DNA of 64,000 nt, taken from an uncultured Lentisphaerota bacterium (lineage in GTDB: Bacteria; Verrucomicrobiota; Lentisphaeria; Oligosphaerales; CAITYL01). Made by a program: the position numbers and the translations under genes. The stretch is taken from NCBI GenBank assembly GCA_903896595.1, contig CAITYL010000398.1, positions 7,084 to 71,083 on the forward strand, written 5' to 3'. A model generated the notes under the pieces. It searched no databases and had not been told where the DNA came from. It saw nothing but the letters and a program-made list of their open reading frames with translations. Numbering within the stretch: position 1 is the stretch's first letter; every line of letters begins with the position of its first letter. This document shows positions 1-64,000 of this stretch, in pieces.

Positions 1-106
1 TGGATCGGGAGGTGGTAATAGTCTTTGCGGCCGATGGCACAGTGATTCTGAATCAGGCGAGAAACCGAAAAGAGGTATCGGGAACCCACAGGCGAACATG
101 AAAAGG

Positions 107-1432
107 TTACCGCAAAGCAGTCGGTAGGCGCTCACGGGGAAGCTTGTGCTTGTTGACCAGTGCAGACCGAATCGTCCAGTCCGAGACCTGAAAGTGCTCC
201 GTAGCCGCGGCGATAGCGTCCTCTTCGAGGCCTTTTTCGTCGGTGAAAGCATCCAGATCACACCAAGGGCACAGCAGTTCCTGGGCGAACGCACGTTCGC
301 ACTTCTGCATCGCCGTTCCAATGTCAGTAACTGCCAGGAAATGGTCTTGCTCAGAAGCGAACAGAGCACCGGCCATCACACGCGCAAGATGGAAACGCTG
401 ACGCTCGATGCGAGCACTTGGCACGGTGACTTTGGCGCGTCCGTGCTTGTCTTGTCGGTAGCCTCCCTGCAAGACCCCAAGTCCAGAGAAGGGCATCGGT
501 AGCGCTGCACCAAGACATTCGGCAAGCTTGTCATTCGTCAACGGCCCAGACACCTGGCCCAGTTGCTGCCGAACGGCAACCGCCATGCGCGTTCCTCTTT
601 GCCATGGCAGTTCAGAACGCCCATGCCTGACAAGGGGCTTGAGCCAACTGAGATCAATTTCCTGACGGGAATTGCGGAGGAGCTCCACTGCTTCGCCGGC
701 TGCTGAGAGTCCCCCCGGCAGTCGAGGAAGCGCGGCGACAAGCTCATTGATGGCGGCGGGTCCGACGCCACGCCCCAACTCCTCGACACCGCACAACCAA
801 TCGTTTGGGGCCTCGCCTGGGTCGATTCCGGCGGTGGCTTGCAAGCGACACGCGCGCGCCAGTTTCGGATTTGACCTCTCCGCAGCCAGTTCGTCCTGAA
901 GTTCGCGCAAGTCGCGGTCCTGCCCCCGGCAGGCAGACAAACGTTCTCGAACCTGGTCAACCAGACTGTCCACTGCCGCTTCGAAGTCCGCCGCTGGCAC
1001 GTCCAGCGTCGCGTCGGTGAGGTAACGAATCGCGGCCACATCGCAAGTCTCTTCTGCATTGGCCTGTACTTGGATGAACTCGCTGTCGCTTGATATGACG
1101 AGGGGTGGCCAAGCAAAGCCTTCACCGATGGCCGCCAGCGAGTGTGCATACAGCCAATGGTCGTCCCGTCGGGGCGATTCCCAGCGCAAGCGCCACCAGT
1201 TGACGAGCAGCCAGCGGGCAAATGCATACGCCGAAACATTGATCTGTTTGCGAACCGTCAGGGAACTTGCGTCGTAAACCTCGGTGAAGCACGTTCGGGC
1301 GTTTTCAGGTCCTGCGTCGATGCGCAGAGACGCAAGTGTCGCTTCCCGGTCAGGATCACCGTTCCAACCCCCAAGCCAGTCGCAGATATGGAAGTCAATC
1401 GCTCTCATGGGCTTTTGTTCCATGCCCGACAT
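107..1432 (-). CDS. hypothetical protein with degenerate ImmA/IrrE-like C-terminal region
   Basis: 441-aa ORF with balanced, non-shadow composition. C-terminal FHLARVMAGAL ... ERAFAQELLCP mimics the HExxH ... E-x2-A-x-FA-x-ELL-x-P layout of ImmA/IrrE (M78) domains but lacks the catalytic Glu and second His. Overlaps upstream ORF 1405..1884 by 28 nt. Confidence 0.6.
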   Translation of the reverse strand: MSGMEQKPMRAIDFHICDWLGGWNGDPDREATLASLRIDAGPENARTCFTEVYDASSLTVRKQINVSAYAFARWLLVNWWRLRWESPRRDDHWLYAHSLAAIGEGFAWPPLVISSDSEFIQVQANAEETCDVAAIRYLTDATLDVPAADFEAAVDSLVDQVRERLSACRGQDRDLRELQDELAAERSNPKLARACRLQATAGIDPGEAPNDWLCGVEELGRGVGPAAINELVAALPRLPGGLSAAGEAVELLRNSRQEIDLSWLKPLVRHGRSELPWQRGTRMAVAVRQQLGQVSGPLTNDKLAECLGAALPMPFSGLGVLQGGYRQDKHGRAKVTVPSARIERQRFHLARVMAGALFASEQDHFLAVTDIGTAMQKCERAFAQELLCPWCDLDAFTDEKGLEEDAIAAATEHFQVSDWTIRSALVNKHKLPRERLPTALR

Positions 1433-1884
1433 ATTTCTTTATAGAATGGATCGCTTCGCCGGATGGGATAACCGTGGTATGCACTTTTTATGCTACCGCC
1501 GTGTATTGCCTCGAAGACGTTCCCGCCCTCATCCACCACCCAAATTTCCTTGGGGAAGCCATCGGCGTCAGCTGTTTCGCTGACGAGCCCGTGCTCAATG
1601 CCACGGTGGAGAAGACGCCGTGCCTCTGCTTTTTTGAAGATTCCGGCCTCGTCGCACAACGTCTTGTCGGGCCGCGGTGAGGCCGGTGGCGTCAATCCGA
1701 AGTCGCCCGGATTGCGTTTATGCACCGGGTTTCCTTCATACGTTGCACCTGCGAGGAGCGTCCGTTGCGCTTCCGTAAGGGGGGTACGACGAATCGTGCG
1801 CCTTGTCGCACTCCGAAATTGCTGCGCCTTCGTTCCCATCCGAATGAGCCTCAGAACCTGCTGATCGCCAAAGTGCCCGCCCAT
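1405..1884 (-). CDS. small basic hypothetical protein, upstream partner of 107..1432
   Basis: 159-aa ORF; alternative start at M16 (ATG 1839) with GAGG about 11 nt upstream. Motifs YEGNPVHKRNPGDFGL and C-terminal AYHGYP. No family recognised from memory. Lies in a visibly lower-GC stretch. Confidence 0.5.
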   Translation of the reverse strand: MGGHFGDQQVLRLIRMGTKAQQFRSATRRTIRRTPLTEAQRTLLAGATYEGNPVHKRNPGDFGLTPPASPRPDKTLCDEAGIFKKAEARRLLHRGIEHGLVSETADADGFPKEIWVVDEGGNVFEAIHGGSIKSAYHGYPIRRSDPFYKEICRAWNKSP

Positions 1885-2053
1885 GCCTCAGAGCAGAGCG
1901 GTCGAGTCTCCGCACTCACTCCAAAGTTAGCCCCATTCGTCTGTTAATCAACCCTGCCACCGTAAAGCAGGCAGCGCTGACGAATTTGATTTGTGCTAAT
2001 ACATCAACCGAAATCAGCCCGTAAAAACTGGTTCTGTTAAGAATCAATGGCGG

Positions 2054-2935
2054 TCACGGCCGGGGCACCTGCCGACGGAATTCCTTGGGCGACAGGCCGA
2101 TGGCCTGCTTAAACCGCCGGGAAAAATGAAACGGGTCGTGAAACCCCAACTCCGCGGCAATCTGATACACCGGATCGTCGTTCTCCATCAGCCGCCGGCA
2201 CGCCCGCCGCAACACCTCGCCCGCCCGATACTGTCCCGGCGTCTTGCCGGTCAAATGCAGAAAGCGTTCCCGAAACGACGAGTAGGACATGTTCAGCTCC
2301 GCGGCCAGGCCGGTCAGCGCCGGCGAGGTCAGGGTGCCCCCGGCCAGCCGCTTGCAGACGGTCTCGCGCCAGACCAGGGTCTCCGCCGTCTGCCGGCCGG
2401 CCGCCTCGGCCTGCAAGGCTTCGGCCAGCAACTGTTGCAGACGGCACAGGCGCACCAGCGGGGTCTCCGCCGGGGTGCCGGCGGCCGGCTGGACGATGGC
2501 GGCAAACCGCCCGAGCCAGTAATCCACCGGCTCCAGCAACAGCAACCGGCTCTGCGCCCCGGGATAGCCCTGGGTCTGCCAGGTGTCGAACAACGGCCCG
2601 CCAAACCACATAAAAAACTCGCTCCAGCGGCTGCCGGGCCGGGGACCATAACTTTGGTTAACCCCCGGGCGGGTCCACATCAGAGTCCCCTTGCGCAAGA
2701 CCGTTTTCACCCCGGTGTCGTCCACATAGTCCGCCTCCCCTTCCAGTGTGTAAACCAGCAGGTTGTGCGGCGTGGGCCGGAAAAAATCCGGCGGCGGCGC
2801 ATGGGCATGGGTGGCCTGACTGCCCCATTTCGTGCCGGCATACAGAATCTGGCCCAAGGAACAAACCACCGGTTGCAAGGCATGAACGGTGACCGGCCCC
2901 GGCGTGCTGAAATACAGGTTGGCATCGTGATTCAT
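2054..2935 (-). CDS. AraC/XylS family transcriptional regulator
   Basis: C-terminal double helix-turn-helix typical of the family: LAAELNMSYSSFRERFLHLTGKTPGQY ... IAAELGFHDPFHFSRRFKQAIGLSPKEFR. N-terminal cupin-like sensor part. Confidence 0.85.
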   Translation of the reverse strand: MNHDANLYFSTPGPVTVHALQPVVCSLGQILYAGTKWGSQATHAHAPPPDFFRPTPHNLLVYTLEGEADYVDDTGVKTVLRKGTLMWTRPGVNQSYGPRPGSRWSEFFMWFGGPLFDTWQTQGYPGAQSRLLLLEPVDYWLGRFAAIVQPAAGTPAETPLVRLCRLQQLLAEALQAEAAGRQTAETLVWRETVCKRLAGGTLTSPALTGLAAELNMSYSSFRERFLHLTGKTPGQYRAGEVLRRACRRLMENDDPVYQIAAELGFHDPFHFSRRFKQAIGLSPKEFRRQVPRP

Positions 2936-2979
2936 GTCATAAAATACATTAAATCTGTCATAATGGCCATTCCAAGCTT

Positions 2980-3021
2980 GGAAATAAATGTTATCTTCTC
3001 GTCATGGTATACATTTATTCC
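2980..3021. promoter_or_regulatory. inverted repeat in AT-rich divergent promoter region (candidate operator)
   Basis: ggaaataaatgt (2980-2991) and acatttattcc (3011-3021) are reverse complements apart from one extra a. They sit between the divergent AraC gene and the isomerase-like gene in the only AT-rich stretch here. Confidence 0.3.
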
Positions 3022-3047
3022 CCAACATAGGAGCACGCCGCCGCAGC

Positions 3048-3992
3048 ATGGCCAAACAACACTACGAAGCCAAAAACGAGCGCATTCGGGCCGCCTTCCA
3101 GGAGCTCCGAAAAACCCATCCTGAGCGGACGAAGCGGCGCCTGGCGCTGTCCTGGAGCAACTGGGGCTTCGGCCGGGAGCCACTGGCGGACTCCGCGGCA
3201 CGCCTCCAGGCGGCCGGCATCCGACATATCGAACTGCATGGCAACCATTACGGGCCGGACCTGGGTTACCGCCCGGCCGAAACCCTGAAGATCCTGGGCG
3301 ACCATGGTCTGGCGGTGGCCGGCGTTTGCGGCATGTTTTCGGCGGACAACGATCTCTCCAGCAACCGGGCCGGCCACCGGCAGGCCGCCCTTGATTATAT
3401 CCGGCGCGAACTCGACTTCACCGCCGCGGTGGGCGGCAGCTATCTGCTGGTGGTGCCGGGCGCGGTCGGCCGACCGGCCAAGTACGATGATGCCGAGTTT
3501 GACCGCAGTGTGGAAACGCTCCAACTGGTGGCTGACCGCTTCGTTGAGCGCGGCATCCAGGCGGCGGTCGAGCCGATCCGCGCCGCCGAGGTCAGTTTCT
3601 GCCATACCATTGCCGACGCCAGGCGCTATCTTGACGCCGTCAACCATCCCGGCATCCAACATATCAATGGCGACGTCTATCACATGCAGGTCGGCGAGGC
3701 CCATATACCTTCGGCCCTGCTGGAGGCTGGCGACCGCCTGGTCAACCTGCACCTGGCCGACAGCAACCGCTGCGCCTTGGGCGACGGCGCGCTGGACCTC
3801 GACACCCTCATCATGGCGCTGTATCTGCTGGGCTTCAACCGGGACGGCTGTTACGCCACTCCCGAACCGCTCGGCCCCGGCGGCGACCCCTACCCCGCCA
3901 TGCACGGCAAGCCGAACCCGGCGGTGCTCGACCGCCTGGTGCAACAAACCGCCACCTATTTCCGCGAACGCGAAAACGCCATCCTGGCCTGA
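3048..3992 (+). CDS. sugar phosphate isomerase/epimerase (xylose isomerase-like TIM barrel)
   Basis: Motif pattern of the AP-endonuclease-2/xylose-isomerase-like barrel: IRHIELHG, YLLVVPGAVG, AAVEPI, NLHLADSNR. Start moved from the track start (2988) to ATG 3048; AGGAG at 3029-3033. Confidence 0.8.
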   Translation: MAKQHYEAKNERIRAAFQELRKTHPERTKRRLALSWSNWGFGREPLADSAARLQAAGIRHIELHGNHYGPDLGYRPAETLKILGDHGLAVAGVCGMFSADNDLSSNRAGHRQAALDYIRRELDFTAAVGGSYLLVVPGAVGRPAKYDDAEFDRSVETLQLVADRFVERGIQAAVEPIRAAEVSFCHTIADARRYLDAVNHPGIQHINGDVYHMQVGEAHIPSALLEAGDRLVNLHLADSNRCALGDGALDLDTLIMALYLLGFNRDGCYATPEPLGPGGDPYPAMHGKPNPAVLDRLVQQTATYFRERENAILA

Positions 3993-4006
3993 TCGAGTTT
4001 CGATTA

Positions 4007-4208
4007 TGTTGGGAACCCCCTTTTAAGGAAAGGCGGTTCCCAAACCCTCCGTCAAACCTGTTTGTACCTTTTGCGGATTCCGCAGGCCGCCCATGTGCGG
4101 CAGGCCATGATTGGGACATGTGGGGCGGCCTGCGGAATCCGCAAAATGAAACAAAAGTTTTGGGAAGGGGTTTGGGGAGCACCCTTTTCCAAAAGGGTGG
4201 CCCCAACA
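4007..4208. repeat. ~200-bp palindromic MITE-like intergenic element, copy 1
   Basis: Termini tgttgggaaccccc ... ggccccaaca are inverted. The inner 21-22-bp perfect stem is ttgcggattccgcaggccgcc(c) 4071-4092 with (g)ggcggcctgcggaatccgcaa 4123-4144. Near-identical copy at 29468..29653. Confidence 0.85.
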
Positions 4209-4225
4209 AATTTGAGGTATTGCGA

Positions 4226-5806
4226 ATGAGCAAGTTAGGACAGGTTAATACCACGGACATAGCGGCGGCGATCCGGCTGGGGTGCCGGACCATGCAGAGC
4301 ATGTTCAACCGGGATGACCACGACATCCCGTTCTTCAACACCTGGGTGCGGCCAGATCCCGTCATGCAGTTCAGCGCCGCCCACAGTGAGTCGCACACTC
4401 CGGGCCGGCATCTGAATGCGCTGCTGAACGCGGAGGACGCCGCCGGCATTGAGATTGATGAAACGGCCATTGAAAAGCATCGGCGGGCCGCCTTTTTTTC
4501 CTATGGCGGCCCCGTGCCGCTGCCGCTCAACCGCCAGGTCATCGACGGGCCGCTGGTCAACTTCTGTCCGCACAATATTCGGGAAGGCTTTCACGCCCTC
4601 TATGTTTTGGTCAAATACCGGGGGGACGCACAGGCCCGCGACCTGGCGGAGCGGAGCATTGCGGCCATCTTTGAGTTCTGGACGCCCGCCGGCGGCTGGA
4701 ACCAGACACGGCTCCGCGAACTCGGCCTGAACTATCAGGAATGCCAGGGGTTCATCCATGGCGAGGCGCGGATGCTCGGGCCGCTGGTCAAGTATTACCG
4801 CGCCACCGGTTCCGCCCGGGCGCTGGAACTGGCGCTGTTGCTGAAAGAGAAGGCGATCACAGAATGCTTCCTGCCGGACGGCGAGTATGCCGAAGAACGG
4901 TTCATCACCCGGCACGCCCATTCCGTCACCTGTGTCATGTCCTCGCTGGCGCAGCTCGCCGACCTGCTGGACGACGCCTCCCTGTTGCTGCGGGTGAAGG
5001 CGTTCTATGACCAGGGGCTGTGGCAGCTCCGCGACGCCATCGGCTGGTCGCCGGAGTCCGTGGGGCAGCGGGACAGCGACCACGGCGAAGGCAACAACAC
5101 GGGCGACATCGTCGAGACGGCACTGATTCTCGGGCGCTGGGGCTGGCCGAACTACTACCAGGATGCCGAGCGGATTCTCCGGTGCCACCTGCTGCCGTCG
5201 CAACTGCAGGATGTTTCTTTCATCCAAGCTCCGCCCAACCCAAAGGGGGAAGACGGCTTGCGCGAGGTGGCCGACCGGCACCTGGGCGCCTTCGGGTTCC
5301 CCGCGCCGTACGGGCACGAGTCCGTCGGTCCGGGCCGCGGCGGCGCGGTGTCGTTCAACCTGGACATTGTCGGCGGGGTCGTTGGTTCCTTGTGCGAGGC
5401 GTATCGGGAAGCCGCCGTCAGCCGGCCGGCCGGGCACTGGGTCAATCTGTTGTTTGACCGCGAGACGGCCGGCCTCCGCGTGTACTCGCCGTATACGCAT
5501 GACGCCCTCACGATTGAGGTTCGCAAAGCCGCGCCATTGTGGGTGCGCCTGCCGGCATGGACCGATTTCAGCACCGTAACGATTGAGGGAACAGAAGAAC
5601 CGCCGCGCCGGATCAACGGCTACCTCTTCTTCGCCCAGCCGACGGTGGGGAAACCAATTCGCATCCGCTTCCCGCTGAACGAGCAACAACTGACACTTTC
5701 CGGAGCGGTGCATATCCAGCCGATCCGCGTTCACCTGCGGGGCGACGCCGTCGTGGCCATGGACAATTTCGGCGCCGACCTTACCTTCTTTGATGCTTAC
5801 GCCTAA
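4226..5806 (+). CDS. hypothetical protein, possibly an alpha/alpha-toroid glycan-active enzyme
   Basis: 527-aa product from ATG 4226 (GAGGT at 4214-4218). The track start 4118 runs through the palindromic repeat. Helix-rich sequence with HAHS ... EGNNTGDIVETALILG ... ERILRCHLLPSQ. Family not recognised with certainty. Confidence 0.7.
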   Translation: MSKLGQVNTTDIAAAIRLGCRTMQSMFNRDDHDIPFFNTWVRPDPVMQFSAAHSESHTPGRHLNALLNAEDAAGIEIDETAIEKHRRAAFFSYGGPVPLPLNRQVIDGPLVNFCPHNIREGFHALYVLVKYRGDAQARDLAERSIAAIFEFWTPAGGWNQTRLRELGLNYQECQGFIHGEARMLGPLVKYYRATGSARALELALLLKEKAITECFLPDGEYAEERFITRHAHSVTCVMSSLAQLADLLDDASLLLRVKAFYDQGLWQLRDAIGWSPESVGQRDSDHGEGNNTGDIVETALILGRWGWPNYYQDAERILRCHLLPSQLQDVSFIQAPPNPKGEDGLREVADRHLGAFGFPAPYGHESVGPGRGGAVSFNLDIVGGVVGSLCEAYREAAVSRPAGHWVNLLFDRETAGLRVYSPYTHDALTIEVRKAAPLWVRLPAWTDFSTVTIEGTEEPPRRINGYLFFAQPTVGKPIRIRFPLNEQQLTLSGAVHIQPIRVHLRGDAVVAMDNFGADLTFFDAYA

Positions 5807-5870
5807 CCGCCGCGCCCCTTGTGGTCTTCTGTTCAAAGTAGTAAAAAACCAGCAACCCCCAATTCGCCCT

Positions 5871-6542
5871 ATGAACAATCCCCCGCCGCCGTCGCTGGCC
5901 GTCTTCAGCCACTGGCAAGGAAAAAGCTGGAACGCCCTGGGCGACAGCATTACCGAGTTTGACCAGTACCAGCCCAGGGTCCAGGCGGTGCTTGGTTTCA
6001 AACGGGTTGCCAATTACGGAAAAATCGCCACGGAGATCTGCGACGGCAAAAGCCCCCAGTCGTCGGACCAGGCCCTCTACGGCTTGCCGATGAGCATCCG
6101 TTATGCCGAGATGGACACGGCCGCCGACCTGGTGACGGTGTTTGGCGGCACCAACGATTTCGGCCACAACGAACCGCTGGGCACCCTCTCCGACACCACG
6201 CGCGCCACCTTTTACGGGGCGCTCAAGGTCATGCTGGAAGGCATCATCACGGCCAACCCGGCGGCCCGGGTGGCCATTTTCACGCCGCTGCAGCGGACCT
6301 TTGCCGGCGATCCCGGAGTGACCGGCATGACCAACGCCCTGGGCCTGCAACTGGTTGATTACGCCAACGCGATCCTGGAAGTGGCGGCCAGCTATTCGGT
6401 GCCCGTGCTGGACCTCTACCGGACAGCCGGCATTTCGCCGCAAAATGCAGCCTGTTTTCTGGCCGACGGCATTCACCCCAACGCTGCCGGTTATGAACGC
6501 ATCGCAAGACAAATGGCCCAGTTTCTAAACCGCATCGCCTAG
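5871..6542 (+). CDS. SGNH/GDSL family hydrolase
   Basis: Block I GDSITE, block III GGTNDFG, block V DGIHPNAAGY. Start set to ATG 5871, after the previous stop at 5806. Confidence 0.85.
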   Translation: MNNPPPPSLAVFSHWQGKSWNALGDSITEFDQYQPRVQAVLGFKRVANYGKIATEICDGKSPQSSDQALYGLPMSIRYAEMDTAADLVTVFGGTNDFGHNEPLGTLSDTTRATFYGALKVMLEGIITANPAARVAIFTPLQRTFAGDPGVTGMTNALGLQLVDYANAILEVAASYSVPVLDLYRTAGISPQNAACFLADGIHPNAAGYERIARQMAQFLNRIA

Positions 6543-6561
6543 TACCTCATAAAGCTTAAAT

Positions 6562-6753
6562 ATTCACCACGAAGGCACGAAGGACGCGAAGTTTGATCGA
6601 AGAGTTTCGAAGAAAATTCAAGTATAAAAAGCGATCTCACATTTCGCACGGTTTGAAACATTCTGACTACTGGCTACTGAATTCTGGCTACTTTTGCAAT
6701 TTCCTCAAGCCTCTTCGATTTATCTTCGTGCTCTTCGTGTCTTCGTGGTGAAT
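6562..6753. repeat. triplet-unit hairpin element (arms attcaccacgaaggcacgaaggacgcgaag / cttcgtgctcttcgtgtcttcgtggtgaat)
   Basis: 30-nt arms at 6562-6591 and 6724-6753 are reverse complements with 4 mismatches, 3 of them G-T. Each arm is three tandem 8-nt units (cacgaagg-like). A further pairing is tcgaagag 6597-6604 with ctcttcga 6711-6718. Confidence 0.85.
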
Positions 6754-6785
6754 CAGAACGTCTTACTGTTACAAGGAACCATGTC

Positions 6786-9167
6786 ATGAGCATCAAACCT
6801 GTCCCCGCACCCGCAACCGCCTTCGCCTTGGGCGGCGAGATTGGCCGCCGGCTCGCGGCGGTGACCCAGCAGTGGCTGCTGCCGGCGCCGTTCGCCAATC
6901 CCGGCCTGCTGGAAATGTTCCGCTACCGGGACCGGCAACCCTACGCCAACCAGGTGCCGTGGGCGGGCGAGTTCGCCGGCAAATACCTGACCCATGCCGT
7001 GCAGATCCTGCGCCTCACCGGCGACCCGCAGTTGCGGGACCACCTGGCTTGGTTCGTCTCGGAACTGGTCAGCCTCCAGGCCGAGGACGGCTACCTCGGC
7101 CCCTGGCCCCAGGCGTGGCGTCTGCGTTCGGGCGCGCCCAATTGTTCCGACCTGGTTTGGGACGCCTGGGGCCATTACCACGCCATGCTCGGCCTGCTGT
7201 TCTGGCACCAGTACAGCGGCGATGCCAACGCCCTGGCCTGCGCCCGGCGCATTGGCGACCTCTTCTGCAACCGTTTCCTTGGCAACACCGGCGAAACCCT
7301 GCACGGCACCGGCTGCCAGGAAATGAACCTGGCGCCGGTCCATTCCCTGGCTTGGCTGCACCGCCTCACCGGCGAGCCACGCTATTTGGAGCTGGCGCGG
7401 CAGATCACCGGCGAGTTCGCCATCCCCCCCGCCGGCGACTACCTGCGCGCCGGCCTGGCCAATACCCCCTTTTGGCAGACGCCGAAACCGCGCTGGGAAA
7501 GCCTGCACCCCATCCAGGGGCTGGCCGAGCTCTGGCGGACCACGGGCGACGACCAATACCGCCGCGCTTTCACCAGCCTGTGGCAAAGCATGCGCGACGG
7601 CGACCGCCACAACAACGGCGGTTTCACCTCGGGCGAACAGGCCACCGGCAATCCCTACGACCGCGGCGCCATCGAGACCTGCTGCACCGTCGCCTGGTCG
7701 GCCATGAGCGTGGACATGCTGGAACTCAGCGGCGACTCGCGGGTCGCCGACGAACTGGAGTTGAGCCTGTTCAACTCCGGCCTCGGCCTGATCTCGCCCT
7801 CGGGGCGCTGGGTGACCTACAACACGCCCATGAACGGCGAACGGCAGGCCAGCGCGCACACCATCGTCTTCCAGTCCCGCGCCGGCACCCCGGAACTCAA
7901 CTGCTGCTCGGTCAACGGCCCGCGCATGCTGGGACTGCTCGCCGAATGGGCGGTGCGCGCCCGTGACGGCGGCATCGACCTCAATTACTACGGTCCTGGC
8001 CAAATCACCGTCACCACCCCGGGCGGCGCGCGGTTGCGGCTCGACCAGGAAACCGATTATCCCCGCACCTCCGGTGTCCACCTCCGCCTCGACTTAACCG
8101 CACCGGAAACATTTCCGCTACGGTTGCGCATTCCCGCCTGGTCGCGAGAAACCCGGGCCCGGCTCAACGGCCACAAGCTCGCCCAACCGGTTCCCGGCCA
8201 GTACATGGAACTCAAACGGACCTGGCAGGCTGGCGATCAGGTCGAACTGGATTTCGACTTTACCCCGCACCGCTGGGTCAATGAGAGCATGCTGACGATT
8301 GCCGACGACTGGATCACCCGGTGGCGACTGTTCGGCCTGGTCCCGCGGCGCGCCGGGGAAATGGACACCAATCTGCGGCCGGCACTCCAAATGGCGCCCG
8401 CGCTGGAAAGCCTCACGGAGATGCCGAACCGGCTGGAGATCAACGGCCAGACTTATGACGCGGTGACCGCCGAAAGCACCCATGGCATCCTGAACGGCAA
8501 GGCCGTTTTCCCGGAGTTTCAGGGGCTGCCACCGTCCCTGGTCGGGTTCACCGAACTCACCGTTGCCGGCGCCCAAACGCTTACCGTAAATTTTGGTCCC
8601 GACTGGTGGATCAGCTGGTACGTCAACGGCGAACGCGTTTTTGACGGCACCGGCATCGGGTCGTTCGACGACCGGCCGTGCCTGGTCCGGCTGCCCCTGC
8701 GCGCCGGCCGCAACGTGATCGCCTTCCAAATGGGCGGCGGCACCTCCCGCCACTGCTGGCTGAGCCTGGCCCGGGGCCGCCTCGCGGGCGAGCCGCCCAG
8801 TGCCTGCCCGCCCCACCAGCCGGTCTCCGTCTACCGCGGCCCCATCCTGCTGGCCTACGACCCGCGGTTCAATCCCGGCCGCGACTGTCCCGCCGCGCCC
8901 CCGCCGTTGCCGGCCGCCGTTCCGGAACTGACGCCGTGCGAGTGGCCGCAATGGCTCAAACCATGGCTGCTCTTCCGCACCGCTGCGGCGGACGGCGGCG
9001 CGGTCACGCTCTGCGACTTCGCCAGTGCCGGCCAGGCCGGCGGCCAGCCCTACACCAGCTGGCTGCCCGTGGCCGTGCCCAAGGCCGGCCCCCTCCACAG
9101 CGACTCCCCGTTCGCCACCGACATCAGCAGGCCAAACCACGCCGTTGGTCCGCCACCATCGCCATGA
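6786..9167 (+). CDS. GH127-like (DUF1680) beta-L-arabinofuranosidase family protein with extra C-terminal beta-sandwich domain
   Basis: ETCCTVAW and PELNCCSVNGPR resemble the Glu/Cys zinc site and Cys-Cys catalytic region of HypBA1-type GH127 enzymes (from memory). Also GEFAGKYLTHAVQ and WESLHPIQGLAELW. The last ~230 aa form an additional domain. Confidence 0.8.
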   Translation: MSIKPVPAPATAFALGGEIGRRLAAVTQQWLLPAPFANPGLLEMFRYRDRQPYANQVPWAGEFAGKYLTHAVQILRLTGDPQLRDHLAWFVSELVSLQAEDGYLGPWPQAWRLRSGAPNCSDLVWDAWGHYHAMLGLLFWHQYSGDANALACARRIGDLFCNRFLGNTGETLHGTGCQEMNLAPVHSLAWLHRLTGEPRYLELARQITGEFAIPPAGDYLRAGLANTPFWQTPKPRWESLHPIQGLAELWRTTGDDQYRRAFTSLWQSMRDGDRHNNGGFTSGEQATGNPYDRGAIETCCTVAWSAMSVDMLELSGDSRVADELELSLFNSGLGLISPSGRWVTYNTPMNGERQASAHTIVFQSRAGTPELNCCSVNGPRMLGLLAEWAVRARDGGIDLNYYGPGQITVTTPGGARLRLDQETDYPRTSGVHLRLDLTAPETFPLRLRIPAWSRETRARLNGHKLAQPVPGQYMELKRTWQAGDQVELDFDFTPHRWVNESMLTIADDWITRWRLFGLVPRRAGEMDTNLRPALQMAPALESLTEMPNRLEINGQTYDAVTAESTHGILNGKAVFPEFQGLPPSLVGFTELTVAGAQTLTVNFGPDWWISWYVNGERVFDGTGIGSFDDRPCLVRLPLRAGRNVIAFQMGGGTSRHCWLSLARGRLAGEPPSACPPHQPVSVYRGPILLAYDPRFNPGRDCPAAPPPLPAAVPELTPCEWPQWLKPWLLFRTAAADGGAVTLCDFASAGQAGGQPYTSWLPVAVPKAGPLHSDSPFATDISRPNHAVGPPPSP

Positions 9168-9546
9168 CATCTTCGTATTCGCGGCAAACCAGGGAAAAAA
9201 AGGCGGCGGTCTGCTCGGAATCGTTCTTGCACAGGAACCGGCCCCGAAGAGCTTCGAACGCCAAGATGGGATCGGCTTGGTTCAGCACCACCAGATCCAC
9301 TTTTTCCACGCCGGGAAGCTGGTCGCAAAGGTCCGTGTAAAACCGGAGAAATTCATCGGCGGCGGGCGGCCGGTCAAACAAGACCGCCACGTCCAGATCG
9401 CTGCCGGACTGCATCCACCCGTCCCTGGCCGAGCCAAACACGGTGGCGGCGACTACTCGGGGAGCCGCCGCCAAATAACTTTCCAGGCGCGCCAAATCCA
9501 CCGCCGTCCCGGAACGCGGGGTGGTTGTCTCAGCCTTGGCGTTCAT
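9124..9546 (-). CDS. mntA: MntA-type minimal nucleotidyltransferase (antitoxin of HEPN/MNT module)
   Basis: VFGSARDG ... SDLDVAV nucleotidyltransferase motif (GS-x10-DxD). Start chosen at ATG 9546 (track start 9585 is also possible). Overlaps hepT by 17 nt and the convergent GH127 gene by 44 nt. Confidence 0.75.
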   Translation of the reverse strand: MNAKAETTTPRSGTAVDLARLESYLAAAPRVVAATVFGSARDGWMQSGSDLDVAVLFDRPPAADEFLRFYTDLCDQLPGVEKVDLVVLNQADPILAFEALRGRFLCKNDSEQTAAFFSLVCREYEDVMAMVADQRRGLAC

Positions 9547-9946
9547 GCGGCTCAACCTCGCGGGTAAAATGGTCGAAATCGTCAAGGCATTGGTTGACGA
9601 CCATCACCAGGATGTCCGTGTCAATTTGTTCATAGCGATGCACGATCAAATTCCTGAACTTGATCATGTTGCGGTAGCGTTCGGCATCGACCAAAACATG
9701 CAAATCCTGCAACTGCCGCAACGAGGCGAACGAGTCGGTGGAAACCGGCCGATTCTCCAAACAGATAATGCGGTTGGCAACATCGATCATGGCTTCAATG
9801 CAAACTTGCAACGTGCGCTCAATCCCGCTGCGCAGGAAGAAGTCATTTTCAAGCGTCGCCCGGGTCAGCGGCGCCAACCCCCGCAAGCGTGACACATGCT
9901 GCCCGATCAGATCCAGTTTGCGGGCCACCACGCCATTGTATTTCAT
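9530..9946 (-). CDS. hepT: HepT-type HEPN (DUF86) toxin
   Basis: R-x4-H HEPN motif in FRNLIVHRY and DUF86-like length. Start set to ATG 9946 (MKYNGVVARK, GGGGG about 8 nt upstream). The track N-terminal extension to 10201 is low-complexity. Confidence 0.75.
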   Translation of the reverse strand: MKYNGVVARKLDLIGQHVSRLRGLAPLTRATLENDFFLRSGIERTLQVCIEAMIDVANRIICLENRPVSTDSFASLRQLQDLHVLVDAERYRNMIKFRNLIVHRYEQIDTDILVMVVNQCLDDFDHFTREVEPHERQG

Positions 9947-10158
9947 AACCATTGCCCCCGATCTTTTACAAATACTATATAACTCAAGAACCCGGTGGTG
10001 TCCAACCTCGAATGGTATTAAAAAGTACGGCGTTTCCCCACAGCCGGGAGCCGCCCGGCCCGGGCGGAATGTTGGCGTCATTCCGATGCCGCCCTCCGGA
10101 ATGGGGCTACCCCCATCCATCCTCAGACACGTCGGACATGTCCGACAGGTCGGAAGCG

Positions 10159-12234
10159 TCAGAGGACGCCAGTTGCCCGGGCAAGGCGCAGCAGCGCGCA
10201 ACTATGGGCGGGCACTTCCAGCGCCAGGGTGCCGGCGGCGCGGCTGTGGAAGCGGCCCGTCCACACGTCATGCACATCCACGGCCGCGTCAGGGGCAAAA
10301 CCAGCCTGGGATAAAGTCACTTGCAGCACCGTTGCGGAGTCCGCAAAATTGAACAGGCCCAGCACCTCGGCCGGGGCGGCCGGCGCGCGGCCCTTGCGCC
10401 AGCCCGCCCAGACGGCGGGAAACTCGCGCTCGAAAAAATCCAGGGGCCGGGTGTCGAACGAATCCCGCTCGGCCACCAGCCAGCGCGACCATTTTTCCCG
10501 TTCCGGGGCCAGGGTGGCAAAGCGGTCGCTGAGCAGGATCAGGCCGCCGGTCAGCCACAGGGCGGCGGTCCACAGGCGCACCTCGTTATCGGTCAGTGAG
10601 TTGTGGTCGGCGCGCACCAGATGCACATCGGGGTCGTTGAGCCACAGGCGCCCGTGCATGTAGCGGCGGTTGATGATGTTGCGGCAGACATTGGGCAGAC
10701 ACGGCGCCTCCTTGGGCAACGGCTGCCGGTCCGGTTTCCAATAGGGGGTGATGTCGGTGCCGATGCGTTCGCCATCAACGATGCCGACCGCCGGCCCCAG
10801 CAGGGTGGTGCCGCCCAGGATGAAGCGCTCGCCGCCAAAGCCGTCCCGGATCGCCTGCAACCCGCGCCGGCAGGCCTGGGCGCGGGTCGCCTTGGGATCC
10901 CCATAAACCCCGTCCTTGACCGCGCATTCGTACATCAGGAAATCGAGTTTGACGTAGTCATAGCCCCAGGCGGCCAGAGTGGCGAACAGCGAACGCAGCC
11001 ACGCCTGGGCCTCCGGCCGAGTACAGTCCAGCACCGCGACGCGCGAGCCCCGCCACTCGGTCGTCCAGGCGGTTTCGCCGGCCGGCGTCCGGACCATCCA
11101 GTCGGGGTGCGCGGCATAGAGGTGCGAGCGTTCCTCCACCATGAACGGCGCCAGCCACAGCCCCGGCTTGCAACCGGCCGCGCGGATGTCGCGGGCCAGC
11201 GTTTCCGGGCCGTTCGGGAACGAGGGGCTGGGCTCCAGCCAGTCGCCCAGGGCGCGCTGGAATCCGTCGTCGATCTGCACGTACTCCAGCGGCAGCTCCG
11301 CCCGGCGTTCCCGGATCAGGCGCAGGTTCTCCTGCACATCGGCGTCAGTGATCTTCTCGAAGTAGTAATACCAGCTGCACCAGCCGCTTGGAGTATGGTT
11401 CCAAATGCGGGCGTGCATCCGGGCGCCCCAGAGCGTGGCAAACTCCTCCAGCAAGCCGTAACCGTCGGAACCGGCCAGGAGCGCCAGGGTTTCCGAGGCG
11501 ACCGTCTCGCCCGGATCGACGCGGATGCCGTCCGCATAGGCATAGGCGGCAAAGCGGGTAACGCCCGCGTCATCCAGTTCCACGGCGAGACGCGTCACCT
11601 GGTCGGCGGAAGTGATGAACCCGGCCAGCAGGGACGCCCCCGACACGCGGTCGTTGAGCACCACGGCATACTCGGCGGAAAAACGGTTGGGGGTGATGCT
11701 GTCATACGCCGCCGGTGCGGAGACCGCAAACGGCAAGTAACCGGGATCCAAGTCAAAATCGCATTCGCCATAACGCACCGTGCCAGCGGCGGCGGCAGCC
11801 GTCCAGCCTTCGCGGTAGAGCCGCAGGCGCGGTCCGGGAACGGCCAGAAAATCATCCGCCGCCCCGCCGGGCGCCCGCTGCTGCTGGAAGCGGAACCCGC
11901 CGAAACGGATGGCCGCGCCACTGGCGTTCTCGATCCGGGCCTGGAGTTCATGGTGCCGCCGGCCATGTCCGGCCGGCCTGAGGGAGAACCGGACACCAAT
12001 ACCCGCCATGGTTGCCGTGCCCGCGCCGTCGGGGGCGACGGCCCACCGGTCCGGTTCCCGCCACTGTCCGTCGATCTCGACCGCCAGGCGGAGATCGGTG
12101 AAGAGCCGCTCCACGGGCCGTGCTTCACTCGCAACGGCAGGCACGGGCCAGCCCACCCGCAGGCCGCTGCCGCCATTTTTCCAAGCCGTGCCCGTCGAAT
12201 TGGTTTTGTTCTCGGAAATAGCCATGCGGATCAT
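10159..12234 (-). CDS. GH36 alpha-galactosidase (Thermotoga GalA-like)
   Basis: GWCSWYYYF ... EYVQIDDGFQRALGDW ... GLWLAPF ... YVKLDFL closely parallels TmGalA-type GH36 motifs. Start ATG 12234 forms an ATGA overlap with the upstream stop at 12231-12233. Confidence 0.85.
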   Translation of the reverse strand: MIRMAISENKTNSTGTAWKNGGSGLRVGWPVPAVASEARPVERLFTDLRLAVEIDGQWREPDRWAVAPDGAGTATMAGIGVRFSLRPAGHGRRHHELQARIENASGAAIRFGGFRFQQQRAPGGAADDFLAVPGPRLRLYREGWTAAAAAGTVRYGECDFDLDPGYLPFAVSAPAAYDSITPNRFSAEYAVVLNDRVSGASLLAGFITSADQVTRLAVELDDAGVTRFAAYAYADGIRVDPGETVASETLALLAGSDGYGLLEEFATLWGARMHARIWNHTPSGWCSWYYYFEKITDADVQENLRLIRERRAELPLEYVQIDDGFQRALGDWLEPSPSFPNGPETLARDIRAAGCKPGLWLAPFMVEERSHLYAAHPDWMVRTPAGETAWTTEWRGSRVAVLDCTRPEAQAWLRSLFATLAAWGYDYVKLDFLMYECAVKDGVYGDPKATRAQACRRGLQAIRDGFGGERFILGGTTLLGPAVGIVDGERIGTDITPYWKPDRQPLPKEAPCLPNVCRNIINRRYMHGRLWLNDPDVHLVRADHNSLTDNEVRLWTAALWLTGGLILLSDRFATLAPEREKWSRWLVAERDSFDTRPLDFFEREFPAVWAGWRKGRAPAAPAEVLGLFNFADSATVLQVTLSQAGFAPDAAVDVHDVWTGRFHSRAAGTLALEVPAHSCALLRLARATGVL

Positions 12235-14438
12235 TGCACCCTGTGATTTATCATCTCCGCGTCCTGAGCTTGACGGGCGGTTGTGAAGGACAATTCCCAC
12301 GTGACGCGACAGCTCTTCCGGCTCGTGATGTCGACGGTCAGAAGATGGCCGTTGACGGACGCCACAGCCGGCGGGCAGCCGGCGGGCAGCGAAAGCGCCG
12401 CAAATATGTAGCCATCCGGCAAGTAGACAGAGAAGCGGTAGGCGTCGCCCGCCACGACTTCCGACTGGCCGGAGAGACGATTCGTCTTCCCGTTCCAGGC
12501 CAACGAGACCAGATCGATGGCGCCTTGAGTGATGTGCCGCGAGGTGGAGATCACTTGCGGGTGGCTTTCAACCGGGGTGATGCGAAGCACGGCGGAATCC
12601 ATCGGGGGAACCTCGATGGTCAGCACGTCGCCATGGACACCGAGAAATTGGCCGTCCCAAAAACTGTAGACGGCATGACACCGGCCGTGGCGCGTGTCGA
12701 TCTGCAAGTCGGCGTCCAAGCTTAAAGTAAGCGTCAGCAGCTCGTCCTTGGGGTTGAGCACGTCGATGACGTTCCACGTTCCAAACGGCTTGCAAACCGC
12801 GAGGTTGGTCAGCGCATAGTCGTTACCCCGAACTTTCGGCTGGACGTCCACCGGGTGGATGTCGGCGACCGGCATCAGCCGTTTGAGCAGGTCGATCCTG
12901 GCCTCGTCCAGCTCCGGAAGGGCATCGCCAAGGGTCACCGGCAGTCCGGCCAAGCCGTAGAAAGAGACCCGGGAACGGGCCTGGGCAAGGGTGTTGAATT
13001 CGCGGCGCAGAACCAGATTGTCGGCATCGGCGTAGAACACCACGTTGTGCCAGGGATAGAAGTGCAAGACACGGTCGACCGAGTTGGCGATGAACTCCTC
13101 CCAGCCGAAGATATCGCCGCCGATTCTGGCCATGTCGAAGAGATCCATGGCGAAAGTGATGTCGCGTTCGGTGGCGCCGGCGCAGGAGAGCAGAAAGAAG
13201 TCCGGCCCCACGGTGGCTCTCGCCGCTTGGACGAGCTGCCGCATGGCCGCATCCGTGGAGAGCTTGGGATTATGGAACTGCGCATGAAAGGCGTCGCCCA
13301 TGTCGAAGGTGGCGGGCAGGCAATCCCACTTGATGGCTTGATAACCCCAATCGCGGATCTGCCTGAAGACGGCCGGAATGTAGGTGCCGGCCACGTCCGG
13401 GTGGCTGGGGTCAACCCAGAACTGACCGCACCATTCCGGCTTTTGCGCGAGAATCCAGTCGGGATGCTTGTGCAGGAGATGGTTGCGCTGCCCGTCATTG
13501 GTCGCGCCGACCCAAAGGGCCGGAATGAGACCCAGTTTCCCGATCTCTTGGGCGACAAAGTCCAGCCCATGGGGATAGGCATCCTTCCGTGGGGTGAAAG
13601 TATCGACCCCCGTCTCGCCGAGCCCGGTGAAGTCGCTATGGTTCCATTCCCAATCGACCCAGAGGCAGAGCCGGTCGGTGTATTGGCCAAAAGTTGCGGC
13701 GAGGAGCCGGGCATTCTCCAGCACCCGTTGTTCACACGCTTTGAACTGCACGGCATACCAGGTCATCCAGCCGACCGGCGGGGTGGTGAAGCCGTGACTC
13801 TTGTTGATGGGGGCGTACGGGATGTTGAACTTGCGCCGGTAGAACTCCTCATGGATTTTAAACGAGAAGTTGCGTCCGTAGTCGAGGCCGCTGGCGAAGA
13901 CGAAGCGGTAAGTTGCCGCCTTCCAATCATAGAAAACCGTGAATTGATCGGTTGCCTTGAATTCGAGGGCACGGTCGGAGAGGCGGTCGAAGAGAGCATG
14001 GTCATGGCGTGAAAAGGCAGGGCCGCAGGCCGTGCGCAAATGGGGGTCGTCAGTGGTCATCCGGATGCCCCAGGTGGCGTGTTCGGGGTCTTCGCCCCAG
14101 TGGATGTCGCCATCGATATGGACAATGGCCCGCGCAAAGGTGCGCAGGTGCAGCGAACCGGAGTCGATGGTGAAGTGCAGTTCGACACTCGGCACCGCGG
14201 CGGGGCCGTCCGAATAGAGGACGCTTAACGACTGGCTGCCAAGCTGAACCGGCCGTTTGAATTCGATTTTCCCATAGTCCCCAAGCGCAATCGCCTCGCC
14301 CTGATAGCTGCGAACCGACGGCCTGGCGTCCGTGATGAACGGCCGCGCCTCCGCGTCCCCGGCGGCCGCATAGGAACAGGAGAAGCCATGCCGTTGTTCA
14401 TCGTACTCGACGGAATAGTTTTTAAAGTTAAGATACAT
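12231..14438 (-). CDS. clan GH-D (GH27/GH36-like) alpha-galactosidase family protein
   Basis: PPVGWMTWYAVQF ... LWVDWEW ... GLIPALWV ... WGYQAIKWDC is a melibiase-type barrel pattern. Start set to ATG 14438 (AGAGG upstream) rather than 14534. Confidence 0.75.
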   Translation of the reverse strand: MYLNFKNYSVEYDEQRHGFSCSYAAAGDAEARPFITDARPSVRSYQGEAIALGDYGKIEFKRPVQLGSQSLSVLYSDGPAAVPSVELHFTIDSGSLHLRTFARAIVHIDGDIHWGEDPEHATWGIRMTTDDPHLRTACGPAFSRHDHALFDRLSDRALEFKATDQFTVFYDWKAATYRFVFASGLDYGRNFSFKIHEEFYRRKFNIPYAPINKSHGFTTPPVGWMTWYAVQFKACEQRVLENARLLAATFGQYTDRLCLWVDWEWNHSDFTGLGETGVDTFTPRKDAYPHGLDFVAQEIGKLGLIPALWVGATNDGQRNHLLHKHPDWILAQKPEWCGQFWVDPSHPDVAGTYIPAVFRQIRDWGYQAIKWDCLPATFDMGDAFHAQFHNPKLSTDAAMRQLVQAARATVGPDFFLLSCAGATERDITFAMDLFDMARIGGDIFGWEEFIANSVDRVLHFYPWHNVVFYADADNLVLRREFNTLAQARSRVSFYGLAGLPVTLGDALPELDEARIDLLKRLMPVADIHPVDVQPKVRGNDYALTNLAVCKPFGTWNVIDVLNPKDELLTLTLSLDADLQIDTRHGRCHAVYSFWDGQFLGVHGDVLTIEVPPMDSAVLRITPVESHPQVISTSRHITQGAIDLVSLAWNGKTNRLSGQSEVVAGDAYRFSVYLPDGYIFAALSLPAGCPPAVASVNGHLLTVDITSRKSCRVTWELSFTTARQAQDAEMINHRVQ

Positions 14439-14568
14439 GTGAGCCTCTTGCAAAACTCCGATTACCGGTTCAATGCCCATCCGAGCCGCGAACGAAGCGA
14501 CCGCAGGGAGCGAAAGTGACCGGTCAAAAAGCATCCACTTTTCTTAGTTCCGTCATGATTTTTATTTT

Positions 14569-14662
14569 CCCGCAGAGGCGCGGAGGCGCAGAGAAACAGC
14601 CAAGTCAAATTTTGCCATGATGCCTGACCTGATTTTTCTCCGCGCCTCTGCGCCTCTGCGGG
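14569..14662. repeat. triplet-unit hairpin element (cccgcagaggcgcggaggcgcagagaaa / tttctccgcgcctctgcgcctctgcggg)
   Basis: 28-nt arms at 14569-14596 and 14635-14662 are complementary at 26 of 28 positions, with a 38-nt loop. Arms are three cgc(a/g)gag(g/a) units. Confidence 0.85.
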
Positions 14663-14728
14663 AGATAATTCGTAACTGAAGGTCGAATGCTGAAGGATGG
14701 CAACCGTGGGTTTTGCAAGAGCCTCATG

Positions 14729-17029
14729 TTATTCGGATCGGAAACGGTGCGTGCCGGCGGTTTTTATTTCCAGGCGAAAATAGTCCGGCTCAGCGAGGTC
14801 GTATTGGGCTGGTGCAATCTCTTTTCCGTCAACAAAAACCTTGGGGGAGCCTTGCCGTTTCGGCAGAAAGACGTTGGCGTTGCACCCTCTCGGGATCAAG
14901 AGGGTTTCCTCGAAAACGCCATCTTTGATGCTCATCGACACGGCAATCAATCCGTGGGGTGAAGGCACCACCGCTTTCGCAAACGCCAGTCCGCCCAGTT
15001 GCGGCCGCACTTCAAAAAGCGCAAAACCCGGCAACACCGGCTTAATTCCAACGACTTCCGCTGGCAGTGACAGCGCGGGACCGGCTGTCCAGCCATGACA
15101 GTGACTTCGATAGTTGTAGGCATCCCATTTTTTCTTCTCGGCAAAAGGCGTTTCGCCTATTTCCGGCAGGGCTTCCCAAAAGCTGTCGCTGCCGCAATCC
15201 AGCATGGGTTGCCAGCGGGCTTTGATAAACGCCAACGCCTCCGTTGCCTTGCCCGCGCGAAACATCGTTTCAGTCAGGTCAAACGAGGCCAGGCTGTTGG
15301 TCATGGTGCCCGGATCATCATGTGGCGGCGGTAGCTTGGTGAGCGCGCGCTTTGTTTGAGCCGCCTGCGCCCGGTATTTCTCCCCCAATGATTTTTTTCC
15401 GGTGAGGTCGGCGGTTTCCGCAGCCGCCGCCATCGCGCGCTTAAATAACGCATTGAACTCAGGGTCTTTTCCCGCCTTGCCGTTAAGCGTGTAAAACCAG
15501 CCATGGCCTTTCTCATCCGGAATACGGATCAACCCGTCCGCCGGATCGCGCTTGGAGATTAGCCATGCCGCGGCTTGGTTGATCGGCGTGCTCAGCTCTT
15601 TGATGAAGGTGTGGTCGCCGGTGTGGCGATAATAATCTTGCAGCGCAATGATCCACCAGGCGACGTAATCCCACAGGATGGACGTGCCCTCTCCGAGGGC
15701 GGATCCGATTCCGCCATCGCTGGACTGGGATGCGGCGGCTCCCCGCCAACAGTATTTAAAGAGTTCCGCGTCACCGAATAAATAATAGTTCACAAGTGCT
15801 TCAAGTCGGGTGTCGCCGACCCACATGAAGCGGTCGCGCTTGATGCCGTCAAGGTAATACTCCTGCATGCACAGGTGCAGGGTTTTTCTCGCGGCTTGCC
15901 AAATCGCGTTCAGGCTACGGTCCGAGCAAGAAAAATAGCCCAGATAGTTCACGGGATAGGACGAGGTCTTGACCGACACATCCGACAGCTCGACCTTGCT
16001 CTCACAGTCAAAAAACTCAATCTTGACAAAGCGAAAGCCCTGCCGGACGATACTCTCCATCTCGCGGGTGCCAGGCGCGACGTCATAGTCTTCGGTGATC
16101 ATCCGGGTCAGCAGCGCGGTCCGCGGCGGCAAGTGCAGGCATTCGGAAAGGGTCTCGCCGTAATGAAGCCGGACGCGTGAAAAACCGTCAGACGCAATCC
16201 GCAGGCGGAGGTAACCCGCGATTTCCCCGCCGAAATCGAGGATCACCTGCGGGCCGCCGGCCATCTCCGGCGCCCGAATTTTCGCACCTTTGCTTTTGCC
16301 TGGGCTCAACAAGGCCTTCGCGTTGACCATTGAACCGTTCCCGTTAAAGGTTTCGGCAATTTTAACGGGGTGCAGCACGTTTTTCGGGAACATCTCCAGG
16401 TTGGCCTGATAGTCCGGGCCGATAATGTCCTCGATTTCGGCCGGAACGGAAAAACCCGTTCTTTTCAGGCTGTAAAACGGGGTTCCGGGCGCGCACTTGG
16501 GAATCGGGCCCGGGAAAAACGGGCTGCCGGTCAGGTACGGAATGATTTTCGTCGGGTCGCTGCCGGGACGGCCTTTCCATTGCTCGGCCCCGATGGTCGC
16601 GTTGGGCAGTTCACTGGCATGTGCCCATGCGGAGTCGTCAAAATCGACCTCCCGCCAGCCCCACCGCTCCTCGGCCAGCGTCTTCCATGTTGCGTCTGAC
16701 ACCACGCTCAGCGTGTTGCCGCTTTCCATTGACACGCTCAATTCTACGGCCAAACCTCGGTGGCCGGCGTGATTAAACCCGATGACGGCAACACTATTTT
16801 CTCCATTGACCAGGAACGGCGTCACATCATAGTCGCGGGTGTTGCACCATTCATCAAGCGAGACGACAAAACGTCCGTTAAAAAATAGCGTGTAACCGGT
16901 GTCGCAAAAAATGCGCAGAATCGCTTGCTTGAGTTCTCCCTTAATCTGGAAATTTTTCCTAAAGCAGTTTTCAATTTTTCCGGGGCCCCAAATGCATTTA
17001 GGGGCAAGGACAATGTTTTTGCTTTTCAT
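14729..17029 (-). CDS. GH78-like alpha-L-rhamnosidase family protein
   Basis: The N-terminal region fits the rhamnosidase N-domain pattern (FRKNFQIKGELKQAILRIFCDTGYTLFFNGRF ... YDVTPFLVNGENSV). Six-hairpin part has DRFMWVGDTRLEAL and HCHGWTAGP. Confidence 0.65.
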   Translation of the reverse strand: MKSKNIVLAPKCIWGPGKIENCFRKNFQIKGELKQAILRIFCDTGYTLFFNGRFVVSLDEWCNTRDYDVTPFLVNGENSVAVIGFNHAGHRGLAVELSVSMESGNTLSVVSDATWKTLAEERWGWREVDFDDSAWAHASELPNATIGAEQWKGRPGSDPTKIIPYLTGSPFFPGPIPKCAPGTPFYSLKRTGFSVPAEIEDIIGPDYQANLEMFPKNVLHPVKIAETFNGNGSMVNAKALLSPGKSKGAKIRAPEMAGGPQVILDFGGEIAGYLRLRIASDGFSRVRLHYGETLSECLHLPPRTALLTRMITEDYDVAPGTREMESIVRQGFRFVKIEFFDCESKVELSDVSVKTSSYPVNYLGYFSCSDRSLNAIWQAARKTLHLCMQEYYLDGIKRDRFMWVGDTRLEALVNYYLFGDAELFKYCWRGAAASQSSDGGIGSALGEGTSILWDYVAWWIIALQDYYRHTGDHTFIKELSTPINQAAAWLISKRDPADGLIRIPDEKGHGWFYTLNGKAGKDPEFNALFKRAMAAAAETADLTGKKSLGEKYRAQAAQTKRALTKLPPPHDDPGTMTNSLASFDLTETMFRAGKATEALAFIKARWQPMLDCGSDSFWEALPEIGETPFAEKKKWDAYNYRSHCHGWTAGPALSLPAEVVGIKPVLPGFALFEVRPQLGGLAFAKAVVPSPHGLIAVSMSIKDGVFEETLLIPRGCNANVFLPKRQGSPKVFVDGKEIAPAQYDLAEPDYFRLEIKTAGTHRFRSE

Positions 17030-17219
17030 TTCGATCTAATCTTTAGTTTAAAAAGCTTTGCATTCAACGCGCTGAAGGCGCATCCGCATCGTAGCCAGGG
17101 GCAACGCCCCTGGAATTGGATAGTGACCGATTCAAGGCTGAAGACCTTGCTCATCGTGCATGGTTACACAATCCATCGGGGTTGAATGGTTCATGCTGTA
17201 TGCGTCCAAATGACCTAGG

Positions 17220-20200
17220 TCACGGTGTCAGAAAACGCAGACGGAAGCCCAGCGGGCCGTAGTCGGTCTCGACTTTCACCAGCAGCCGGTTGACTCCGGC
17301 ATTCAGGGACGCTTTCGCCCGAATGTCGCGTTCATGGGTCGGAGCCAGCACCTGCGACGCCGGGTCGCGATTATACGTATGTTGATGGTCGCCGACCAGC
17401 CGTTTGCCGTTCAGCCAGATCTGGATGCCGTTGTAAGTGAACGCCTGCACGTCCAGTGTCCGGGCTTGGTCAACGGTAAATTCGGTCCAGACATACCCCG
17501 CGACATATTGCACCGGGGCGGCATCGAGGCCGGGCACGCCGGGCAGCAGCAGCGCCGTGCCAAGGTCGACCGTATCCATTGGCGACGACAAGGCTTTCCA
17601 TGCCACCGGGATTGTGCCCTTTTCCCAGTACGCCTGATCGTCTTCGGGGAACACCGCCTGGAAGCTGTCGCCAACCGTGGGCGTCACCCCGGTTTCGCCG
17701 CCACGCGCCGCCAGGAAGTCCGTTGTGAACCCCGCGCACTTGGGCCGGCCGCCGCCGTTGGGGAACGGGCCGCAGACCAGCCAGTTCTTCAGCCATTGAT
17801 TGACCGCCAGCGCCGGAACTTGTTCTGTCGGCGGCGCCGTGCGGAGAGCGGGAACCAGCGGTTTGCCGTTGCCATCGAGGAACCGCAGCGCGAATTCATA
17901 GCCGCCGACATCCTGTTCGATTTTCACCAACAACAGGTTCCAGCCTTTTTTCAGAGTGACCGGGTATTTTTCGTTGTCCGGGGTGCATCCACGGTAAACG
18001 CGTTTGGCGGCGACCAACTGGTGATTCAACCAGATTTTGTAGCCATCGTCGCTGCCAATGGTCAGCGTGGCGCTCCGGTCTTGGTCACTCTCGAGGTAAC
18101 ACGCGGCATACCCGAAGAGATATTGCAAGGCGCCGTCCAGGCCAGGGAATTCCGGATGGACAAACGCTTCCGCCAAGTTGACGACATTTTGATCGGAGCC
18201 ATAGACCTTCCAGGCAACGTCAATGCTGCCATCGTCCCAGTAGGATTGCTCGTCCTTCTTGAAGGCGACCTTTTCACCGCCACCGGGGGCAGGGGAAATT
18301 ACCGCTTCGCCCCCCGATTGGGCCAGCCAATCATGATTGAAATTGGCCTCGTCCTTGCCGTTGCGCCCGCCGTAATTGGGAAACGGCCCGTAAACCAGCC
18401 AACGCCGGATGAACCCGTCAGGGCTGACCGGGGCGAGCCGGGAATAGTCTTTGACCCCGGTTTGCGGTTTGGCTGCGGGGGTCGGAGCAGCGACGGCAGT
18501 CCTGGCCGAAACACCCCGGCCATCAGTGCCGGGAATAAACTCGACTTGGCCGGCGCCGACATCCCATTTCAGTTGCGGCAGGTAGTCCCAACCGGCCTTG
18601 TCCAAAAACGTTTTTTCCAGGTTGACGTCACGCCGGTACGTCTTGCCGTCAAGGGTGAAATAGATGGTGTAAACGCCGGGCGCGTTGAGCAGCAGCCAGG
18701 ACTTGCCTGCGGCATCCCCCTTGACCCCGGCCGGCGCGGACGTTTTTGAGACGGCGAAAACGTTGACGCCCGCTACCGGTGTCCCGTTTTTCAAGACCTG
18801 CACCAGCAGTTCCGGCGGGCGCATGATGGCCGGTTGCGGCATCGGTGAAAAGGCGCGGCGATAGGCTTGGATCACTGATGTCGGGGTGGCGACGGGGCGC
18901 GTCGGATCAAAGAAATTGACCTGATCCGCGGAAAAACTGCACGGAGCCATCTTCTCGGCGCGCATGCCGCCCGCGCCGGAAACACTCGGCCATGCGATGG
19001 GAACGGTAATCCCGTACGATTTGCCGCCGGTGGCGTTGAGCTTGGCCTGGATCAGATCGCCCCACGGCCCCATGGTGGACGGACTGCCCATGCAGAACAA
19101 GGCGCCGTTGTCCAAGGTAAAGGTAAACGGCATCACGCCGGCACACCCGGCCTTGAAGTAAGATTTAACCGTGCGCTCCAGCCACTTGCCCATGATGCGT
19201 TCCGCCGCTTTGGCCTGTCCGGCATCGGGGGACCCCATCGTCCGGCCGAGATCGCCGTTCATGAATTCACCCAGGATGACAGGTTTGGGATCGGCGGCGG
19301 AAACGGCCGTCCATTCTTTTAGGCGCTCGCTTCCCAGATCATAATCGTGGAAATCGGCCACCGGTATCCGCTTGTCCCAGGCGGCGGCGTGGCTGTGATT
19401 GGTAATTAGCAGGTGCGGTGCGGTTTCCTCGCTCCACTGCCGGAATTTCAGGATTGGCGCGGCGGTTTCAGCGCTGAGACTTTCGTTTTCCAGCGACCAG
19501 AGCAGCATGCTGGGCTGGTTGCGATGGGCCTTGAGAATGGTCCGGTAATACTCTTCGCAGTTGGCCAGCCAGACGGGGTCGTCGTAACAGGTTTCGCCGG
19601 TGATGTCCGGCGGTGCGAAAATTTGCCACCACGGGCCTTCGCCCTCCACCAGGATGCCGCTCCAGTTGTAGGGCTCGACCATGGCATCGGTAAAGGCGAA
19701 CCGGTGCAGCCGGACCGTGTTGATATAGGCCTCCTTGCGGAACGGGTTGGCGTGGGCCTGCGTCCAGCGATTCATCTTGGACACGTTCCGTTCGCTGCCC
19801 ATGACGGAATCGCCCTGGATCGGCATTTTTTTGCCGTTCAGGAAAAAGTCGCGCTTGCCAAGGGTCAGTTCGCGGAAGGCAAACGGGGTGAATGTTTCGC
19901 TTTGAAGCGGCGCGGCGGCAACGGTGCTTTTCAAGACGTAGCTGTTTCCGGGGTCACCGTAGTCCCCGCCAATCCCCCACAACAACGGATGTTCCCACGA
20001 CGCTTGGATCGTGACGGTCTGGTGCTCGCTTGGCCGCAGGCGGACAGTTTCCACCGGCAACGCCAGCACCGGGCTGCCTTCACGGGTGACGGTCTGCGTC
20101 AGGGTGGCGTTCAAGACGTTTTTCGTGTCGTTGACCAACGTGGCTTGCACCGTCACGCGGTGCTCCGTCAGCGAGGTCCGGACATAGACATCCTCAATCC

Positions 20201-22505
20201 GCAACGCCGGTTTGGCGATCAGTTGAACATCACCGCCGATCTGCAGGGTATAGACATGCTGGTCGAAAATCGGATAGAGATTGCCGAACAGCGTGTTATG
20301 CCCGCCCAGTTTCGTGCCGCGCGCGGTTTTCCGGTTGGATTCCACCAACGCCAGCAGATGATTGACCTGACCGGGCACGAGATAATCGGTCACGTCAATC
20401 TCGAACGGGATCAGCCCGCCGCCATGCCGGCCGCAGAACCGGCCGTTGATGAAGATGTCGCCGTAAACCATCAGTTCCTCGAACCGGAGCACCACCCGGT
20501 TGCCGCGCCAGTCGGCGGGAACGGTGAAATCGGTCTTAAACCAGGCACGCTGGATGCAGCCGGCCGACCAATAGGCAAAAACCGACTCCAGCCATTGTTC
20601 GTCGCTGATCTTGGCCCAGTTGAAAAAGGCGATCGGACTGGTATTCGGAATGGTGACCGGCGTCCACTGCTCCGGTAGCTTGTCCGCGTTTTCCGCCGGC
20701 GCAAAATCCCATCGGCCGTTCAATAATAGTGTTTCCGGCGCGGTCAGGGGCCGGCCCAATACCGCGCTCTTGTCGGGGGCAACGGCAAACGGCGCGAAGC
20801 GTACGGTTGTCTGAGGCTTTTTCGCAAACGTTTCCGCCAGATTCAGAAATTCCGCGCCATTGCCGGCAAACGTCAACAACAGGATTTCCGGCTTGCCAGT
20901 AAACACGGTCACTGGCGCGGCCAGCCGTTTTTGGCCTTCCGCCAAATAGGTTGCGGCGATCTCCGCATTGAAAATCGCCTCCCGTCCGGCGGCGCATTCC
21001 GCATTGGCGGTTTTCAATACGTGCCGCGCCCGCCGCTGCCATTGTTCCACTTGCGGCTTAAGTTCGCGGGCCAATACCTGGTCGCACTCGGCGATGTACT
21101 GCCGCCATTCCCGCGCCAGCCTGCCGCCCTCCTGTTGGAACGCGACGGTATTTGCCACCGGCTTGGCCACATACGCCTTGACCTTTGCCGCCAACGTTTC
21201 GCCCTGCGCCCGCAATGCCTGCAAATTGACGGTGCCGCCCGCTTGCTTGACAAAGTCGCTGCCGGAAAAAATCTTCATCGCCAGTAACAGCCGTTCCAGT
21301 GAACTGACTGGATACCGCTGTTCCGGACGCGTCAGCATGCTGGCCCAAGCGTCGCCGAACCCCCTGCCCGGCGGCGCGGTGAATTGGTCCGATGCACGCA
21401 AACGTTCCGCTTCCCAGGCCGTTTCGTCCAACAAGAGCACACGACTGACAAAACCTCCGGATTTGGCGCAAGACACCGTCAGGCGCGAACCGGCCTTAAG
21501 CACAACCGGTTGCTCGCTGTAAACCCAGCCGGTGAAAACCGGACTGTCGTCCGCCTCGCGTCCCGCGCCAACCACCATGCGCGGGCTGATCGCCATGGTC
21601 AGCGGATGGCCGTCCAGTTCAAAACGGTAGCGCGACTCGGGTAGCAAAAACGTATAGCCGCCAAGCATCGAATCGCCTTCATTACCGCTACGGTCGGAAG
21701 CGCGAAGCTGAACCATGACACGATAGCTTCCGGGGTTGACCGTCAGCGGAATTTCAAGCGTGCCGCTCACCGGCAGCGCCTGCCCCCCCCAGACCATTTT
21801 CTCCAGCGGCAGCCGGACCTGAATCCCGGAAACTTCGGCCCCGGCAACGCTATCTTCGTCCTTGACCGGGGCGGTGAAATTATCGATGTTCAGCACCCCG
21901 CAATTGCCCTTGTCGCGGTTGGCGGTCAACACTAGCCGGCCGTTCTGGTCGGGGCCGTCGTAACGGCAGCGATAGGTCAGGGTCTTCCAGCCGGCGGGTA
22001 GCGACAGCAGGTCAAATTTCTGCTCGCCGTAGGACGTGCCGTCGGCACCGGCCAGGGCCAGCGTCAGATTGGCCATCGCGGGCTGACTGTCACCGGCCAC
22101 TTTAAACGACACACCATAATCAGAGCCCTGTTTCAGCGGAAATTCTGGCGACGCGAGTCCCAGCCGGTCGCTGGAATTATAGGTAAACATCCGCAAGTAG
22201 CTTTTACCTTCGGCCGGAACCAGGGCGGCGCGCTCATCGCCGACGGTTTTACCGCCGGCCTCGACATAGCTGACCGAGGTCCAGGCATTGGCCGGCGCTG
22301 GCGTGGCCGTCCAGCCGTTGACCGGGTTTCCGGCCACGACATTGAGCTGCGGTGTCGCCTGGTGGGGCGCTTCAAAACCGGGATCCGTGAGATGGCAGGC
22401 CAACGACACCTCTTCCGCACCGACTGCCGAAATGAAACCGGCGGCCAACACCCCCAGCGAGAAGGCGATTTTTCCCAGACAGACAAGCATTCTCATGGCC
22501 ATCAA
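17220..22505 (-). CDS. giant secreted GH2-family glycoside hydrolase with duplicated C-terminal beta-sandwich domains
   Basis: Signal peptide MRMLVCLGKIAFSLGVLAAGFISAVGA. GH2 sugar-binding pattern LLLNGRWDF ... VVLRFEELMVYGDIFINGRFCGRHGGGLIPFEIDVTDYL. Acid/base region LLWSLENE. Two tandem ~200-aa C-terminal repeats (W-x-V-x-GPFPN ... IWLN ... LLVK ... RF). Confidence 0.85.
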   Translation of the reverse strand: MMAMRMLVCLGKIAFSLGVLAAGFISAVGAEEVSLACHLTDPGFEAPHQATPQLNVVAGNPVNGWTATPAPANAWTSVSYVEAGGKTVGDERAALVPAEGKSYLRMFTYNSSDRLGLASPEFPLKQGSDYGVSFKVAGDSQPAMANLTLALAGADGTSYGEQKFDLLSLPAGWKTLTYRCRYDGPDQNGRLVLTANRDKGNCGVLNIDNFTAPVKDEDSVAGAEVSGIQVRLPLEKMVWGGQALPVSGTLEIPLTVNPGSYRVMVQLRASDRSGNEGDSMLGGYTFLLPESRYRFELDGHPLTMAISPRMVVGAGREADDSPVFTGWVYSEQPVVLKAGSRLTVSCAKSGGFVSRVLLLDETAWEAERLRASDQFTAPPGRGFGDAWASMLTRPEQRYPVSSLERLLLAMKIFSGSDFVKQAGGTVNLQALRAQGETLAAKVKAYVAKPVANTVAFQQEGGRLAREWRQYIAECDQVLARELKPQVEQWQRRARHVLKTANAECAAGREAIFNAEIAATYLAEGQKRLAAPVTVFTGKPEILLLTFAGNGAEFLNLAETFAKKPQTTVRFAPFAVAPDKSAVLGRPLTAPETLLLNGRWDFAPAENADKLPEQWTPVTIPNTSPIAFFNWAKISDEQWLESVFAYWSAGCIQRAWFKTDFTVPADWRGNRVVLRFEELMVYGDIFINGRFCGRHGGGLIPFEIDVTDYLVPGQVNHLLALVESNRKTARGTKLGGHNTLFGNLYPIFDQHVYTLQIGGDVQLIAKPALRIEDVYVRTSLTEHRVTVQATLVNDTKNVLNATLTQTVTREGSPVLALPVETVRLRPSEHQTVTIQASWEHPLLWGIGGDYGDPGNSYVLKSTVAAAPLQSETFTPFAFRELTLGKRDFFLNGKKMPIQGDSVMGSERNVSKMNRWTQAHANPFRKEAYINTVRLHRFAFTDAMVEPYNWSGILVEGEGPWWQIFAPPDITGETCYDDPVWLANCEEYYRTILKAHRNQPSMLLWSLENESLSAETAAPILKFRQWSEETAPHLLITNHSHAAAWDKRIPVADFHDYDLGSERLKEWTAVSAADPKPVILGEFMNGDLGRTMGSPDAGQAKAAERIMGKWLERTVKSYFKAGCAGVMPFTFTLDNGALFCMGSPSTMGPWGDLIQAKLNATGGKSYGITVPIAWPSVSGAGGMRAEKMAPCSFSADQVNFFDPTRPVATPTSVIQAYRRAFSPMPQPAIMRPPELLVQVLKNGTPVAGVNVFAVSKTSAPAGVKGDAAGKSWLLLNAPGVYTIYFTLDGKTYRRDVNLEKTFLDKAGWDYLPQLKWDVGAGQVEFIPGTDGRGVSARTAVAAPTPAAKPQTGVKDYSRLAPVSPDGFIRRWLVYGPFPNYGGRNGKDEANFNHDWLAQSGGEAVISPAPGGGEKVAFKKDEQSYWDDGSIDVAWKVYGSDQNVVNLAEAFVHPEFPGLDGALQYLFGYAACYLESDQDRSATLTIGSDDGYKIWLNHQLVAAKRVYRGCTPDNEKYPVTLKKGWNLLLVKIEQDVGGYEFALRFLDGNGKPLVPALRTAPPTEQVPALAVNQWLKNWLVCGPFPNGGGRPKCAGFTTDFLAARGGETGVTPTVGDSFQAVFPEDDQAYWEKGTIPVAWKALSSPMDTVDLGTALLLPGVPGLDAAPVQYVAGYVWTEFTVDQARTLDVQAFTYNGIQIWLNGKRLVGDHQHTYNRDPASQVLAPTHERDIRAKASLNAGVNRLLVKVETDYGPLGFRLRFLTP

Positions 22506-22550
22506 TCCCTTACTGGTGAGACTCTTGCAAAACCATCGACAAAGAACTTA

Positions 22551-22611
22551 AACAGGAGAAATCAGGAGAGAACGGAGAACAACTTCTCTGTGGCCTCTGC
22601 TGCCTCCTGTT
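22551..22611. repeat. imperfect triplet-unit hairpin (aacaggagaaatcaggagagaacggagaa / ttctctgtggcctctgctgcctcctgtt)
   Basis: The outer 8 bp and inner 7-8 bp pair perfectly, the middle is imperfect, and the loop is 4 nt. Lies 46 nt upstream of the GH2 start on the minus strand. Confidence 0.55.
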
Positions 22612-22693
22612 CAAAATCCAGAACATCCGGTTCCTTCCGAGCCCGGAACGTTAGTGACGGGTCAACGGTAACCGTTCCGGAAAAGCTGGCATG

Positions 22694-22717
22694 AAAAAGC
22701 GGCAAAGGAATTGCCGC
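22694..22717 (-). terminator. rho-independent terminator after the pseudopilin-like gene
   Basis: On the minus strand: gcggcaa-ttcct-ttgccgc (7-bp perfect stem, 5-nt loop) followed directly by ttttt. Confidence 0.6.
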
Positions 22718-22759
22718 ACTCCAAAAACGGGTTCACACTTCAAATTGATTTCAAAATTA

Positions 22760-22842
22760 ACCGCAAAGATCGCAGAGATCGCAAAGATAAAACAATCTAA
22801 AAATACGCCATTACTCTTTGTGTTCTTTGCGTTCTTTGTGGT
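22760..22842. repeat. triplet-unit hairpin element (accgcaaagatcgcagagatcgcaaagat / ctctttgtgttctttgcgttctttgtggt)
   Basis: 29-nt arms with a 25-nt loop. Mismatches are mostly G-T or T-T. Units are cgca(a/g)aga(t). Confidence 0.8.
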
Positions 22843-22875
22843 AAAATAAAAAATCAAGTTGAACTTTAATTGGAA

Positions 22876-23514
22876 TTAGTAGCTGATGCAATAGGGGCCA
22901 CTGTCCCAACTCCAGAGGGTTCCGTATTTGAGCCAGGTGAAATGCCCGTCCTGGAAGAGGAAGTTGCTGCCGCCCATGTGCCGGGCCGAGAAAAGGCCGG
23001 GGAGATCGGCATTGTTGCAGAACCCGCTGTTCATGTACCAATTCCGGGTGTCCCCCATGCGGGCCGTGTTACCCGGATGCTGCTCGGAAGACAGTTTGTG
23101 AAAATAGTAAGGGACACTGCCATATTTCATCCAACAATAGCTGGGGGTTCCGGTGTAATTGATGTTGATGCCGTAATTGTATTCATCAGCAGGCCGGGCC
23201 GGACAGACGAACAGGCCCTTGGCGTAGCGGAAATCCTCCCAGGAGGTGGAATTGGCGTCGTCGTCGGGCGTCAGGCCGAAGTAGGGGGCGAGAAAGTACG
23301 GCCAGTCCCAGTCGGCAGGGGAACCGCTCGGCACTAGGTCGTCGTAGTCACCCGCATACATCACGAAAGCCGTATGGAACTGCTTGAGCTGGGCGACGCA
23401 TTTGATGGACTTGGCCCGCTCCCGCGCCGACCCCAGCGCCGGCAGCAGCATGCTAGCCAGGATGGCAATGATGGCGATCACCACCAAAAGTTCGATGAGA
23501 GTGAAGCGTTTCAT
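22876..23514 (-). CDS. prepilin-type N-terminal cleavage/methylation domain protein, H-X9-DG (DUF1559-like)
   Basis: [27 protein letters not shown] from ATG 23514. C-terminal H-MGGSNFLFQ-DG is exactly H-X9-DG. Confidence 0.9.
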   Translation of the reverse strand: MKRFTLIELLVVIAIIAILASMLLPALGSARERAKSIKCVAQLKQFHTAFVMYAGDYDDLVPSGSPADWDWPYFLAPYFGLTPDDDANSTSWEDFRYAKGLFVCPARPADEYNYGININYTGTPSYCWMKYGSVPYYFHKLSSEQHPGNTARMGDTRNWYMNSGFCNNADLPGLFSARHMGGSNFLFQDGHFTWLKYGTLWSWDSGPYCISY

Positions 23515-23565
23515 GGTGGATGCCCTTGGGGGGGGACGTTTTGGGACACGGGCCAAGGCAAGGGA

Positions 23566-23793
23566 GCAATGGGACCTATAGGACATCTGGGACCTAGGGG
23601 GGCACTAACCTGAATTATTCACGACCCAAATGATGACGTCCATTGTAGCAAAGCGATTGCATCGCGCTCTTCGAGTTGCCACATCCCGATTGGGCGGGCT
23701 ACAAGCCCTTTGCTACACTCATGAATAATCCAGGCTAACGCCCCGGCCGTGGTTTCATCCTGTGCCCCATCGGTCCCATTGGTCCTATAGGTC
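23566..23793. repeat. long nested inverted-repeat structure in the PEP-CTERM/pseudopilin intergenic region
   Basis: Outer arms gggacctataggacatctgggacctaggggggcac (23570-23604) and gtgccccatcggtcccattggtcctataggtc (23762-23793). Inner pairs are attattca/tgaataat and tgtagcaaag/ctttgctaca, plus small hairpins gcgat-tgc-atcgc and gggct-aca-agccc. Confidence 0.75.
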
Positions 23794-23802
23794 TTCGGTT
23801 GG

Positions 23803-24564
23803 TCAGCGCCGCCGCCGGTGCCACAGCCCCGCCGCGCCCAGTGCCAGCAGAGCCAGCGCCGCCGGTTCGGGAATGGTGGTGAACTGCGCCACGAAAACAC
23901 TGTCCGAAGTCGGGGGCGTACCATTCCACGATGCTTGCTTTTTCAGAGTGCCATCGCTCATTACGGCATAGGCGCCCCCCGGAGTCCAATTCGAATCAGC
24001 GCTTTGGTACGTAACATCAAGCCCGCCACTGGCCCGGGACGAACTGAGGATCGCCACTTCAAAATAATACTGCGTGTTCCCGGCCAACACGGGCTGAGAG
24101 GGCGCAGACAGGCCGCTGAACATCCAACTGCCACCATCCGCGCCTTCCCAATGATTGTTCCATCCCCAGGAGACATAAGTCGTCCCCTCTTTGGTCAACA
24201 GCAGGGAGCTGCGATCCGTGGAGGTGTACAGCTTGAATTGCAGGGCATAGAGATTGCCGGTGTCAGCTTCATCATGGGGCCCTTGCAGGTTGATGGCAAA
24301 CGCGGTCAGGGCAATGGGCGCGCCACTGCTGTCAGGCGTGGTAAAGGTCTGGCCAACCGCTTTGACATAGGGTGCGGCCGGCAACTGATTCTGCGCCTGA
24401 ATCCAATTCCCATATCCCCAGCTAGAGACGCCAGCATCAAATGCCCCCAGCGTGAACACCGCCGCCTGCGTGGTGGCCGCCGCCAGAAAGAGCATTCCCC
24501 CCGCGATCACGACCGCTTCTTTTTTCATAACTTGTATCAAGTTCATACTGTTACCCTTTTTCAT
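23803..24564 (-). CDS. PEP-CTERM sorting domain protein (secreted)
   Basis: C-terminus IPEPAALALLALGAAGLWHRRRR (PEP motif + TM + Arg cluster). N-terminal signal peptide. True start may be ATG 24546 or 24528. Confidence 0.85.
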   Translation of the reverse strand: MKKGNSMNLIQVMKKEAVVIAGGMLFLAAATTQAAVFTLGAFDAGVSSWGYGNWIQAQNQLPAAPYVKAVGQTFTTPDSSGAPIALTAFAINLQGPHDEADTGNLYALQFKLYTSTDRSSLLLTKEGTTYVSWGWNNHWEGADGGSWMFSGLSAPSQPVLAGNTQYYFEVAILSSSRASGGLDVTYQSADSNWTPGGAYAVMSDGTLKKQASWNGTPPTSDSVFVAQFTTIPEPAALALLALGAAGLWHRRRR

Positions 24565-24693
24565 AATTGATTGGACACTGTCTTCGCTACTGGCAAAAAA
24601 ATGATTGCATTTAAAAGTCGATGAAGCTGCCTCCTTTCTGTATTGCGAACGGTTGCGTATTTAAAGTTTGCCTACCTCTCAACCTGTTTTATC

Positions 24694-25683
24694 TCAGGCA
24701 CTTTCCCGCACCAGCAGACGGGTTGGCAAGACCAGTTGCTCCGGCGCGCGGTTGCGATCTTCGACCTGGCGCAACACCAAATCCACGATCGCCCCGCCCG
24801 TGGCGGTGATGCCGACATCAATGGTGGTCAACGGCGGATAGTACACCCCGCCCAACTGCGTGCCGTCCATGCCGATCACCGCCATGTCCTCCGGAATGGA
24901 GAGCCCCTGTTTCCGCAGGCCGTAAATAACCCCGGTGGCCATATAATCGGAATACACGATCAGGGCGGAGGGACGATTCGCGGCCCGGGCGATACGCCAC
25001 CCGACTTCCTTGCCGCAGTCAAGCGTGACTCCGCAATCATAAGTCACGGCGGCCACCTGGTGTTTTTGACAGGCCTGGGCAAAGGCAATCATTTTGTAAT
25101 CGCGAGTGGGTTTCGCTTCCTGCCGCACAAACCCGACGCCACGGTGACCGCGAGCCTTGAGGTGGGCCACCGCCTCATCAAAACCCGCCTGACAATCGTG
25201 GGTCAGCGTGGAGACGTCTGAATAATCGCATTCCTGCAAAACCACGGGGAAACGCTCTTTTTTGAAATACTCGTAGTATTCATTGCCAGGCCGCACAACG
25301 TCGGTGAGCATGAGGATGCCTTCCACCCGCCGTTCCAACAGCATTTCCAGGCATTGCAGTTCCTTCTCCGGGTTCCATTGAGTGACCGACACCAGCACGT
25401 GATACCCCCGCGCCTCGGCGGCCACCATCTCGGCGGCCACCATCTCGGAAACGTAGGGCGATTGAAAATCGCCGCAAACCAGTCCCAACGTCCGGGTTTT
25501 GCCGCTGTTCAGGGCACGGGCGGAGAAGGAGGGGCGGTAATTCAGGTCGTGGGCGACCTTTTCCACCAGCCGCCGGGTGGTGTCCGAGACCGCCACCGCC
25601 GTGGTTTTCCGGTTCAGCACCCGTGACACGGTGGACTTGGCGACCCCGCTGCGGCGCGCGATATCGGTAATGGTAACCGCCAT
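24694..25683 (-). CDS. LacI family transcriptional regulator
   Basis: From ATG 25683: MAVTITDIARRSGVAKSTVSRVLN ... YRPSFSARAL HTH, followed by a periplasmic-binding-protein-like core. Confidence 0.9.
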   Translation of the reverse strand: MAVTITDIARRSGVAKSTVSRVLNRKTTAVAVSDTTRRLVEKVAHDLNYRPSFSARALNSGKTRTLGLVCGDFQSPYVSEMVAAEMVAAEARGYHVLVSVTQWNPEKELQCLEMLLERRVEGILMLTDVVRPGNEYYEYFKKERFPVVLQECDYSDVSTLTHDCQAGFDEAVAHLKARGHRGVGFVRQEAKPTRDYKMIAFAQACQKHQVAAVTYDCGVTLDCGKEVGWRIARAANRPSALIVYSDYMATGVIYGLRKQGLSIPEDMAVIGMDGTQLGGVYYPPLTTIDVGITATGGAIVDLVLRQVEDRNRAPEQLVLPTRLLVRESA

Positions 25684-25761
25684 GCTTTGCCTTTTTTTTA
25701 CTGGAACCGATAGCCTGCAACCAGTTCCAATGGCATTATAGCCAGGTTTCAGCAAAACACA

Positions 25762-25874
25762 AATCCGCGGAACCGTGGACGCATGTTCGCGGATTCCGGC
25801 AGGCCGTCTTGAGCAGCAGGCCACGAGTGGGACAGTAGGAACGGCCGGCGGAATCCGCAAAAGGGGGTTCCCAA
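25762..25874. repeat. collapsed/degenerate copy of the palindromic MITE-like element
   Basis: gcggattccggcaggccg (25789-25806) and cggccggcggaatccgc (25842-25858) match the inner stem of the 4007 and 29468 elements. It ends with gggggttcccaa (25863-25874), which is the element terminus. An extra 8-bp inverted repeat is aatccgcg/cgcggatt. Confidence 0.65.
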
Positions 25875-25875
25875 G

Positions 25876-26226
25876 CTAGTCGCCGTCGTCCACTTCCAGC
25901 CAGTCCACGTAGACCTGCTGGCCGCGGCGGAGTTCCGTGTGCCCGGAACCGCAGGCGGTACAGCGAAAATCGGCCGGCCGCGGTGCGAACTCCGCACCGC
26001 AGTCCAGGCAGGCGGCGGCGGCGGGCTCGGGCTCGATCAGCAATTCGGCGGTGCCCCAGTTGGCGGTTTCGGCAATAATTTCCAAACACCCGCGCAACGC
26101 CTCGATTTCGACGCCGGCCAGCGTGCCCACCCGCACGGCCAGGCGGAGCAACCGCCGGCCGGCGGCCTTGGCCAGTTCGGCCTCCACCAGTTCCGCCACC
26201 CCGGTTGCCAGGCTCATTTCATGCAT
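25876..26226 (-). CDS. hypA: hydrogenase nickel-incorporation protein HypA/HybF
   Basis: MHEMSLA N-terminus (Ni site MHE) and C-terminal zinc finger CLDCG ... CTACGS. 116 aa. Confidence 0.85.
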   Translation of the reverse strand: MHEMSLATGVAELVEAELAKAAGRRLLRLAVRVGTLAGVEIEALRGCLEIIAETANWGTAELLIEPEPAAAACLDCGAEFAPRPADFRCTACGSGHTELRRGQQVYVDWLEVDDGD

Positions 26227-26262
26227 AAAGCACCACTCCCCGCACCCGGTAACCTTGATTTT

Positions 26263-26347
26263 TTCACCGCGAAAGAACGCAGAGAGCGCGAAAGAAAAAT
26301 CTGTACACGTATTTCTTTCGCGATCTTTTGCGTTCTTTCGTGGTGAA
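26263..26347. repeat. triplet-unit hairpin element (ttcaccgcgaaagaacgcagagagcgcgaaagaaa / tttctttcgcgatcttttgcgttctttcgtggtgaa)
   Basis: ~35-nt arms with one bulge and a few G-T pairs; 14-nt loop aatctgtacacgta. Shares the ttcacc(a/g)cgaa terminus with 6562..6753 and 39698. Confidence 0.85.
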
Positions 26348-26358
26348 TCGGATCATTT

Positions 26359-27402
26359 TTACTTATTTTTGCATTGCTTCAGCCAGCCCATGAAATCGGG
26401 GGTGATGGCGGGCGACCATACCCCGCAATCGAGGACACACGCGGTCACCAAGGCGGCCGGAGTGACATCAAAGGCCGGGTTCCAGACCGCCGTCCGCGGC
26501 AGACACCAGCGAAGTACCTTGGAACCGCAGGCGACCCCGAGCACTTCGTCGGCGGCGCGCTGTTCGACGGGAATGCCGCGCCCATCAGGACACGCCGGAT
26601 CCACCGTGGTCCGCGGTGCGGCGACCAGGAACGGCACGCGATGATGATTGGCCAGCACGGCCAGGCCGTAGGTTCCGACCTTGTTGGCGACATCGCCATT
26701 GGCGGCGATACGGTCCGCGCCCACCACCACCCGGTGGACGCGGCCGGACGCCATCAGGGCGGCGGCCATGTTGTCGCACACCACGGTATGCGGAATGCCG
26801 GCGCGGGCCAGTTCCCAGGCGGTCAGGCGCGCGCCTTGCAGCAGCGGCCGGGTCTCGTCCACGAACACGTGGGCCACCCGCCCCTGCTCAAAACCGCGCC
26901 GGATAATCCCCAACGCCGTGCCGATGCCGGCGGTCGCCAGAGCGCCGGCATTGCAGTGGGTCAGAATGGTTTCGCCCTGCCCCAACAACGCCACGCCGTG
27001 CCGGGCAATGGCTTCGCACAACTCCACATCTTCGTCAAAGATGGTTTCCGCGGCGTCCACTACCGCCATCCGGTCCAGTTTGGGGGGATGGCCGGCGGCC
27101 AGCAGCAACCGGTCCACCGCCACCATCAGATTGACAGCGGTCGGCCGGGCAACGCGCAACCGCTCGGCGGCGGCGCGCCAGGCCGTGGCGGTCTCACCGG
27201 CGGCGGCCAGCCGGGCCAGGGCCAAGGCGGCCGCCACCCCGATCAGCGGCGCGCCACGGACGGCCAGGCCACGGATCAGTTCAATCATCTGGTCCACGTC
27301 ACGGCATTCCACCCAGACTTCTTTGCGCGGCAATTGCCGCTGGTCCAGCACCAGCAACCGGCCGCCCTCCTGGCGCAGGGCTTGGGAAATCAGATCCCGC
27401 AT
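26359..27402 (-). CDS. mtnA: S-methyl-5-thioribose-1-phosphate isomerase
   Basis: eIF-2B/MtnA family pattern from ATG 27402: LLVLDQRQLP, AVRGAPLIGVAAA, RPTAVNL, THCNAGALAT, VDETRPLLQGARLTAWEL, VGADRIAANGDVANKVGTY. Confidence 0.9.
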   Translation of the reverse strand: MRDLISQALRQEGGRLLVLDQRQLPRKEVWVECRDVDQMIELIRGLAVRGAPLIGVAAALALARLAAAGETATAWRAAAERLRVARPTAVNLMVAVDRLLLAAGHPPKLDRMAVVDAAETIFDEDVELCEAIARHGVALLGQGETILTHCNAGALATAGIGTALGIIRRGFEQGRVAHVFVDETRPLLQGARLTAWELARAGIPHTVVCDNMAAALMASGRVHRVVVGADRIAANGDVANKVGTYGLAVLANHHRVPFLVAAPRTTVDPACPDGRGIPVEQRAADEVLGVACGSKVLRWCLPRTAVWNPAFDVTPAALVTACVLDCGVWSPAITPDFMGWLKQCKNK

Positions 27403-27860
27403 GAGGCGAACTCCGTCTGCCGCAGAGCCTCGTACGCGACGATGCTGACGGCGTTGGCCAGGTTGTGACTGCGGGCATGACGCCCCGGCATGGGAATGGT
27501 GAACAGACGGTCGGCGTAGCGCGGGTAAAACGCGGGCGGCAGGCCGCTGGACTCGTTGCCGAAGACCAGAAAGTCGTCGGGCGCAAAGCGGAGGTCGTAA
27601 AGACCGGCAGTGCCCTTGGTGCTGGCAAACCACAGGCGGCCGGGCTGGGCCGTGCCGAGGAACGCGTCCCAGTCGTCATGGATTTGAAGATCTAGATATT
27701 GCCAGTAGTCAAGGCCGGCCCGGCGCACACTGGCTTCATCGGTCTGGAAGCCCAAGGGCCGTACCAGATGAAGCCGGCAGTCCGTACAGACACAGAGGCG
27801 GCCGATGGTGCCCGTATTCTGCGGGATTTCCGGGGCGATGAGGACAATATTAAACGGCAT
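27390..27860 (-). CDS. trmL: tRNA (cytidine/uridine-2'-O)-methyltransferase TrmL (SpoU family)
   Basis: MPFNIVLIAPEIPQNTGTIGRLC ... FGNESSGLP ... SHNLANAVSIVAYEALRQ; 156 aa. Overlaps mtnA by 13 nt. Confidence 0.85.
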   Translation of the reverse strand: MPFNIVLIAPEIPQNTGTIGRLCVCTDCRLHLVRPLGFQTDEASVRRAGLDYWQYLDLQIHDDWDAFLGTAQPGRLWFASTKGTAGLYDLRFAPDDFLVFGNESSGLPPAFYPRYADRLFTIPMPGRHARSHNLANAVSIVAYEALRQTEFASCGI

Positions 27861-27942
27861 GCTGGATTGCGACCGAGATGGTTAATTGATTAATTTCAGA
27901 ACCTTCAATTTTCCGTACTTCCGTTTTTCCGTGTCATGCCGC

Positions 27943-29322
27943 TTATGCATTCATCTGTAGTCGCTCGCGCCAGGCGGCCAGTTGGCGGTTGACCTGGGCG
28001 GGAGCGGTGCCGCCAATGAGGTCGCGGGCGGCAACGCTACGCCGGGGATCAAATAGTTGCAGGCATTCCGCGGTAGCGGCGGGCATGACGGTCTGCATGA
28101 GTTCCAGGGGGGCCTGGTCAAGCGGCACCTGACGCTCGCGGCACAGGGCAACAAAGCGGCCGACCTGGTGGTGGGCGTCACGGAACGGCACGCCCTGCCG
28201 CACCAGCCACTCGGCCAGATCGGTGGCCATCAAGGCGGGGTCGGCGGCCATGGCGGCCATGCGCTCCTCACGCGGCTTGGCGCCGTCGAGCATGGGGGCC
28301 AGGGCGGCGAGAATGAGCTTGACGGTGTCGATGGCGTCAAAGAGCCCTTCCTTGTCTTCTTGCAGGTCGCGGTTATAGGTCAGCGGCAAGCCTTTAAGCA
28401 GGGTGAGCATGGCCATGAGGTGACCATAAACCCGGCCAGTCTTGCCCCGGACCAGCTCGGCCACGTCCGGATTTTTCTTTTGCGGCATCAGGCTGGAGCC
28501 GGTGCAAAAGGCATCGTCCAATTCGATGAAGGCGAATTCCTGGGAGCACCACAGCACCAGATCCTCGCCCAGGCGCGACGTGTGCATGGCAATAATGGCG
28601 AGGGCGGCAAGAAATTCGACGCTGTAATCACGGTCGGCCACGGCGTCCATGCTGTTGGCCAGCACGCCGTCAAATTCCAGTTCACGGGCCACCAGCTCAC
28701 GGTCCAGCGGCAGCGTGCAACCGGCAATGGCGCCGGCGCCAAGGGGCAGCCAGTTGAGACGGCGGCGGCAATCGGCCAGCCGTCCGGCGTCGCGCCCCAG
28801 CATCTCCACATAGGCCAGCAGGTGATGGGCAAACAGCACCGGCTGCGCGTGCTGCAAATGGGTGAATCCAGGCATGACCACCTCGGCATGACGGCTGCCC
28901 AGGCCGACCAGGGCGCGCTGAAGATCACGAATGGCGTCCGTCATGGCGTCCGCCTCGGCGCGCAGGTAAAGCCGCTCATCGGTGGCCACCTGGTCGTTGC
29001 GGCTGCGGCCGGTATGGACCCGGGCGCCGGCGGGGCCGAGGGCGGCGATGAGGGCCGACTCAATGTTCATGTGGATATCTTCGAGTTCGGTCTTGAACTC
29101 GAACTCGCCACGGTCTATGCGGCCGCGGATGACCTCCAGCTCGGCCGTGATCGCCGCGGCGTCGGCGGCCGGGATGATGCCGGCCGCCGCCAGCATCTTG
29201 ACATGCGCCTGACTGCCCCGGATATCGTGGGCATACAACCGCTGGTCATAGGAGATCGACTCCGTGAACCGCCGCACCACCTGATCGGTTTCGCGGCTGA
29301 AACGTCCGCCCCATAAAGCCAT
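27943..29322 (-). CDS. argH: argininosuccinate lyase
   Basis: From ATG 29322: MALWGGRFS. Fumarate-lyase signature GSSLMPQKKNPD. Also TGRSRNDQV and TLPLDRE. Confidence 0.95.
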   Translation of the reverse strand: MALWGGRFSRETDQVVRRFTESISYDQRLYAHDIRGSQAHVKMLAAAGIIPAADAAAITAELEVIRGRIDRGEFEFKTELEDIHMNIESALIAALGPAGARVHTGRSRNDQVATDERLYLRAEADAMTDAIRDLQRALVGLGSRHAEVVMPGFTHLQHAQPVLFAHHLLAYVEMLGRDAGRLADCRRRLNWLPLGAGAIAGCTLPLDRELVARELEFDGVLANSMDAVADRDYSVEFLAALAIIAMHTSRLGEDLVLWCSQEFAFIELDDAFCTGSSLMPQKKNPDVAELVRGKTGRVYGHLMAMLTLLKGLPLTYNRDLQEDKEGLFDAIDTVKLILAALAPMLDGAKPREERMAAMAADPALMATDLAEWLVRQGVPFRDAHHQVGRFVALCRERQVPLDQAPLELMQTVMPAATAECLQLFDPRRSVAARDLIGGTAPAQVNRQLAAWRERLQMNA

Positions 29323-29467
29323 GATAGCATCCTCGTCGCAGAGGGTCTCGCCCAATTCAAGAACCCATCCGGGCAGCCCCGGCACAGGCAAAAGGAAATA
29401 TACCCGTGCCGGACCAGCTTTGCGTCACCGGACGATTCCCCGGATGGATGACCGTTTTGTTGGACAA

Positions 29468-29653
29468 TGTTGGGAACCCCCTTTTGAGGAAAGGCGGTTC
29501 CCAAACCCTCCGTCAAACCTGGTTGTGCCTTTTGCGGATTGCGCAGGCCGCCCCTGTCGTCCCAATCATGACCTGTCGCGCGAAAGCTGCCTGCGCAATC
29601 CGCAAAAAACAAAAGTTTTGGGAAGGGGGTAGGAAAACCCTTTTTCGGGGTGT
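29468..29653. repeat. palindromic MITE-like intergenic element, copy 2
   Basis: The left arm is almost identical to 4007..4090. The inner stem is ttgcggattgcgcaggc 29532-29548 with gcctgcgcaatccgcaa 29589-29605. The central segment is the reverse complement of that in copy 1. Confidence 0.85.
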
Positions 29654-29655
29654 CA

Positions 29656-29946
29656 TTACGTTCTCTGCTGAAGTGTCCTGAGCGCCTCCGTAAATGACTC
29701 ACACAGGTCATATAGACATGCTTGATCTTTGCCAAAATCTCTATCAAGCAATCCACCCATTCCGCCAAGAGGAACTTGCTCGAGAAGTTTGATGGCTGCG
29801 CGGTGATTCCCCCATTCGCGAAATTCTTTGATCGGTCTTTCAAATGTTTGGTCCCAACATGCCACACTGTGTTCATGTAGAAATCGAAGGAGTGCATCGA
29901 TTCGATCAAGTAGCCGTCTGACATCTGGATTAGTTGATGCGTCCAT
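29656..29946 (-). CDS. small hypothetical protein
   Basis: 96-aa ORF in a lower-GC islet. Protein-like helical composition with GGMGGLLDRDFG. No family recognised. Confidence 0.5.
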   Translation of the reverse strand: MDASTNPDVRRLLDRIDALLRFLHEHSVACWDQTFERPIKEFREWGNHRAAIKLLEQVPLGGMGGLLDRDFGKDQACLYDLCESFTEALRTLQQRT

Positions 29947-29997
29947 ATTTTCCCCCTTCGCCGGACCGAAAATTATCCATTGCCCCCGTGCGGAATG

Positions 29998-30579
29998 TTA
30001 CTTGCGCCCCTCAACAAGCCGGTACTGGGTGATGACCTCTTGCCCAGCGAAAAACAAAGGAGAAAGAGAGTGACGTTGCTCGCCTAAATCGTTTTCCGCC
30101 GCGTTGGCAGTGAATACACCCCCATCCGTAAGCGCATAAAAAATAGTCTCGCCATTCTTTGGCAACGGAACCTCCTTTGCCGTGGTCATCTGCGGCTGAA
30201 ACTTGGCCACCAAATTGACCATAGCTTGAGCTGCTTTGCGGATACTCTCGTGACCGATTCCGCCAATTGAACCTCCTCCACTGCTAAAATAGATGCTGGC
30301 ACTGCCATCAGAGAGTGCAATCACCGTGGCCGCCCCCTCCGGGAAACCTATCTCCATGAGTACCCCCCATGGCTGATTGGATGCAGCAGGAGCACTCAGA
30401 CCAAATGCCGTTCGAGAACCATGCAAAGCAGCATCACGCATATCGCGATACACGTTAGGCCGTGCATGCTTCAGAGCGGGCTGGTTTGGTGGTGGTAATT
30501 GGGTAGCGCGATTACGAAAGATAAGCCATAATCCAACTACACCGATGATGAGAACCAAAAGAAGAAAAGTTGATTTCAC
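29998..30579 (-). CDS. membrane-anchored hypothetical protein
   Basis: 193-aa ORF with an N-terminal TM helix (FLLLVLIIGVVGLWLIF) followed by a globular part (GSASIYFSSGGGSIGGIGH). Lower GC than the flanks. Confidence 0.55.
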   Translation of the reverse strand: MKSTFLLLVLIIGVVGLWLIFRNRATQLPPPNQPALKHARPNVYRDMRDAALHGSRTAFGLSAPAASNQPWGVLMEIGFPEGAATVIALSDGSASIYFSSGGGSIGGIGHESIRKAAQAMVNLVAKFQPQMTTAKEVPLPKNGETIFYALTDGGVFTANAAENDLGEQRHSLSPLFFAGQEVITQYRLVEGRK

Positions 30580-30878
30580 GCGCTGTGCCTTGACTCGTCT
30601 ACGCTATGAGAGCGTCCAATCACAATAATTGTTACCGTACCCGAAACCGTTGTTGCCACCCGCTTGGGGCTGACTATATCACCGGCCGGGAAAGCCGGCA
30701 ATGGTTCAGGATCTACGGAACAATGCCGAAGTCGTCGCCCACGCCAACCCCATGAATTATTATTTACAATCAACTATACTGCAATACAATAAATCACTTC
30801 TATTATGTGCGGCGGATTCACGCATCACGTCTTCACGCATCACGCCTCCCTTCCTGCCGCACCGGTTATATTCCCCGC

Positions 30879-31661
30879 ATGGTCCCCCCGTTCGCCATTT
30901 ACGATTGTCATGCGCATTTGGCCGATGCCCGGATTCTGCGCGAGTCCGCCGCGATTCTGGACCGCAGCCGGGCGCACGGGCTGCGCGGCGTGCTGGCCAC
31001 CGCGGCCCGCCACGACGAATGGCCGGCCATCATCGCCCTGACCCGCGAGCCCGGCGTTCTGGGCGCCCTCGGCCTGCATCCGTTTTTTCCGGAGGCGTGG
31101 GCCGACGCCCTGGCCGGCGAACTCCGCAACCATCTGCTGGCCGAACCGCGCCTGCGGGCCGTCGGCGAGATCGGCCTGGATTGCTGGTCGGGCCGGGACA
31201 CCCTCGACCGCCAGCTCGTCATGCTGGAGGCCCAGCTCGCGGTGGCGGGCGAACTCCGCAAACCGGTGGTGTTGCACAACCGCCGGAGCTGGAACGAGTT
31301 CTTCGCCCTGTGGCGCCGCCTTCACCAGCCGCCGCCCGGCGGGGTGCTCCACCACTTCACCGGTTCCCGCGAGATCGCCCGCCAAGCCCTTGACCTGGGG
31401 CTTCACCTGTCCTTTTGCGGCCCGCTGACCTGGCCCGGGGCCCGACGCTTGAAAGAGGTCGCCGGCTGGGCGCCGCTGGACCGCGTGCTCACCGAAACCG
31501 ACACGCCCGACCTGCCGGCCGAGCCGTTCCGCGGCGGCCTCAGCGAACCGTGGCACGCCGGCGCGGTGGTGGTGGAGCTGGCCCGGCTCAAACAACAGCC
31601 GCCGGAGACCGTGGCCGCCGCCGTGGCCGCCAATTTTTGCCGCCTGTTCGGCGCCGACTGA
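30879..31661 (+). CDS. TatD family metal-dependent hydrolase
   Basis: From ATG 30879: AIYDCHAHL metal site, GEIGLD, VLHNRRS, LHHFTGS, TETDTPD. Confidence 0.85.
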   Translation: MVPPFAIYDCHAHLADARILRESAAILDRSRAHGLRGVLATAARHDEWPAIIALTREPGVLGALGLHPFFPEAWADALAGELRNHLLAEPRLRAVGEIGLDCWSGRDTLDRQLVMLEAQLAVAGELRKPVVLHNRRSWNEFFALWRRLHQPPPGGVLHHFTGSREIARQALDLGLHLSFCGPLTWPGARRLKEVAGWAPLDRVLTETDTPDLPAEPFRGGLSEPWHAGAVVVELARLKQQPPETVAAAVAANFCRLFGAD

Positions 31662-31685
31662 CGCCCGTTCGGCAACATGGCGCGC

Positions 31686-34600
31686 TTAATTGAACAGGAA
31701 ATTCAAATCATCTTCCGTGAGCTCGCCAGTGCGCGCGGGAACGCCCGACATGACCTCGTGAATCAGGGCGCGTTTGCGTTCCTGGAGCTGGAGGATTTTC
31801 TCCTCGATCGTGCCGCGCACCACCAGCTTGACCGACGTCACCTGGCGCAACTGCCCGATACGGTGGGCGCGGTCGGTGGCCTGGTCCTCGACCATCGGAT
31901 TCCACCACTGGTCATAGTGGATCACGGTATCGGCGCCGGTAAGATTGAGGCCCGTGCCACCCGCCTTGAGGCTGAGCAGGAACACCGGGACGCCACCCTC
32001 GCGATTGAAGCGGTCCACCCGTGCCTGACGGTCCTTGGTGGCGCCATCCAGATATTCGTAAGGGATGCCGTTCTTCTCCAACCATGGCACAATCAACTTG
32101 AGCAGCGAGGTAAACTGACTGAACAGAATCACCCGGTGCCCCGAGTCAATGGATTCGAGCAGGATTTCCTGCATCAGTTCCGTTTTTGACGATGGCGGGG
32201 TGGCGCCGACGCCGGCCAGCAGTTCCTGGGGAAGCAGGAGCGGGTGGCAGCACACCTGACGCAACCGGGTAAGCAGGGCCAGGACCTGGAAGCGCTTCTT
32301 GCGCCAGCCTTCGACCTTGGCCTGACGCACCAACTCACGCCCCGCGGTCAGGAACGAATTATAGAGCCGGCTCTGACTGTGGTCCATTTCACAATACAGC
32401 ACCTGTTCGATCTTGGGCGGCAGTTCCTGGCAGACATCCGCCTTGCGCCGGCGCAGGATGAAGGGGCGCACCCGCGCGGCCAAATGCCGCCGGGCCAGCG
32501 TCCCCGCCTCGCCGTCCGTGTCTTCATAGCGGTGGCTGAAATTCTGATGGCTGCTCAGAAACCCCGGCATCAGGAAGTCGAACAGTGACCAAACCTCCAG
32601 CAACCCGTTCTCAATCGGCGTGCCGGTGAGGATGATGCGGTGGGACGCCTGCAGTTCTTTGCAGGTTTGGGCGTTGGCCGTCTGGAAGTTCTTGATATGC
32701 TGCGCCTCGTCCAGGATGACCATGTCGAACGGCTGTTCGCGGTAGTGCCGGATGTCGCGTCGCAACAGCGCGTAAGAGGTGATGATCAGGTCCTGATGAG
32801 GCAGGTCGGCGAACGCCTCGGCGCGCTGACTGCCGTGCAGGATCATGCATTTCAGCTCGGGGGTGAATCGGTTCGCCTCGTTGCGCCAGTTTTCCAACAG
32901 GCTGGTCGGACAGACCACCAGCGAGGGCGTCTTAGCGGCGCCGCTGCGCTTGCGCCAGGCCAGCAACGCCAGCGCCTGCAGGGTCTTGCCCAGTCCCATC
33001 TCGTCGGCCAGGATGCCGTGGAACCCGCAGTCCTGCAACATGCCCAGCCAGGCCACGCCTTCCTTTTGGTACCCGCGCAGGATACGTTCCAATTCCGCGC
33101 TCAGCAGCCCCTCGGCCGGTTCGACCCGTTCCCGCAAGCGGCGGCACATGTTGATCCAGTTGGTCTGGAAGCCGGCGGCGGTCTCGCCCAGCAGTCCTTG
33201 CACGGCGGGGCCGGCAAACGTGGGGAAACGCCATTTGGTGCCGTCGCGCGACAAGGTGTCGGCGTCCAGCAACCGCAACAGGTCACGCACACTTTCGGGC
33301 ACGTGTACCAGCGTCCCGCCCCCCAAGATCATGGTGGAGCGGTGGTGGCGGATCGCCTCGAGAATGCTTTCCCAAGGCACGTCCTGGCCGTCCACGGTGG
33401 TCACCCGGCATTCCAATTCAAACCAGGAAATCGTTTCGGTGGCAGGCCGAATATGCGCTTCGGCGACCCCCGCCGAGGCACGCACGCGGAGAAACTCGGG
33501 GGTCATGAAACGGTGCCAAGACGCCGGCAGGCCTTCAAACCCGGAACGGCAGAAATCCCAAATTTTCTCGACGTCTTCCAGAAACCACTCATTGCCGGCG
33601 GCAGTCAGGCGCGGCAGAAACCCGGCTTGGCGCAACCGTTCTTCGGCGGCGGTTTCCGCCGCGGGATCCCGGCTGACCAAATGACGAAGCTGTCCAGAGC
33701 CGGACGCACCCGGATCGAAACGGAATCCGGCATAGCCAAACTCCAGACGCCCAGTCACGCCACCGTCACGCCAGTCAAAATAGGCCACCGGTTCGCAGGG
33801 AACGGGCCGCACCGCGATCACCTCGCCCGCCTGTGCCGCCACGTCACGCACCAGCACGCCGCAGGTGTCGCGCGCCCCCGCCGCCAGCAAACGTTCCAGT
33901 TCCATGGCCGGCATATCCTCGGCTTCACCCCGGAGAATAAAGCGAAAGCAGGCGCCTTCGACTTGGGCAGGCAGCCACCAAAAATGTTCATTCAACCCCA
34001 GCCACCAGCCCGTGCGCCCCGCCAGGATATGCGTTTCCGTTGCCGGCAGCACGCCGATGCCCGGCGCTTCCAACAGCGGACGTACCCGCACCATCTCCGG
34101 CGTCAGCCGGCTCACTTCCAAAACGGGCTGAATGCGTTCCGGATGCAATTCCAAGCGTTGCTCACCCAGAAAAAGGTCCGGAAAGCCGACCAAGCCGTGC
34201 AGAAATTCAGCCAGTTCCAAGACTCCCATCTCCAAGCCCCCCTTCACGGGGTTGGCATTGGCCGAGAGATAGCGCATGATCTGCCGTTCGCGCGGCGAGA
34301 AATCATTCCACACCATGCCGCCCGCGGCACTCCCATTCTCCACCAGGTGCCGGATATTGGCCGCCGCATAGGCACGTCCCTTGACGTGCAGGGTCACTTC
34401 AAACAAGGCCACGGACCAGCGCCGGTCGGCCACCAGGCCGTCCCGCAGGATGCGCAGGACCAAGTGGGGCGGTTGTTCCGCATGGGGAAATAAATGGCGC
34501 ACCGACGTGGCCTGAAACATGGCCGTGGTACTGTCCGGCGTCGCCGCCGCCCGCGCCAGCGGGCTCTCCTTGACGGCGGGTTGCGCGTCCGTCTTCAGGG

Positions 34601-34931
34601 TGCCCGCCGTGGCGGCACCGGTGGGCCACCAGCCCTCCCAGCCGCCCGGGGCGTCCGGATCTTGCTGAAAAAATGCCAGTAACGCCGCTACGGAATGGGC
34701 ACACCAGCCCCGGGGTCGGCCGCATGAACAGGACGGCGCCGCCGCTTCCTTGACAAAGGAAATCTGGCTACGCTCAAAACGTCCCCGCTCGTTGGCCACC
34801 ATGCCCTGCAAGATCTTGGCATTCGGTCGGCGCAACTCCAGCACGGCTCCGGTACGAAAGAGCTTGAGCCCCTCCTCATACACGGCCCGGCCGGAAAAAC
34901 CCGTGATCCAACGTTCAAATTCCGACTGCAT
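31686..34931 (-). CDS. SWIM zinc finger-SNF2 family helicase
   Basis: N-terminal SWIM CSCGRPRGWCAH. SNF2 motifs ADEMGLGKT, DEAQHIKN, LTGTPIEN. Helicase C FLLSLKAGGTGLNLTGADTVIHYDQWWNP ... DRAHRIGQ. Confidence 0.9.
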   Translation of the reverse strand: MQSEFERWITGFSGRAVYEEGLKLFRTGAVLELRRPNAKILQGMVANERGRFERSQISFVKEAAAPSCSCGRPRGWCAHSVAALLAFFQQDPDAPGGWEGWWPTGAATAGTLKTDAQPAVKESPLARAAATPDSTTAMFQATSVRHLFPHAEQPPHLVLRILRDGLVADRRWSVALFEVTLHVKGRAYAAANIRHLVENGSAAGGMVWNDFSPRERQIMRYLSANANPVKGGLEMGVLELAEFLHGLVGFPDLFLGEQRLELHPERIQPVLEVSRLTPEMVRVRPLLEAPGIGVLPATETHILAGRTGWWLGLNEHFWWLPAQVEGACFRFILRGEAEDMPAMELERLLAAGARDTCGVLVRDVAAQAGEVIAVRPVPCEPVAYFDWRDGGVTGRLEFGYAGFRFDPGASGSGQLRHLVSRDPAAETAAEERLRQAGFLPRLTAAGNEWFLEDVEKIWDFCRSGFEGLPASWHRFMTPEFLRVRASAGVAEAHIRPATETISWFELECRVTTVDGQDVPWESILEAIRHHRSTMILGGGTLVHVPESVRDLLRLLDADTLSRDGTKWRFPTFAGPAVQGLLGETAAGFQTNWINMCRRLRERVEPAEGLLSAELERILRGYQKEGVAWLGMLQDCGFHGILADEMGLGKTLQALALLAWRKRSGAAKTPSLVVCPTSLLENWRNEANRFTPELKCMILHGSQRAEAFADLPHQDLIITSYALLRRDIRHYREQPFDMVILDEAQHIKNFQTANAQTCKELQASHRIILTGTPIENGLLEVWSLFDFLMPGFLSSHQNFSHRYEDTDGEAGTLARRHLAARVRPFILRRRKADVCQELPPKIEQVLYCEMDHSQSRLYNSFLTAGRELVRQAKVEGWRKKRFQVLALLTRLRQVCCHPLLLPQELLAGVGATPPSSKTELMQEILLESIDSGHRVILFSQFTSLLKLIVPWLEKNGIPYEYLDGATKDRQARVDRFNREGGVPVFLLSLKAGGTGLNLTGADTVIHYDQWWNPMVEDQATDRAHRIGQLRQVTSVKLVVRGTIEEKILQLQERKRALIHEVMSGVPARTGELTEDDLNFLFN

Positions 34932-35000
34932 GAGTTCCCATTCACCGTAAAGTTGGATTCGTGCGTCTCGCGCGATACCCGCCCCACCCCCGCTCCGAAT

Positions 35001-35366
35001 CTACTTGACAACCGGTGGTGGAACCGCCTTCAACAAGCCACCCGTGGCGCCCACCGTGGGCCACCAGCCCTCCCAACCGTCCGGCGCCACCGGTTCCAGC
35101 TGGATAAACGCCAGCAAAGCCGCGATGGAGTGAACACACCAGCCTCGCGGCCGGCCGCACGAACAGGAGGGCGCGGCCGTTTCTTTCATAAACGAAATTT
35201 GGCTGCGCTCAAAACGACCGCCTTCGTTGGCTACTAGGCACTGCACAATCTTGGGATTGGGACGGCTTAGTTCCAGCACGGCTCCCGCGCGAAAAAGCTT
35301 CAGTCCCTCCTCGTACACGATGCGTCCGGAAAAACCCGTGATCCAGCGTTCAAATTCGGATTGCAT
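35001..35366 (-). CDS. stand-alone SWIM-domain protein, paralog of the SNF2 helicase N-terminus
   Basis: 121 aa from ATG 35366 (MQSEFERWITGFSGR...). Roughly 85% identical by eye to residues 1-105 of 31686..34931, including CSCGRPRGWCVH. Confidence 0.7.
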   Translation of the reverse strand: MQSEFERWITGFSGRIVYEEGLKLFRAGAVLELSRPNPKIVQCLVANEGGRFERSQISFMKETAAPSCSCGRPRGWCVHSIAALLAFIQLEPVAPDGWEGWWPTVGATGGLLKAVPPPVVK

Positions 35367-35401
35367 GTTTTTTCCTTCAGCGTTAGTCGGTCCGTCAGCC
35401 T

Positions 35402-36454
35402 TCACGTTGTCACCTCCGCCACCACAGCGGCGGCTTCCCGCAACACCCGCTCCGTATCATCCCATCCCAAGCAGGCATCCGTCACCGATAATCCCGCCTG
35501 GGGCTTGCCCCCGGCGGGAATTTCCTGACGCCCACCCAGCAAATGGCTCTCCAACATGAAACCGCGAATGACCTCCGCGCCACCACGAACTTGCGCCAGC
35601 ACGTCTTGCAACACCACAATCTGGCGTTGCGGATCTTTGCCGGAATTCGCGTGACTGCAGTCCACAATCAGATTGGGGTCCACCCCCATTTTACTCAACA
35701 GCTCCTGCGCCAAGACGATATGCTCTGAGGTGTAGTTGGGCCCCTCATACCCGCCGCGCAAGACCAGATGCCCAAAACGATTGCCACGCGTGCGGAAAGT
35801 GGCCACCCGCCCGTCACCGGTCACCCCAATGAAGGTGTGGGGCGAAGCCGCCGTGCGAATGGCGTCCACCGCCACCTTCATGCTGCCGTCCGTGGTGTTT
35901 TTGAACCCGATCGGCATGGACAACCCGCTGGCCATCTGCCGATGCGTCTGGCTCTCGGTGGTCCGGGCGCCAATGGCCGCCCACGACACTAAGTCCGTAA
36001 AGTACTGGGGCACCACCGGCTCCAAAATTTCCGCCCCGGCCGGAACGCCGAGTTCATTGATATCCAAGAGAATGCGCCTGGCCAGCCGCAGCCCGGCTTC
36101 GATGTCGCAGGTGTCATTCATGGCGGGGTCATAGATCAACCCCTTCCAGCCCAACGTGGTGCGCGGCTTCTCGAAATAAACCCGCATCACCACCAGCAAC
36201 TGCCGCTCCAATTCACGGGCCAGCCGGCGCAGCCGGGTGGCGTATTCAACCGCATCCTCGCGGCTGTGAATCGAGCAGGGCCCGACAATGGCGATCAGCC
36301 GGCGGTCGCGCTGGCTCAGAATATTCTCCAGCCCTGCCCGCGCCATCACCACCGTATCGGCCGCCCGCGCGGTCAACGGCAATTCGGTCTTGATCGCGTC
36401 TGGAGGCGTTAACGGCGCGAACCGCTCGATTCTTAAATTGTCTGTGCGTACCAT
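35402..36454 (-). CDS. aroG: class I (AroG/F/H-type) 3-deoxy-7-phosphoheptulonate (DAHP) synthase
   Basis: Collinear with E. coli AroG from memory: GPCSIH, VMRVYFEKPRTT.GWKGLI.DP, GARTTESQ.HR, GFKN.TDG, DCSHANS. Start set to ATG 36454 (MVRTDNLRIERF). Isozyme specificity unknown. Confidence 0.9.
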   Translation of the reverse strand: MVRTDNLRIERFAPLTPPDAIKTELPLTARAADTVVMARAGLENILSQRDRRLIAIVGPCSIHSREDAVEYATRLRRLARELERQLLVVMRVYFEKPRTTLGWKGLIYDPAMNDTCDIEAGLRLARRILLDINELGVPAGAEILEPVVPQYFTDLVSWAAIGARTTESQTHRQMASGLSMPIGFKNTTDGSMKVAVDAIRTAASPHTFIGVTGDGRVATFRTRGNRFGHLVLRGGYEGPNYTSEHIVLAQELLSKMGVDPNLIVDCSHANSGKDPQRQIVVLQDVLAQVRGGAEVIRGFMLESHLLGGRQEIPAGGKPQAGLSVTDACLGWDDTERVLREAAAVVAEVTT

Positions 36455-36512
36455 CCGTGATCTTTCTTCCCCAACCCGACCACAACTCAAACCGTGAAAT
36501 TAACCGCCGCCC

Positions 36513-36584
36513 AACCCCTCAACCCCTCAACCCCTCAACCCCTCAACCCCTCAACCCCTCAACCCCTCAACCCCTCAACCCCTA
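36513..36584. repeat. 8-nt tandem repeat (aacccctc)x8 plus one degenerate unit; G-rich (gaggggtt)n on the minus strand
   Basis: Eight perfect units at 36513-36576 and aaccccta at 36577-36584. Lies 5 nt after the stop of 36589..37347 and 59 nt upstream of the DAHP synthase ATG. Confidence 0.95.
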
Positions 36585-36588
36585 CCCC

Positions 36589-37347
36589 TCAGAACGACAC
36601 CTTCACATCCCCCGTCATGCGGATCGGCGGCGGAATCAGCTTGAGCCCGGCCGGCGTCGCCCAGTCCCGCTCCCAGCTTCGCAGCAACAACGGCCCGGTC
36701 GGCGGCCCCCAAGGGTTGAGATCCACCAGCAACAGACGCTTGTCCGAGGTCAGATAGACATCGGCCACCAAGGTGTCCGCCGGCCACCCGGACGCCAGGC
36801 GCGCGGCAAACTCCAAGCCGCGCTCCCAAATCTCTCCAGTCCGCCCCGCCAGTCGGCGAAAATGACGTTCCAGGCAGTACTGGCTCATTGCGGCCAATTG
36901 CCGCCGGTGAATAAACAGCCGAAATTCGCGGGCCCGGTCCATGCGCCGAAAAGGGCGCACCACCAACCGGGTGGAATGCCCCTCACTCAACGCCGTCCGC
37001 ACCTGTGGACTGGTTGCCAGCAACCGCCAAGCGGTGGAGGCGGTAAAAATCCCGCGTCGCGCCTGGTACAGCGGACTGTCGGTCGGGGCGCACACATCCG
37101 CGTTCACCACACAGGCCCCGGTGAAGGCGCCCATCCCCTGTCGCAACGCCTCCACTCCCGTTCGCGCCGCGGCCGAAACGTCGTCTCCAGCCAGCAACGC
37201 CTGAATGGTGTCTGCTGACAGGGGAATGAAAACGCTGGGAAAGGTCACGTTCCCCAACGAGGCATACCACGATGAAATAGGAAAAAAATGCGGTTCCACG
37301 CTAATGCCACCCACCCAACAATCCAAAAAACCGACTCGCATGCACAA
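36589..37347 (-). CDS. CDC123/D123-like ATP-grasp family protein
   Basis: ISSWYASLGNVTFPSVFIPL, REFRLFIHRRQLAAMSQYC and VADVYLTSDKRLLLVDLNPWGPPTGPLLLRSWERDW parallel the eukaryotic Cdc123 blocks (SWY..f, EWRCFV...L.aISQ, DVYi...kv.LIDfNPf...TDpLLFsW.EL) as I recall them. Confidence 0.6.
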   Translation of the reverse strand: MCMRVGFLDCWVGGISVEPHFFPISSWYASLGNVTFPSVFIPLSADTIQALLAGDDVSAAARTGVEALRQGMGAFTGACVVNADVCAPTDSPLYQARRGIFTASTAWRLLATSPQVRTALSEGHSTRLVVRPFRRMDRAREFRLFIHRRQLAAMSQYCLERHFRRLAGRTGEIWERGLEFAARLASGWPADTLVADVYLTSDKRLLLVDLNPWGPPTGPLLLRSWERDWATPAGLKLIPPPIRMTGDVKVSF

Positions 37348-37487
37348 ACCAGGACAACCCGGTAAAAATCAGACCCTTACCATACTCCATTGATTATGTG
37401 TTTACCAGTGGCACTTGCCTTTTTCATGGACCGTGGCATGGTTACGCGCTGCCAGTGCCAAACCTACACGGCAGTTTTCACCCCCCT

Positions 37488-37573
37488 GCCCGGGTGGCGG
37501 AATGGCAGACGCTACGGACTTAAAATCCGTTGATCGCAAGGTCGTGCGGGTTCGACTCCCGCCCCGGGCACCA
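37488..37573 (+). tRNA. tRNA-Leu (anticodon UAA)
   Basis: Acceptor gcccggg/cccgggc. Anticodon stem-loop acgga-cttaaaa-tccgt (UAA). Long variable arm. T arm gcggg-ttcgact-cccgc. Encoded CCA at 37571-37573. Confidence 0.9.
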
Positions 37574-37918
37574 GCTTAACATACACAAAACAAGCATATT
37601 AGGGCACAAGAATCCGGCCATTCCGCTTTTTGGCAACTGGACTATTTGGGGGTATTTTTAGGTATGTGTAGGTAAAATAGAGGGTACATAAAGGGTACAA
37701 CCTTGAAAACACCTCAGCGGTGAACTGTATTTTAAGCTCAATGGACAGCGCCCTGGCATGCCATTGTAGCCGATTGATCTCGGGCATGGCGCTACAATGG
37801 CCAGTACAACAACCGACTGCCGCTGCCCCCAGTCTCTTGACGGCCAAACCCTCGGCGCTATGCTAGACCCGCCCGGCCGTTGTTCATGTAGCCGCGCCGG
37901 CACCGGGGCTCACAACAA

Positions 37919-38170
37919 GTGCCCATAATCGTTAAAATTGTCTCCGGCGGTCTGATCGGCGCCAACTGGGGTTGGCTTGATGCCGCCACGCACTGCCGTC
38001 TCCCCCAGGGCGGCCGGTGCCGCCCAAATTACCGGCTAACTGGGAACGACACTATCCCCGCCAGATACGAGCCACGGGAGGCACCATCCAAGGACTCCCC
38101 ACCCCACCCCGGCTCAAACGTGGTGGACTCGGACGCGACCGTCATCCTTCGGCACGGCGGACGCCTTCCA
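37919..38170 (+). pseudogene. eroded fragment of a SLOG/putative molybdenum-carrier (YpsA-like) gene
   Basis: KIVSGGLIGANWGWLDAA ... GGRCRP ... IPARY ... NVVDSDATVIL follows the family order (SGGQTGaDRaaLDaA, GGWCPkGR, iP.rY, NV.DSDgTLi), but key residues are replaced and the C-terminal half is missing. Confidence 0.4.
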
Positions 38171-38456
38171 GCTCAGCCGTGCCTGGGGCCAGGGCCTCCT
38201 CCCCGTCGCCGCCGCCTCCGTGCGAACTCCGCAAACGTGGTTCCGCGATGGCTGGGACGGACTCAGTGCCGAAGGCTTCACCGCCGACGGCCGCCTGCTG
38301 CTCTCGAATCTGCGCGCCGCGCCAACCACCTTTACCCTGACCGCCGCCGCGCCCGCTTGGGAAATCCAGGCGGTGGACGGCACTTCCCGCCTCACTGCCG
38401 CCCACCAACTCACCCTCAACCCCTGTGAACTGGCACTGGCCAAGGAATTAGTCTGA
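38163..38456 (+). pseudogene. possible C-terminal remnant of a glycoside hydrolase beta-sandwich
   Basis: The open frame reads ...WFRDGWDGLSAEGFTADGRLLLSNLRAAPTTFTLTAAAPAWEIQAVDG ... LTLNPCELALAKEL, like the C-terminal ends of the hydrolases in this window. No credible N-terminus. Confidence 0.25.
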
Positions 38457-38516
38457 CTTGTCCGACTGGTCTGACTTGTCCGACAACCCCCAACCACTCA
38501 CCAGCGTTCAAATCAC

Positions 38517-38711
38517 TTGGAGCTTCCCATGCCCCCTGACACCACCCCCCAGCAACCGCGCCGTACCTTGGCAAAACTCGCCCGCCAAGAACCGGTGACC
38601 ATCCTCGTGGTTGGCGACTCCAACAGCGTCGTCGGCCAACTCGCCTTCTTCCGTGAACTCGCCCCCCATTTCAACGTCCCCAAATACTTCTGCTGGGAAG
38701 AAGTGGAATAA
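38517..38711 (+). pseudogene. N-terminal fragment of an SGNH hydrolase
   Basis: The 64-aa ORF contains [11 protein letters not shown] (block I GDS) and then terminates. Blocks III and V are absent. Confidence 0.35.
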
Positions 38712-38715
38712 CGCC

Positions 38716-39672
38716 ATGCCAACCGCCCCAACCGCCACTCCCGCCACCCGCCGTCGCCAGCTTTACCGCTTGCTTGGCGACTTGCCGTCGCGCCGCCGGC
38801 CCATTCGCATCTTGGAACGCCGTTCGCACGGTTCCATGGATGGGTATGAAGTCGAATATATCCTGTTTGAGTTCAACGGAAGAGAACCCGTCCCGGCTTA
38901 TTACATCCGCCCGGCCGGACGGGATGGCGAACCACTCCCGGCCGTCCTTTACAACCACTGGCATGGCGGCGACTATCCGCTGGGCAAGAACGGCTTCATT
39001 CACGGCTTTGCCGGACATCCCGGCCTGCGTCCGTGGGCGGCGGAATTGGCGATGCAAGGTATTGCGGGGTTGTGCATCGACCACTGGTGCTTTGGCGAGC
39101 GCCCCAGCCGCCAGCGTGGCGAGAGCGCCGTGGCCAAGGAAATGTTATGGCGCGGGCAGACGCTCTGGGGACACATGCTCTACGACAGCCTGCGGGCGCT
39201 GGATTGGCTCGCCGCGCAACCCAATATCGATGCCACCCGGCTGGGCACCATAGGCATGTCCATGGGCAGCACCATGGCCTGGTGGCTGGCCGCGCTTGAT
39301 CCCCGGGTCGCCGTCTGCGTGGACCTCTGTTGCCTCACCGAGTTTAACGCCCTGATCCGCGCCGGCCACGTGGATTATCATAGCCTTTACTATTACGTCC
39401 CCGGCCTGCTCAAGCAGTTCACCACCGGCCACATCAATGCCCTGATCGCACCGCGCCCGCACCTCAGCCTCGCCGGCAACCTGGATGAATTAACCCCGCC
39501 CGACGGCCTTGACCAGCTTGATGGCGAACTCCGCACCGTTTACGCTGCTGCGGGCGCGCCGGACAACTGGAAGCTGTTTCGCCAGGAGATAGGCCACTGC
39601 GAAACCCCGGACATGCGCCAGGAAATCCTCGCCTTCCTCCGCCAGCATCTTGCCCAACCCCAGCCGCGCTAA
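38716..39672 (+). CDS. alpha/beta hydrolase (dienelactone hydrolase / acetyl-xylan-esterase-like)
   Basis: From ATG 38716. Nucleophile elbow GMSMGS. Overall pattern is AXE1/DLH-like (NHWHGG ... [20 protein letters not shown]). Confidence 0.75.
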
Positions 39673-39697
39673 AACCTTGTAAAACTTAAAACGTCGG

Positions 39698-39778
39698 ATT
39701 CACCACGAAGACAAATCGAAACGATGTTTTTGGTGCTCATTTTTTGACCGCGGATTACGCGGATTAACGCGGATAAAA
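39698..39778. repeat. degenerate triplet-unit arms (attcaccacgaagaca ... gtttttggtg; ccgcggattacgcggattaacgcggataaaa)
   Basis: The 39698-39740 segment is a collapsed version of the attcaccacgaag hairpin, followed by ctcatttttt. The 39748-39778 segment is a lone three-unit arm (cgcggatta) with no partner nearby. Confidence 0.6.
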
Positions 39779-39794
39779 CAACTGACGATAGACG

Positions 39795-39894
39795 CCGTTT
39801 TCAAAAGTCCAGATCACGTTGCCACCGTTGTGGAGTGCGGCCATGCCTTTGTTATGGAAAAACGTCGTTTCTTTTGAAAACGGTTATTAAGGAG
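39795..39894 (+). promoter_or_regulatory. 13-bp perfect inverted repeat plus strong Shine-Dalgarno upstream of the GH63-like gene
   Basis: ccgttttcaaaag (39795-39807) and cttttgaaaacgg (39871-39883) are separated by 63 nt. AAGGAG lies at 39889-39894. A 15-codon ORF, ATG 39843 to TAA 39888-39890, lies mostly inside the hairpin. Confidence 0.45.
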
Positions 39895-40094
39895 AAAATT
39901 TCATATATCGAAATCAGCCCACCATCATTTATGAATCGGTTGATCCCTGCGAAGTTCGCAACGGTTTCACCCGCGCCAGCCTGTATGAAGCGCTAGATGC
40001 GCGTTTCGAGTTCGGCGACGAGGTCACGCGGCAGTTCTTCCATGGCACCTATTGGCGCACGGTTCTTCCAAAAACTCGTGAGCCGAAAGGCGAG

Positions 40095-41342
40095 TTGACC
40101 CGGCGCTGGATGACGCCTGACTCCAAGTATCACGGACAGCATCCCTACGGCGCTCAGTATATCTGGGATACCCTGTTCATGCTCGAACCGCTCTGCCTGC
40201 TTCCCGGGCAGACCGAGGTTGTCCGAGAGGTGCTGCGCAACTTCTGGGAGTTCCAAGATGCCTGGGATGCCATCGTCCCGGAACACGCTCGCGGTATGAT
40301 CCAACATGGCTTCCACCCCGATGCCTTTCTGCCCACCGCCTGCAAAGGCAACAGTTGCAGCCCTTGGCTGGCCTGGGGCGTGGAGCGGATTTACAACCAC
40401 ACTGGCGATGAAACCATGGCGCATGAAGCGTTGCCGCACCTGGAACGCTACCACGACTGGTACTGGCGCGAGCGCGACCTCGATGGCATCGGCCTCATCG
40501 CCCCCGGCGCCTATGGCACCGACCAGGTGCAAGCGATGCGCGACGACTCCGGCTACGATTTTGCCGCTGACATGGACGCGCTGGCCTACATCCAGCATCC
40601 GCGTTTCCCAGAGCGCGGCGCGGCGTACGGCAATCTCTACGGCGTCACCAATACCGCCTACGTCGTCCACGCCGAACGCTGCCTCCAGCGGCTGGCGGCA
40701 AAACTGGGAGACCACGCCATGGCCGCCCGTCGCGACAGCCACCTTCAAAAAGCCGTGGCGGCAGCCCGGGAGAGAATGTGGAATGAGGAGACCGGCATGT
40801 TCCATACCCTCCGCCGCGACGGTGGCAAAGTCCCAACCTTGACCATCGGTGCGTTCATGATGCTTCTGGCGCAAGTTCCAACCCCGGCGCAGGCGGAGCG
40901 CATTCTCGGAAATTTGCGAACGCCGAATTGGCTGACCCCGCTGCCGATGCCCACCGTTGGCCGCGGCGATCCCAAATGGGAGCCCGCCACCATTGGCATG
41001 TTGCCAAACCCGCCCGTGCGGCTGGACCACCTCGGCCAGGCCTACAACATGTGGCGCGGCGACGTCTGGCCACCGTGCAATTACCAAGTCGCCATGGGTG
41101 CAGCGGCGTACGGTGCCACCGATCTTGCGGCCCGCATCTGCGATGCCACGGTGATGAACGCCATTCAGTGGGACGACGTCAACGAGCGCTACTGTTGCGA
41201 TACCGGCCGCCCGCTCGGCCCCTCGGACTACGGCATGTCCGCCTGCGTGTTGAGCATGGTCTATGACGGCCTGCCCCAGCGCTATGGCGCAACCAATACA
41301 TTCACCACGAAGCCACAAAGATCAGGACAGCGTTTCTCATGA
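40095..41342 (+). CDS. GH63/trehalase-like six-hairpin glycoside hydrolase
   Basis: YIWDTLFMLEP, SPWLAWGVERIY and NMWRGDVWPPCNY fit GH63/MGH-like (alpha/alpha)6 enzymes. The frame is open from 39891 with no ATG/GTG/TTG before 40095, so the true N-terminus is uncertain. The antisense 441-aa ORF was rejected. Confidence 0.75.
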   Translation: MTRRWMTPDSKYHGQHPYGAQYIWDTLFMLEPLCLLPGQTEVVREVLRNFWEFQDAWDAIVPEHARGMIQHGFHPDAFLPTACKGNSCSPWLAWGVERIYNHTGDETMAHEALPHLERYHDWYWRERDLDGIGLIAPGAYGTDQVQAMRDDSGYDFAADMDALAYIQHPRFPERGAAYGNLYGVTNTAYVVHAERCLQRLAAKLGDHAMAARRDSHLQKAVAAARERMWNEETGMFHTLRRDGGKVPTLTIGAFMMLLAQVPTPAQAERILGNLRTPNWLTPLPMPTVGRGDPKWEPATIGMLPNPPVRLDHLGQAYNMWRGDVWPPCNYQVAMGAAAYGATDLAARICDATVMNAIQWDDVNERYCCDTGRPLGPSDYGMSACVLSMVYDGLPQRYGATNTFTTKPQRSGQRFS

Positions 41343-41617
41343 GCAATATCAACATGATTAAAAAACTTGCGTCCAGTTCTGCCTTATTGATTGGGGGTAC
41401 CGTATTTGCCGGTGCTGAGACTGGCGACTCTTCATCGTCGATCAGTTGGAAAAAGAGCATTCAAGTCGAGATGAACGCGCAATTTCTCTACCTGCACCGA
41501 CAATCCGTCAACGCTCTATTTGTTGATGGTCACGTTCGTTGGCTCGACGAATACAAAAACAGTATACCCAACGAAGTCAGTCCAGGGCCAAGCAGAGGCT
41601 TTTGGTTGGGCGAGTAA
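41339..41617 (+). CDS. small secreted protein carrying only the C-terminal H-X9-DG motif (possible DUF1559 remnant)
   Basis: 92 aa. Signal-like MIKKLASSSALLIGGTVFAGA. H-RQSVNALFV-DG motif followed by HVRWL. Lacks the prepilin N-terminal helix. ATGA overlap with the upstream stop. Low GC. Confidence 0.45.
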   Translation: MSNINMIKKLASSSALLIGGTVFAGAETGDSSSSISWKKSIQVEMNAQFLYLHRQSVNALFVDGHVRWLDEYKNSIPNEVSPGPSRGFWLGE

Positions 41618-41687
41618 GGTTGCACAGAAACAACGCCGACGACGTTGGAAATGGTGCCGTGGCGCTCGGAAATGTAACAAAGTAGAA

Positions 41688-42833
41688 TTAGGAAGCGCCA
41701 GCGCCGGGCACCGGCCCCACGGAGTCGCCGGGCACCCAGTGGAAGGGCAGGCGCGCCGTTGCCGGCGGGTGGGTCCCGGGGTTGGCGATCTCCGCAAACA
41801 GCAGTTCCATCGCCCGCCGCCCCAGCTCGTGCGGATCCCACGCGGTCCCCCCGATGCGGGTGGCCAAGCCGCTAAACGCGGTGCGCAAGCCAATTTGGTG
41901 CGCCCCCACCACTGAAAGGTCCCGGGGCACCGCCACCCCCAGTTCCTGCAAGCCGAAAATCAGCGGAATGGCGTCGTCATCACCTGAGCACAAAACCGCC
42001 GTCGGGCGCTCCGGCAGCGCCAGCACCCGCCGCGCGTTGGCCACGTCCGCGTAACTAAATGGCGCGCCGGGCCGGGTCGCCGCCAACGTTTCCGCCGGCG
42101 GCACGTCATCCCGCCAAGCGATCAGCGGCGCAACCCCCAGGCTGGCGCAAACCTCCAAATACGCCCGATAATAGAGGGCGCCAACCCCATACCAGCCGGG
42201 CGTCGGTTCCTGCTGAACAACGGTGGACGTGAACAGGGCAATGCGCCGGTGCCCGAGCGCCCGTAGCTCTGAAATCGCCAACTGAATGTGTCCGGCATAA
42301 TCCGGCGCCACCGACGGCAGTTCCGCGCTGATCCGGTGATCAATCTGCATCACGGGCAACCCCTGCCCGCGCAAGGAACGCAATTTTGCTAAATTGGTCG
42401 TGCCATCCCGCTCCAGCGCCGGATAAAGCAGCAGTCCGTCCACCTGCCGCTCCACCGCCATCTCCAAATGCCTGGCTTCGTCTTCAACGCTGTCCCCATG
42501 GTAATAGACGACCAGCGAGCAGCCATTGGCCTCCGTAACATCCTGCATGCTGACCAGCAGGCTGGGCAGCACGTGCCGCAAGCTGTTACGCACTAGAAAC
42601 GCAACGAGAAAGGATCGGCGCTGCACCAGGCTGAGCCCGGTGATATTGCGGCGATAATTCATTTCACGGGCAACCCGGAGAATCCGCTCGTGCTTCTCCG
42701 GGGTCAGTTTGATCGTGCATTCCCGTCCGGAAAGCGCGGCATAGACGGCGCCGCGCGAGACCCCGGCGCGGGCGGCGACTTCATGCTGGGAGGGGCCGCG
42801 CAAGCGGCTTTGGGGCATGGGTTTATCGGTCAT
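41688..42833 (-). CDS. LacI family transcriptional regulator
   Basis: PSQHEVAARAGVSRGAVYAALSG ... YRRNITGLSL HTH plus a sugar-binding core. 381 aa. Confidence 0.85.
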   Translation of the reverse strand: MTDKPMPQSRLRGPSQHEVAARAGVSRGAVYAALSGRECTIKLTPEKHERILRVAREMNYRRNITGLSLVQRRSFLVAFLVRNSLRHVLPSLLVSMQDVTEANGCSLVVYYHGDSVEDEARHLEMAVERQVDGLLLYPALERDGTTNLAKLRSLRGQGLPVMQIDHRISAELPSVAPDYAGHIQLAISELRALGHRRIALFTSTVVQQEPTPGWYGVGALYYRAYLEVCASLGVAPLIAWRDDVPPAETLAATRPGAPFSYADVANARRVLALPERPTAVLCSGDDDAIPLIFGLQELGVAVPRDLSVVGAHQIGLRTAFSGLATRIGGTAWDPHELGRRAMELLFAEIANPGTHPPATARLPFHWVPGDSVGPVPGAGAS

Positions 42834-42869
42834 GGATACCTGGATTTTTGGGAATATACCGCATTCAGG

Positions 42870-44435
42870 CTAGCAACCGACAAAATGCAGGGTGTGACCA
42901 GCGGGGTCGTGGCGCGTCTGCCACAGGAGCTTTTTGCTCCACGGACGTTTGGGACGCCGGTCGAAGAACACCAGCCACCCTTCGGTCGCGCCACAACTAT
43001 CGCAATACGCCGCAAGCTGCAACATCCCCTCTTCCTTCGACTTCGGCCCTTCCCAGAGTTTCAACTCCACCGGATAGCGCTGCCCGGCGTAGATCACGCA
43101 CACATCCAGCCGCCGCCGGCCGAGCGAGTACTCGCGAATGAGCTGCCCGCCACCATTGATCACCCGTTGCAGGAACGCCATCATGATCAAGTGCGGTGCC
43201 GCCTCCTTATACTGGTACATCTCCACCCACACCTCATTATTCTCGCGCCAGAAGGTTTGAAACGCCTTGAGCAGCCCGGTCATGTCCAGCCCGTCCGCCG
43301 TGGCCCATGGTGGGTTCTCCACGCGGGTTTGGAAGGCCACTTGACTGTCATAGGAAAGGGTGCGGGCAATCACCTCGGCATAGATCGGATTAGCCGGACT
43401 GAGCACGCCTTTTTCTTGCCGCAACAGCCCCAAGTCCAAGGTATACTGCGTGTCGTCGTTCATCAACCCCGCTGCGGAAAATTCCTGACCGAGCATCACC
43501 GGCTCCACCACCCGCCGCACCCGCTCCTCCTTAAGCCGCTCGTAGAGGCTATCGAGATGCGTGTCGCGGCGGCGCAGCAGATTTTCCGCTGCCAGGTTCA
43601 TCAATTCGGCCGTGACCGGCTTCGTGAGATCGCGGGCCAAAATCTCTTCTACGCATTCCCGGGCAATGGCGTTGACCAGCCATGGCTGGCCACCGGTCCA
43701 ATGACTGGCGCGGTCTACGGCTTCCGGCGTAAACGGCTGGCCGGTTTCGGCGGTGTGCTGGGCATAGAGGATGCCGATCTCGTCACGCGTAAAATTCTTC
43801 AGAGTCAATGACTTGGTAATGATGTTAAACGGGCTGGCCGAGCCCAGCGTGTCGCCGTCGGGCCGGATTTTGGCTTTGTAATCGCGGATGTCGCGCATGC
43901 CGACCAGCGCGATGGAACTGGGAAACGGCGCATCGGCGCGATTGATAAAACCATCCCGGAGCTGGCGCAGGAACGTGATCAAGGTCTGGTTGGACAAGCA
44001 ATCCGCCTCGTCGAAGAGGAGCACCAGCGGCTTACCGAGCGCACGGCAAAAGCCGCCTAAAGCCACCTTCACGGCCATGTTGAGACCGCCGCCAAGCGAG
44101 TCCTGCGGAAACGGTGGCCAGCTCCGTTTCCATGACGCATCCGACACCGCGCTGGCGAGGCAATTCAGAATAGCCGGGATTCCCTTTTCCGGCTCGCTCA
44201 AACCTTGCACGCTTTCCAGCGAACAATAAAGCGCGACCCGTTCGCCAACTGAATTAATCTCGGTGGCCAAGGCCTTGAGCAACGTCGTCTTGCCCGCCTG
44301 GCGTGCGGCGTGGATGACAAAATAGTTCCGTCCTTGGATCAGCGCCGCCAGTTCCGGGCAGCGCGCCAGCGCAGGCAACAGGTAGTGTTCCCCGGGAATA
44401 CAGGGGCCAGCGATATTAAAGGTGCGTTTCATCAT
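42870..44435 (-). CDS. AAA-ATPase-like protein with C-terminal PD-(D/E)XK-type nuclease-like domain
   Basis: Walker A AARQAGKTTLL and Walker B LLFDEAD. C-terminal RRLDVCVIYAGQRYPVELKLW (D ... ExK). The architecture recalls the PF09820/PF08011-type predicted ATPases. Confidence 0.75.
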   Translation of the reverse strand: MMKRTFNIAGPCIPGEHYLLPALARCPELAALIQGRNYFVIHAARQAGKTTLLKALATEINSVGERVALYCSLESVQGLSEPEKGIPAILNCLASAVSDASWKRSWPPFPQDSLGGGLNMAVKVALGGFCRALGKPLVLLFDEADCLSNQTLITFLRQLRDGFINRADAPFPSSIALVGMRDIRDYKAKIRPDGDTLGSASPFNIITKSLTLKNFTRDEIGILYAQHTAETGQPFTPEAVDRASHWTGGQPWLVNAIARECVEEILARDLTKPVTAELMNLAAENLLRRRDTHLDSLYERLKEERVRRVVEPVMLGQEFSAAGLMNDDTQYTLDLGLLRQEKGVLSPANPIYAEVIARTLSYDSQVAFQTRVENPPWATADGLDMTGLLKAFQTFWRENNEVWVEMYQYKEAAPHLIMMAFLQRVINGGGQLIREYSLGRRRLDVCVIYAGQRYPVELKLWEGPKSKEEGMLQLAAYCDSCGATEGWLVFFDRRPKRPWSKKLLWQTRHDPAGHTLHFVGC

Positions 44436-44530
44436 GAGGGAAATGTACCACCGGCGTGGGGCTTTACTATGCTGGGGGGGGGTGGATTTTCGCTTGCCGT
44501 TTTTCGTTTGAAAAAAGTTTGCGCGCGCGC

Positions 44531-44559
44531 TTGACGAACGCCAAAATACGTGCTAAAGT
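44531..44559 (+). promoter_or_regulatory. sigma70-like promoter candidate for the plus-strand glycan operon
   Basis: TTGACG (44531-44536), 17-nt spacer, TAAAGT (44554-44559) preceded by TGc (extended -10). About 80 nt upstream of ATG 44640. Confidence 0.35.
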
Positions 44560-44639
44560 TTCCTCTTAATATCACGAGATATGCACAGGCCAATACGCTC
44601 ACCCCGGCTAAGCGAGCACACGGCGGCAGTTCCCTGGGC

Positions 44640-45320
44640 ATGCGCAACAACATGATCGCCTTCAAACGCCCCTTCACGCTGATCGAACTCTTGGTGGTGA
44701 TCGCGATCATCGCGATTCTGGCCAGTTTGCTGTTGCCCGCTTTGGGCAAGGCCAAGGACAAGGCCAATGCACTTGCCTGCGGGAATAATCTGAAGCAACT
44801 GGGGGTGGCATTTACCTTGTATGCAAATGATTTCAATGAACGTTTCGTGCCAACCTATGATGGTAATTGGCCCCAAGCATGGCCGGTTCTCATCGACAAC
44901 TATATGCCGGTGGCAGGGTTCACCGCGGGTCAACCGGCCAAGGCAACCAGCTTGACCTGCTCGGGCATCGCCAGCCATCGTGCCGACTACGACTTCGGCA
45001 GCACCGGAAAAAAATACGCCTGCGACTACGGCAAAAACTGGTACGCCGGCAATACGGCCGACGGCACGTGGTGTTCGTTCTTGCGCGAGTCCGCATACCC
45101 GTCCGAGCACCTTTATGCCTGGGATGCGCTTTGGCTCTCCGTTGGCCCGTGGAACGCCTTAAACAATGGCGGCATGGGCGAGGCGGATATTTTCACCTAT
45201 CCGCATGGCGGGCGGCTCAACCAACTATTCGTTGATGGCGCGGTCGCCGTGTCTACCTTGCGCTACCGGTTGACTGCCGACACCAACTACCGCGCCTATT
45301 TTGGCCGCGACCTCCCCTGA
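44640..45320 (+). CDS. prepilin-type N-terminal cleavage/methylation domain protein, H-X9-DG (DUF1559-like)
   Basis: [36 protein letters not shown]-terminal [12 protein letters not shown]. Confidence 0.9.
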
Positions 45321-45463
45321 TGGTGACCGCCCGCGTTTTCTCCAACACTTAACCAAAGGAGGTGCCCCCGATCGTCATCATCACCGTCCCCATCTCCGGT
45401 GTTCCTGTTGACCACCGGTGTCCACCGTCCCGAGTCTCATCAAAATAATAGGGAATTCATCTC

Positions 45464-46264
45464 ATGAACAAGACATCATTCAGTGTCATCCTGTTGGCGC
45501 TCATCGTAACGTCAGTCAAGGCTGGAGTTTTCAGCGACGACTTCAGCTCCTACGCCAACGTCAATATTCCCGGTGCCACAACAGGAACCGCTCCCCAAAT
45601 CACCTCGGGAACCAACGGTTGGAAAGGAATCAACTGGAAAGACTTCAGTGATACCGGTTGGGGTCCTTCTGGTTGGGCTAACAATGGGATCTTGAATTTG
45701 GCGGCGGGGAATGCTGGCGTTTACGCCGCATATAACACCACCAGCGGCCCGCTCACCGCCGGTTCCAGCGCCAGCATTGACATCATTTATAGCGCGAGCG
45801 GTGACTACAGTGCCCGCGGCCTCGTCTTAAACCTGACCGAAACCACGGCATCCAAGAATTTCTATTTCGTCGGGATTAACCGGAATGAAACCACCGGCAA
45901 AGCCGAGCTGTCGGTTCTGGAAGCCAACGGCATGACGGCCAACGGCGATTATGGCCCCACCATGACTGGCTGGACCACAAAACTGCTGGATCATGTAAAT
46001 ACTGGCCTCACGTGGGATGGGACTAACCCGACCATCAATCTCGAGGCGACCTTGACGGCGGCCGGTAAGATCAATATTGCCTTTGGCAGCTACAGCACCA
46101 GTGTGGACGACTCGGCCAGTCCGGTCGCCATGGGTGGGTACGCCGGCGTGTCGATGTCTCAGTGGGACAGTTATAAATTGGACAACTTTGCCGTGGTTCC
46201 GGAGCCGGCTTCGCTCGGCCTCTTGTTAATGGGCGCGGTTGGCCTGTTACGCCGTCGCCGCTAA
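45464..46264 (+). CDS. PEP-CTERM sorting domain protein with lectin/LamG-like ectodomain
   Basis: Signal peptide MNKTSFSVILLALIVTSVKA. FSDDFSSY ... beta-rich Thr/Gly/Asn-rich domain. C-terminus VPEPASLGLLLMGAVGLLRRRR. Confidence 0.85.
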   Translation: MNKTSFSVILLALIVTSVKAGVFSDDFSSYANVNIPGATTGTAPQITSGTNGWKGINWKDFSDTGWGPSGWANNGILNLAAGNAGVYAAYNTTSGPLTAGSSASIDIIYSASGDYSARGLVLNLTETTASKNFYFVGINRNETTGKAELSVLEANGMTANGDYGPTMTGWTTKLLDHVNTGLTWDGTNPTINLEATLTAAGKINIAFGSYSTSVDDSASPVAMGGYAGVSMSQWDSYKLDNFAVVPEPASLGLLLMGAVGLLRRRR

Positions 46265-46270
46265 TCAGTC

Positions 46271-49200
46271 ATGTCCCATTCCCGTTGTTACGCCATGATC
46301 CGCTGCTTGGCCGTGGTCGCGCTGGTGGGCGCAACCGTCCACGCGGCGGATCCCGGCCACCCCTTCCCCGGCGACCGCCGCGCCGTCTTTCCCTGTCCGC
46401 GCCTGCCGGCGTCGCCGATCTTGGACGGTCAGCGTGACACGGTGTACGACCGCGACGGGTTCACCTTTCGCGGGTTTATGACGATTGGTGAGCGCCAGCT
46501 CGCCAGCGAAAACAGCCGCACGACGCTCGGCTGGGACGACCACGCGCTCTATGTCTTCATTGAATGCCCGTTGACGGACGGACGCCGGCCGTTGAGTGCC
46601 GCCCCGCAGCGTGACGGCAATCTCTGGGAGGGCGAGGATGTGGAATTGTTTCTCGACCCGGGCCCGACCCGCCAGCGCTACTTCCAACTGGCCGCCGATC
46701 CGTTAGGCAACCGTTTTGACCGGCGCACCGATCAAGCCGACTGGTCCTCCGAGCAATGGCAGGTGGCCTGCGCCACCACCGCCCGTGACTGGACGGCCGA
46801 AATTCGCATCCCGTGGACGATGTTGGAGATGGGGAAACCACAAGCGGGAGCGGAGCTTGGATTCAATGTTGGGCGCACGCACCGTAGCGTGCTTAAGGTT
46901 CCGATGATCGCCACGTTGCCGCTGGTGCAGATTGGCAGTTCGGCATTCCATGATGTCAACGGGTACGCCCTCCTGCGACTGACAACCGAGAGGGAAGCCC
47001 AAGGGCTGACCGTGGATTTTTCGCCCTTGATCCATGCGGTGAGCGTCAAGCCGCGTCAAGTAACGGTGCGCGGCGGCGGCGGGGCGACCCGCGCGGCGGT
47101 GCAGGCGACGACGCCATCCGGAACCGAACTCGCGTGCGGTGGCGCGACCTTGCCCACCGGCCAGTCAACGGCCGTGCCGTTCACCCTGCCATTGGATGCC
47201 GCTGAGATTCGCCTGGAACTGGTTTCCGCCGACGGCGGCCCCCTGGTGCGCAGCCCCGCTTATCCCACCGGACTGGCCCCCGTGGCGGAATTGCGGCGGC
47301 AGTTGGCGCAGTTGCTGACCAATGGGCAGGAGCTGGCGGCCTCCGGTAAACAGGCCGTCGCGGCAGATGCCGCCGCCTTGCAAGCATTGACACTCAGCAG
47401 CCAAGAAGCGCAAAAACAAACGGTGACGGCCAACGCCAACGTGCCGGCCGACGGTGGTGCCGCGCTGGCCACCACTTTGCGCGAAAAAGTCATACAGGCG
47501 GCACCAACAGTGGCTCGCCTCGCAGCGGTGGCCCAGGGGCACCCCGGAACCGCCTTGGCGGTGGAGAATGCCATGCGCAAAATCCGCCCCGGCGACCTGC
47601 CAACGTGGGCCGTTGCCCCCGCCATTCATTTGGCGGCCGCCCGTGGAGAACATGAGACCGCGCAACTGTTGCTTGAACGCCTGGAGGGAGAGTCACCCCT
47701 GACCATCCAAGCGGTCACCAGTGCCAACCTCCGCCCAGAGAAAACAACGCTTCCCGCCAACGGGGCAACGATTCCCGCCCCCGAGGTGCGCTGGGTCGAA
47801 AACGTGTTGGTCGACATGGCGGCGGGTAACTGGCGCACCCGCTTTTACGAGCAAAAACGGGAATGGCCGGAAATCCTGCGTCCGCCCCCGTTCCCGGCGG
47901 TTTCCGGTGGCCAACGCCTGGCCCTTTGGCTCACGTGGCGCGTCCCCACGGCCACGCCCGCCGGTGACTACGCCGGCACGGTCGAAATCGCTTTGTCAGG
48001 CACGAAAAAGCCCGTATCCATACCTGTTCGGCTACGCGTTCACGATTTCACTCTCGCCCCCGAAAAACGCAACCTGCAAACGAGCATCTGGCTCGGATCT
48101 CATGACCTCACCCGCTGGTACGGCGGCGACCTGTCCTGGGAGGAATTCCAGCCCTGGCTCGACCTGTTGGCGGACTACCGACTGACCCCCGCCATGGGTG
48201 CCGTAATTGAAGGCGCTTATAACCTCAAGGGAGGCGGCATCAAACTGTTCATGGATCAATCGACCAGCGTGCTGTCCGCCGATTTCTCGATCATGGATCA
48301 ATACGCCGATTTCCATGTCCGGCGCGGGCTCGGGCCGATTATCCTGACCGGGAGCTGCCACTCCGCTTGGCTGTTCGCTGAGTTGCCGCTGTTTGATCGC
48401 AAAACCGGGGAACGGCTTAAACGTCCCGCCGATAACCGTGGCGCAGCCGATCGCTTGGCCGAGCAATTTTGCCGCCTCGCCTATGACCATTACCGGAAGC
48501 GCGGCCAGGACAAGCTGTTTGTCATGTATCCGGCTGATGAGCCGAGTGATCACAAACTCGTCCAACCGCTTAAGGATTTCGTCGCCGCCTGTCGGCGTGG
48601 CTGGCCGGGGTTACCGATGATCTCCGCCGGCACCGCGCCGGACACGCATCCGGAACTGGTCGGGGTCATTGATCGCTGGTGCCCCCTCACCGACCGTTAC
48701 CAACGCGAGCTCGCCGCCACCCGGCGAACCCACGGTGATCAAGTGTGGTGGTACAGCACCTGGGCGCCGTTGTTGCCCAGCCCCAACATCCTGCTTGCCC
48801 AACCGGGACTTGACCACCGCATGCTTTTTTGGCAAGCCTTCCAAAACCAGGTAGACGGCTACCTGTTTTGGGGCACCGTGGTCTGGCCTGCCACCTTCCC
48901 CCATTGGTACCCCGAAACCCGCCCGGACGATCCGCAGTATGGCCAAGCTCCCCCCCTTGGTTGGCCCACAACCCGCTGGAACGACCGCGGGGCCAACGGC
49001 GACGGTTATCTTGTTTACCCCGGCCCCGCTAAACAACCGTGGCCCGGCGTGCGGCTCAGCCTGATGCGCGACGGCGTGGAAGATTGGGAGTATCTGACCA
49101 TCCTCAATCGCCGCCTGGCAGCGGCGGCCAACGCCACCGGTAAAGTCGCCCCAGCCGTGCTGGCGGCGGCAAAGAAAGCGTTGGATCTGAGCGACGTTAG

Positions 49201-49309
49201 CCGCTCCCTCAGCGACTACGAACGTGACCCCGCGAAACTGGAAGAAAAACGCGCCGCCATCGCCGCTGCCATTGTGCAGCTTCCACCGGCGGCAGATGAA
49301 ATCAAGTAA
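46271..49309 (+). CDS. secreted CBM9-like + DUF4091 (GH123-like) glycoside hydrolase candidate
   Basis: Signal peptide. N-terminal ILDGQRD ... WDDHALYVFIEC ... EGEDVELFLDPG ... YFQLAADPLGN fits the CBM9 pattern. C-terminal WWYSTW ... DGYLFWGTVVW ... GDGYLVYPGP ... LMRDGVEDWEYL fits the DUF4091 pattern. Start may be ATG 46295. Confidence 0.7.
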   Translation: MSHSRCYAMIRCLAVVALVGATVHAADPGHPFPGDRRAVFPCPRLPASPILDGQRDTVYDRDGFTFRGFMTIGERQLASENSRTTLGWDDHALYVFIECPLTDGRRPLSAAPQRDGNLWEGEDVELFLDPGPTRQRYFQLAADPLGNRFDRRTDQADWSSEQWQVACATTARDWTAEIRIPWTMLEMGKPQAGAELGFNVGRTHRSVLKVPMIATLPLVQIGSSAFHDVNGYALLRLTTEREAQGLTVDFSPLIHAVSVKPRQVTVRGGGGATRAAVQATTPSGTELACGGATLPTGQSTAVPFTLPLDAAEIRLELVSADGGPLVRSPAYPTGLAPVAELRRQLAQLLTNGQELAASGKQAVAADAAALQALTLSSQEAQKQTVTANANVPADGGAALATTLREKVIQAAPTVARLAAVAQGHPGTALAVENAMRKIRPGDLPTWAVAPAIHLAAARGEHETAQLLLERLEGESPLTIQAVTSANLRPEKTTLPANGATIPAPEVRWVENVLVDMAAGNWRTRFYEQKREWPEILRPPPFPAVSGGQRLALWLTWRVPTATPAGDYAGTVEIALSGTKKPVSIPVRLRVHDFTLAPEKRNLQTSIWLGSHDLTRWYGGDLSWEEFQPWLDLLADYRLTPAMGAVIEGAYNLKGGGIKLFMDQSTSVLSADFSIMDQYADFHVRRGLGPIILTGSCHSAWLFAELPLFDRKTGERLKRPADNRGAADRLAEQFCRLAYDHYRKRGQDKLFVMYPADEPSDHKLVQPLKDFVAACRRGWPGLPMISAGTAPDTHPELVGVIDRWCPLTDRYQRELAATRRTHGDQVWWYSTWAPLLPSPNILLAQPGLDHRMLFWQAFQNQVDGYLFWGTVVWPATFPHWYPETRPDDPQYGQAPPLGWPTTRWNDRGANGDGYLVYPGPAKQPWPGVRLSLMRDGVEDWEYLTILNRRLAAAANATGKVAPAVLAAAKKALDLSDVSRSLSDYERDPAKLEEKRAAIAAAIVQLPPAADEIK

Positions 49310-49319
49310 AAATGCCACC

Positions 49320-51773
49320 ATGAACACGAAGAAAATAAGATCAATGTATAACCGATTGCTCGTATCATTTCTAGTGCTGCTTTTCTGTGTCGGCTGCGCG
49401 GGGCAGACCGAAACCAAAATAAGGACACTCGCCACCACTCATCGATCCGTCGCCATCGCCAGCAACGGCACCCCGCAAGTACCGATCGTGCTGGTTGAGC
49501 ATCCCACTGCGGCGGAACAGCAAGCTGCGGAGGAATTGCGGGACTATTTGAAGAAGATCACCGGTGGCACATTCCCGATCATCGCGGAGTCCGCCTACAC
49601 CTCTGGCAACTCGATCCAGGTGGGCAACACCGCCAAGGCCCGGGCCAAGGGCATTGATGGCGCGGCGTTCGCGGCCGAGCAGTGGCAGGTAAAAGTCACC
49701 GGTGGCAACCTCTATTTGAACGGCGGCCGCCCCGGCGGGACGCTCTATGCCGTTTATCACTTCCTGGAAGAGCAATGCGGCGTGCGCTGGTGGGGACCGG
49801 GGGAAGAAACGTGCCCCGTCAATGCCAATCTTGACCTTGCGGAAAGCGCGACCGCCGGAAAGCCGACAATCCCGATTCGCGACATCTATTGGTGGGATCC
49901 CGTCACCGCCGCCCACAACCGCCTCAATGTATATGCCGGCAAAGCGCTGATCAGCGGGAACGGGGAATCGATCACCTATGCCATGGCCGCCGTCAAGGAC
50001 GACCTCGGCAATAATGTCCATTGCAATGGCACCTACATCAACCCCGACAGCTACTTTGCCGCACATCCCGAATGGTTTTCCGCAGACGAGAGCGGAACGC
50101 GCCAGAACAACGGGCAACTCTGCCTGACCAATCCCGCCATGCGCCGGCAATACCTGGCCAATCTCTTGGCCAACATCGCCAAGTGCAAAAAAACGGCGGC
50201 AAAAGCTGGCACCCCCGCACCTAAGTTTTACGACGTGTCGCAAAACGACAATGAGCGCTACTGCCGGTGCGCGGCCTGCACGGCCATCGCCCAGGCCGAG
50301 GGGGCGCAGTCGGGGCCGATTCTCGACTTCGCCAACTGGCTGGCCGATCAGGTTGCCGCCAAACATCCCGAAGTCACCCTCTCCGTTCTCGCCTACATGT
50401 ATTCCGAAGAACCCCCCGCGACCTTGAAGCCGCGGAATAATCTGGCCATCCGGCTCTGCGATACCGTGAGTAACTACCTCCAGCCCATCACCCACCCCGA
50501 TAACGCCGTGTTCAAACGAAAGCTTGACCTTTGGTCGGACAAAGCGGGAACGGCCGGCATCCATATTTGGAAATATGCCAAAACCTATGATTTCTTCGGC
50601 TCGTTCCCCACCCCCAACCTGCGGGCCATGCACGAGGATTTTGCCTATTACGCCAAGCATCAGGTGAAGTCAATTGTGGCCGAACATGAGTACGCGCCGA
50701 CCACCGACATGTGGGTCTACAAAAATTGGCTGATCGCCAAGCTGATGGAAAACCCGGCGGTCGATTTTGATGCCTTGCAGGCCAAGTTTTGCAACGGTTA
50801 CTTCGGCGCGGGCGGCGCTCAACTGATCGCCTATCTCAAGCTGATGGAAACGCACGCCTTAGCCACCCGCTCTTCCTGTCACTGGCAAACCGCCCCCGAG
50901 CACGTGCCACATCTGAATCAAGCCTTCTATGACCAGGCACAGAAATGCTTTGACGCTGCCTTGGCGGCGGCAATCGATAATGCCACGGCGGTGCGCCGCA
51001 TTAAACTGGCCCGCCTGCCGCTCGACCGTTCCCAAGTCCGGCTGATCAGCCTTGGCCTGGTCAAAGGCGACAAGGCCACCCTTGCTGCCCGTTACCGCGC
51101 CGCCTGGCATGAACAGGTCGAGCAATACGCAGGCAAGGCCAACTGGCCGCAGGCGAAGTTCCAAGCCGATGCCGACTGTGACCGGCAAACGCAAAGTGCA
51201 ACCTATGTCCCGCCGCCGGTCGGCGTCCCCGGTGTGAAGCCGGGCGATGTCGTGCTTGACCAGCATGCCGCCGGGAGCCCCCAAAGTTATGCCACCATTG
51301 TCCATGACCCCGAGGCCTCCTCCGGAATCACCACGAAATGGCTACTCCAAGATAAAGAGGCGGGGAAATACGCGATGCCCATGCCACTGGGCCTCTACAG
51401 CAAAAGCGGCAGGATCGACCGGCAAATCGCCGTGCGTGACCTTCCCGGCCCCGGCTATCATTGGTATAAGATTGGCACCGGGCCAATCCACGCCGACAGC
51501 ACCATTTGGGCCACTTGGCTATGGCAGATGGGAGTAAGGGTTTGCGAACTCTACGACAAACACCATCCGACCCAGACCTATGAAGTTTGGGTAAACCTCA
51601 AATTCGAAGGCCCCCGGTTCGGACTTGCCGGCCGGCCCAACGCCGTCTATTTGGAACGTGCCGTGCTGGTAAAGCGCGCTCCAGCCGATGACCGTAAACA
51701 ACCGGCCGGCGGCGAGGCCTCCTCACCGGCAAATCCATTATCCCCCAGCAAACCGGTGCGTAAAGATCCATGA
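49320..51773 (+). CDS. DUF4838-like putative glycoside hydrolase lipoprotein
   Basis: From ATG 49320: MNTKKIRSMYNRLLVSFLVLLFCVGCAG (lipoprotein-like signal). GGTLYAVYHFLEEQCGVRWW is typical of the DUF4838/GH20b-like N-terminus as I recall it. Confidence 0.6.
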   Translation: MNTKKIRSMYNRLLVSFLVLLFCVGCAGQTETKIRTLATTHRSVAIASNGTPQVPIVLVEHPTAAEQQAAEELRDYLKKITGGTFPIIAESAYTSGNSIQVGNTAKARAKGIDGAAFAAEQWQVKVTGGNLYLNGGRPGGTLYAVYHFLEEQCGVRWWGPGEETCPVNANLDLAESATAGKPTIPIRDIYWWDPVTAAHNRLNVYAGKALISGNGESITYAMAAVKDDLGNNVHCNGTYINPDSYFAAHPEWFSADESGTRQNNGQLCLTNPAMRRQYLANLLANIAKCKKTAAKAGTPAPKFYDVSQNDNERYCRCAACTAIAQAEGAQSGPILDFANWLADQVAAKHPEVTLSVLAYMYSEEPPATLKPRNNLAIRLCDTVSNYLQPITHPDNAVFKRKLDLWSDKAGTAGIHIWKYAKTYDFFGSFPTPNLRAMHEDFAYYAKHQVKSIVAEHEYAPTTDMWVYKNWLIAKLMENPAVDFDALQAKFCNGYFGAGGAQLIAYLKLMETHALATRSSCHWQTAPEHVPHLNQAFYDQAQKCFDAALAAAIDNATAVRRIKLARLPLDRSQVRLISLGLVKGDKATLAARYRAAWHEQVEQYAGKANWPQAKFQADADCDRQTQSATYVPPPVGVPGVKPGDVVLDQHAAGSPQSYATIVHDPEASSGITTKWLLQDKEAGKYAMPMPLGLYSKSGRIDRQIAVRDLPGPGYHWYKIGTGPIHADSTIWATWLWQMGVRVCELYDKHHPTQTYEVWVNLKFEGPRFGLAGRPNAVYLERAVLVKRAPADDRKQPAGGEASSPANPLSPSKPVRKDP

Positions 51774-53914
51774 ACCCCATCTATTGGTCACTTCCTGATG
51801 CCCCCGCCTGGTCGGCGCTGCGTGCCGAAGCCGTGGAACTGCTGGGACCGTCCACGGCCGCCACGGGAATCCGCGTTATCGTCACGTCTGCCGGGACAGG
51901 CGCTGCCGCGCCAGCCGGGTTCACCCTGGAGCGCCAGGCCGCGCCGGACGGCGCCGTCGAGTACCGCGTGATCGCGGGAACGCCGGCCGCCGCCGCCCAC
52001 GGGTTCCATCACCTGTTGCGCCTGGCCGGGTTCGGCTTCAGCTTCTTTGCCGACGCCCCGCCGGCGGAGTTCGCACCGCGCTGGCCCGTCACCGGGGATA
52101 GCTATCACGGCATTCCGGATTTCAGCGTGCGCGGCCTGCTGCCCTGGCACAATTTTCTCAATAGCCCAACCGTCTGGAACCCAGAGGATTATCAGCGTTA
52201 TTTGAAGACGATTTGGCGCTGGGGCGGCAACACCGCGCTGTTCCACAACTACGACGAGGAACCGCTGGCGGCATTCCCCGATCCCGTCACCGGCCAATGG
52301 CGCGCCGGCAAACGGATGGACACCACGTTTGACGCGCCATGGGGCGGGGTCAAGGGGATCAAGCTTGACGCGTTCGGCCATGGCACCAGCGCGCTATTTC
52401 CCTTCAATCAGGATGGTGCCTGGGGTGCGCGCAACGCCTTCGCCGCCGATCCCATCGCCGCCGCGCAGGCGGAGTTCGCCGATGCCTCCGCGTTCGGTGC
52501 CAGCCTGGGTTTGAACATCGTGTTCGGCTTCGAACTGCTTGGCGACCCCTCCTGGCCCGGCTACCGCGACCTGCTCGCCGCGCGGCTCCGCCATGTGCTC
52601 GCCGCGTATCCATCGCTCGGCACGCTCTGCCTCTGGGAGCAGGAAGGACACGGGGTGCGCGGGTGGCTGGATGGTGCCTGCTCGGCGGGCCTCGCCAGCT
52701 TGGAGGAAACGTTCGGTAACGCCTTCGATGGCTTGAAAACCTCTTCGCCCGCACGCTATCGCGAGGGCTTGCGACTGGCGGCCCTCTTTGGGATGGCCTA
52801 TGAAATCGTCCGCGAAATTCGTCCGAATATCCGCATCGCCTTCGCGGGCTGGGGCGGCGACCGCTGGATGCGCTGGGGTGATTACTGGCCGGGCCTGCAT
52901 CGCATCCTGCCGCCGGATGCCATCCTCGCGCAACTCGACAACATCATGCCGCACAGCGCCGACCGTGTGGCCAGCGTCCCCGCCGAGCTCGCCCGTGAAC
53001 GGGAGCTGTGGTCCATTCCCTGGGTCGAGTCCGATGGCGGCGGCGGTGCCCACGCCAGCCAATGGCACCCGCAGGAGGCCGTGGCGCAACAGGCCAAGCT
53101 CGCCCAGTCGGCCCACGCCCTGGGCTATCAGGGACTGCTCGGCATCCACTGGCAAACCGCCGGTTGCGAAGTCAACGCCATGCACCTGGTGCAGGCCGCG
53201 GGTTGGCGGGCCGCCAGCTCCATGCCCGAGTTCTATGCGGCATACGCCCAAACCTTTTTCACCCGCAGCAGCGTTGCCATCGAGGTCGCTGCCATTCTCG
53301 CGGAACTTGAAGCGCTCGGCCCCTCCTGGACCGGGAACGGACAGCAGACCGAATGCTCTCTTTTTGAGTGGGACTCCATGCCCCGCCTCTCGCCCGAGGG
53401 CACCATTCCAAACGCTTTGGCCAAGCTTGAAGAACCGCTGTGGGCGGCGCGGGCGGCGATGTTCGCCACCCCCGAGGTGGAGGTCCGCATCATCTGCCAT
53501 TTCGACAACCTGCTCTTCCGTTGCGCCACCCAAAAACTGCCGGCGGATGCCTTGCCGCGCCTGGCCACCTTACGCCAGCGCTTCGCCGCCCTCGGTTTGC
53601 GGACTCCGCACGCCCGGCGCCTGCTGGCAACCGTGGATTTTGTACTGGCGTTCGAGGCCATCAAGCGCCAACTGGAACCGCGCGGTGAACTGGCCCGCCG
53701 CCACGCCTTGCTGACGCAAATGACCACCCTCGGACTTCCCCCCGACCCGGGCTGGCAGGCGGATTACAACCGGCGGCGACAGACCGTGGCGGCACTTTGG
53801 CCCGCCCTGTTTGCCGCGCAACAAGCGCGCCTCGACACCGTGGGCGACTACGGTAATCTCGCCAATCTCAACCTCAAAGCCTGGCAAGCGTGGCACCTTT
53901 TTGCTGAGGCCTAA
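51770..53914 (+). CDS. hypothetical TIM-barrel glycoside-hydrolase-like protein
   Basis: ATGA overlap with the upstream gene. IPDFSVRGLLPWHNF ... YLKTIWRWGGNTALFHNY resembles the start of GH20/GH67/GH115-type barrels. Family unresolved. Confidence 0.55.
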   Translation: MNPIYWSLPDAPAWSALRAEAVELLGPSTAATGIRVIVTSAGTGAAAPAGFTLERQAAPDGAVEYRVIAGTPAAAAHGFHHLLRLAGFGFSFFADAPPAEFAPRWPVTGDSYHGIPDFSVRGLLPWHNFLNSPTVWNPEDYQRYLKTIWRWGGNTALFHNYDEEPLAAFPDPVTGQWRAGKRMDTTFDAPWGGVKGIKLDAFGHGTSALFPFNQDGAWGARNAFAADPIAAAQAEFADASAFGASLGLNIVFGFELLGDPSWPGYRDLLAARLRHVLAAYPSLGTLCLWEQEGHGVRGWLDGACSAGLASLEETFGNAFDGLKTSSPARYREGLRLAALFGMAYEIVREIRPNIRIAFAGWGGDRWMRWGDYWPGLHRILPPDAILAQLDNIMPHSADRVASVPAELARERELWSIPWVESDGGGGAHASQWHPQEAVAQQAKLAQSAHALGYQGLLGIHWQTAGCEVNAMHLVQAAGWRAASSMPEFYAAYAQTFFTRSSVAIEVAAILAELEALGPSWTGNGQQTECSLFEWDSMPRLSPEGTIPNALAKLEEPLWAARAAMFATPEVEVRIICHFDNLLFRCATQKLPADALPRLATLRQRFAALGLRTPHARRLLATVDFVLAFEAIKRQLEPRGELARRHALLTQMTTLGLPPDPGWQADYNRRRQTVAALWPALFAAQQARLDTVGDYGNLANLNLKAWQAWHLFAEA

Positions 53915-53990
53915 ATCCCCCACCGCAACTTAACCCGGCCTAGCCGGAACCCAAACATCCTGCGTTAGGATAAAAAGTTAACTTTTTCAC

Positions 53991-54094
53991 AACCGCAGAG
54001 TGACGAATATTGAGGTCCGAATAACGAAGGAAATCAACTGAAAAACAGCAACGACCTCAAGATTCTGCGGTTCAACATTCGGCAATCTGCGGTT
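53991..54094. repeat. structured lower-GC spacer with alternative pairings
   Basis: aaccgcaga (53991-53999) can pair with tctgcggtt (54064-54072), or, over its first 8 nt, with the second ctgcggtt (54087-94). Other pairs are ttgaggtc/gacctcaa (54010-17/54053-60) and ccgaat/attcgg (54017-22/54077-82). Confidence 0.5.
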
Positions 54095-54124
54095 TAATTA
54101 AATTTTCACCCTAGGACTAACCCC

Positions 54125-55204
54125 ATGACTCCCCGTGATAATTTCCTCCAGGCCATGCGGCGGCAAAACCCGGCGTGGACGCCGTTCGAGTTCAGCCTGT
54201 CCACCGGCTACCGCCCCATTCTGGAGCGGGAACTGGGGCCGGGGCTGGACTTGGCCACGCACTTCCACTTCGCCACGCGCTGGCTCGGGCCGACCACCGG
54301 CACGACGCGGGCGACGCCGGATTGGCGGGCGCTTTATTATCGCGACCTTGAACTGCCGCCGGAAACCGTGATCGACCCCGAGTGGGGCGTCGCCCGCGTC
54401 TATCATGCGGCCACCGACGACGAGCGGATGTTCGCGCCGCTGCGCGAGATCGAGACGGAAGCTGATTTGGACGCCTATCCCTGGCCGGACGATGTGGCCT
54501 CGCCGCACCGTTACGCCGGGGTCGCCGAGCAAGTGCGGCGTCAGCAAGACCAAGGCTTCGCCACGGTGGTCGGCGGGCTCAATTTTTTTGAGGAACCGTG
54601 GGCGCGCACCGGCTTCGAGAAAATGATGCTCGGCATGGCGGGCGATGAGCCGTGGGCGCGGAAGCTATTTATGAAGCACGCCGCCGACCAGGTCGGCATC
54701 GCGGAACAAGTGGCTCGCACCGGGGCGGATGTGCTGTACTCCAGCAGCGACGTCGCCACCCAACTCGCGCCGCTGCTCAGCCCCGGTATGTGGCGCGACT
54801 GGCTGTTCCCCATGATGCGCGACGCCATTGCCGCCGCCAAGCGGATCAAGCCCGACCTGCTGGTCTTCTATCACAGTTGCGGCAATGTTGAGCCGCTGAT
54901 CCCCGGCTTCATTGAAGCGGGCGTGGACATTCTCAACCCGCTCCAACCGGAAGCAATGGATATTTTCGCCATCAAGCAACGCTTTGGCGAGCGCCTTTCC
55001 TTCTGGGGCGGCATCGGCACCCAAAGTCTCCTGCCCCACGGCACCCCGCAACAGGTGCGCGACACCGTGCGCCGCACCATTGACGCCATGAGCGCCAACG
55101 GCGGTGGCTATCTCTGTTCTCCCGCTCACATGATTCGCCCGGAAGTGCCGTGGGCGAATGTCATGGCGTTCAGCGAAACCGTTCAGGAGCTGGGGCACCC
55201 ATGA
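54125..55204 (+). CDS. uroporphyrinogen decarboxylase (URO-D) family protein, MtaA/CmuA-like
   Basis: C-terminal half FYHSCGNVEPLIPGFIEAGVDILNPLQPEAMD ... FWGGIGTQSLLPHGTPQQVRDTV ... GGGYLCSPAH is the classic URO-D-family layout. Confidence 0.75.
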   Translation: MTPRDNFLQAMRRQNPAWTPFEFSLSTGYRPILERELGPGLDLATHFHFATRWLGPTTGTTRATPDWRALYYRDLELPPETVIDPEWGVARVYHAATDDERMFAPLREIETEADLDAYPWPDDVASPHRYAGVAEQVRRQQDQGFATVVGGLNFFEEPWARTGFEKMMLGMAGDEPWARKLFMKHAADQVGIAEQVARTGADVLYSSSDVATQLAPLLSPGMWRDWLFPMMRDAIAAAKRIKPDLLVFYHSCGNVEPLIPGFIEAGVDILNPLQPEAMDIFAIKQRFGERLSFWGGIGTQSLLPHGTPQQVRDTVRRTIDAMSANGGGYLCSPAHMIRPEVPWANVMAFSETVQELGHP

Positions 55205-56355
55205 GGACTACTCCTGAGACCCGAATCAAGGACGCCGCCGCCGGTTTCAAGGCCGAACTTGATGCCCACCCGGAGTGCCGCGCCGATCTCCGCGCCGAGG
55301 CAGCCCTAGCCGGCATCCCCCACCCGCATGCGGTGTTCGGCCTGGGCCGGTTCCCCGACCTCGATCAAGGCGAGGGCAAGCCTGCCCCACCCGCCCCGCC
55401 CAAAGCGCCGGAAGAACGGTTGCTCGACTACCTGAAAGCCGCCGCCGCTCCCGTGGCCATGCTCAACCCCATTTCGCCGGTGCGCGGTTTGGGCAAAGGG
55501 CCAGGCACGCTGGCCGCCTCCTTCGGCATCCGTCTCAATCCCGAACTGGGCTTCACACCGGATGGCAACCGCCCGCTGGCCGATGTCCTCCGCGAAGGGC
55601 TCCCCTGCCCGGAGACCAGCGGCGTCTTCCCGGAGATGCGCGAAGACATCGAAGTCACCAAGACATTCACACCGCCCTGGCTGAAACTGGCGTTGCCGGA
55701 CATGCAGGGGCCGTTCAACCTCGCCCACATGATCTTGGGCAGTGAAGCGTTCCTCGCGCCGCTCACCGAGCCGGACGAGTGGAAAGCCTTCATGACTCTG
55801 GTCACGGATTTCTTCATTGCCACGCATCAGACCTTGACCCGCTGGATCGGCCCGGAACGCCTCTGCACCCTGCCCTTCCATTACCACCGCATTGCGGAAT
55901 GCAGCGTGAATTTGATTTCGCGCGACTTCTATCTGGAGCACGTGTTGGAGTATGACCACCGCGTTGCCACGCACTTCGGCAAGGTCGCCATCCATCCCTG
56001 CAGCGGCCCGCACGTCTTCCACGCCACGCTGGAGAATCTGCCGGACATCGTCTACACCGAGGCGGGCAACATAATCAACCCGATGACCGCCGGCTCGATC
56101 AAAGTGGACGCAGCGCTCGCCGCCATTGGCTCGCGGCCGATCATGCTAAGCGTCGGCGAAGAGTTACCGGCGGGCGGCGAGGAAGCGGTCATGCGCCGCT
56201 GGCTCGGCGTCGCCGCCCGCAATCCACGGGTCATGTGCGCCGGCTTTTGCGGCTTGGGCTGGAAAAAAGCCGACGAGCCGGCCATGCGCGAACTGCATCA
56301 GCGGATGAACGCGTATTACGAGCAGTGTTTCGAGCGCCGGATCGATTTTGGATAA
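55201..56355 (+). CDS. divergent URO-D-family-like protein
   Basis: ATGA overlap with the upstream gene. DMQGPFNLAHMILGSEAFL and AIHPCSGPH resemble the URO-D-family GPFT.A and H.CG blocks. Otherwise divergent. Confidence 0.5.
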   Translation: MRTTPETRIKDAAAGFKAELDAHPECRADLRAEAALAGIPHPHAVFGLGRFPDLDQGEGKPAPPAPPKAPEERLLDYLKAAAAPVAMLNPISPVRGLGKGPGTLAASFGIRLNPELGFTPDGNRPLADVLREGLPCPETSGVFPEMREDIEVTKTFTPPWLKLALPDMQGPFNLAHMILGSEAFLAPLTEPDEWKAFMTLVTDFFIATHQTLTRWIGPERLCTLPFHYHRIAECSVNLISRDFYLEHVLEYDHRVATHFGKVAIHPCSGPHVFHATLENLPDIVYTEAGNIINPMTAGSIKVDAALAAIGSRPIMLSVGEELPAGGEEAVMRRWLGVAARNPRVMCAGFCGLGWKKADEPAMRELHQRMNAYYEQCFERRIDFG

Positions 56356-56368
56356 GGAAAGAAACATC

Positions 56369-58816
56369 ATGCAGACAAGTAAAAACCGCATCATCGGAAC
56401 GCCCGCGGCGACCGACCTGAACTTCGACGGCCCCACGCCGGTCGCCCCGCACGGGCTCGGCGGGATGACCCGCGACCGGTTCGGCAACGGGCGCCTGTTC
56501 GCCACGGTCGGAGCGCACGGCGGACTGCTCAGCGTCAGTTATTGGGGAGAACAGCACCTTGGGGGATCGGGATTCTTCCAAGCGGATCCCGGCACCGCCT
56601 GGATCAAGCTCTTCCGAATGCACATCATGATCGGCGGCAAGCGGTATTATCTGCTCTTGAACAACACCCGGCTCTATCCCTTCGGCTACCGGAGCGAGTG
56701 CGAGATCGAAGGCGTGAAGATCGAGCATGAACTGCTGCTGCTGCCCGACGCCATCGTGCAGCGGGCGAAAGTGGTGCGCAACCCGCGCAAGTTCACCGTT
56801 CAGCTTGAGGTGTTGCACCATGAAGACTGCACCGCCATCGGGGCAGCCAACCGGACCTGGGCGGATTTTGCCTTCGACAAGCAACGCAACGCGCTCGTGA
56901 CCTGTTGCCGCGACGAGAACCCGAATGTCTATCGCGGCGGCGACACCCTGGCGCAACGGGGAATGCCAGCCCTCGGGTTCGAGGTGCATGACGCCCCAAA
57001 GGCCGAGACCTGGATCGCCATCGGCAGCGCCCTCGCGATCACCGCAAAGCGTGGTTACCACGAACGGAGCAAACATTATCTGGTGAGCAAGCCGGCCACC
57101 GATGCCTCGCTGGCGTTCTACATGGTGTTCGGCTCCACGAAAGCCGGCTTCGACAAACGGCTCAAGCAGTTGCCCAAAACCGTCCACGCCGAATGCACGG
57201 AGCTGGTGGCCAGCTACGAGCGGCGGCTGAAAACCCGGCCGCAGGTGGATGTCGGCAACGCGGCGCTGAACTCGTTTTTCATGCAGCAGCCGGAAATAAT
57301 CCACGCCATGGAATTGCCGGACCGTCCGGGCGCCGTGCGCGGCACGCTGGCCGGCTACTTTGTCTGGGGCTGGGACGGCATGACGCCGATGATCCCCTGC
57401 GCCCTGGCCAACGCCCCGGAGACCACGGCGGCGGTCCTGCGTTTCTGGCAGGAGGTTTGCCATCCGCAAATCGGCATTCCGTTGCAGTTGACCACTGCTT
57501 TCGAAGCCCGGCTGAACAACGCCTTTCCCGCCCAGTGCCAATACATCGGCGGCCTTTACCACTATGTCGCCACCACCGGCGACCTCAGCCTCGCGAAAGC
57601 GGTGCTCCCGACCTGCGAGTTCATTCTCGATCAATGCCGGAAGGCGGTGGTGAAGGAGACCGGCCTGGTGGCCGGGACCGCGCTCTGGCCGGACTTCCCG
57701 GAGGCAATGGACGAAGATGGCAATGACATCAGCTCGCTCAATAATTCGTTGATGTATCAAGGCCTGCGTGCCATGGAATACGTCTATGCGGCGCTGGGCC
57801 GAACGAAAGACTCCGTCGCGTGCGGCGCGTGGGCAAAACGCCTGCGGACGAGCTTCGTGAAATACCTCTACGATGAGAAAAAGGGCTATTTCATCTCCTC
57901 CTGCGCGGCGAAGACCCTCAAGCCGCGCAAGCATTATGTCTGCCAGGCGATTTTCTGGATCACGCCATTTGCCCGCGAACTGGTCTCCCATGCGCCGGAC
58001 CGGATCGCCGCCTTCATGGACAAGCACCTGCGCTCGGCCAAGTGCCTGCTTTCCATGCCGCGCTGGGACACCGCCTGGATGGCCGACGGCAATCAACTCG
58101 GCGCCAGTTATCCCACCGCGGACTACTTCTACGTCAACGTCCACAAAATGATCGGCGACGCCACGGGGCTGGAAGCCTGGCTGGGCGATGTGGAATGGTT
58201 CTGGCGGCGGCACACCGCCCCCGAGTCGTTCACTCCCGAGGCGGAGAATGAACATGAAGTGGGCGCGGACAACCAGGGTTGCAAGCAGCTCCAAGCCTGC
58301 TCGACCTGGTATGCCAGTCTCACCATGGGCCTCGCGGGGATGGACTTCGATCACGAGGGAATCACCTTCACTCCGTGGGGTGATCGCGCCCTGACTATTG
58401 GCAACCTGAAACTCCGTGGCGTCACCATTGACCTGAAAATCAGCGGCAGCGGAACCCACATCGGCTCGCTCAAGCTCAATGGTAAACCGTTACCCGCCGG
58501 CTCCCGCAAAATCGCCTGGGCCGCGCTGAAAGGAAAGTCGACCAGGATCGCGCTGGTCCGGTCGAAGAAAGTGCCGAAGCATCCGGTCATCGTCCGTGCG
58601 GACGGGCTCCGGGTCACCGGCGTCGAAACCCGCCCCAACAGCCTCACGGCTCAAATCCACGGCGAGATCTCCGGGGAGGTGGTGGTGGCATCCGCAAAAC
58701 CACCGCGGGTCTTGATCAATGGCCGGGCGCACAAACTCCCGTTTGATCGGGCTTCCAAAACCGTGACCCTCCCGATCCCCGCTCGGAGCGGCGTCGCCAT
58801 CACGATCCGCTTTTAA
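56369..58816 (+). CDS. six-hairpin glycosidase (GDE_C / glycogen-debranching-like fold)
   Basis: From ATG 56369 (AAGGA upstream). LAGYFVWGWDGMTPMIPCALANAPETTAAVLRFW matches the aGyPwF..WGRDt ... iL.f pattern of the GDE_C six-hairpin domain. The antisense 742-aa ORF was rejected. Confidence 0.65.
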   Translation: MQTSKNRIIGTPAATDLNFDGPTPVAPHGLGGMTRDRFGNGRLFATVGAHGGLLSVSYWGEQHLGGSGFFQADPGTAWIKLFRMHIMIGGKRYYLLLNNTRLYPFGYRSECEIEGVKIEHELLLLPDAIVQRAKVVRNPRKFTVQLEVLHHEDCTAIGAANRTWADFAFDKQRNALVTCCRDENPNVYRGGDTLAQRGMPALGFEVHDAPKAETWIAIGSALAITAKRGYHERSKHYLVSKPATDASLAFYMVFGSTKAGFDKRLKQLPKTVHAECTELVASYERRLKTRPQVDVGNAALNSFFMQQPEIIHAMELPDRPGAVRGTLAGYFVWGWDGMTPMIPCALANAPETTAAVLRFWQEVCHPQIGIPLQLTTAFEARLNNAFPAQCQYIGGLYHYVATTGDLSLAKAVLPTCEFILDQCRKAVVKETGLVAGTALWPDFPEAMDEDGNDISSLNNSLMYQGLRAMEYVYAALGRTKDSVACGAWAKRLRTSFVKYLYDEKKGYFISSCAAKTLKPRKHYVCQAIFWITPFARELVSHAPDRIAAFMDKHLRSAKCLLSMPRWDTAWMADGNQLGASYPTADYFYVNVHKMIGDATGLEAWLGDVEWFWRRHTAPESFTPEAENEHEVGADNQGCKQLQACSTWYASLTMGLAGMDFDHEGITFTPWGDRALTIGNLKLRGVTIDLKISGSGTHIGSLKLNGKPLPAGSRKIAWAALKGKSTRIALVRSKKVPKHPVIVRADGLRVTGVETRPNSLTAQIHGEISGEVVVASAKPPRVLINGRAHKLPFDRASKTVTLPIPARSGVAITIRF

Positions 58817-58868
58817 CACGGAATAATCGTAATCTCAACCAAACCATCCATCAAAAATAAACAACCCC

Positions 58869-61070
58869 ATGAACAAACGCAGTCTCTATCAGTCCTTCGG
58901 CTACGGCGTGAAGGAACCGTCCATCCAGAATCCCGAACTCGCCATGGAGGGGCTGCGCGAACTGGCGCACCAGGGCTATGACCTGGTCCGCGTCTTTCTG
59001 CGCGGCAGCAACTTCGAGTGGCGTTCGCCGGAATATGTGTCGCTGATCGCGAAGATGACCGCGGAAGCGCACCGGCTCGGGATGAAAATCGCCATCGACT
59101 GCGAACCGCACACCCAGATCGCCGGGCGCGAGATGGGGAAGGAATTCCCCGCTGGCATGGGACGCCGGATGTATCGTGCCGCCACGCAGCTGGCCGCCGG
59201 ACGGTTCGCGATCACGTTTCCAAGCCGGCATGGGGCGCAACCCAATCCCCGGTTGGAGGCGGCCTTTGTCCGGCAGGGCGACACCGTGACCAAGCTCCCG
59301 ACGCTGGCGTTCGGCGTCAATTTCGAAGAGGAGTTTTATGACACCGGGTTCGCCGAGCGGTATGTCGATTACACGCCGGGGCGCGGCCCGATCCAGGCGC
59401 GGCATTACTTTCACCTGCATGGACGGCTTCCATCGCCTGCCGAGGGGGAATTGATCGTCTACGTCAGCTTTGAAGATGAAAAACTGATCGATTTCTGGTC
59501 CGCCGCGACCCGCGAGTTCTACGTGAGCGTGGTGGAGTGCTACAAAGCGATTCCGCTGGACGGGATCAGTTGGGACGAGCCCGCCGCCGAGGTCGGCTGG
59601 GAATGTTACCGCTGGGGCGATGCCAGCGCGGCGGCGTTCGCCCGCGTCAACGGCTACGACCTGCGTGATAAACTCTACCTGCTCGACGAACCGCAGATCA
59701 CGCCGGAAGCGGTGAAGGTGAAGCTCGACTACTACCGCACGCTCAACGAGGGGGTTTTCCAGGCGCAGAAGCACGTCTGCGACATGGCCAGGGCCAAGTG
59801 CGGGACCGGGGCAATTCTCGGCACGCATCACACGTGGGTGGGCGAAGGCGGCATCGGGGATTTTCGCGCGGGGGCCGTCGATTATTTCCGGCTCAACGAA
59901 AACATGGACGCGGGCTACACCGACGGCGTTTGGTGGTTCGATGGCTGCATTGATTATATCTATGCCCTCGGCTCCAGCCTGGGGCGGCTCACGCCCTCAG
60001 GTTGCACGGAGATCAACACCTGGCACTGGAAACCGACCATCGCCGCCACCGAGCACGCCGCCCGGTTGATGGCCCTGATGCGGATCAACTGGTTCAACAT
60101 CTGGATCGGCGACATGTCCGACACCGCGAAGTATCCGGAGCATTACAGCTATGACGTCTGCACGGACGCGATGCGGAAACTCAAAGGCTTCCTCGCGGAA
60201 TTGGAACCGTGCCGCCCAGTCGTGGATGTCGCCATCTGGCACGGTTGGGAAGGGGTCATGGCGACGAACAGCCAGGAGTGGACCTTCGGCCTGAAGAACT
60301 TCCAACTCTTCGGCAGCGAGGCACTGGCCCGCCGGAGCATTGCCTTTGATTTCGTCGACAGCGAGTTGCTGAAAGACGCCCGGATCGAGAACGGCCAACT
60401 CGTCACCCGGCTGGAACGCTACCGAGTGCTCGTCATGCCCTACGCCATGGTGATGCCGGAAAAAGTCTGGGCGACCTGCCTGGCGTTCGCCGCTGCCGGC
60501 GGCAAGGTGATCTTCATCGGCCCGCCACCCGCCCTGACGGTCGAAGGCCGGGAGATCGGTGCGGAGTTCGCTGCCAGCGCCGGGATCCAGCCATTGTCGT
60601 TTGCCACCTTCAAGCAATCCGTCACCAGCCGCTGCCAATTGAGCCTGAATGGCCCGCACCGCTGGGATGTGAACGTGCCGCTCGACCTCACCGACGGCGT
60701 GCTGATCCCGAACCGGGAGCAGGAGCCAAGCGGCGTAAAAAATCAGGCCGGAACGTTCTTCTACCTCAGCGAACTCGTGCCGCGCGGCGAGCTGGCGGAC
60801 ATGCTGGAAACGCTGGTGCCACCCGCCGTGACCTGCCATTCCAAAAGCATTGAATGGCGCCTCTACCGGCAAGCCGATGGCACGCAAAAATTGATGCTCA
60901 TCGCCACGAAATTCCGCCGCATGAGCGGACTGATTCGCTGGGCCGGACACGAAATCGAAATCCAAGACGGGCTACAGGCGATGGCGACCGTTGGTTCCGA
61001 CGGCAAGTTGGCAATTCACGGAGACGAATTGGAATGCGCGTCTCCGACGGTGACGGGTTCGTCCGCCTGA
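58869..61070 (+). CDS. hypothetical glycoside hydrolase-like protein (GH42/GH35-like barrel + flavodoxin-like domain?)
   Basis: 733-aa ORF with protein-like composition. GYDLVRVFL ... KIAIDCEPH at the N-terminus and RVLVMPYAMVMPEKVW ... GGKVIFIGPPP later. Family not recognised. Confidence 0.5.
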   Translation: MNKRSLYQSFGYGVKEPSIQNPELAMEGLRELAHQGYDLVRVFLRGSNFEWRSPEYVSLIAKMTAEAHRLGMKIAIDCEPHTQIAGREMGKEFPAGMGRRMYRAATQLAAGRFAITFPSRHGAQPNPRLEAAFVRQGDTVTKLPTLAFGVNFEEEFYDTGFAERYVDYTPGRGPIQARHYFHLHGRLPSPAEGELIVYVSFEDEKLIDFWSAATREFYVSVVECYKAIPLDGISWDEPAAEVGWECYRWGDASAAAFARVNGYDLRDKLYLLDEPQITPEAVKVKLDYYRTLNEGVFQAQKHVCDMARAKCGTGAILGTHHTWVGEGGIGDFRAGAVDYFRLNENMDAGYTDGVWWFDGCIDYIYALGSSLGRLTPSGCTEINTWHWKPTIAATEHAARLMALMRINWFNIWIGDMSDTAKYPEHYSYDVCTDAMRKLKGFLAELEPCRPVVDVAIWHGWEGVMATNSQEWTFGLKNFQLFGSEALARRSIAFDFVDSELLKDARIENGQLVTRLERYRVLVMPYAMVMPEKVWATCLAFAAAGGKVIFIGPPPALTVEGREIGAEFAASAGIQPLSFATFKQSVTSRCQLSLNGPHRWDVNVPLDLTDGVLIPNREQEPSGVKNQAGTFFYLSELVPRGELADMLETLVPPAVTCHSKSIEWRLYRQADGTQKLMLIATKFRRMSGLIRWAGHEIEIQDGLQAMATVGSDGKLAIHGDELECASPTVTGSSA

Positions 61071-61143
61071 GGCCGGGCGGCTCCCGGTTATGGAAAAACC
61101 ACCTTTAAAGGCTAACCGGAAAATAATAGTGAAAGGAATCGCC

Positions 61144-62400
61144 ATGAATTCACGGGAACGCGTACTTGCCGCTTTGAACCACCAACAGCCGGATACCGTG
61201 CCGATCGATTTCGGAGCCACGGCGGTCACCGGCCTGCACGCCAGTTGCGTCGCCGCCCTGCGCGCGCATTACGGGCTGGAGCGGCGCCCGGTGAAAATTC
61301 ACGAGCCGTATCAGATGCTGGGCTGGCTCGAGGAGGATCTCAAACAGGCCATCGGCGTCGACGTGGAGGGGGTCGTGCCGCCCAACACGCTGTTCGGCTT
61401 CCCCCTGACAGACTGGAAGGAATGGCGCGCGCCCTGGGGCCAGGAGCTGCTGGTGCCCGGGGCCTTCAACACCACCACCGATGCCGGCGGCAACGTCTTC
61501 CTGTATCCCGAGGGCGATGTCACCGCCCGGCCCAGCGGCCTGTTGCCGGCCGACGGCTATTTCTTCGACACCTTGATCCGTCAGGAACCGATTGACGAGG
61601 ACGCGCTCAACCCCGAAAACAATCTCGAGGAGTTCGGCCCGGTCACGCCCGCCGCGCTGGCCTATTTCACCGCCGAAACCAAGCGGGCCGCCGCCACCGG
61701 ACGGGCGGTCATTGCCACCTTTGGCGGTACCGGGCTCGGCGACATCGCCCTGGTGCCGGCGCCGTTCCTCAAGAACCCCAAGGGCATCCGTGACATCGCC
61801 GAGTGGTACATCTCCACGGCGGCCCGCCAGGCCTACGTCCACGCCATTTTTGCGCGGCAGACGGCCATCGCCCTGGGCAACCTCGCCAAGCTCCACGCCG
61901 CCGTGGGCAACAGCGTTGATGCGGTGTTCATCTGCGGCACCGACTTTGGCACCCAGTGCGGCACCTTCTGTTCGCCCGCCACCTTCCGCGAACTGTACCT
62001 GCCCTATTACCGCCAGCTCAACGCCTGGATTCACCAGCACACGACCTGGAAGTCCTTCAAGCATTCCTGCGGCGCGGTCGCCAATTTCATGGACGGCTTT
62101 GTGGAGGCGGGTTTCGACATCATCAATCCCGTGCAGTGTTCTGCCACTGGCATGGAGGCTGCCGGTCTCAAGGCGCGCTTCGGTGCCAAACTGACCTTCT
62201 GGGGCGGCGGCGTGGACACCCAACAAGTACTGCCGTTCGGCACCCCGGCCCAAGTGCGCGAGCAGGTCCAAGAACGTTGCCGCATTTTCGGTGCCGGTGG
62301 CGGCTTTGTCTTTGACGCCATTCACAATGTCCAGGCCAAAACTCCGGTCGCCAACATGGTCGCCATGCTCGACGCGGTGCGTGATTTCAAGGCATCCTAA
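61144..62400 (+). CDS. uroporphyrinogen decarboxylase (URO-D) family protein
   Basis: From ATG 61144: MNSRERVLAALNHQQPDTVPIDFG ... KHSCGAVANFMDGFVEAGFDIINPVQCSATGME ... FWGGGVDTQQVLPFGTPAQVREQV ... GGGFVFDAIHNV. Confidence 0.75.
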   Translation: MNSRERVLAALNHQQPDTVPIDFGATAVTGLHASCVAALRAHYGLERRPVKIHEPYQMLGWLEEDLKQAIGVDVEGVVPPNTLFGFPLTDWKEWRAPWGQELLVPGAFNTTTDAGGNVFLYPEGDVTARPSGLLPADGYFFDTLIRQEPIDEDALNPENNLEEFGPVTPAALAYFTAETKRAAATGRAVIATFGGTGLGDIALVPAPFLKNPKGIRDIAEWYISTAARQAYVHAIFARQTAIALGNLAKLHAAVGNSVDAVFICGTDFGTQCGTFCSPATFRELYLPYYRQLNAWIHQHTTWKSFKHSCGAVANFMDGFVEAGFDIINPVQCSATGMEAAGLKARFGAKLTFWGGGVDTQQVLPFGTPAQVREQVQERCRIFGAGGGFVFDAIHNVQAKTPVANMVAMLDAVRDFKAS

Positions 62401-62422
62401 CGAATCACTAGGAAATCCAGAT

Positions 62423-63811
62423 ATGAATATTGTTTTTATCGGTGGGGGCTCCTTTCGGACGTTGCCCATTATGCGAGCGGTGCTAGCGGACAGTGACGTG
62501 TTGCGCGGTGGCCGGGTTTGGTTGGTAGACTTCAACTTGGAGCGGGCGGAAACGGTTGGGCGCTTGATCATGCGCACGCCGGAATTTGCCGCCAGTGGTT
62601 GCGAACTCCGCTGGACCAATCAAATTGACCAAGCGCTACCGGGGGCCGACGTGGTTAGCGTCAGCTTCCCCGTGGGCTCCTTGGCGGCCTGCCGGCTGAG
62701 CGAGCAGGCCTGCCTCACCCACGGGCTGTTTGGCTCCGACCAGCTCTCGGTCAGCGGCGCGTTCCGCGCCGTGACCGGCGGCACGATCATCTGGGACATC
62801 GCCCAGCGCATGGAAAAGCACTGCCCCCAGGCGTGGCTGGTCGACTTCGCCAATCCGGTGGCGGTCTACAGCGGCATGGTCAACAACCACACCACGATCA
62901 AAGCCTTGGGCGTTTGCGGCGGCTTCACCAATCACCGCTGGGATCTGATGCGCCTGCTCTTCGACAAAGATGAGTTCAGTGACGAATTCAACGTCGTCGC
63001 GGCGGGGATTAATCACCTTAGCTTTATCCTGCGCGGCACGTATCGCGGCGAAGACATCTACAAGCTGCTTGATGCCAAGTTAGCCGACCCGAACTGGGAA
63101 CCGTGCCGCATTCCCCACATGCCCCGAGGCGAACCCAGCATTCGCCATGGCCTCGCCAAGCTCGCCGAGTTGCGCCGCCGCTTCGGCCCGATTATTTTCT
63201 CCACCGAGGGTGACGGCATGACGCACATCTTCTTTGAGGAGATGCGCAACGCGACGTTGAAAACGGCGGAGACTTGGGATCTGCCCCGCATCCGGACTTG
63301 GGAAGCGGAGATCGCAACCGCACGGCGGCAACAGGACAGCGATTTCCGCGCCCACCTCGACCGTGATCTGGACGCGGCGTTTTGGGCCCAAGACAGCCTG
63401 CAAAACCCGTGGTTCGCTCCCAGTCACGACTCAACCGCACTGGTCATCAAGGCGTTGGGTGGCCAACGCCAATGGCTGGCGGCGAGTTTCCCCAATCGCG
63501 GCGCGGTCAAGGGTTTCCCGGAACGCACGGTGCTGGAGTACTCGATGCACCTCGATCAGGATGGAATCCACCCCGATCCCGATCTCGAAGTTCCAGATTG
63601 CTACTACGGGCTGATCAGTGCCCTCGCCACCCACCAGACGTTGCTGGGCGATGCCATTGCGACCCGTGACCCCAAGCTGTTCGCCGCCGCGCTTTTCACC
63701 TATCCAATTCAACAAAACACCCGTGAAACCAAGGCGTTGTGGCGCGAACTCCTTGCCATTCACGCCAGCGAAATGCCCGCCAAATTCCAAAAAGCAAAAG
63801 AGTATTTTTGA
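62423..63811 (+). CDS. GH4 family NAD(+)/Mn(2+)-dependent glycosidase
   Basis: From ATG 62423: MNIVFIGGGSFRTLPIMRAVL (Rossmann N-terminus of GH4), AWLVDFANPVAV, LGVCGG, AAGINHLSF. Confidence 0.8.
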   Translation: MNIVFIGGGSFRTLPIMRAVLADSDVLRGGRVWLVDFNLERAETVGRLIMRTPEFAASGCELRWTNQIDQALPGADVVSVSFPVGSLAACRLSEQACLTHGLFGSDQLSVSGAFRAVTGGTIIWDIAQRMEKHCPQAWLVDFANPVAVYSGMVNNHTTIKALGVCGGFTNHRWDLMRLLFDKDEFSDEFNVVAAGINHLSFILRGTYRGEDIYKLLDAKLADPNWEPCRIPHMPRGEPSIRHGLAKLAELRRRFGPIIFSTEGDGMTHIFFEEMRNATLKTAETWDLPRIRTWEAEIATARRQQDSDFRAHLDRDLDAAFWAQDSLQNPWFAPSHDSTALVIKALGGQRQWLAASFPNRGAVKGFPERTVLEYSMHLDQDGIHPDPDLEVPDCYYGLISALATHQTLLGDAIATRDPKLFAAALFTYPIQQNTRETKALWRELLAIHASEMPAKFQKAKEYF

Positions 63812-63828
63812 TCTAGCAGGAATCCCCC

Positions 63829-64000
63829 ATGACCGCCGCTGATCCCCATGCCATTGAGCACGAAATGGCGCCCGAGCTACAGGCCTTTTACGCCAATCGT
63901 CCTCTGATGTGGCGCAATATCTTGTGGTTCTCCATCCTCAACGTCGGCTGGAGCGTCTGCTTCACCATCATCTATCCGTTGATCACCCTGCGCATGAACT
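63829..64000 (+). CDS. membrane protein, 5' partial (possible sugar transporter)
   Basis: ATG 63829, 17 nt after the GH4 stop. MTAADPHAIEHEMAPELQAFYANRPLMWRNILWFSILNVGWSVCFTIIYPLITLRMN has a hydrophobic helix. Truncated by the window edge. Confidence 0.45.
   Translation, partial: MTAADPHAIEHEMAPELQAFYANRPLMWRNILWFSILNVGWSVCFTIIYPLITLRMN

Follow-up and report, generated by a model that had tools for sequence, protein, structure and literature searches.

The window (the whole analysed stretch of DNA, 64 kb) carries an ORF of the D123/Cdc123 family between a gene for an aroG-type DAHP synthase and a tRNA-Leu gene (Table 1), with SNF2, TatD, hydrolase, GH, LacI and AAA ATPase genes also among its neighbours. 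As originally predicted, the ORF shares its (-) strand with the DAHP synthase and SWIM-like/SNF2 genes and lies close to tRNA-Leu, and it contains SSWY as well as both longer blocks singled out in that prediction, REFRLFIHRRQLAAMSQ (aa 140-156) and DVYLTSDKRLLLVDLNPWGPPTGPLLLRSWE (aa 196-226). It ends in a TGA stop codon (36589-36591, - strand) and has four candidate start codons: TTG 37347, which gives the maximal ORF, ATG 37341, GTG 37314 and GTG 37299. Because residues 1-20 are disordered in the AF2 model and unconserved, and because a terminator-like hairpin (37352..37331) found in the promoter/terminator scan covers the TTG and ATG candidates, the true start is more likely GTG 37314 or GTG 37299 (236-241 aa) than TTG 37347. 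The same scan detected no sigma-70-like promoter on the D123 coding strand.

Table 1. Coordinates of the D123 gene, its motifs and its flanking features in the window
Feature	Position	Strand	Remarks
D123/Cdc123-family ORF	36589..37347	-	252 codons from TTG 37347, uninterrupted
SSWY motif, N-terminal (aa 25-28)	37264..37275	-	W27 and Y28 invariant in the subfamily
RAGNYA strand 2 and phosphate loop, CVVNADVCAPTD (aa 79-90)	37078..37113	-	
Hinge and first kinase-like strand, RPFRRMDRAREFR (aa 131-143)	36919..36957	-	
Segment of putative Mg2+/ATP-binding residues, DVYLTSDKRLLLVDLN (aa 196-211)	36715..36762	-	
C-terminal tail, PPIRMTGDVKVSF-COOH (aa 240-252)	36592..36630	-	Subfamily-specific, GDVxVSF
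DAHP synthase, aroG-type, downstream	35402..36490	-	Pfam DAHP_synth_1, E=1.6e-75; likely start ATG 36454
tRNA-Leu(taa), upstream, divergent	37488..37573	+	~140 nt from D123
Tandem repeat (GGGGTTGA)x10 on the coding strand, a (GGGGUUGA)10 tract	36512..36591	-	Intergenic

The G-rich 8-mer tandem repeat begins at the D123 stop codon and occupies most of the 134-nt gap to the aroG ATG; it was found in none of the related loci sampled and was rejected as part of a conserved system on that ground. An Rfam scan of positions 35300-38600 returned the tRNA only, with no leader and no riboswitch. Among 20 related loci scanned for tRNAs, that of the closest relative (L001) is the only one with tRNA-Leu beside D123; the idea that this tRNA marks an island or an integration hotspot was rejected, given the native composition and vertical inheritance of the D123 gene. 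The opposite strand has, ~570 nt upstream of D123, an ORF that matches cpYpsA SLOG in part; this adjacency is not conserved in relatives.

Family assignment and predicted fold

Searching with the Pfam D123 profile (PF07065), the check suggested along with the original prediction, gave a match far above the gathering score (65.4 bits against a cutoff of 24, E=6.2e-18, aa 121-225), and the subfamily profile aligned with human Cdc123 at E=1.2e-18 over aa ~48-211. Sequence matches of the D123 protein in the PDB were to Cdc123 only. When the AF2 model (pLDDT 92.5, pTM 0.85) was compared with the PDB by Foldseek, the best 10 matches were all Cdc123 (TM 0.66-0.73, E 2e-14 to 7e-13), followed by a second tier of Ddl, RimK and LysX (E~1e-5 to 1e-4, TM ~0.4). 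The predicted fold is, with high confidence, that of a Cdc123-like ATP-grasp protein and not an unrelated one. The ORF is thus confirmed as encoding a genuine bacterial relative of Cdc123, in the D123/Cdc123 branch of the ATP-grasp superfamily. The protein is a compact single domain with neither a secretion signal nor N- or C-terminal extensions, and it matched no NCBIfam, PADLOC or PHROGs entry.

The best structural match, eukaryotic Cdc123 (human, S. pombe/S. cerevisiae; PDB 8phd, 4zgn-4zgq), is an ATP-grasp-fold eIF2 assembly factor that is collinear with the window protein over its full length, from the N-terminal xSxWY helix through the RAGNYA domain to the kinase-like domain. The subfamily to which the window protein belongs is, however, ~100 residues shorter and lacks the low-complexity inserts. 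RimK, LysX, ArgX and Ddl share the superfamily fold and the D/E...ExN logic of Mg2+ binding, but they reach a TM of only ~0.4 with the window model and, as features of their own, possess the ssxGbGl loop and the two lysines that bind phosphate. RimK and LysX modify protein C-termini, those of S6 and LysW, respectively; for the window protein, no counterpart of such a carrier protein or S6-type substrate is evident.

With a dN/dS of 0.16 relative to a homologue 76% identical, at least 515 homologous clusters at 90% identity and the Pfam E-value given above, the signal of the ORF is far beyond chance. The same dN/dS, the 19 columns invariant among 120 subfamily sequences, and GC and GC3 values like those of the neighbouring genes, indicative of native composition, argue for a functional gene under strong purifying selection.

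A Lentisphaeria subfamily and its gene neighbourhoods

The window protein belongs to a discrete, compact subfamily of ~230-250 aa that is found almost only in Lentisphaeria/Victivallales. Its members are 227-257 aa long, end in GDVxVSF and score at least 185 bits with the subfamily profile, whereas the nearest non-members score ~115 bits or less; across this gap, only 24 of 2981 D123-like clusters were at E<=1e-30. The subfamily was found in 83 GTDB species genomes, with one match per genome, and the 83 confirmed stretches represent 80 distinct loci, each on a contig of its own; 74 of these loci carry Lentisphaer* or Victivall* labels. Among the carriers are the cultured Victivallis vadensis and Lentisphaera marina, and also a complete genome (strain zth2). 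The gene is inherited vertically across Lentisphaeria. Bacterial members, originally described as rare, are so in phylogenetic terms but not by number, as this subfamily alone comprises at least 515 clusters at 90% identity. A literature search found no paper on bacterial CDC123 later than Burroughs et al. 2015, in line with the original description of these proteins as essentially uncharacterised. In that study, the Lentisphaera araneosa orthologue (gi 494490064) was a search seed and is included in the supplementary alignment.

The nearest proteins outside the subfamily are short bacterial-type D123 proteins (Brevibacillus WP_390236986.1, our P0167, and the metagenomic P0144-P0207). They are likewise single D123 domains, of 240-300 aa, with the fold-defining motifs in common, but they retain F-[VI]-[KR]-L and, in most cases, S-P-K-D, have the hinge R-[KEQ]-W-x-[DE] and lack the GDVxVSF tail. 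Almost all outgroup proteins are metagenomic sequences.

Neighbourhoods were compared across 82 loci and twelve extra ones (L081-L092), with ORFs ranked by conservation. The recurrent neighbours of D123 in the 82 loci were def, DUF1189, gltX, OEP, map, ffh, acs, aroG, RsmI-like, CorA and RlmN genes. In the def-DUF1189-D123 arrangement, a DUF1189-like gene lies directly upstream of D123 in 55-60 of the 82 loci, while 52 contain def, with junctions mostly of -4 to +4 nt; this context forms one monophyletic clade in the NJ tree (built without support values) and hence counts as one event. The DUF1189-like partner matches Pfam DUF1189 below threshold and has 23 homologues, all Victivallis-type proteins; its AF2 model, of acceptable quality (pLDDT 83.6), gave nothing significant in Foldseek, the best match being LolC (E=8e-3, TM 0.18). 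The order map-ffh-D123 was found on the deepest branches, at L084 and at 6 loci of Lentisphaerales, and the ffh-linked lineages form a basal grade in the outgroup-rooted NJ tree, again without support values. The ffh and D123 genes overlap in L081, where the order is ffh-D123-rseP, and in L084; they are separated by 2-3 nt in L023 and L036 and by 111-145 nt in L056-L058. In L092, the order is pheS-pheT-x-D123.

Downstream, D123 is adjacent to acs at 8 loci from at least two clades, with gaps of ~10 nt in L003, L023 and L036, and the clade of the window shares the order D123-(acs)-aroG, common to the relatives L001, L002, L003 and L007. In other lineages, PTPS, polyprenyl synthase, ispH or pdxJ genes follow. 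None of DUF1189, def, gltX, map, ffh, skp, OEP and acs was found within the 64-kb window.

No T6SS or toxin genes were detected at the ~90 D123 loci, and the twelve extra loci contain housekeeping genes only. The neighbourhoods of the subfamily are those of housekeeping genes and not of conflict systems, so that the link to conflict systems hinted at originally does not extend to this subfamily.

Residues of the nucleotide site

Column counts refer to an alignment of 120 subfamily sequences, and outgroup comparisons to 24 sampled outgroups (MAFFT). The SSWY of the window protein aligns with 'FSAWY' of human Cdc123, and Cdc123 and the subfamily have in common the ExR, Asp and DxN motifs as well as an A-P-x-D phosphate loop. 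Within strand 2 and this loop (aa 79-90), D84 and D90 are invariant, P88 is present in 119/120 and A87 in 108/120 sequences. Both E and R of the ExR motif (E141-F-R143) are found in 120/120 sequences, as are D196, equivalent to human D233, and D209-L-N211, equivalent to human D246xN248.

The two basic residues of the site, which touch the phosphates of ATP in Cdc123 and in other ATP-grasp enzymes, have no such continuity. N82 of the window protein occupies the position of human K104, where the subfamily has G, S, F, A, H, T, N or C and K/R in 0/120, against K/R in 24/24 sampled outgroups; this mapping is agreed by the profile-to-PDB alignment, MAFFT with outgroups and the DSSP strand 79-83. 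T89 occupies the position of human R111, where Thr is found in 111/120 sequences. In human Cdc123, R111 touches the ATP beta/gamma phosphates, and the distance between A109 and ATP is 3.7 A (PMC12860950). Some eukaryote-type homologues with K104 likewise carry Thr or Ser in place of R111. No fixed basic residue occurs elsewhere in loop 84-104 among the 120 sequences; loop 91-100 is generally basic in the subfamily. The hinge reads RPFRRM, with a subfamily-specific R134 (120/120) and R135 (114/120), and the outgroups have x-[D/E] there. At the C-terminus, P241 and G246 never vary and S251 and F252 hardly do; the GDVxVSF tail, which AF2 modelled at lower confidence, was seen in no outgroup sampled.

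Judged by alignment, the subfamily lacks both 'R2K' basic residues, yet its ExR, Asp and DxN motifs are invariant. This absence and the housekeeping nature of the neighbourhoods are findings beyond the original prediction. The strand-2 Lys was termed 'absolutely conserved' in the R2K clade (Burroughs et al. 2015), to which the bacterial CDC123/R2K.1 proteins of the same Pfam family belong; the subfamily has the ExR, strand-4 Asp and terminal D/ExN of that clade, but neither its strand-2 Lys nor the second Lys/Arg (human R111). With the basic residues lost and the acidic ligands all invariant, the subfamily constitutes a natural experiment on how an ATP-grasp nucleotide site may be rebuilt.

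Possible roles of the subfamily

The best explanation, and in our view a fairly probable one, is that the gene encodes a functional, vertically inherited protein of the D123/Cdc123 branch, a housekeeping factor and putative nucleotide-Mg2+ binder that acts on a protein partner. From sequence and gene order, the subfamily would be a cytoplasmic housekeeping factor, probably nucleotide-dependent and possibly linked to protein biogenesis. An ATP-grasp enzyme that loses its strand-2 Lys is normally crippled in catalysis, so that we infer nucleotide binding from the acidic residues that are kept: nucleotide-Mg2+ binding may have been retained with rewired phosphate contacts, R134/R135 and the basic 91-100 loop being candidate stand-ins for K104 and R111.

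That the subfamily is instead a pseudoenzyme, in which ATP binding or catalysis was lost along with the basic residues and the Cdc123 fold serves as a scaffold or binding protein, appears unlikely. The K104-equivalent that is never basic, the Thr at the R111-equivalent and the lack of an invariant basic replacement in the 84-104 loop would fit such a loss. However, residues out of use normally drift, and the invariance of E141, R143 and the Mg2+/nucleotide ligands D196, D209 and N211 therefore argues against it, as do the A-P-x-D loop, kept despite divergence to roughly 40-45% identity, and the new invariant Arg in the hinge. The R111 change alone is evidently tolerated, given the Thr/Ser in K104-containing eukaryote-type homologues. 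Eukaryotic Cdc123 itself has no known ligase product (PMC8844851), which is consistent with a pseudoenzyme.

Under the favoured reading of a nucleotide binder with a protein partner, the protein may be either a nucleotide-gated assembly chaperone, comparable with Cdc123 acting on eIF2-gamma, or a protein/peptide ligase. The binding sites of Cdc123 on eIF2-gamma are domain III and the C-terminal extension, and Cdc123 helps the alpha and gamma subunits to assemble; bacteria have no eIF2. Moreover, Cdc123 requires the eukaryote-specific C-terminal extension of eIF2-gamma (PMC6412873). On both counts, the client of the bacterial protein must differ from that of Cdc123. Because D123 repeatedly closes map-ffh-D123 and def-DUF1189-D123 operons, often with an overlap, the client may belong to co-translational protein processing, targeting or membrane-protein biogenesis; the subfamily operons contain the genes for SRP54, methionine aminopeptidase and peptide deformylase, and the association with the translation/protein-biogenesis apparatus is a further likeness to Cdc123. 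In the clade of the window, D123 would have moved out of these operons to a place between tRNA-Leu and aroG. Housekeeping gene order can nevertheless last within a phylum without functional coupling, and the metabolic partners downstream (acs, aroG, PTPS, ispH, pdxJ) fit a small-molecule role equally well.

It is decidedly unlikely, though, that the protein is a small-molecule ATP-grasp ligase working with the downstream AMP-binding (acyl-CoA-ligase-like) and/or aromatic or cofactor genes and not directed at proteins. The recurrence of acs in more than one clade, the aroG linkage around the window and the PTPS, polyprenyl synthase, ispH or pdxJ genes elsewhere favour such a ligase, and most ATP-grasp enzymes, including the Ddl and LysX matches, form amide bonds in small molecules; pairs of linked ligases have been described before (PMC4431377). 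Against this, the downstream partners vary by clade and share no common pathway, the nearest structures are all of the protein-binding Cdc123 (TM~0.7, against ~0.4 for Ddl/LysX), and the linkage that persists most and reaches deepest is the one to ffh/map on the upstream side.

An extension of the favoured, protein-directed reading is a long shot: the subfamily could be the prokaryotic counterpart of Cdc123, possibly kin of its ancestor, and a nucleotide-gated factor for the assembly or maturation of a GTPase-containing machine in co-translational protein biogenesis (such as Ffh/SRP or an EF-Tu-like factor), with map-ffh-D123 as the ancestral arrangement. If this were true, the link between Cdc123 and translation would be older than eukaryotes and would not stem from a domesticated toxin, and the lysine-less site would represent a previously unseen mode of holding nucleotides by the ATP-grasp fold. 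Cdc123 is essential in eukaryotes, the role of its ATP-grasp site is debated, its ATPase activity was reportedly described only in 2025, and its origin has so far been ascribed to bacterial conflict systems. The Lentisphaeria subfamily represents a second, housekeeping-type bacterial lineage of Cdc123-type proteins. Small, single-domain and present in the culturable Victivallis vadensis and Lentisphaera spp., it offers a tractable test of the Cdc123 fold without eIF2.

Finally, a role in conflict, be it as a protein delivered by a T6SS, as an auxiliary of a toxin or as a secreted anti-eukaryote effector, is highly improbable: although bacterial CDC123 proteins are known from T6SS polymorphic-toxin loci and as Legionella-type effectors (Burroughs et al. 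2015) and the SLOG-like ORF lies nearby, its adjacency is not conserved, VgrG, Hcp, PAAR, SUKH or a toxin cluster recurs in none of the 82 loci, defence and phage profiles (PADLOC/PHROG) gave no match, and the gene is single-copy, tracks phylum membership and shows strong purifying selection and native composition. In contrast to the T6SS type, the subfamily loci have no T6SS, SUKH or PAAR context; unlike the Legionella-effector type, the compact proteins have no terminal extensions or secretion signal; and, in distinction from both, the subfamily is vertical, phylum-wide and located in housekeeping operons. The window gene can be annotated with confidence as a member of the D123/Cdc123 family, and we caution against a toxin or defence label.

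Family, fold and gene

The product of the D123 ORF matches Pfam D123 (PF07065) with 65.4 bits (cutoff 24, E=6.2e-18), R2K_2 remaining below threshold, and its only significant sequence matches in the PDB are human and S. pombe Cdc123. With a profile of 29 family sequences, the human match strengthens to E=1.2e-18 and lengthens to aa ~48-211. When the AlphaFold2 model obtained from 120 homologues (pLDDT 92.5, pTM 0.85) was compared with the PDB using Foldseek, Cdc123 structures took all of the top ten places (E 2e-14 to 7e-13, TMq 0.66-0.73), followed by a second tier of D-Ala-D-Ala ligases, RimK, LysX and ArgX (E~1e-5 to 1e-4, TM~0.4). The protein belongs to the D123/Cdc123 homology family and fold, and the original prediction of a Cdc123/D123-like ATP-grasp protein is upheld by the above-cutoff PF07065 match and the predicted Cdc123-type fold. 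The motif blocks on which it relied all lie in the ORF, with SSWY at aa 25-28, REFRLFIHRRQLAAMSQ at aa 140-156 and DVYLTSDKRLLLVDLNPWGPPTGPLLLRSWE at aa 196-226.

This is a genuine gene, native to its genome. Its GC and GC3 are those of the neighbouring genes, comparison with the orthologue in the related locus L001 (76% identical) gives a dN/dS of 0.16 over 228 codons, and 19 columns are invariant in the alignment of 120 homologues, from which one 372-aa entry was left out. Residues 1 to ~20 lack conservation and are modelled as disordered, and a hairpin resembling a terminator, followed by a T-run, covers the TTG and ATG start candidates; both observations make GTG 37314 or GTG 37299 the probable true start. 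No gene that the hairpin would terminate was identified on its strand.

Loss of both R2K basic residues

Burroughs et al. (2015) recognise the R2K clade of ATP-grasp proteins by two basic residues, a Lys in strand 2 (human K104) and a Lys/Arg in the loop that follows, together with an ExR motif, the Asp equivalent to D233 and DxN (D246/N248). The compact Lentisphaeria-type subfamily around the window protein has lost both basic residues and retains every acidic and ExR residue (Table). In the profile-to-PDB alignment, the family segment 'GacfvsaDvcaPtDs' lies opposite 'GsvfpKlnwsaPRDa' in human and 'vvpKlnwstPKDa' in S. pombe, and DSSP places strand 79-83 of the model exactly at the K104-equivalent segment. 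Among the 24 nearest outgroups, comprising short bacterial-type and long eukaryote-type proteins, K or R occupies the K104 position in all 24, and S-P-K-D is retained in most.

The hinge reads R-P-F-R-R-M in the subfamily versus R-[KEQ]-W-x-[DE]-[IML] in the outgroups, with R134 invariant and R135 found in 114/120 sequences. D84 is an invariant gain, and the C-terminal tail P-P-x-x-[MI]-x-G-D-V-x-V-S-F-COOH is unique to the subfamily. Across the 120 sequences, loop 84-104 holds no other fixed basic residue, and at least one K/R occurs at positions 91-100 in 111. P0133, the D123 protein of the divergent locus L081 (8001-8675), retains the strand-2 Lys ('SIKFDY') alongside the RR hinge and possibly represents an evolutionary intermediate. 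Separately, the 'SxKVR' helix carries at aa 115 (window 37003-37005) a Lys in 111/120 sequences and an Arg in four others, as in most outgroups. Gln takes this place in the window protein and its nearest relatives: their clade has specifically lost one of the few basic residues still conserved.

The family assignment itself is no surprise: the Pfam family is known, and the subfamily was sampled in 2015 through L. araneosa, whose sequence, with 'VVGLDSCMPTDS', is already present in the supplementary alignment of that study. The main text calls the strand-2 Lys 'absolutely conserved', and we found no mention there of the L. araneosa deviation, nor, in the literature searched, any work after 2015 on bacterial D123. 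Three aspects appear to be undescribed: that the clade-defining lysines are missing and that hinge arginines which would compensate, and a C-terminal tail, are present; that inheritance is vertical across Lentisphaeria; and that the operon contexts are ffh/map and def/DUF1189. The subfamily is a tractable and useful way into the biochemistry of Cdc123 and its origin.

From the residue pattern we infer that the protein would still bind nucleotide-Mg2+, with rewired phosphate contacts. With both basic residues gone, a pseudoenzyme is the foremost alternative, though an unlikely one, the acidic and ExR positions being invariant.

Features of the window, alignment positions (aa from TTG 37347; 120 sequences) and D123 gene arrangements in related loci
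Feature	Position or locus	Strand	Description
D123 ORF	36589-37347	-	uninterrupted, 252 codons; TTG 37347 to TGA 36589-36591
Hairpin, T-run	37331-37352	-	
tRNA-Leu(taa)	~140 nt upstream of D123	opposite to D123	
Tandem array	36512-36591		(GGGGTTGA)x10, perfect
DAHP synthase (aroG)	35402-36490	-	
SWIM-like ORF	35001-35405	-	134 aa
SNF2 helicase	31686-34931	-	
DNA repeat	34979-35278 vs 34544-34843		
cpYpsA-like ORF	37919-38428	+	169 aa
K104 equivalent	aa 82		G, S, F, A, H, T, N or C; K/R never
R111 equivalent	aa 89		Thr in 111/120
ExR, D233, D246xN248	E141, R143, D196, D209, N211		each 120/120
A-P-x-D loop	A87, P88, D90		108/120, 119/120, 120/120
Arrangement A			(OEP)-(gltX)-def-DUF1189-like-D123
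Arrangement B	six Lentisphaerales-type loci		map-ffh-D123-(AMP-binding ligase)
Arrangement C	window, L001, L002, L003, L007		D123-(acs)-aroG; acs alone in L004, L005
Divergent	L081		ffh-D123-rseP; both junctions overlap; GC 31%
Divergent	L084		map-ffh-D123-pdxJ-glmM; 1-nt overlap
Divergent	L085, L088, L090		DUF1189-D123
Divergent	L092		pheS-pheT-x-D123
Divergent	L086		D123-acs
Divergent	L082		D123-polyprenyl synthase-PTPS-MurJ

Distribution, gene order and function

At 90% identity, a word-indexed search recovered at least 515 clusters; the top 120 are nearly all 230-257 aa with PF07065, their named entries being Lentisphaeria or Victivallales. An exhaustive HMM search of 1.84 billion representatives yielded 2981 D123-like clusters at E<=1e-3, of which no more than 24 reach E<=1e-30; scores are >=185 bits for full-length members versus ~115 bits or less for the next proteins, a gap that delimits a discrete subfamily. 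Scanning GTDB with one genome per species gave 83 confirmed stretches, of which the best 80 were retained as distinct loci; they lie on 80 separate contigs, consistent with a single copy per genome, and 74 carry a Lentisphaer* or Victivall* label. Among them are Victivallis vadensis DSM 14823 and Lentisphaera marina, both in culture, a MAG attributed to L. araneosa, and strain zth2, with a complete genome. The subfamily is Lentisphaeria-wide and under purifying selection, and the supposed rarity of bacterial members holds as phylogenetic restriction, not as scarcity.

ORFs were called in the 80 loci and the window, overlapping ORFs being ranked by cross-locus conservation, then clustered by BLASTP and annotated through Pfam matches of representatives. 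The subsequent tblastn census revealed three clade-specific arrangements (Table), to which contigs of the most divergent cluster representatives were added. Over 82 loci, arrangement A involves the DUF1189-like membrane protein in 60, def in 52, OEP in 40 and GluRS in 25, and the def/DUF1189-like and DUF1189-like/D123 junctions are mostly -4 to +4 nt. In an outgroup-rooted neighbour-joining tree without support values, L081, L084 and the Lentisphaerales clade are successive basal branches, all three with ffh linkage. Derived positions are taken by the window's clade and by one large DUF1189/def clade, whose gene context amounts to a single event in evolution.

The DUF1189-like protein (L009-L077, e.g. 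L024:9056-10000) is encoded in translational coupling with D123 and forms an uncharacterised family of its own, which among the sampled loci occurs chiefly in Victivallales-type genomes. It has one N-terminal TM helix, a ~140-aa beta-rich extracytoplasmic domain and three to four C-terminal TM helices, with no significant structural neighbour in the PDB. The rseP neighbour in L081, from a divergent low-GC lineage, is an RseP-type M50/PDZ site-2 protease. In L084, a 362-aa gene (9703-10791, -) ~3.4 kb from D123 has only a weak Pfam Tubulin match and could encode a divergent FtsZ or tubulin-like protein.

D123 contexts are housekeeping, tightly coupled to ffh/map or def/DUF1189. The subfamily protein may act on a protein partner, as a ligase or, like Cdc123, as a nucleotide-gated chaperone, and this partner would function in co-translational processing, in targeting or in the biogenesis of membrane proteins. 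Synteny of housekeeping genes may also reflect common descent and not function. Downstream, D123 has metabolic partners of varied kinds, and a small-molecule ligase tied to the AMP-binding enzyme or aroG seems somewhat less probable still than a pseudoenzyme. The suggested link to conflict systems fails for this subfamily: in contrast to the two 'conflict' types that have been put forward for CDC123 in bacteria, its operons are ffh/map and def/DUF1189, no T6SS, PAAR, SUKH, toxin or defence genes recur in any D123 locus examined, PADLOC and PHROGs returned nothing, and such a role is very improbable.

The window around D123

DAHP synthase, the small SWIM-like ORF and the SNF2 helicase lie, as first noted, on the D123 strand. 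The aroG adjacency is kept among close relatives, since arrangement C recurs in L001, L002, L003 and L007; the tRNA-Leu neighbour is shared only with L001 among 20 related loci scanned for tRNAs. None of the informative neighbours of D123 in relatives is left in the 64-kb window.

Upstream, the first 80 residues of ORF 37919-38428 match the N-terminal half (profile positions 1-73 of 145) of Pfam cpYpsA (circularly permuted YpsA SLOG, a nucleotide-binding family; E=3e-11) and the remainder is Pro/Arg-rich; the ORF, not conserved beside D123 in relatives, may be frameshifted or truncated. The tandem array, G-rich on the D123/aroG coding strand, extends from the D123 stop across most of the 134-nt gap to the aroG ATG. 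It fits the canonical G-quadruplex motif in DNA and any read-through RNA (chance expectation: none) and is absent from all 80 related loci. Directly upstream of the helicase, the SWIM-like ORF copies the helicase N-terminal 121 aa (CxC...CxH; 79% protein, 74% DNA identity), the underlying DNA repeat being a tandem partial gene duplication, and is either a free-standing SWIM module or a remnant.
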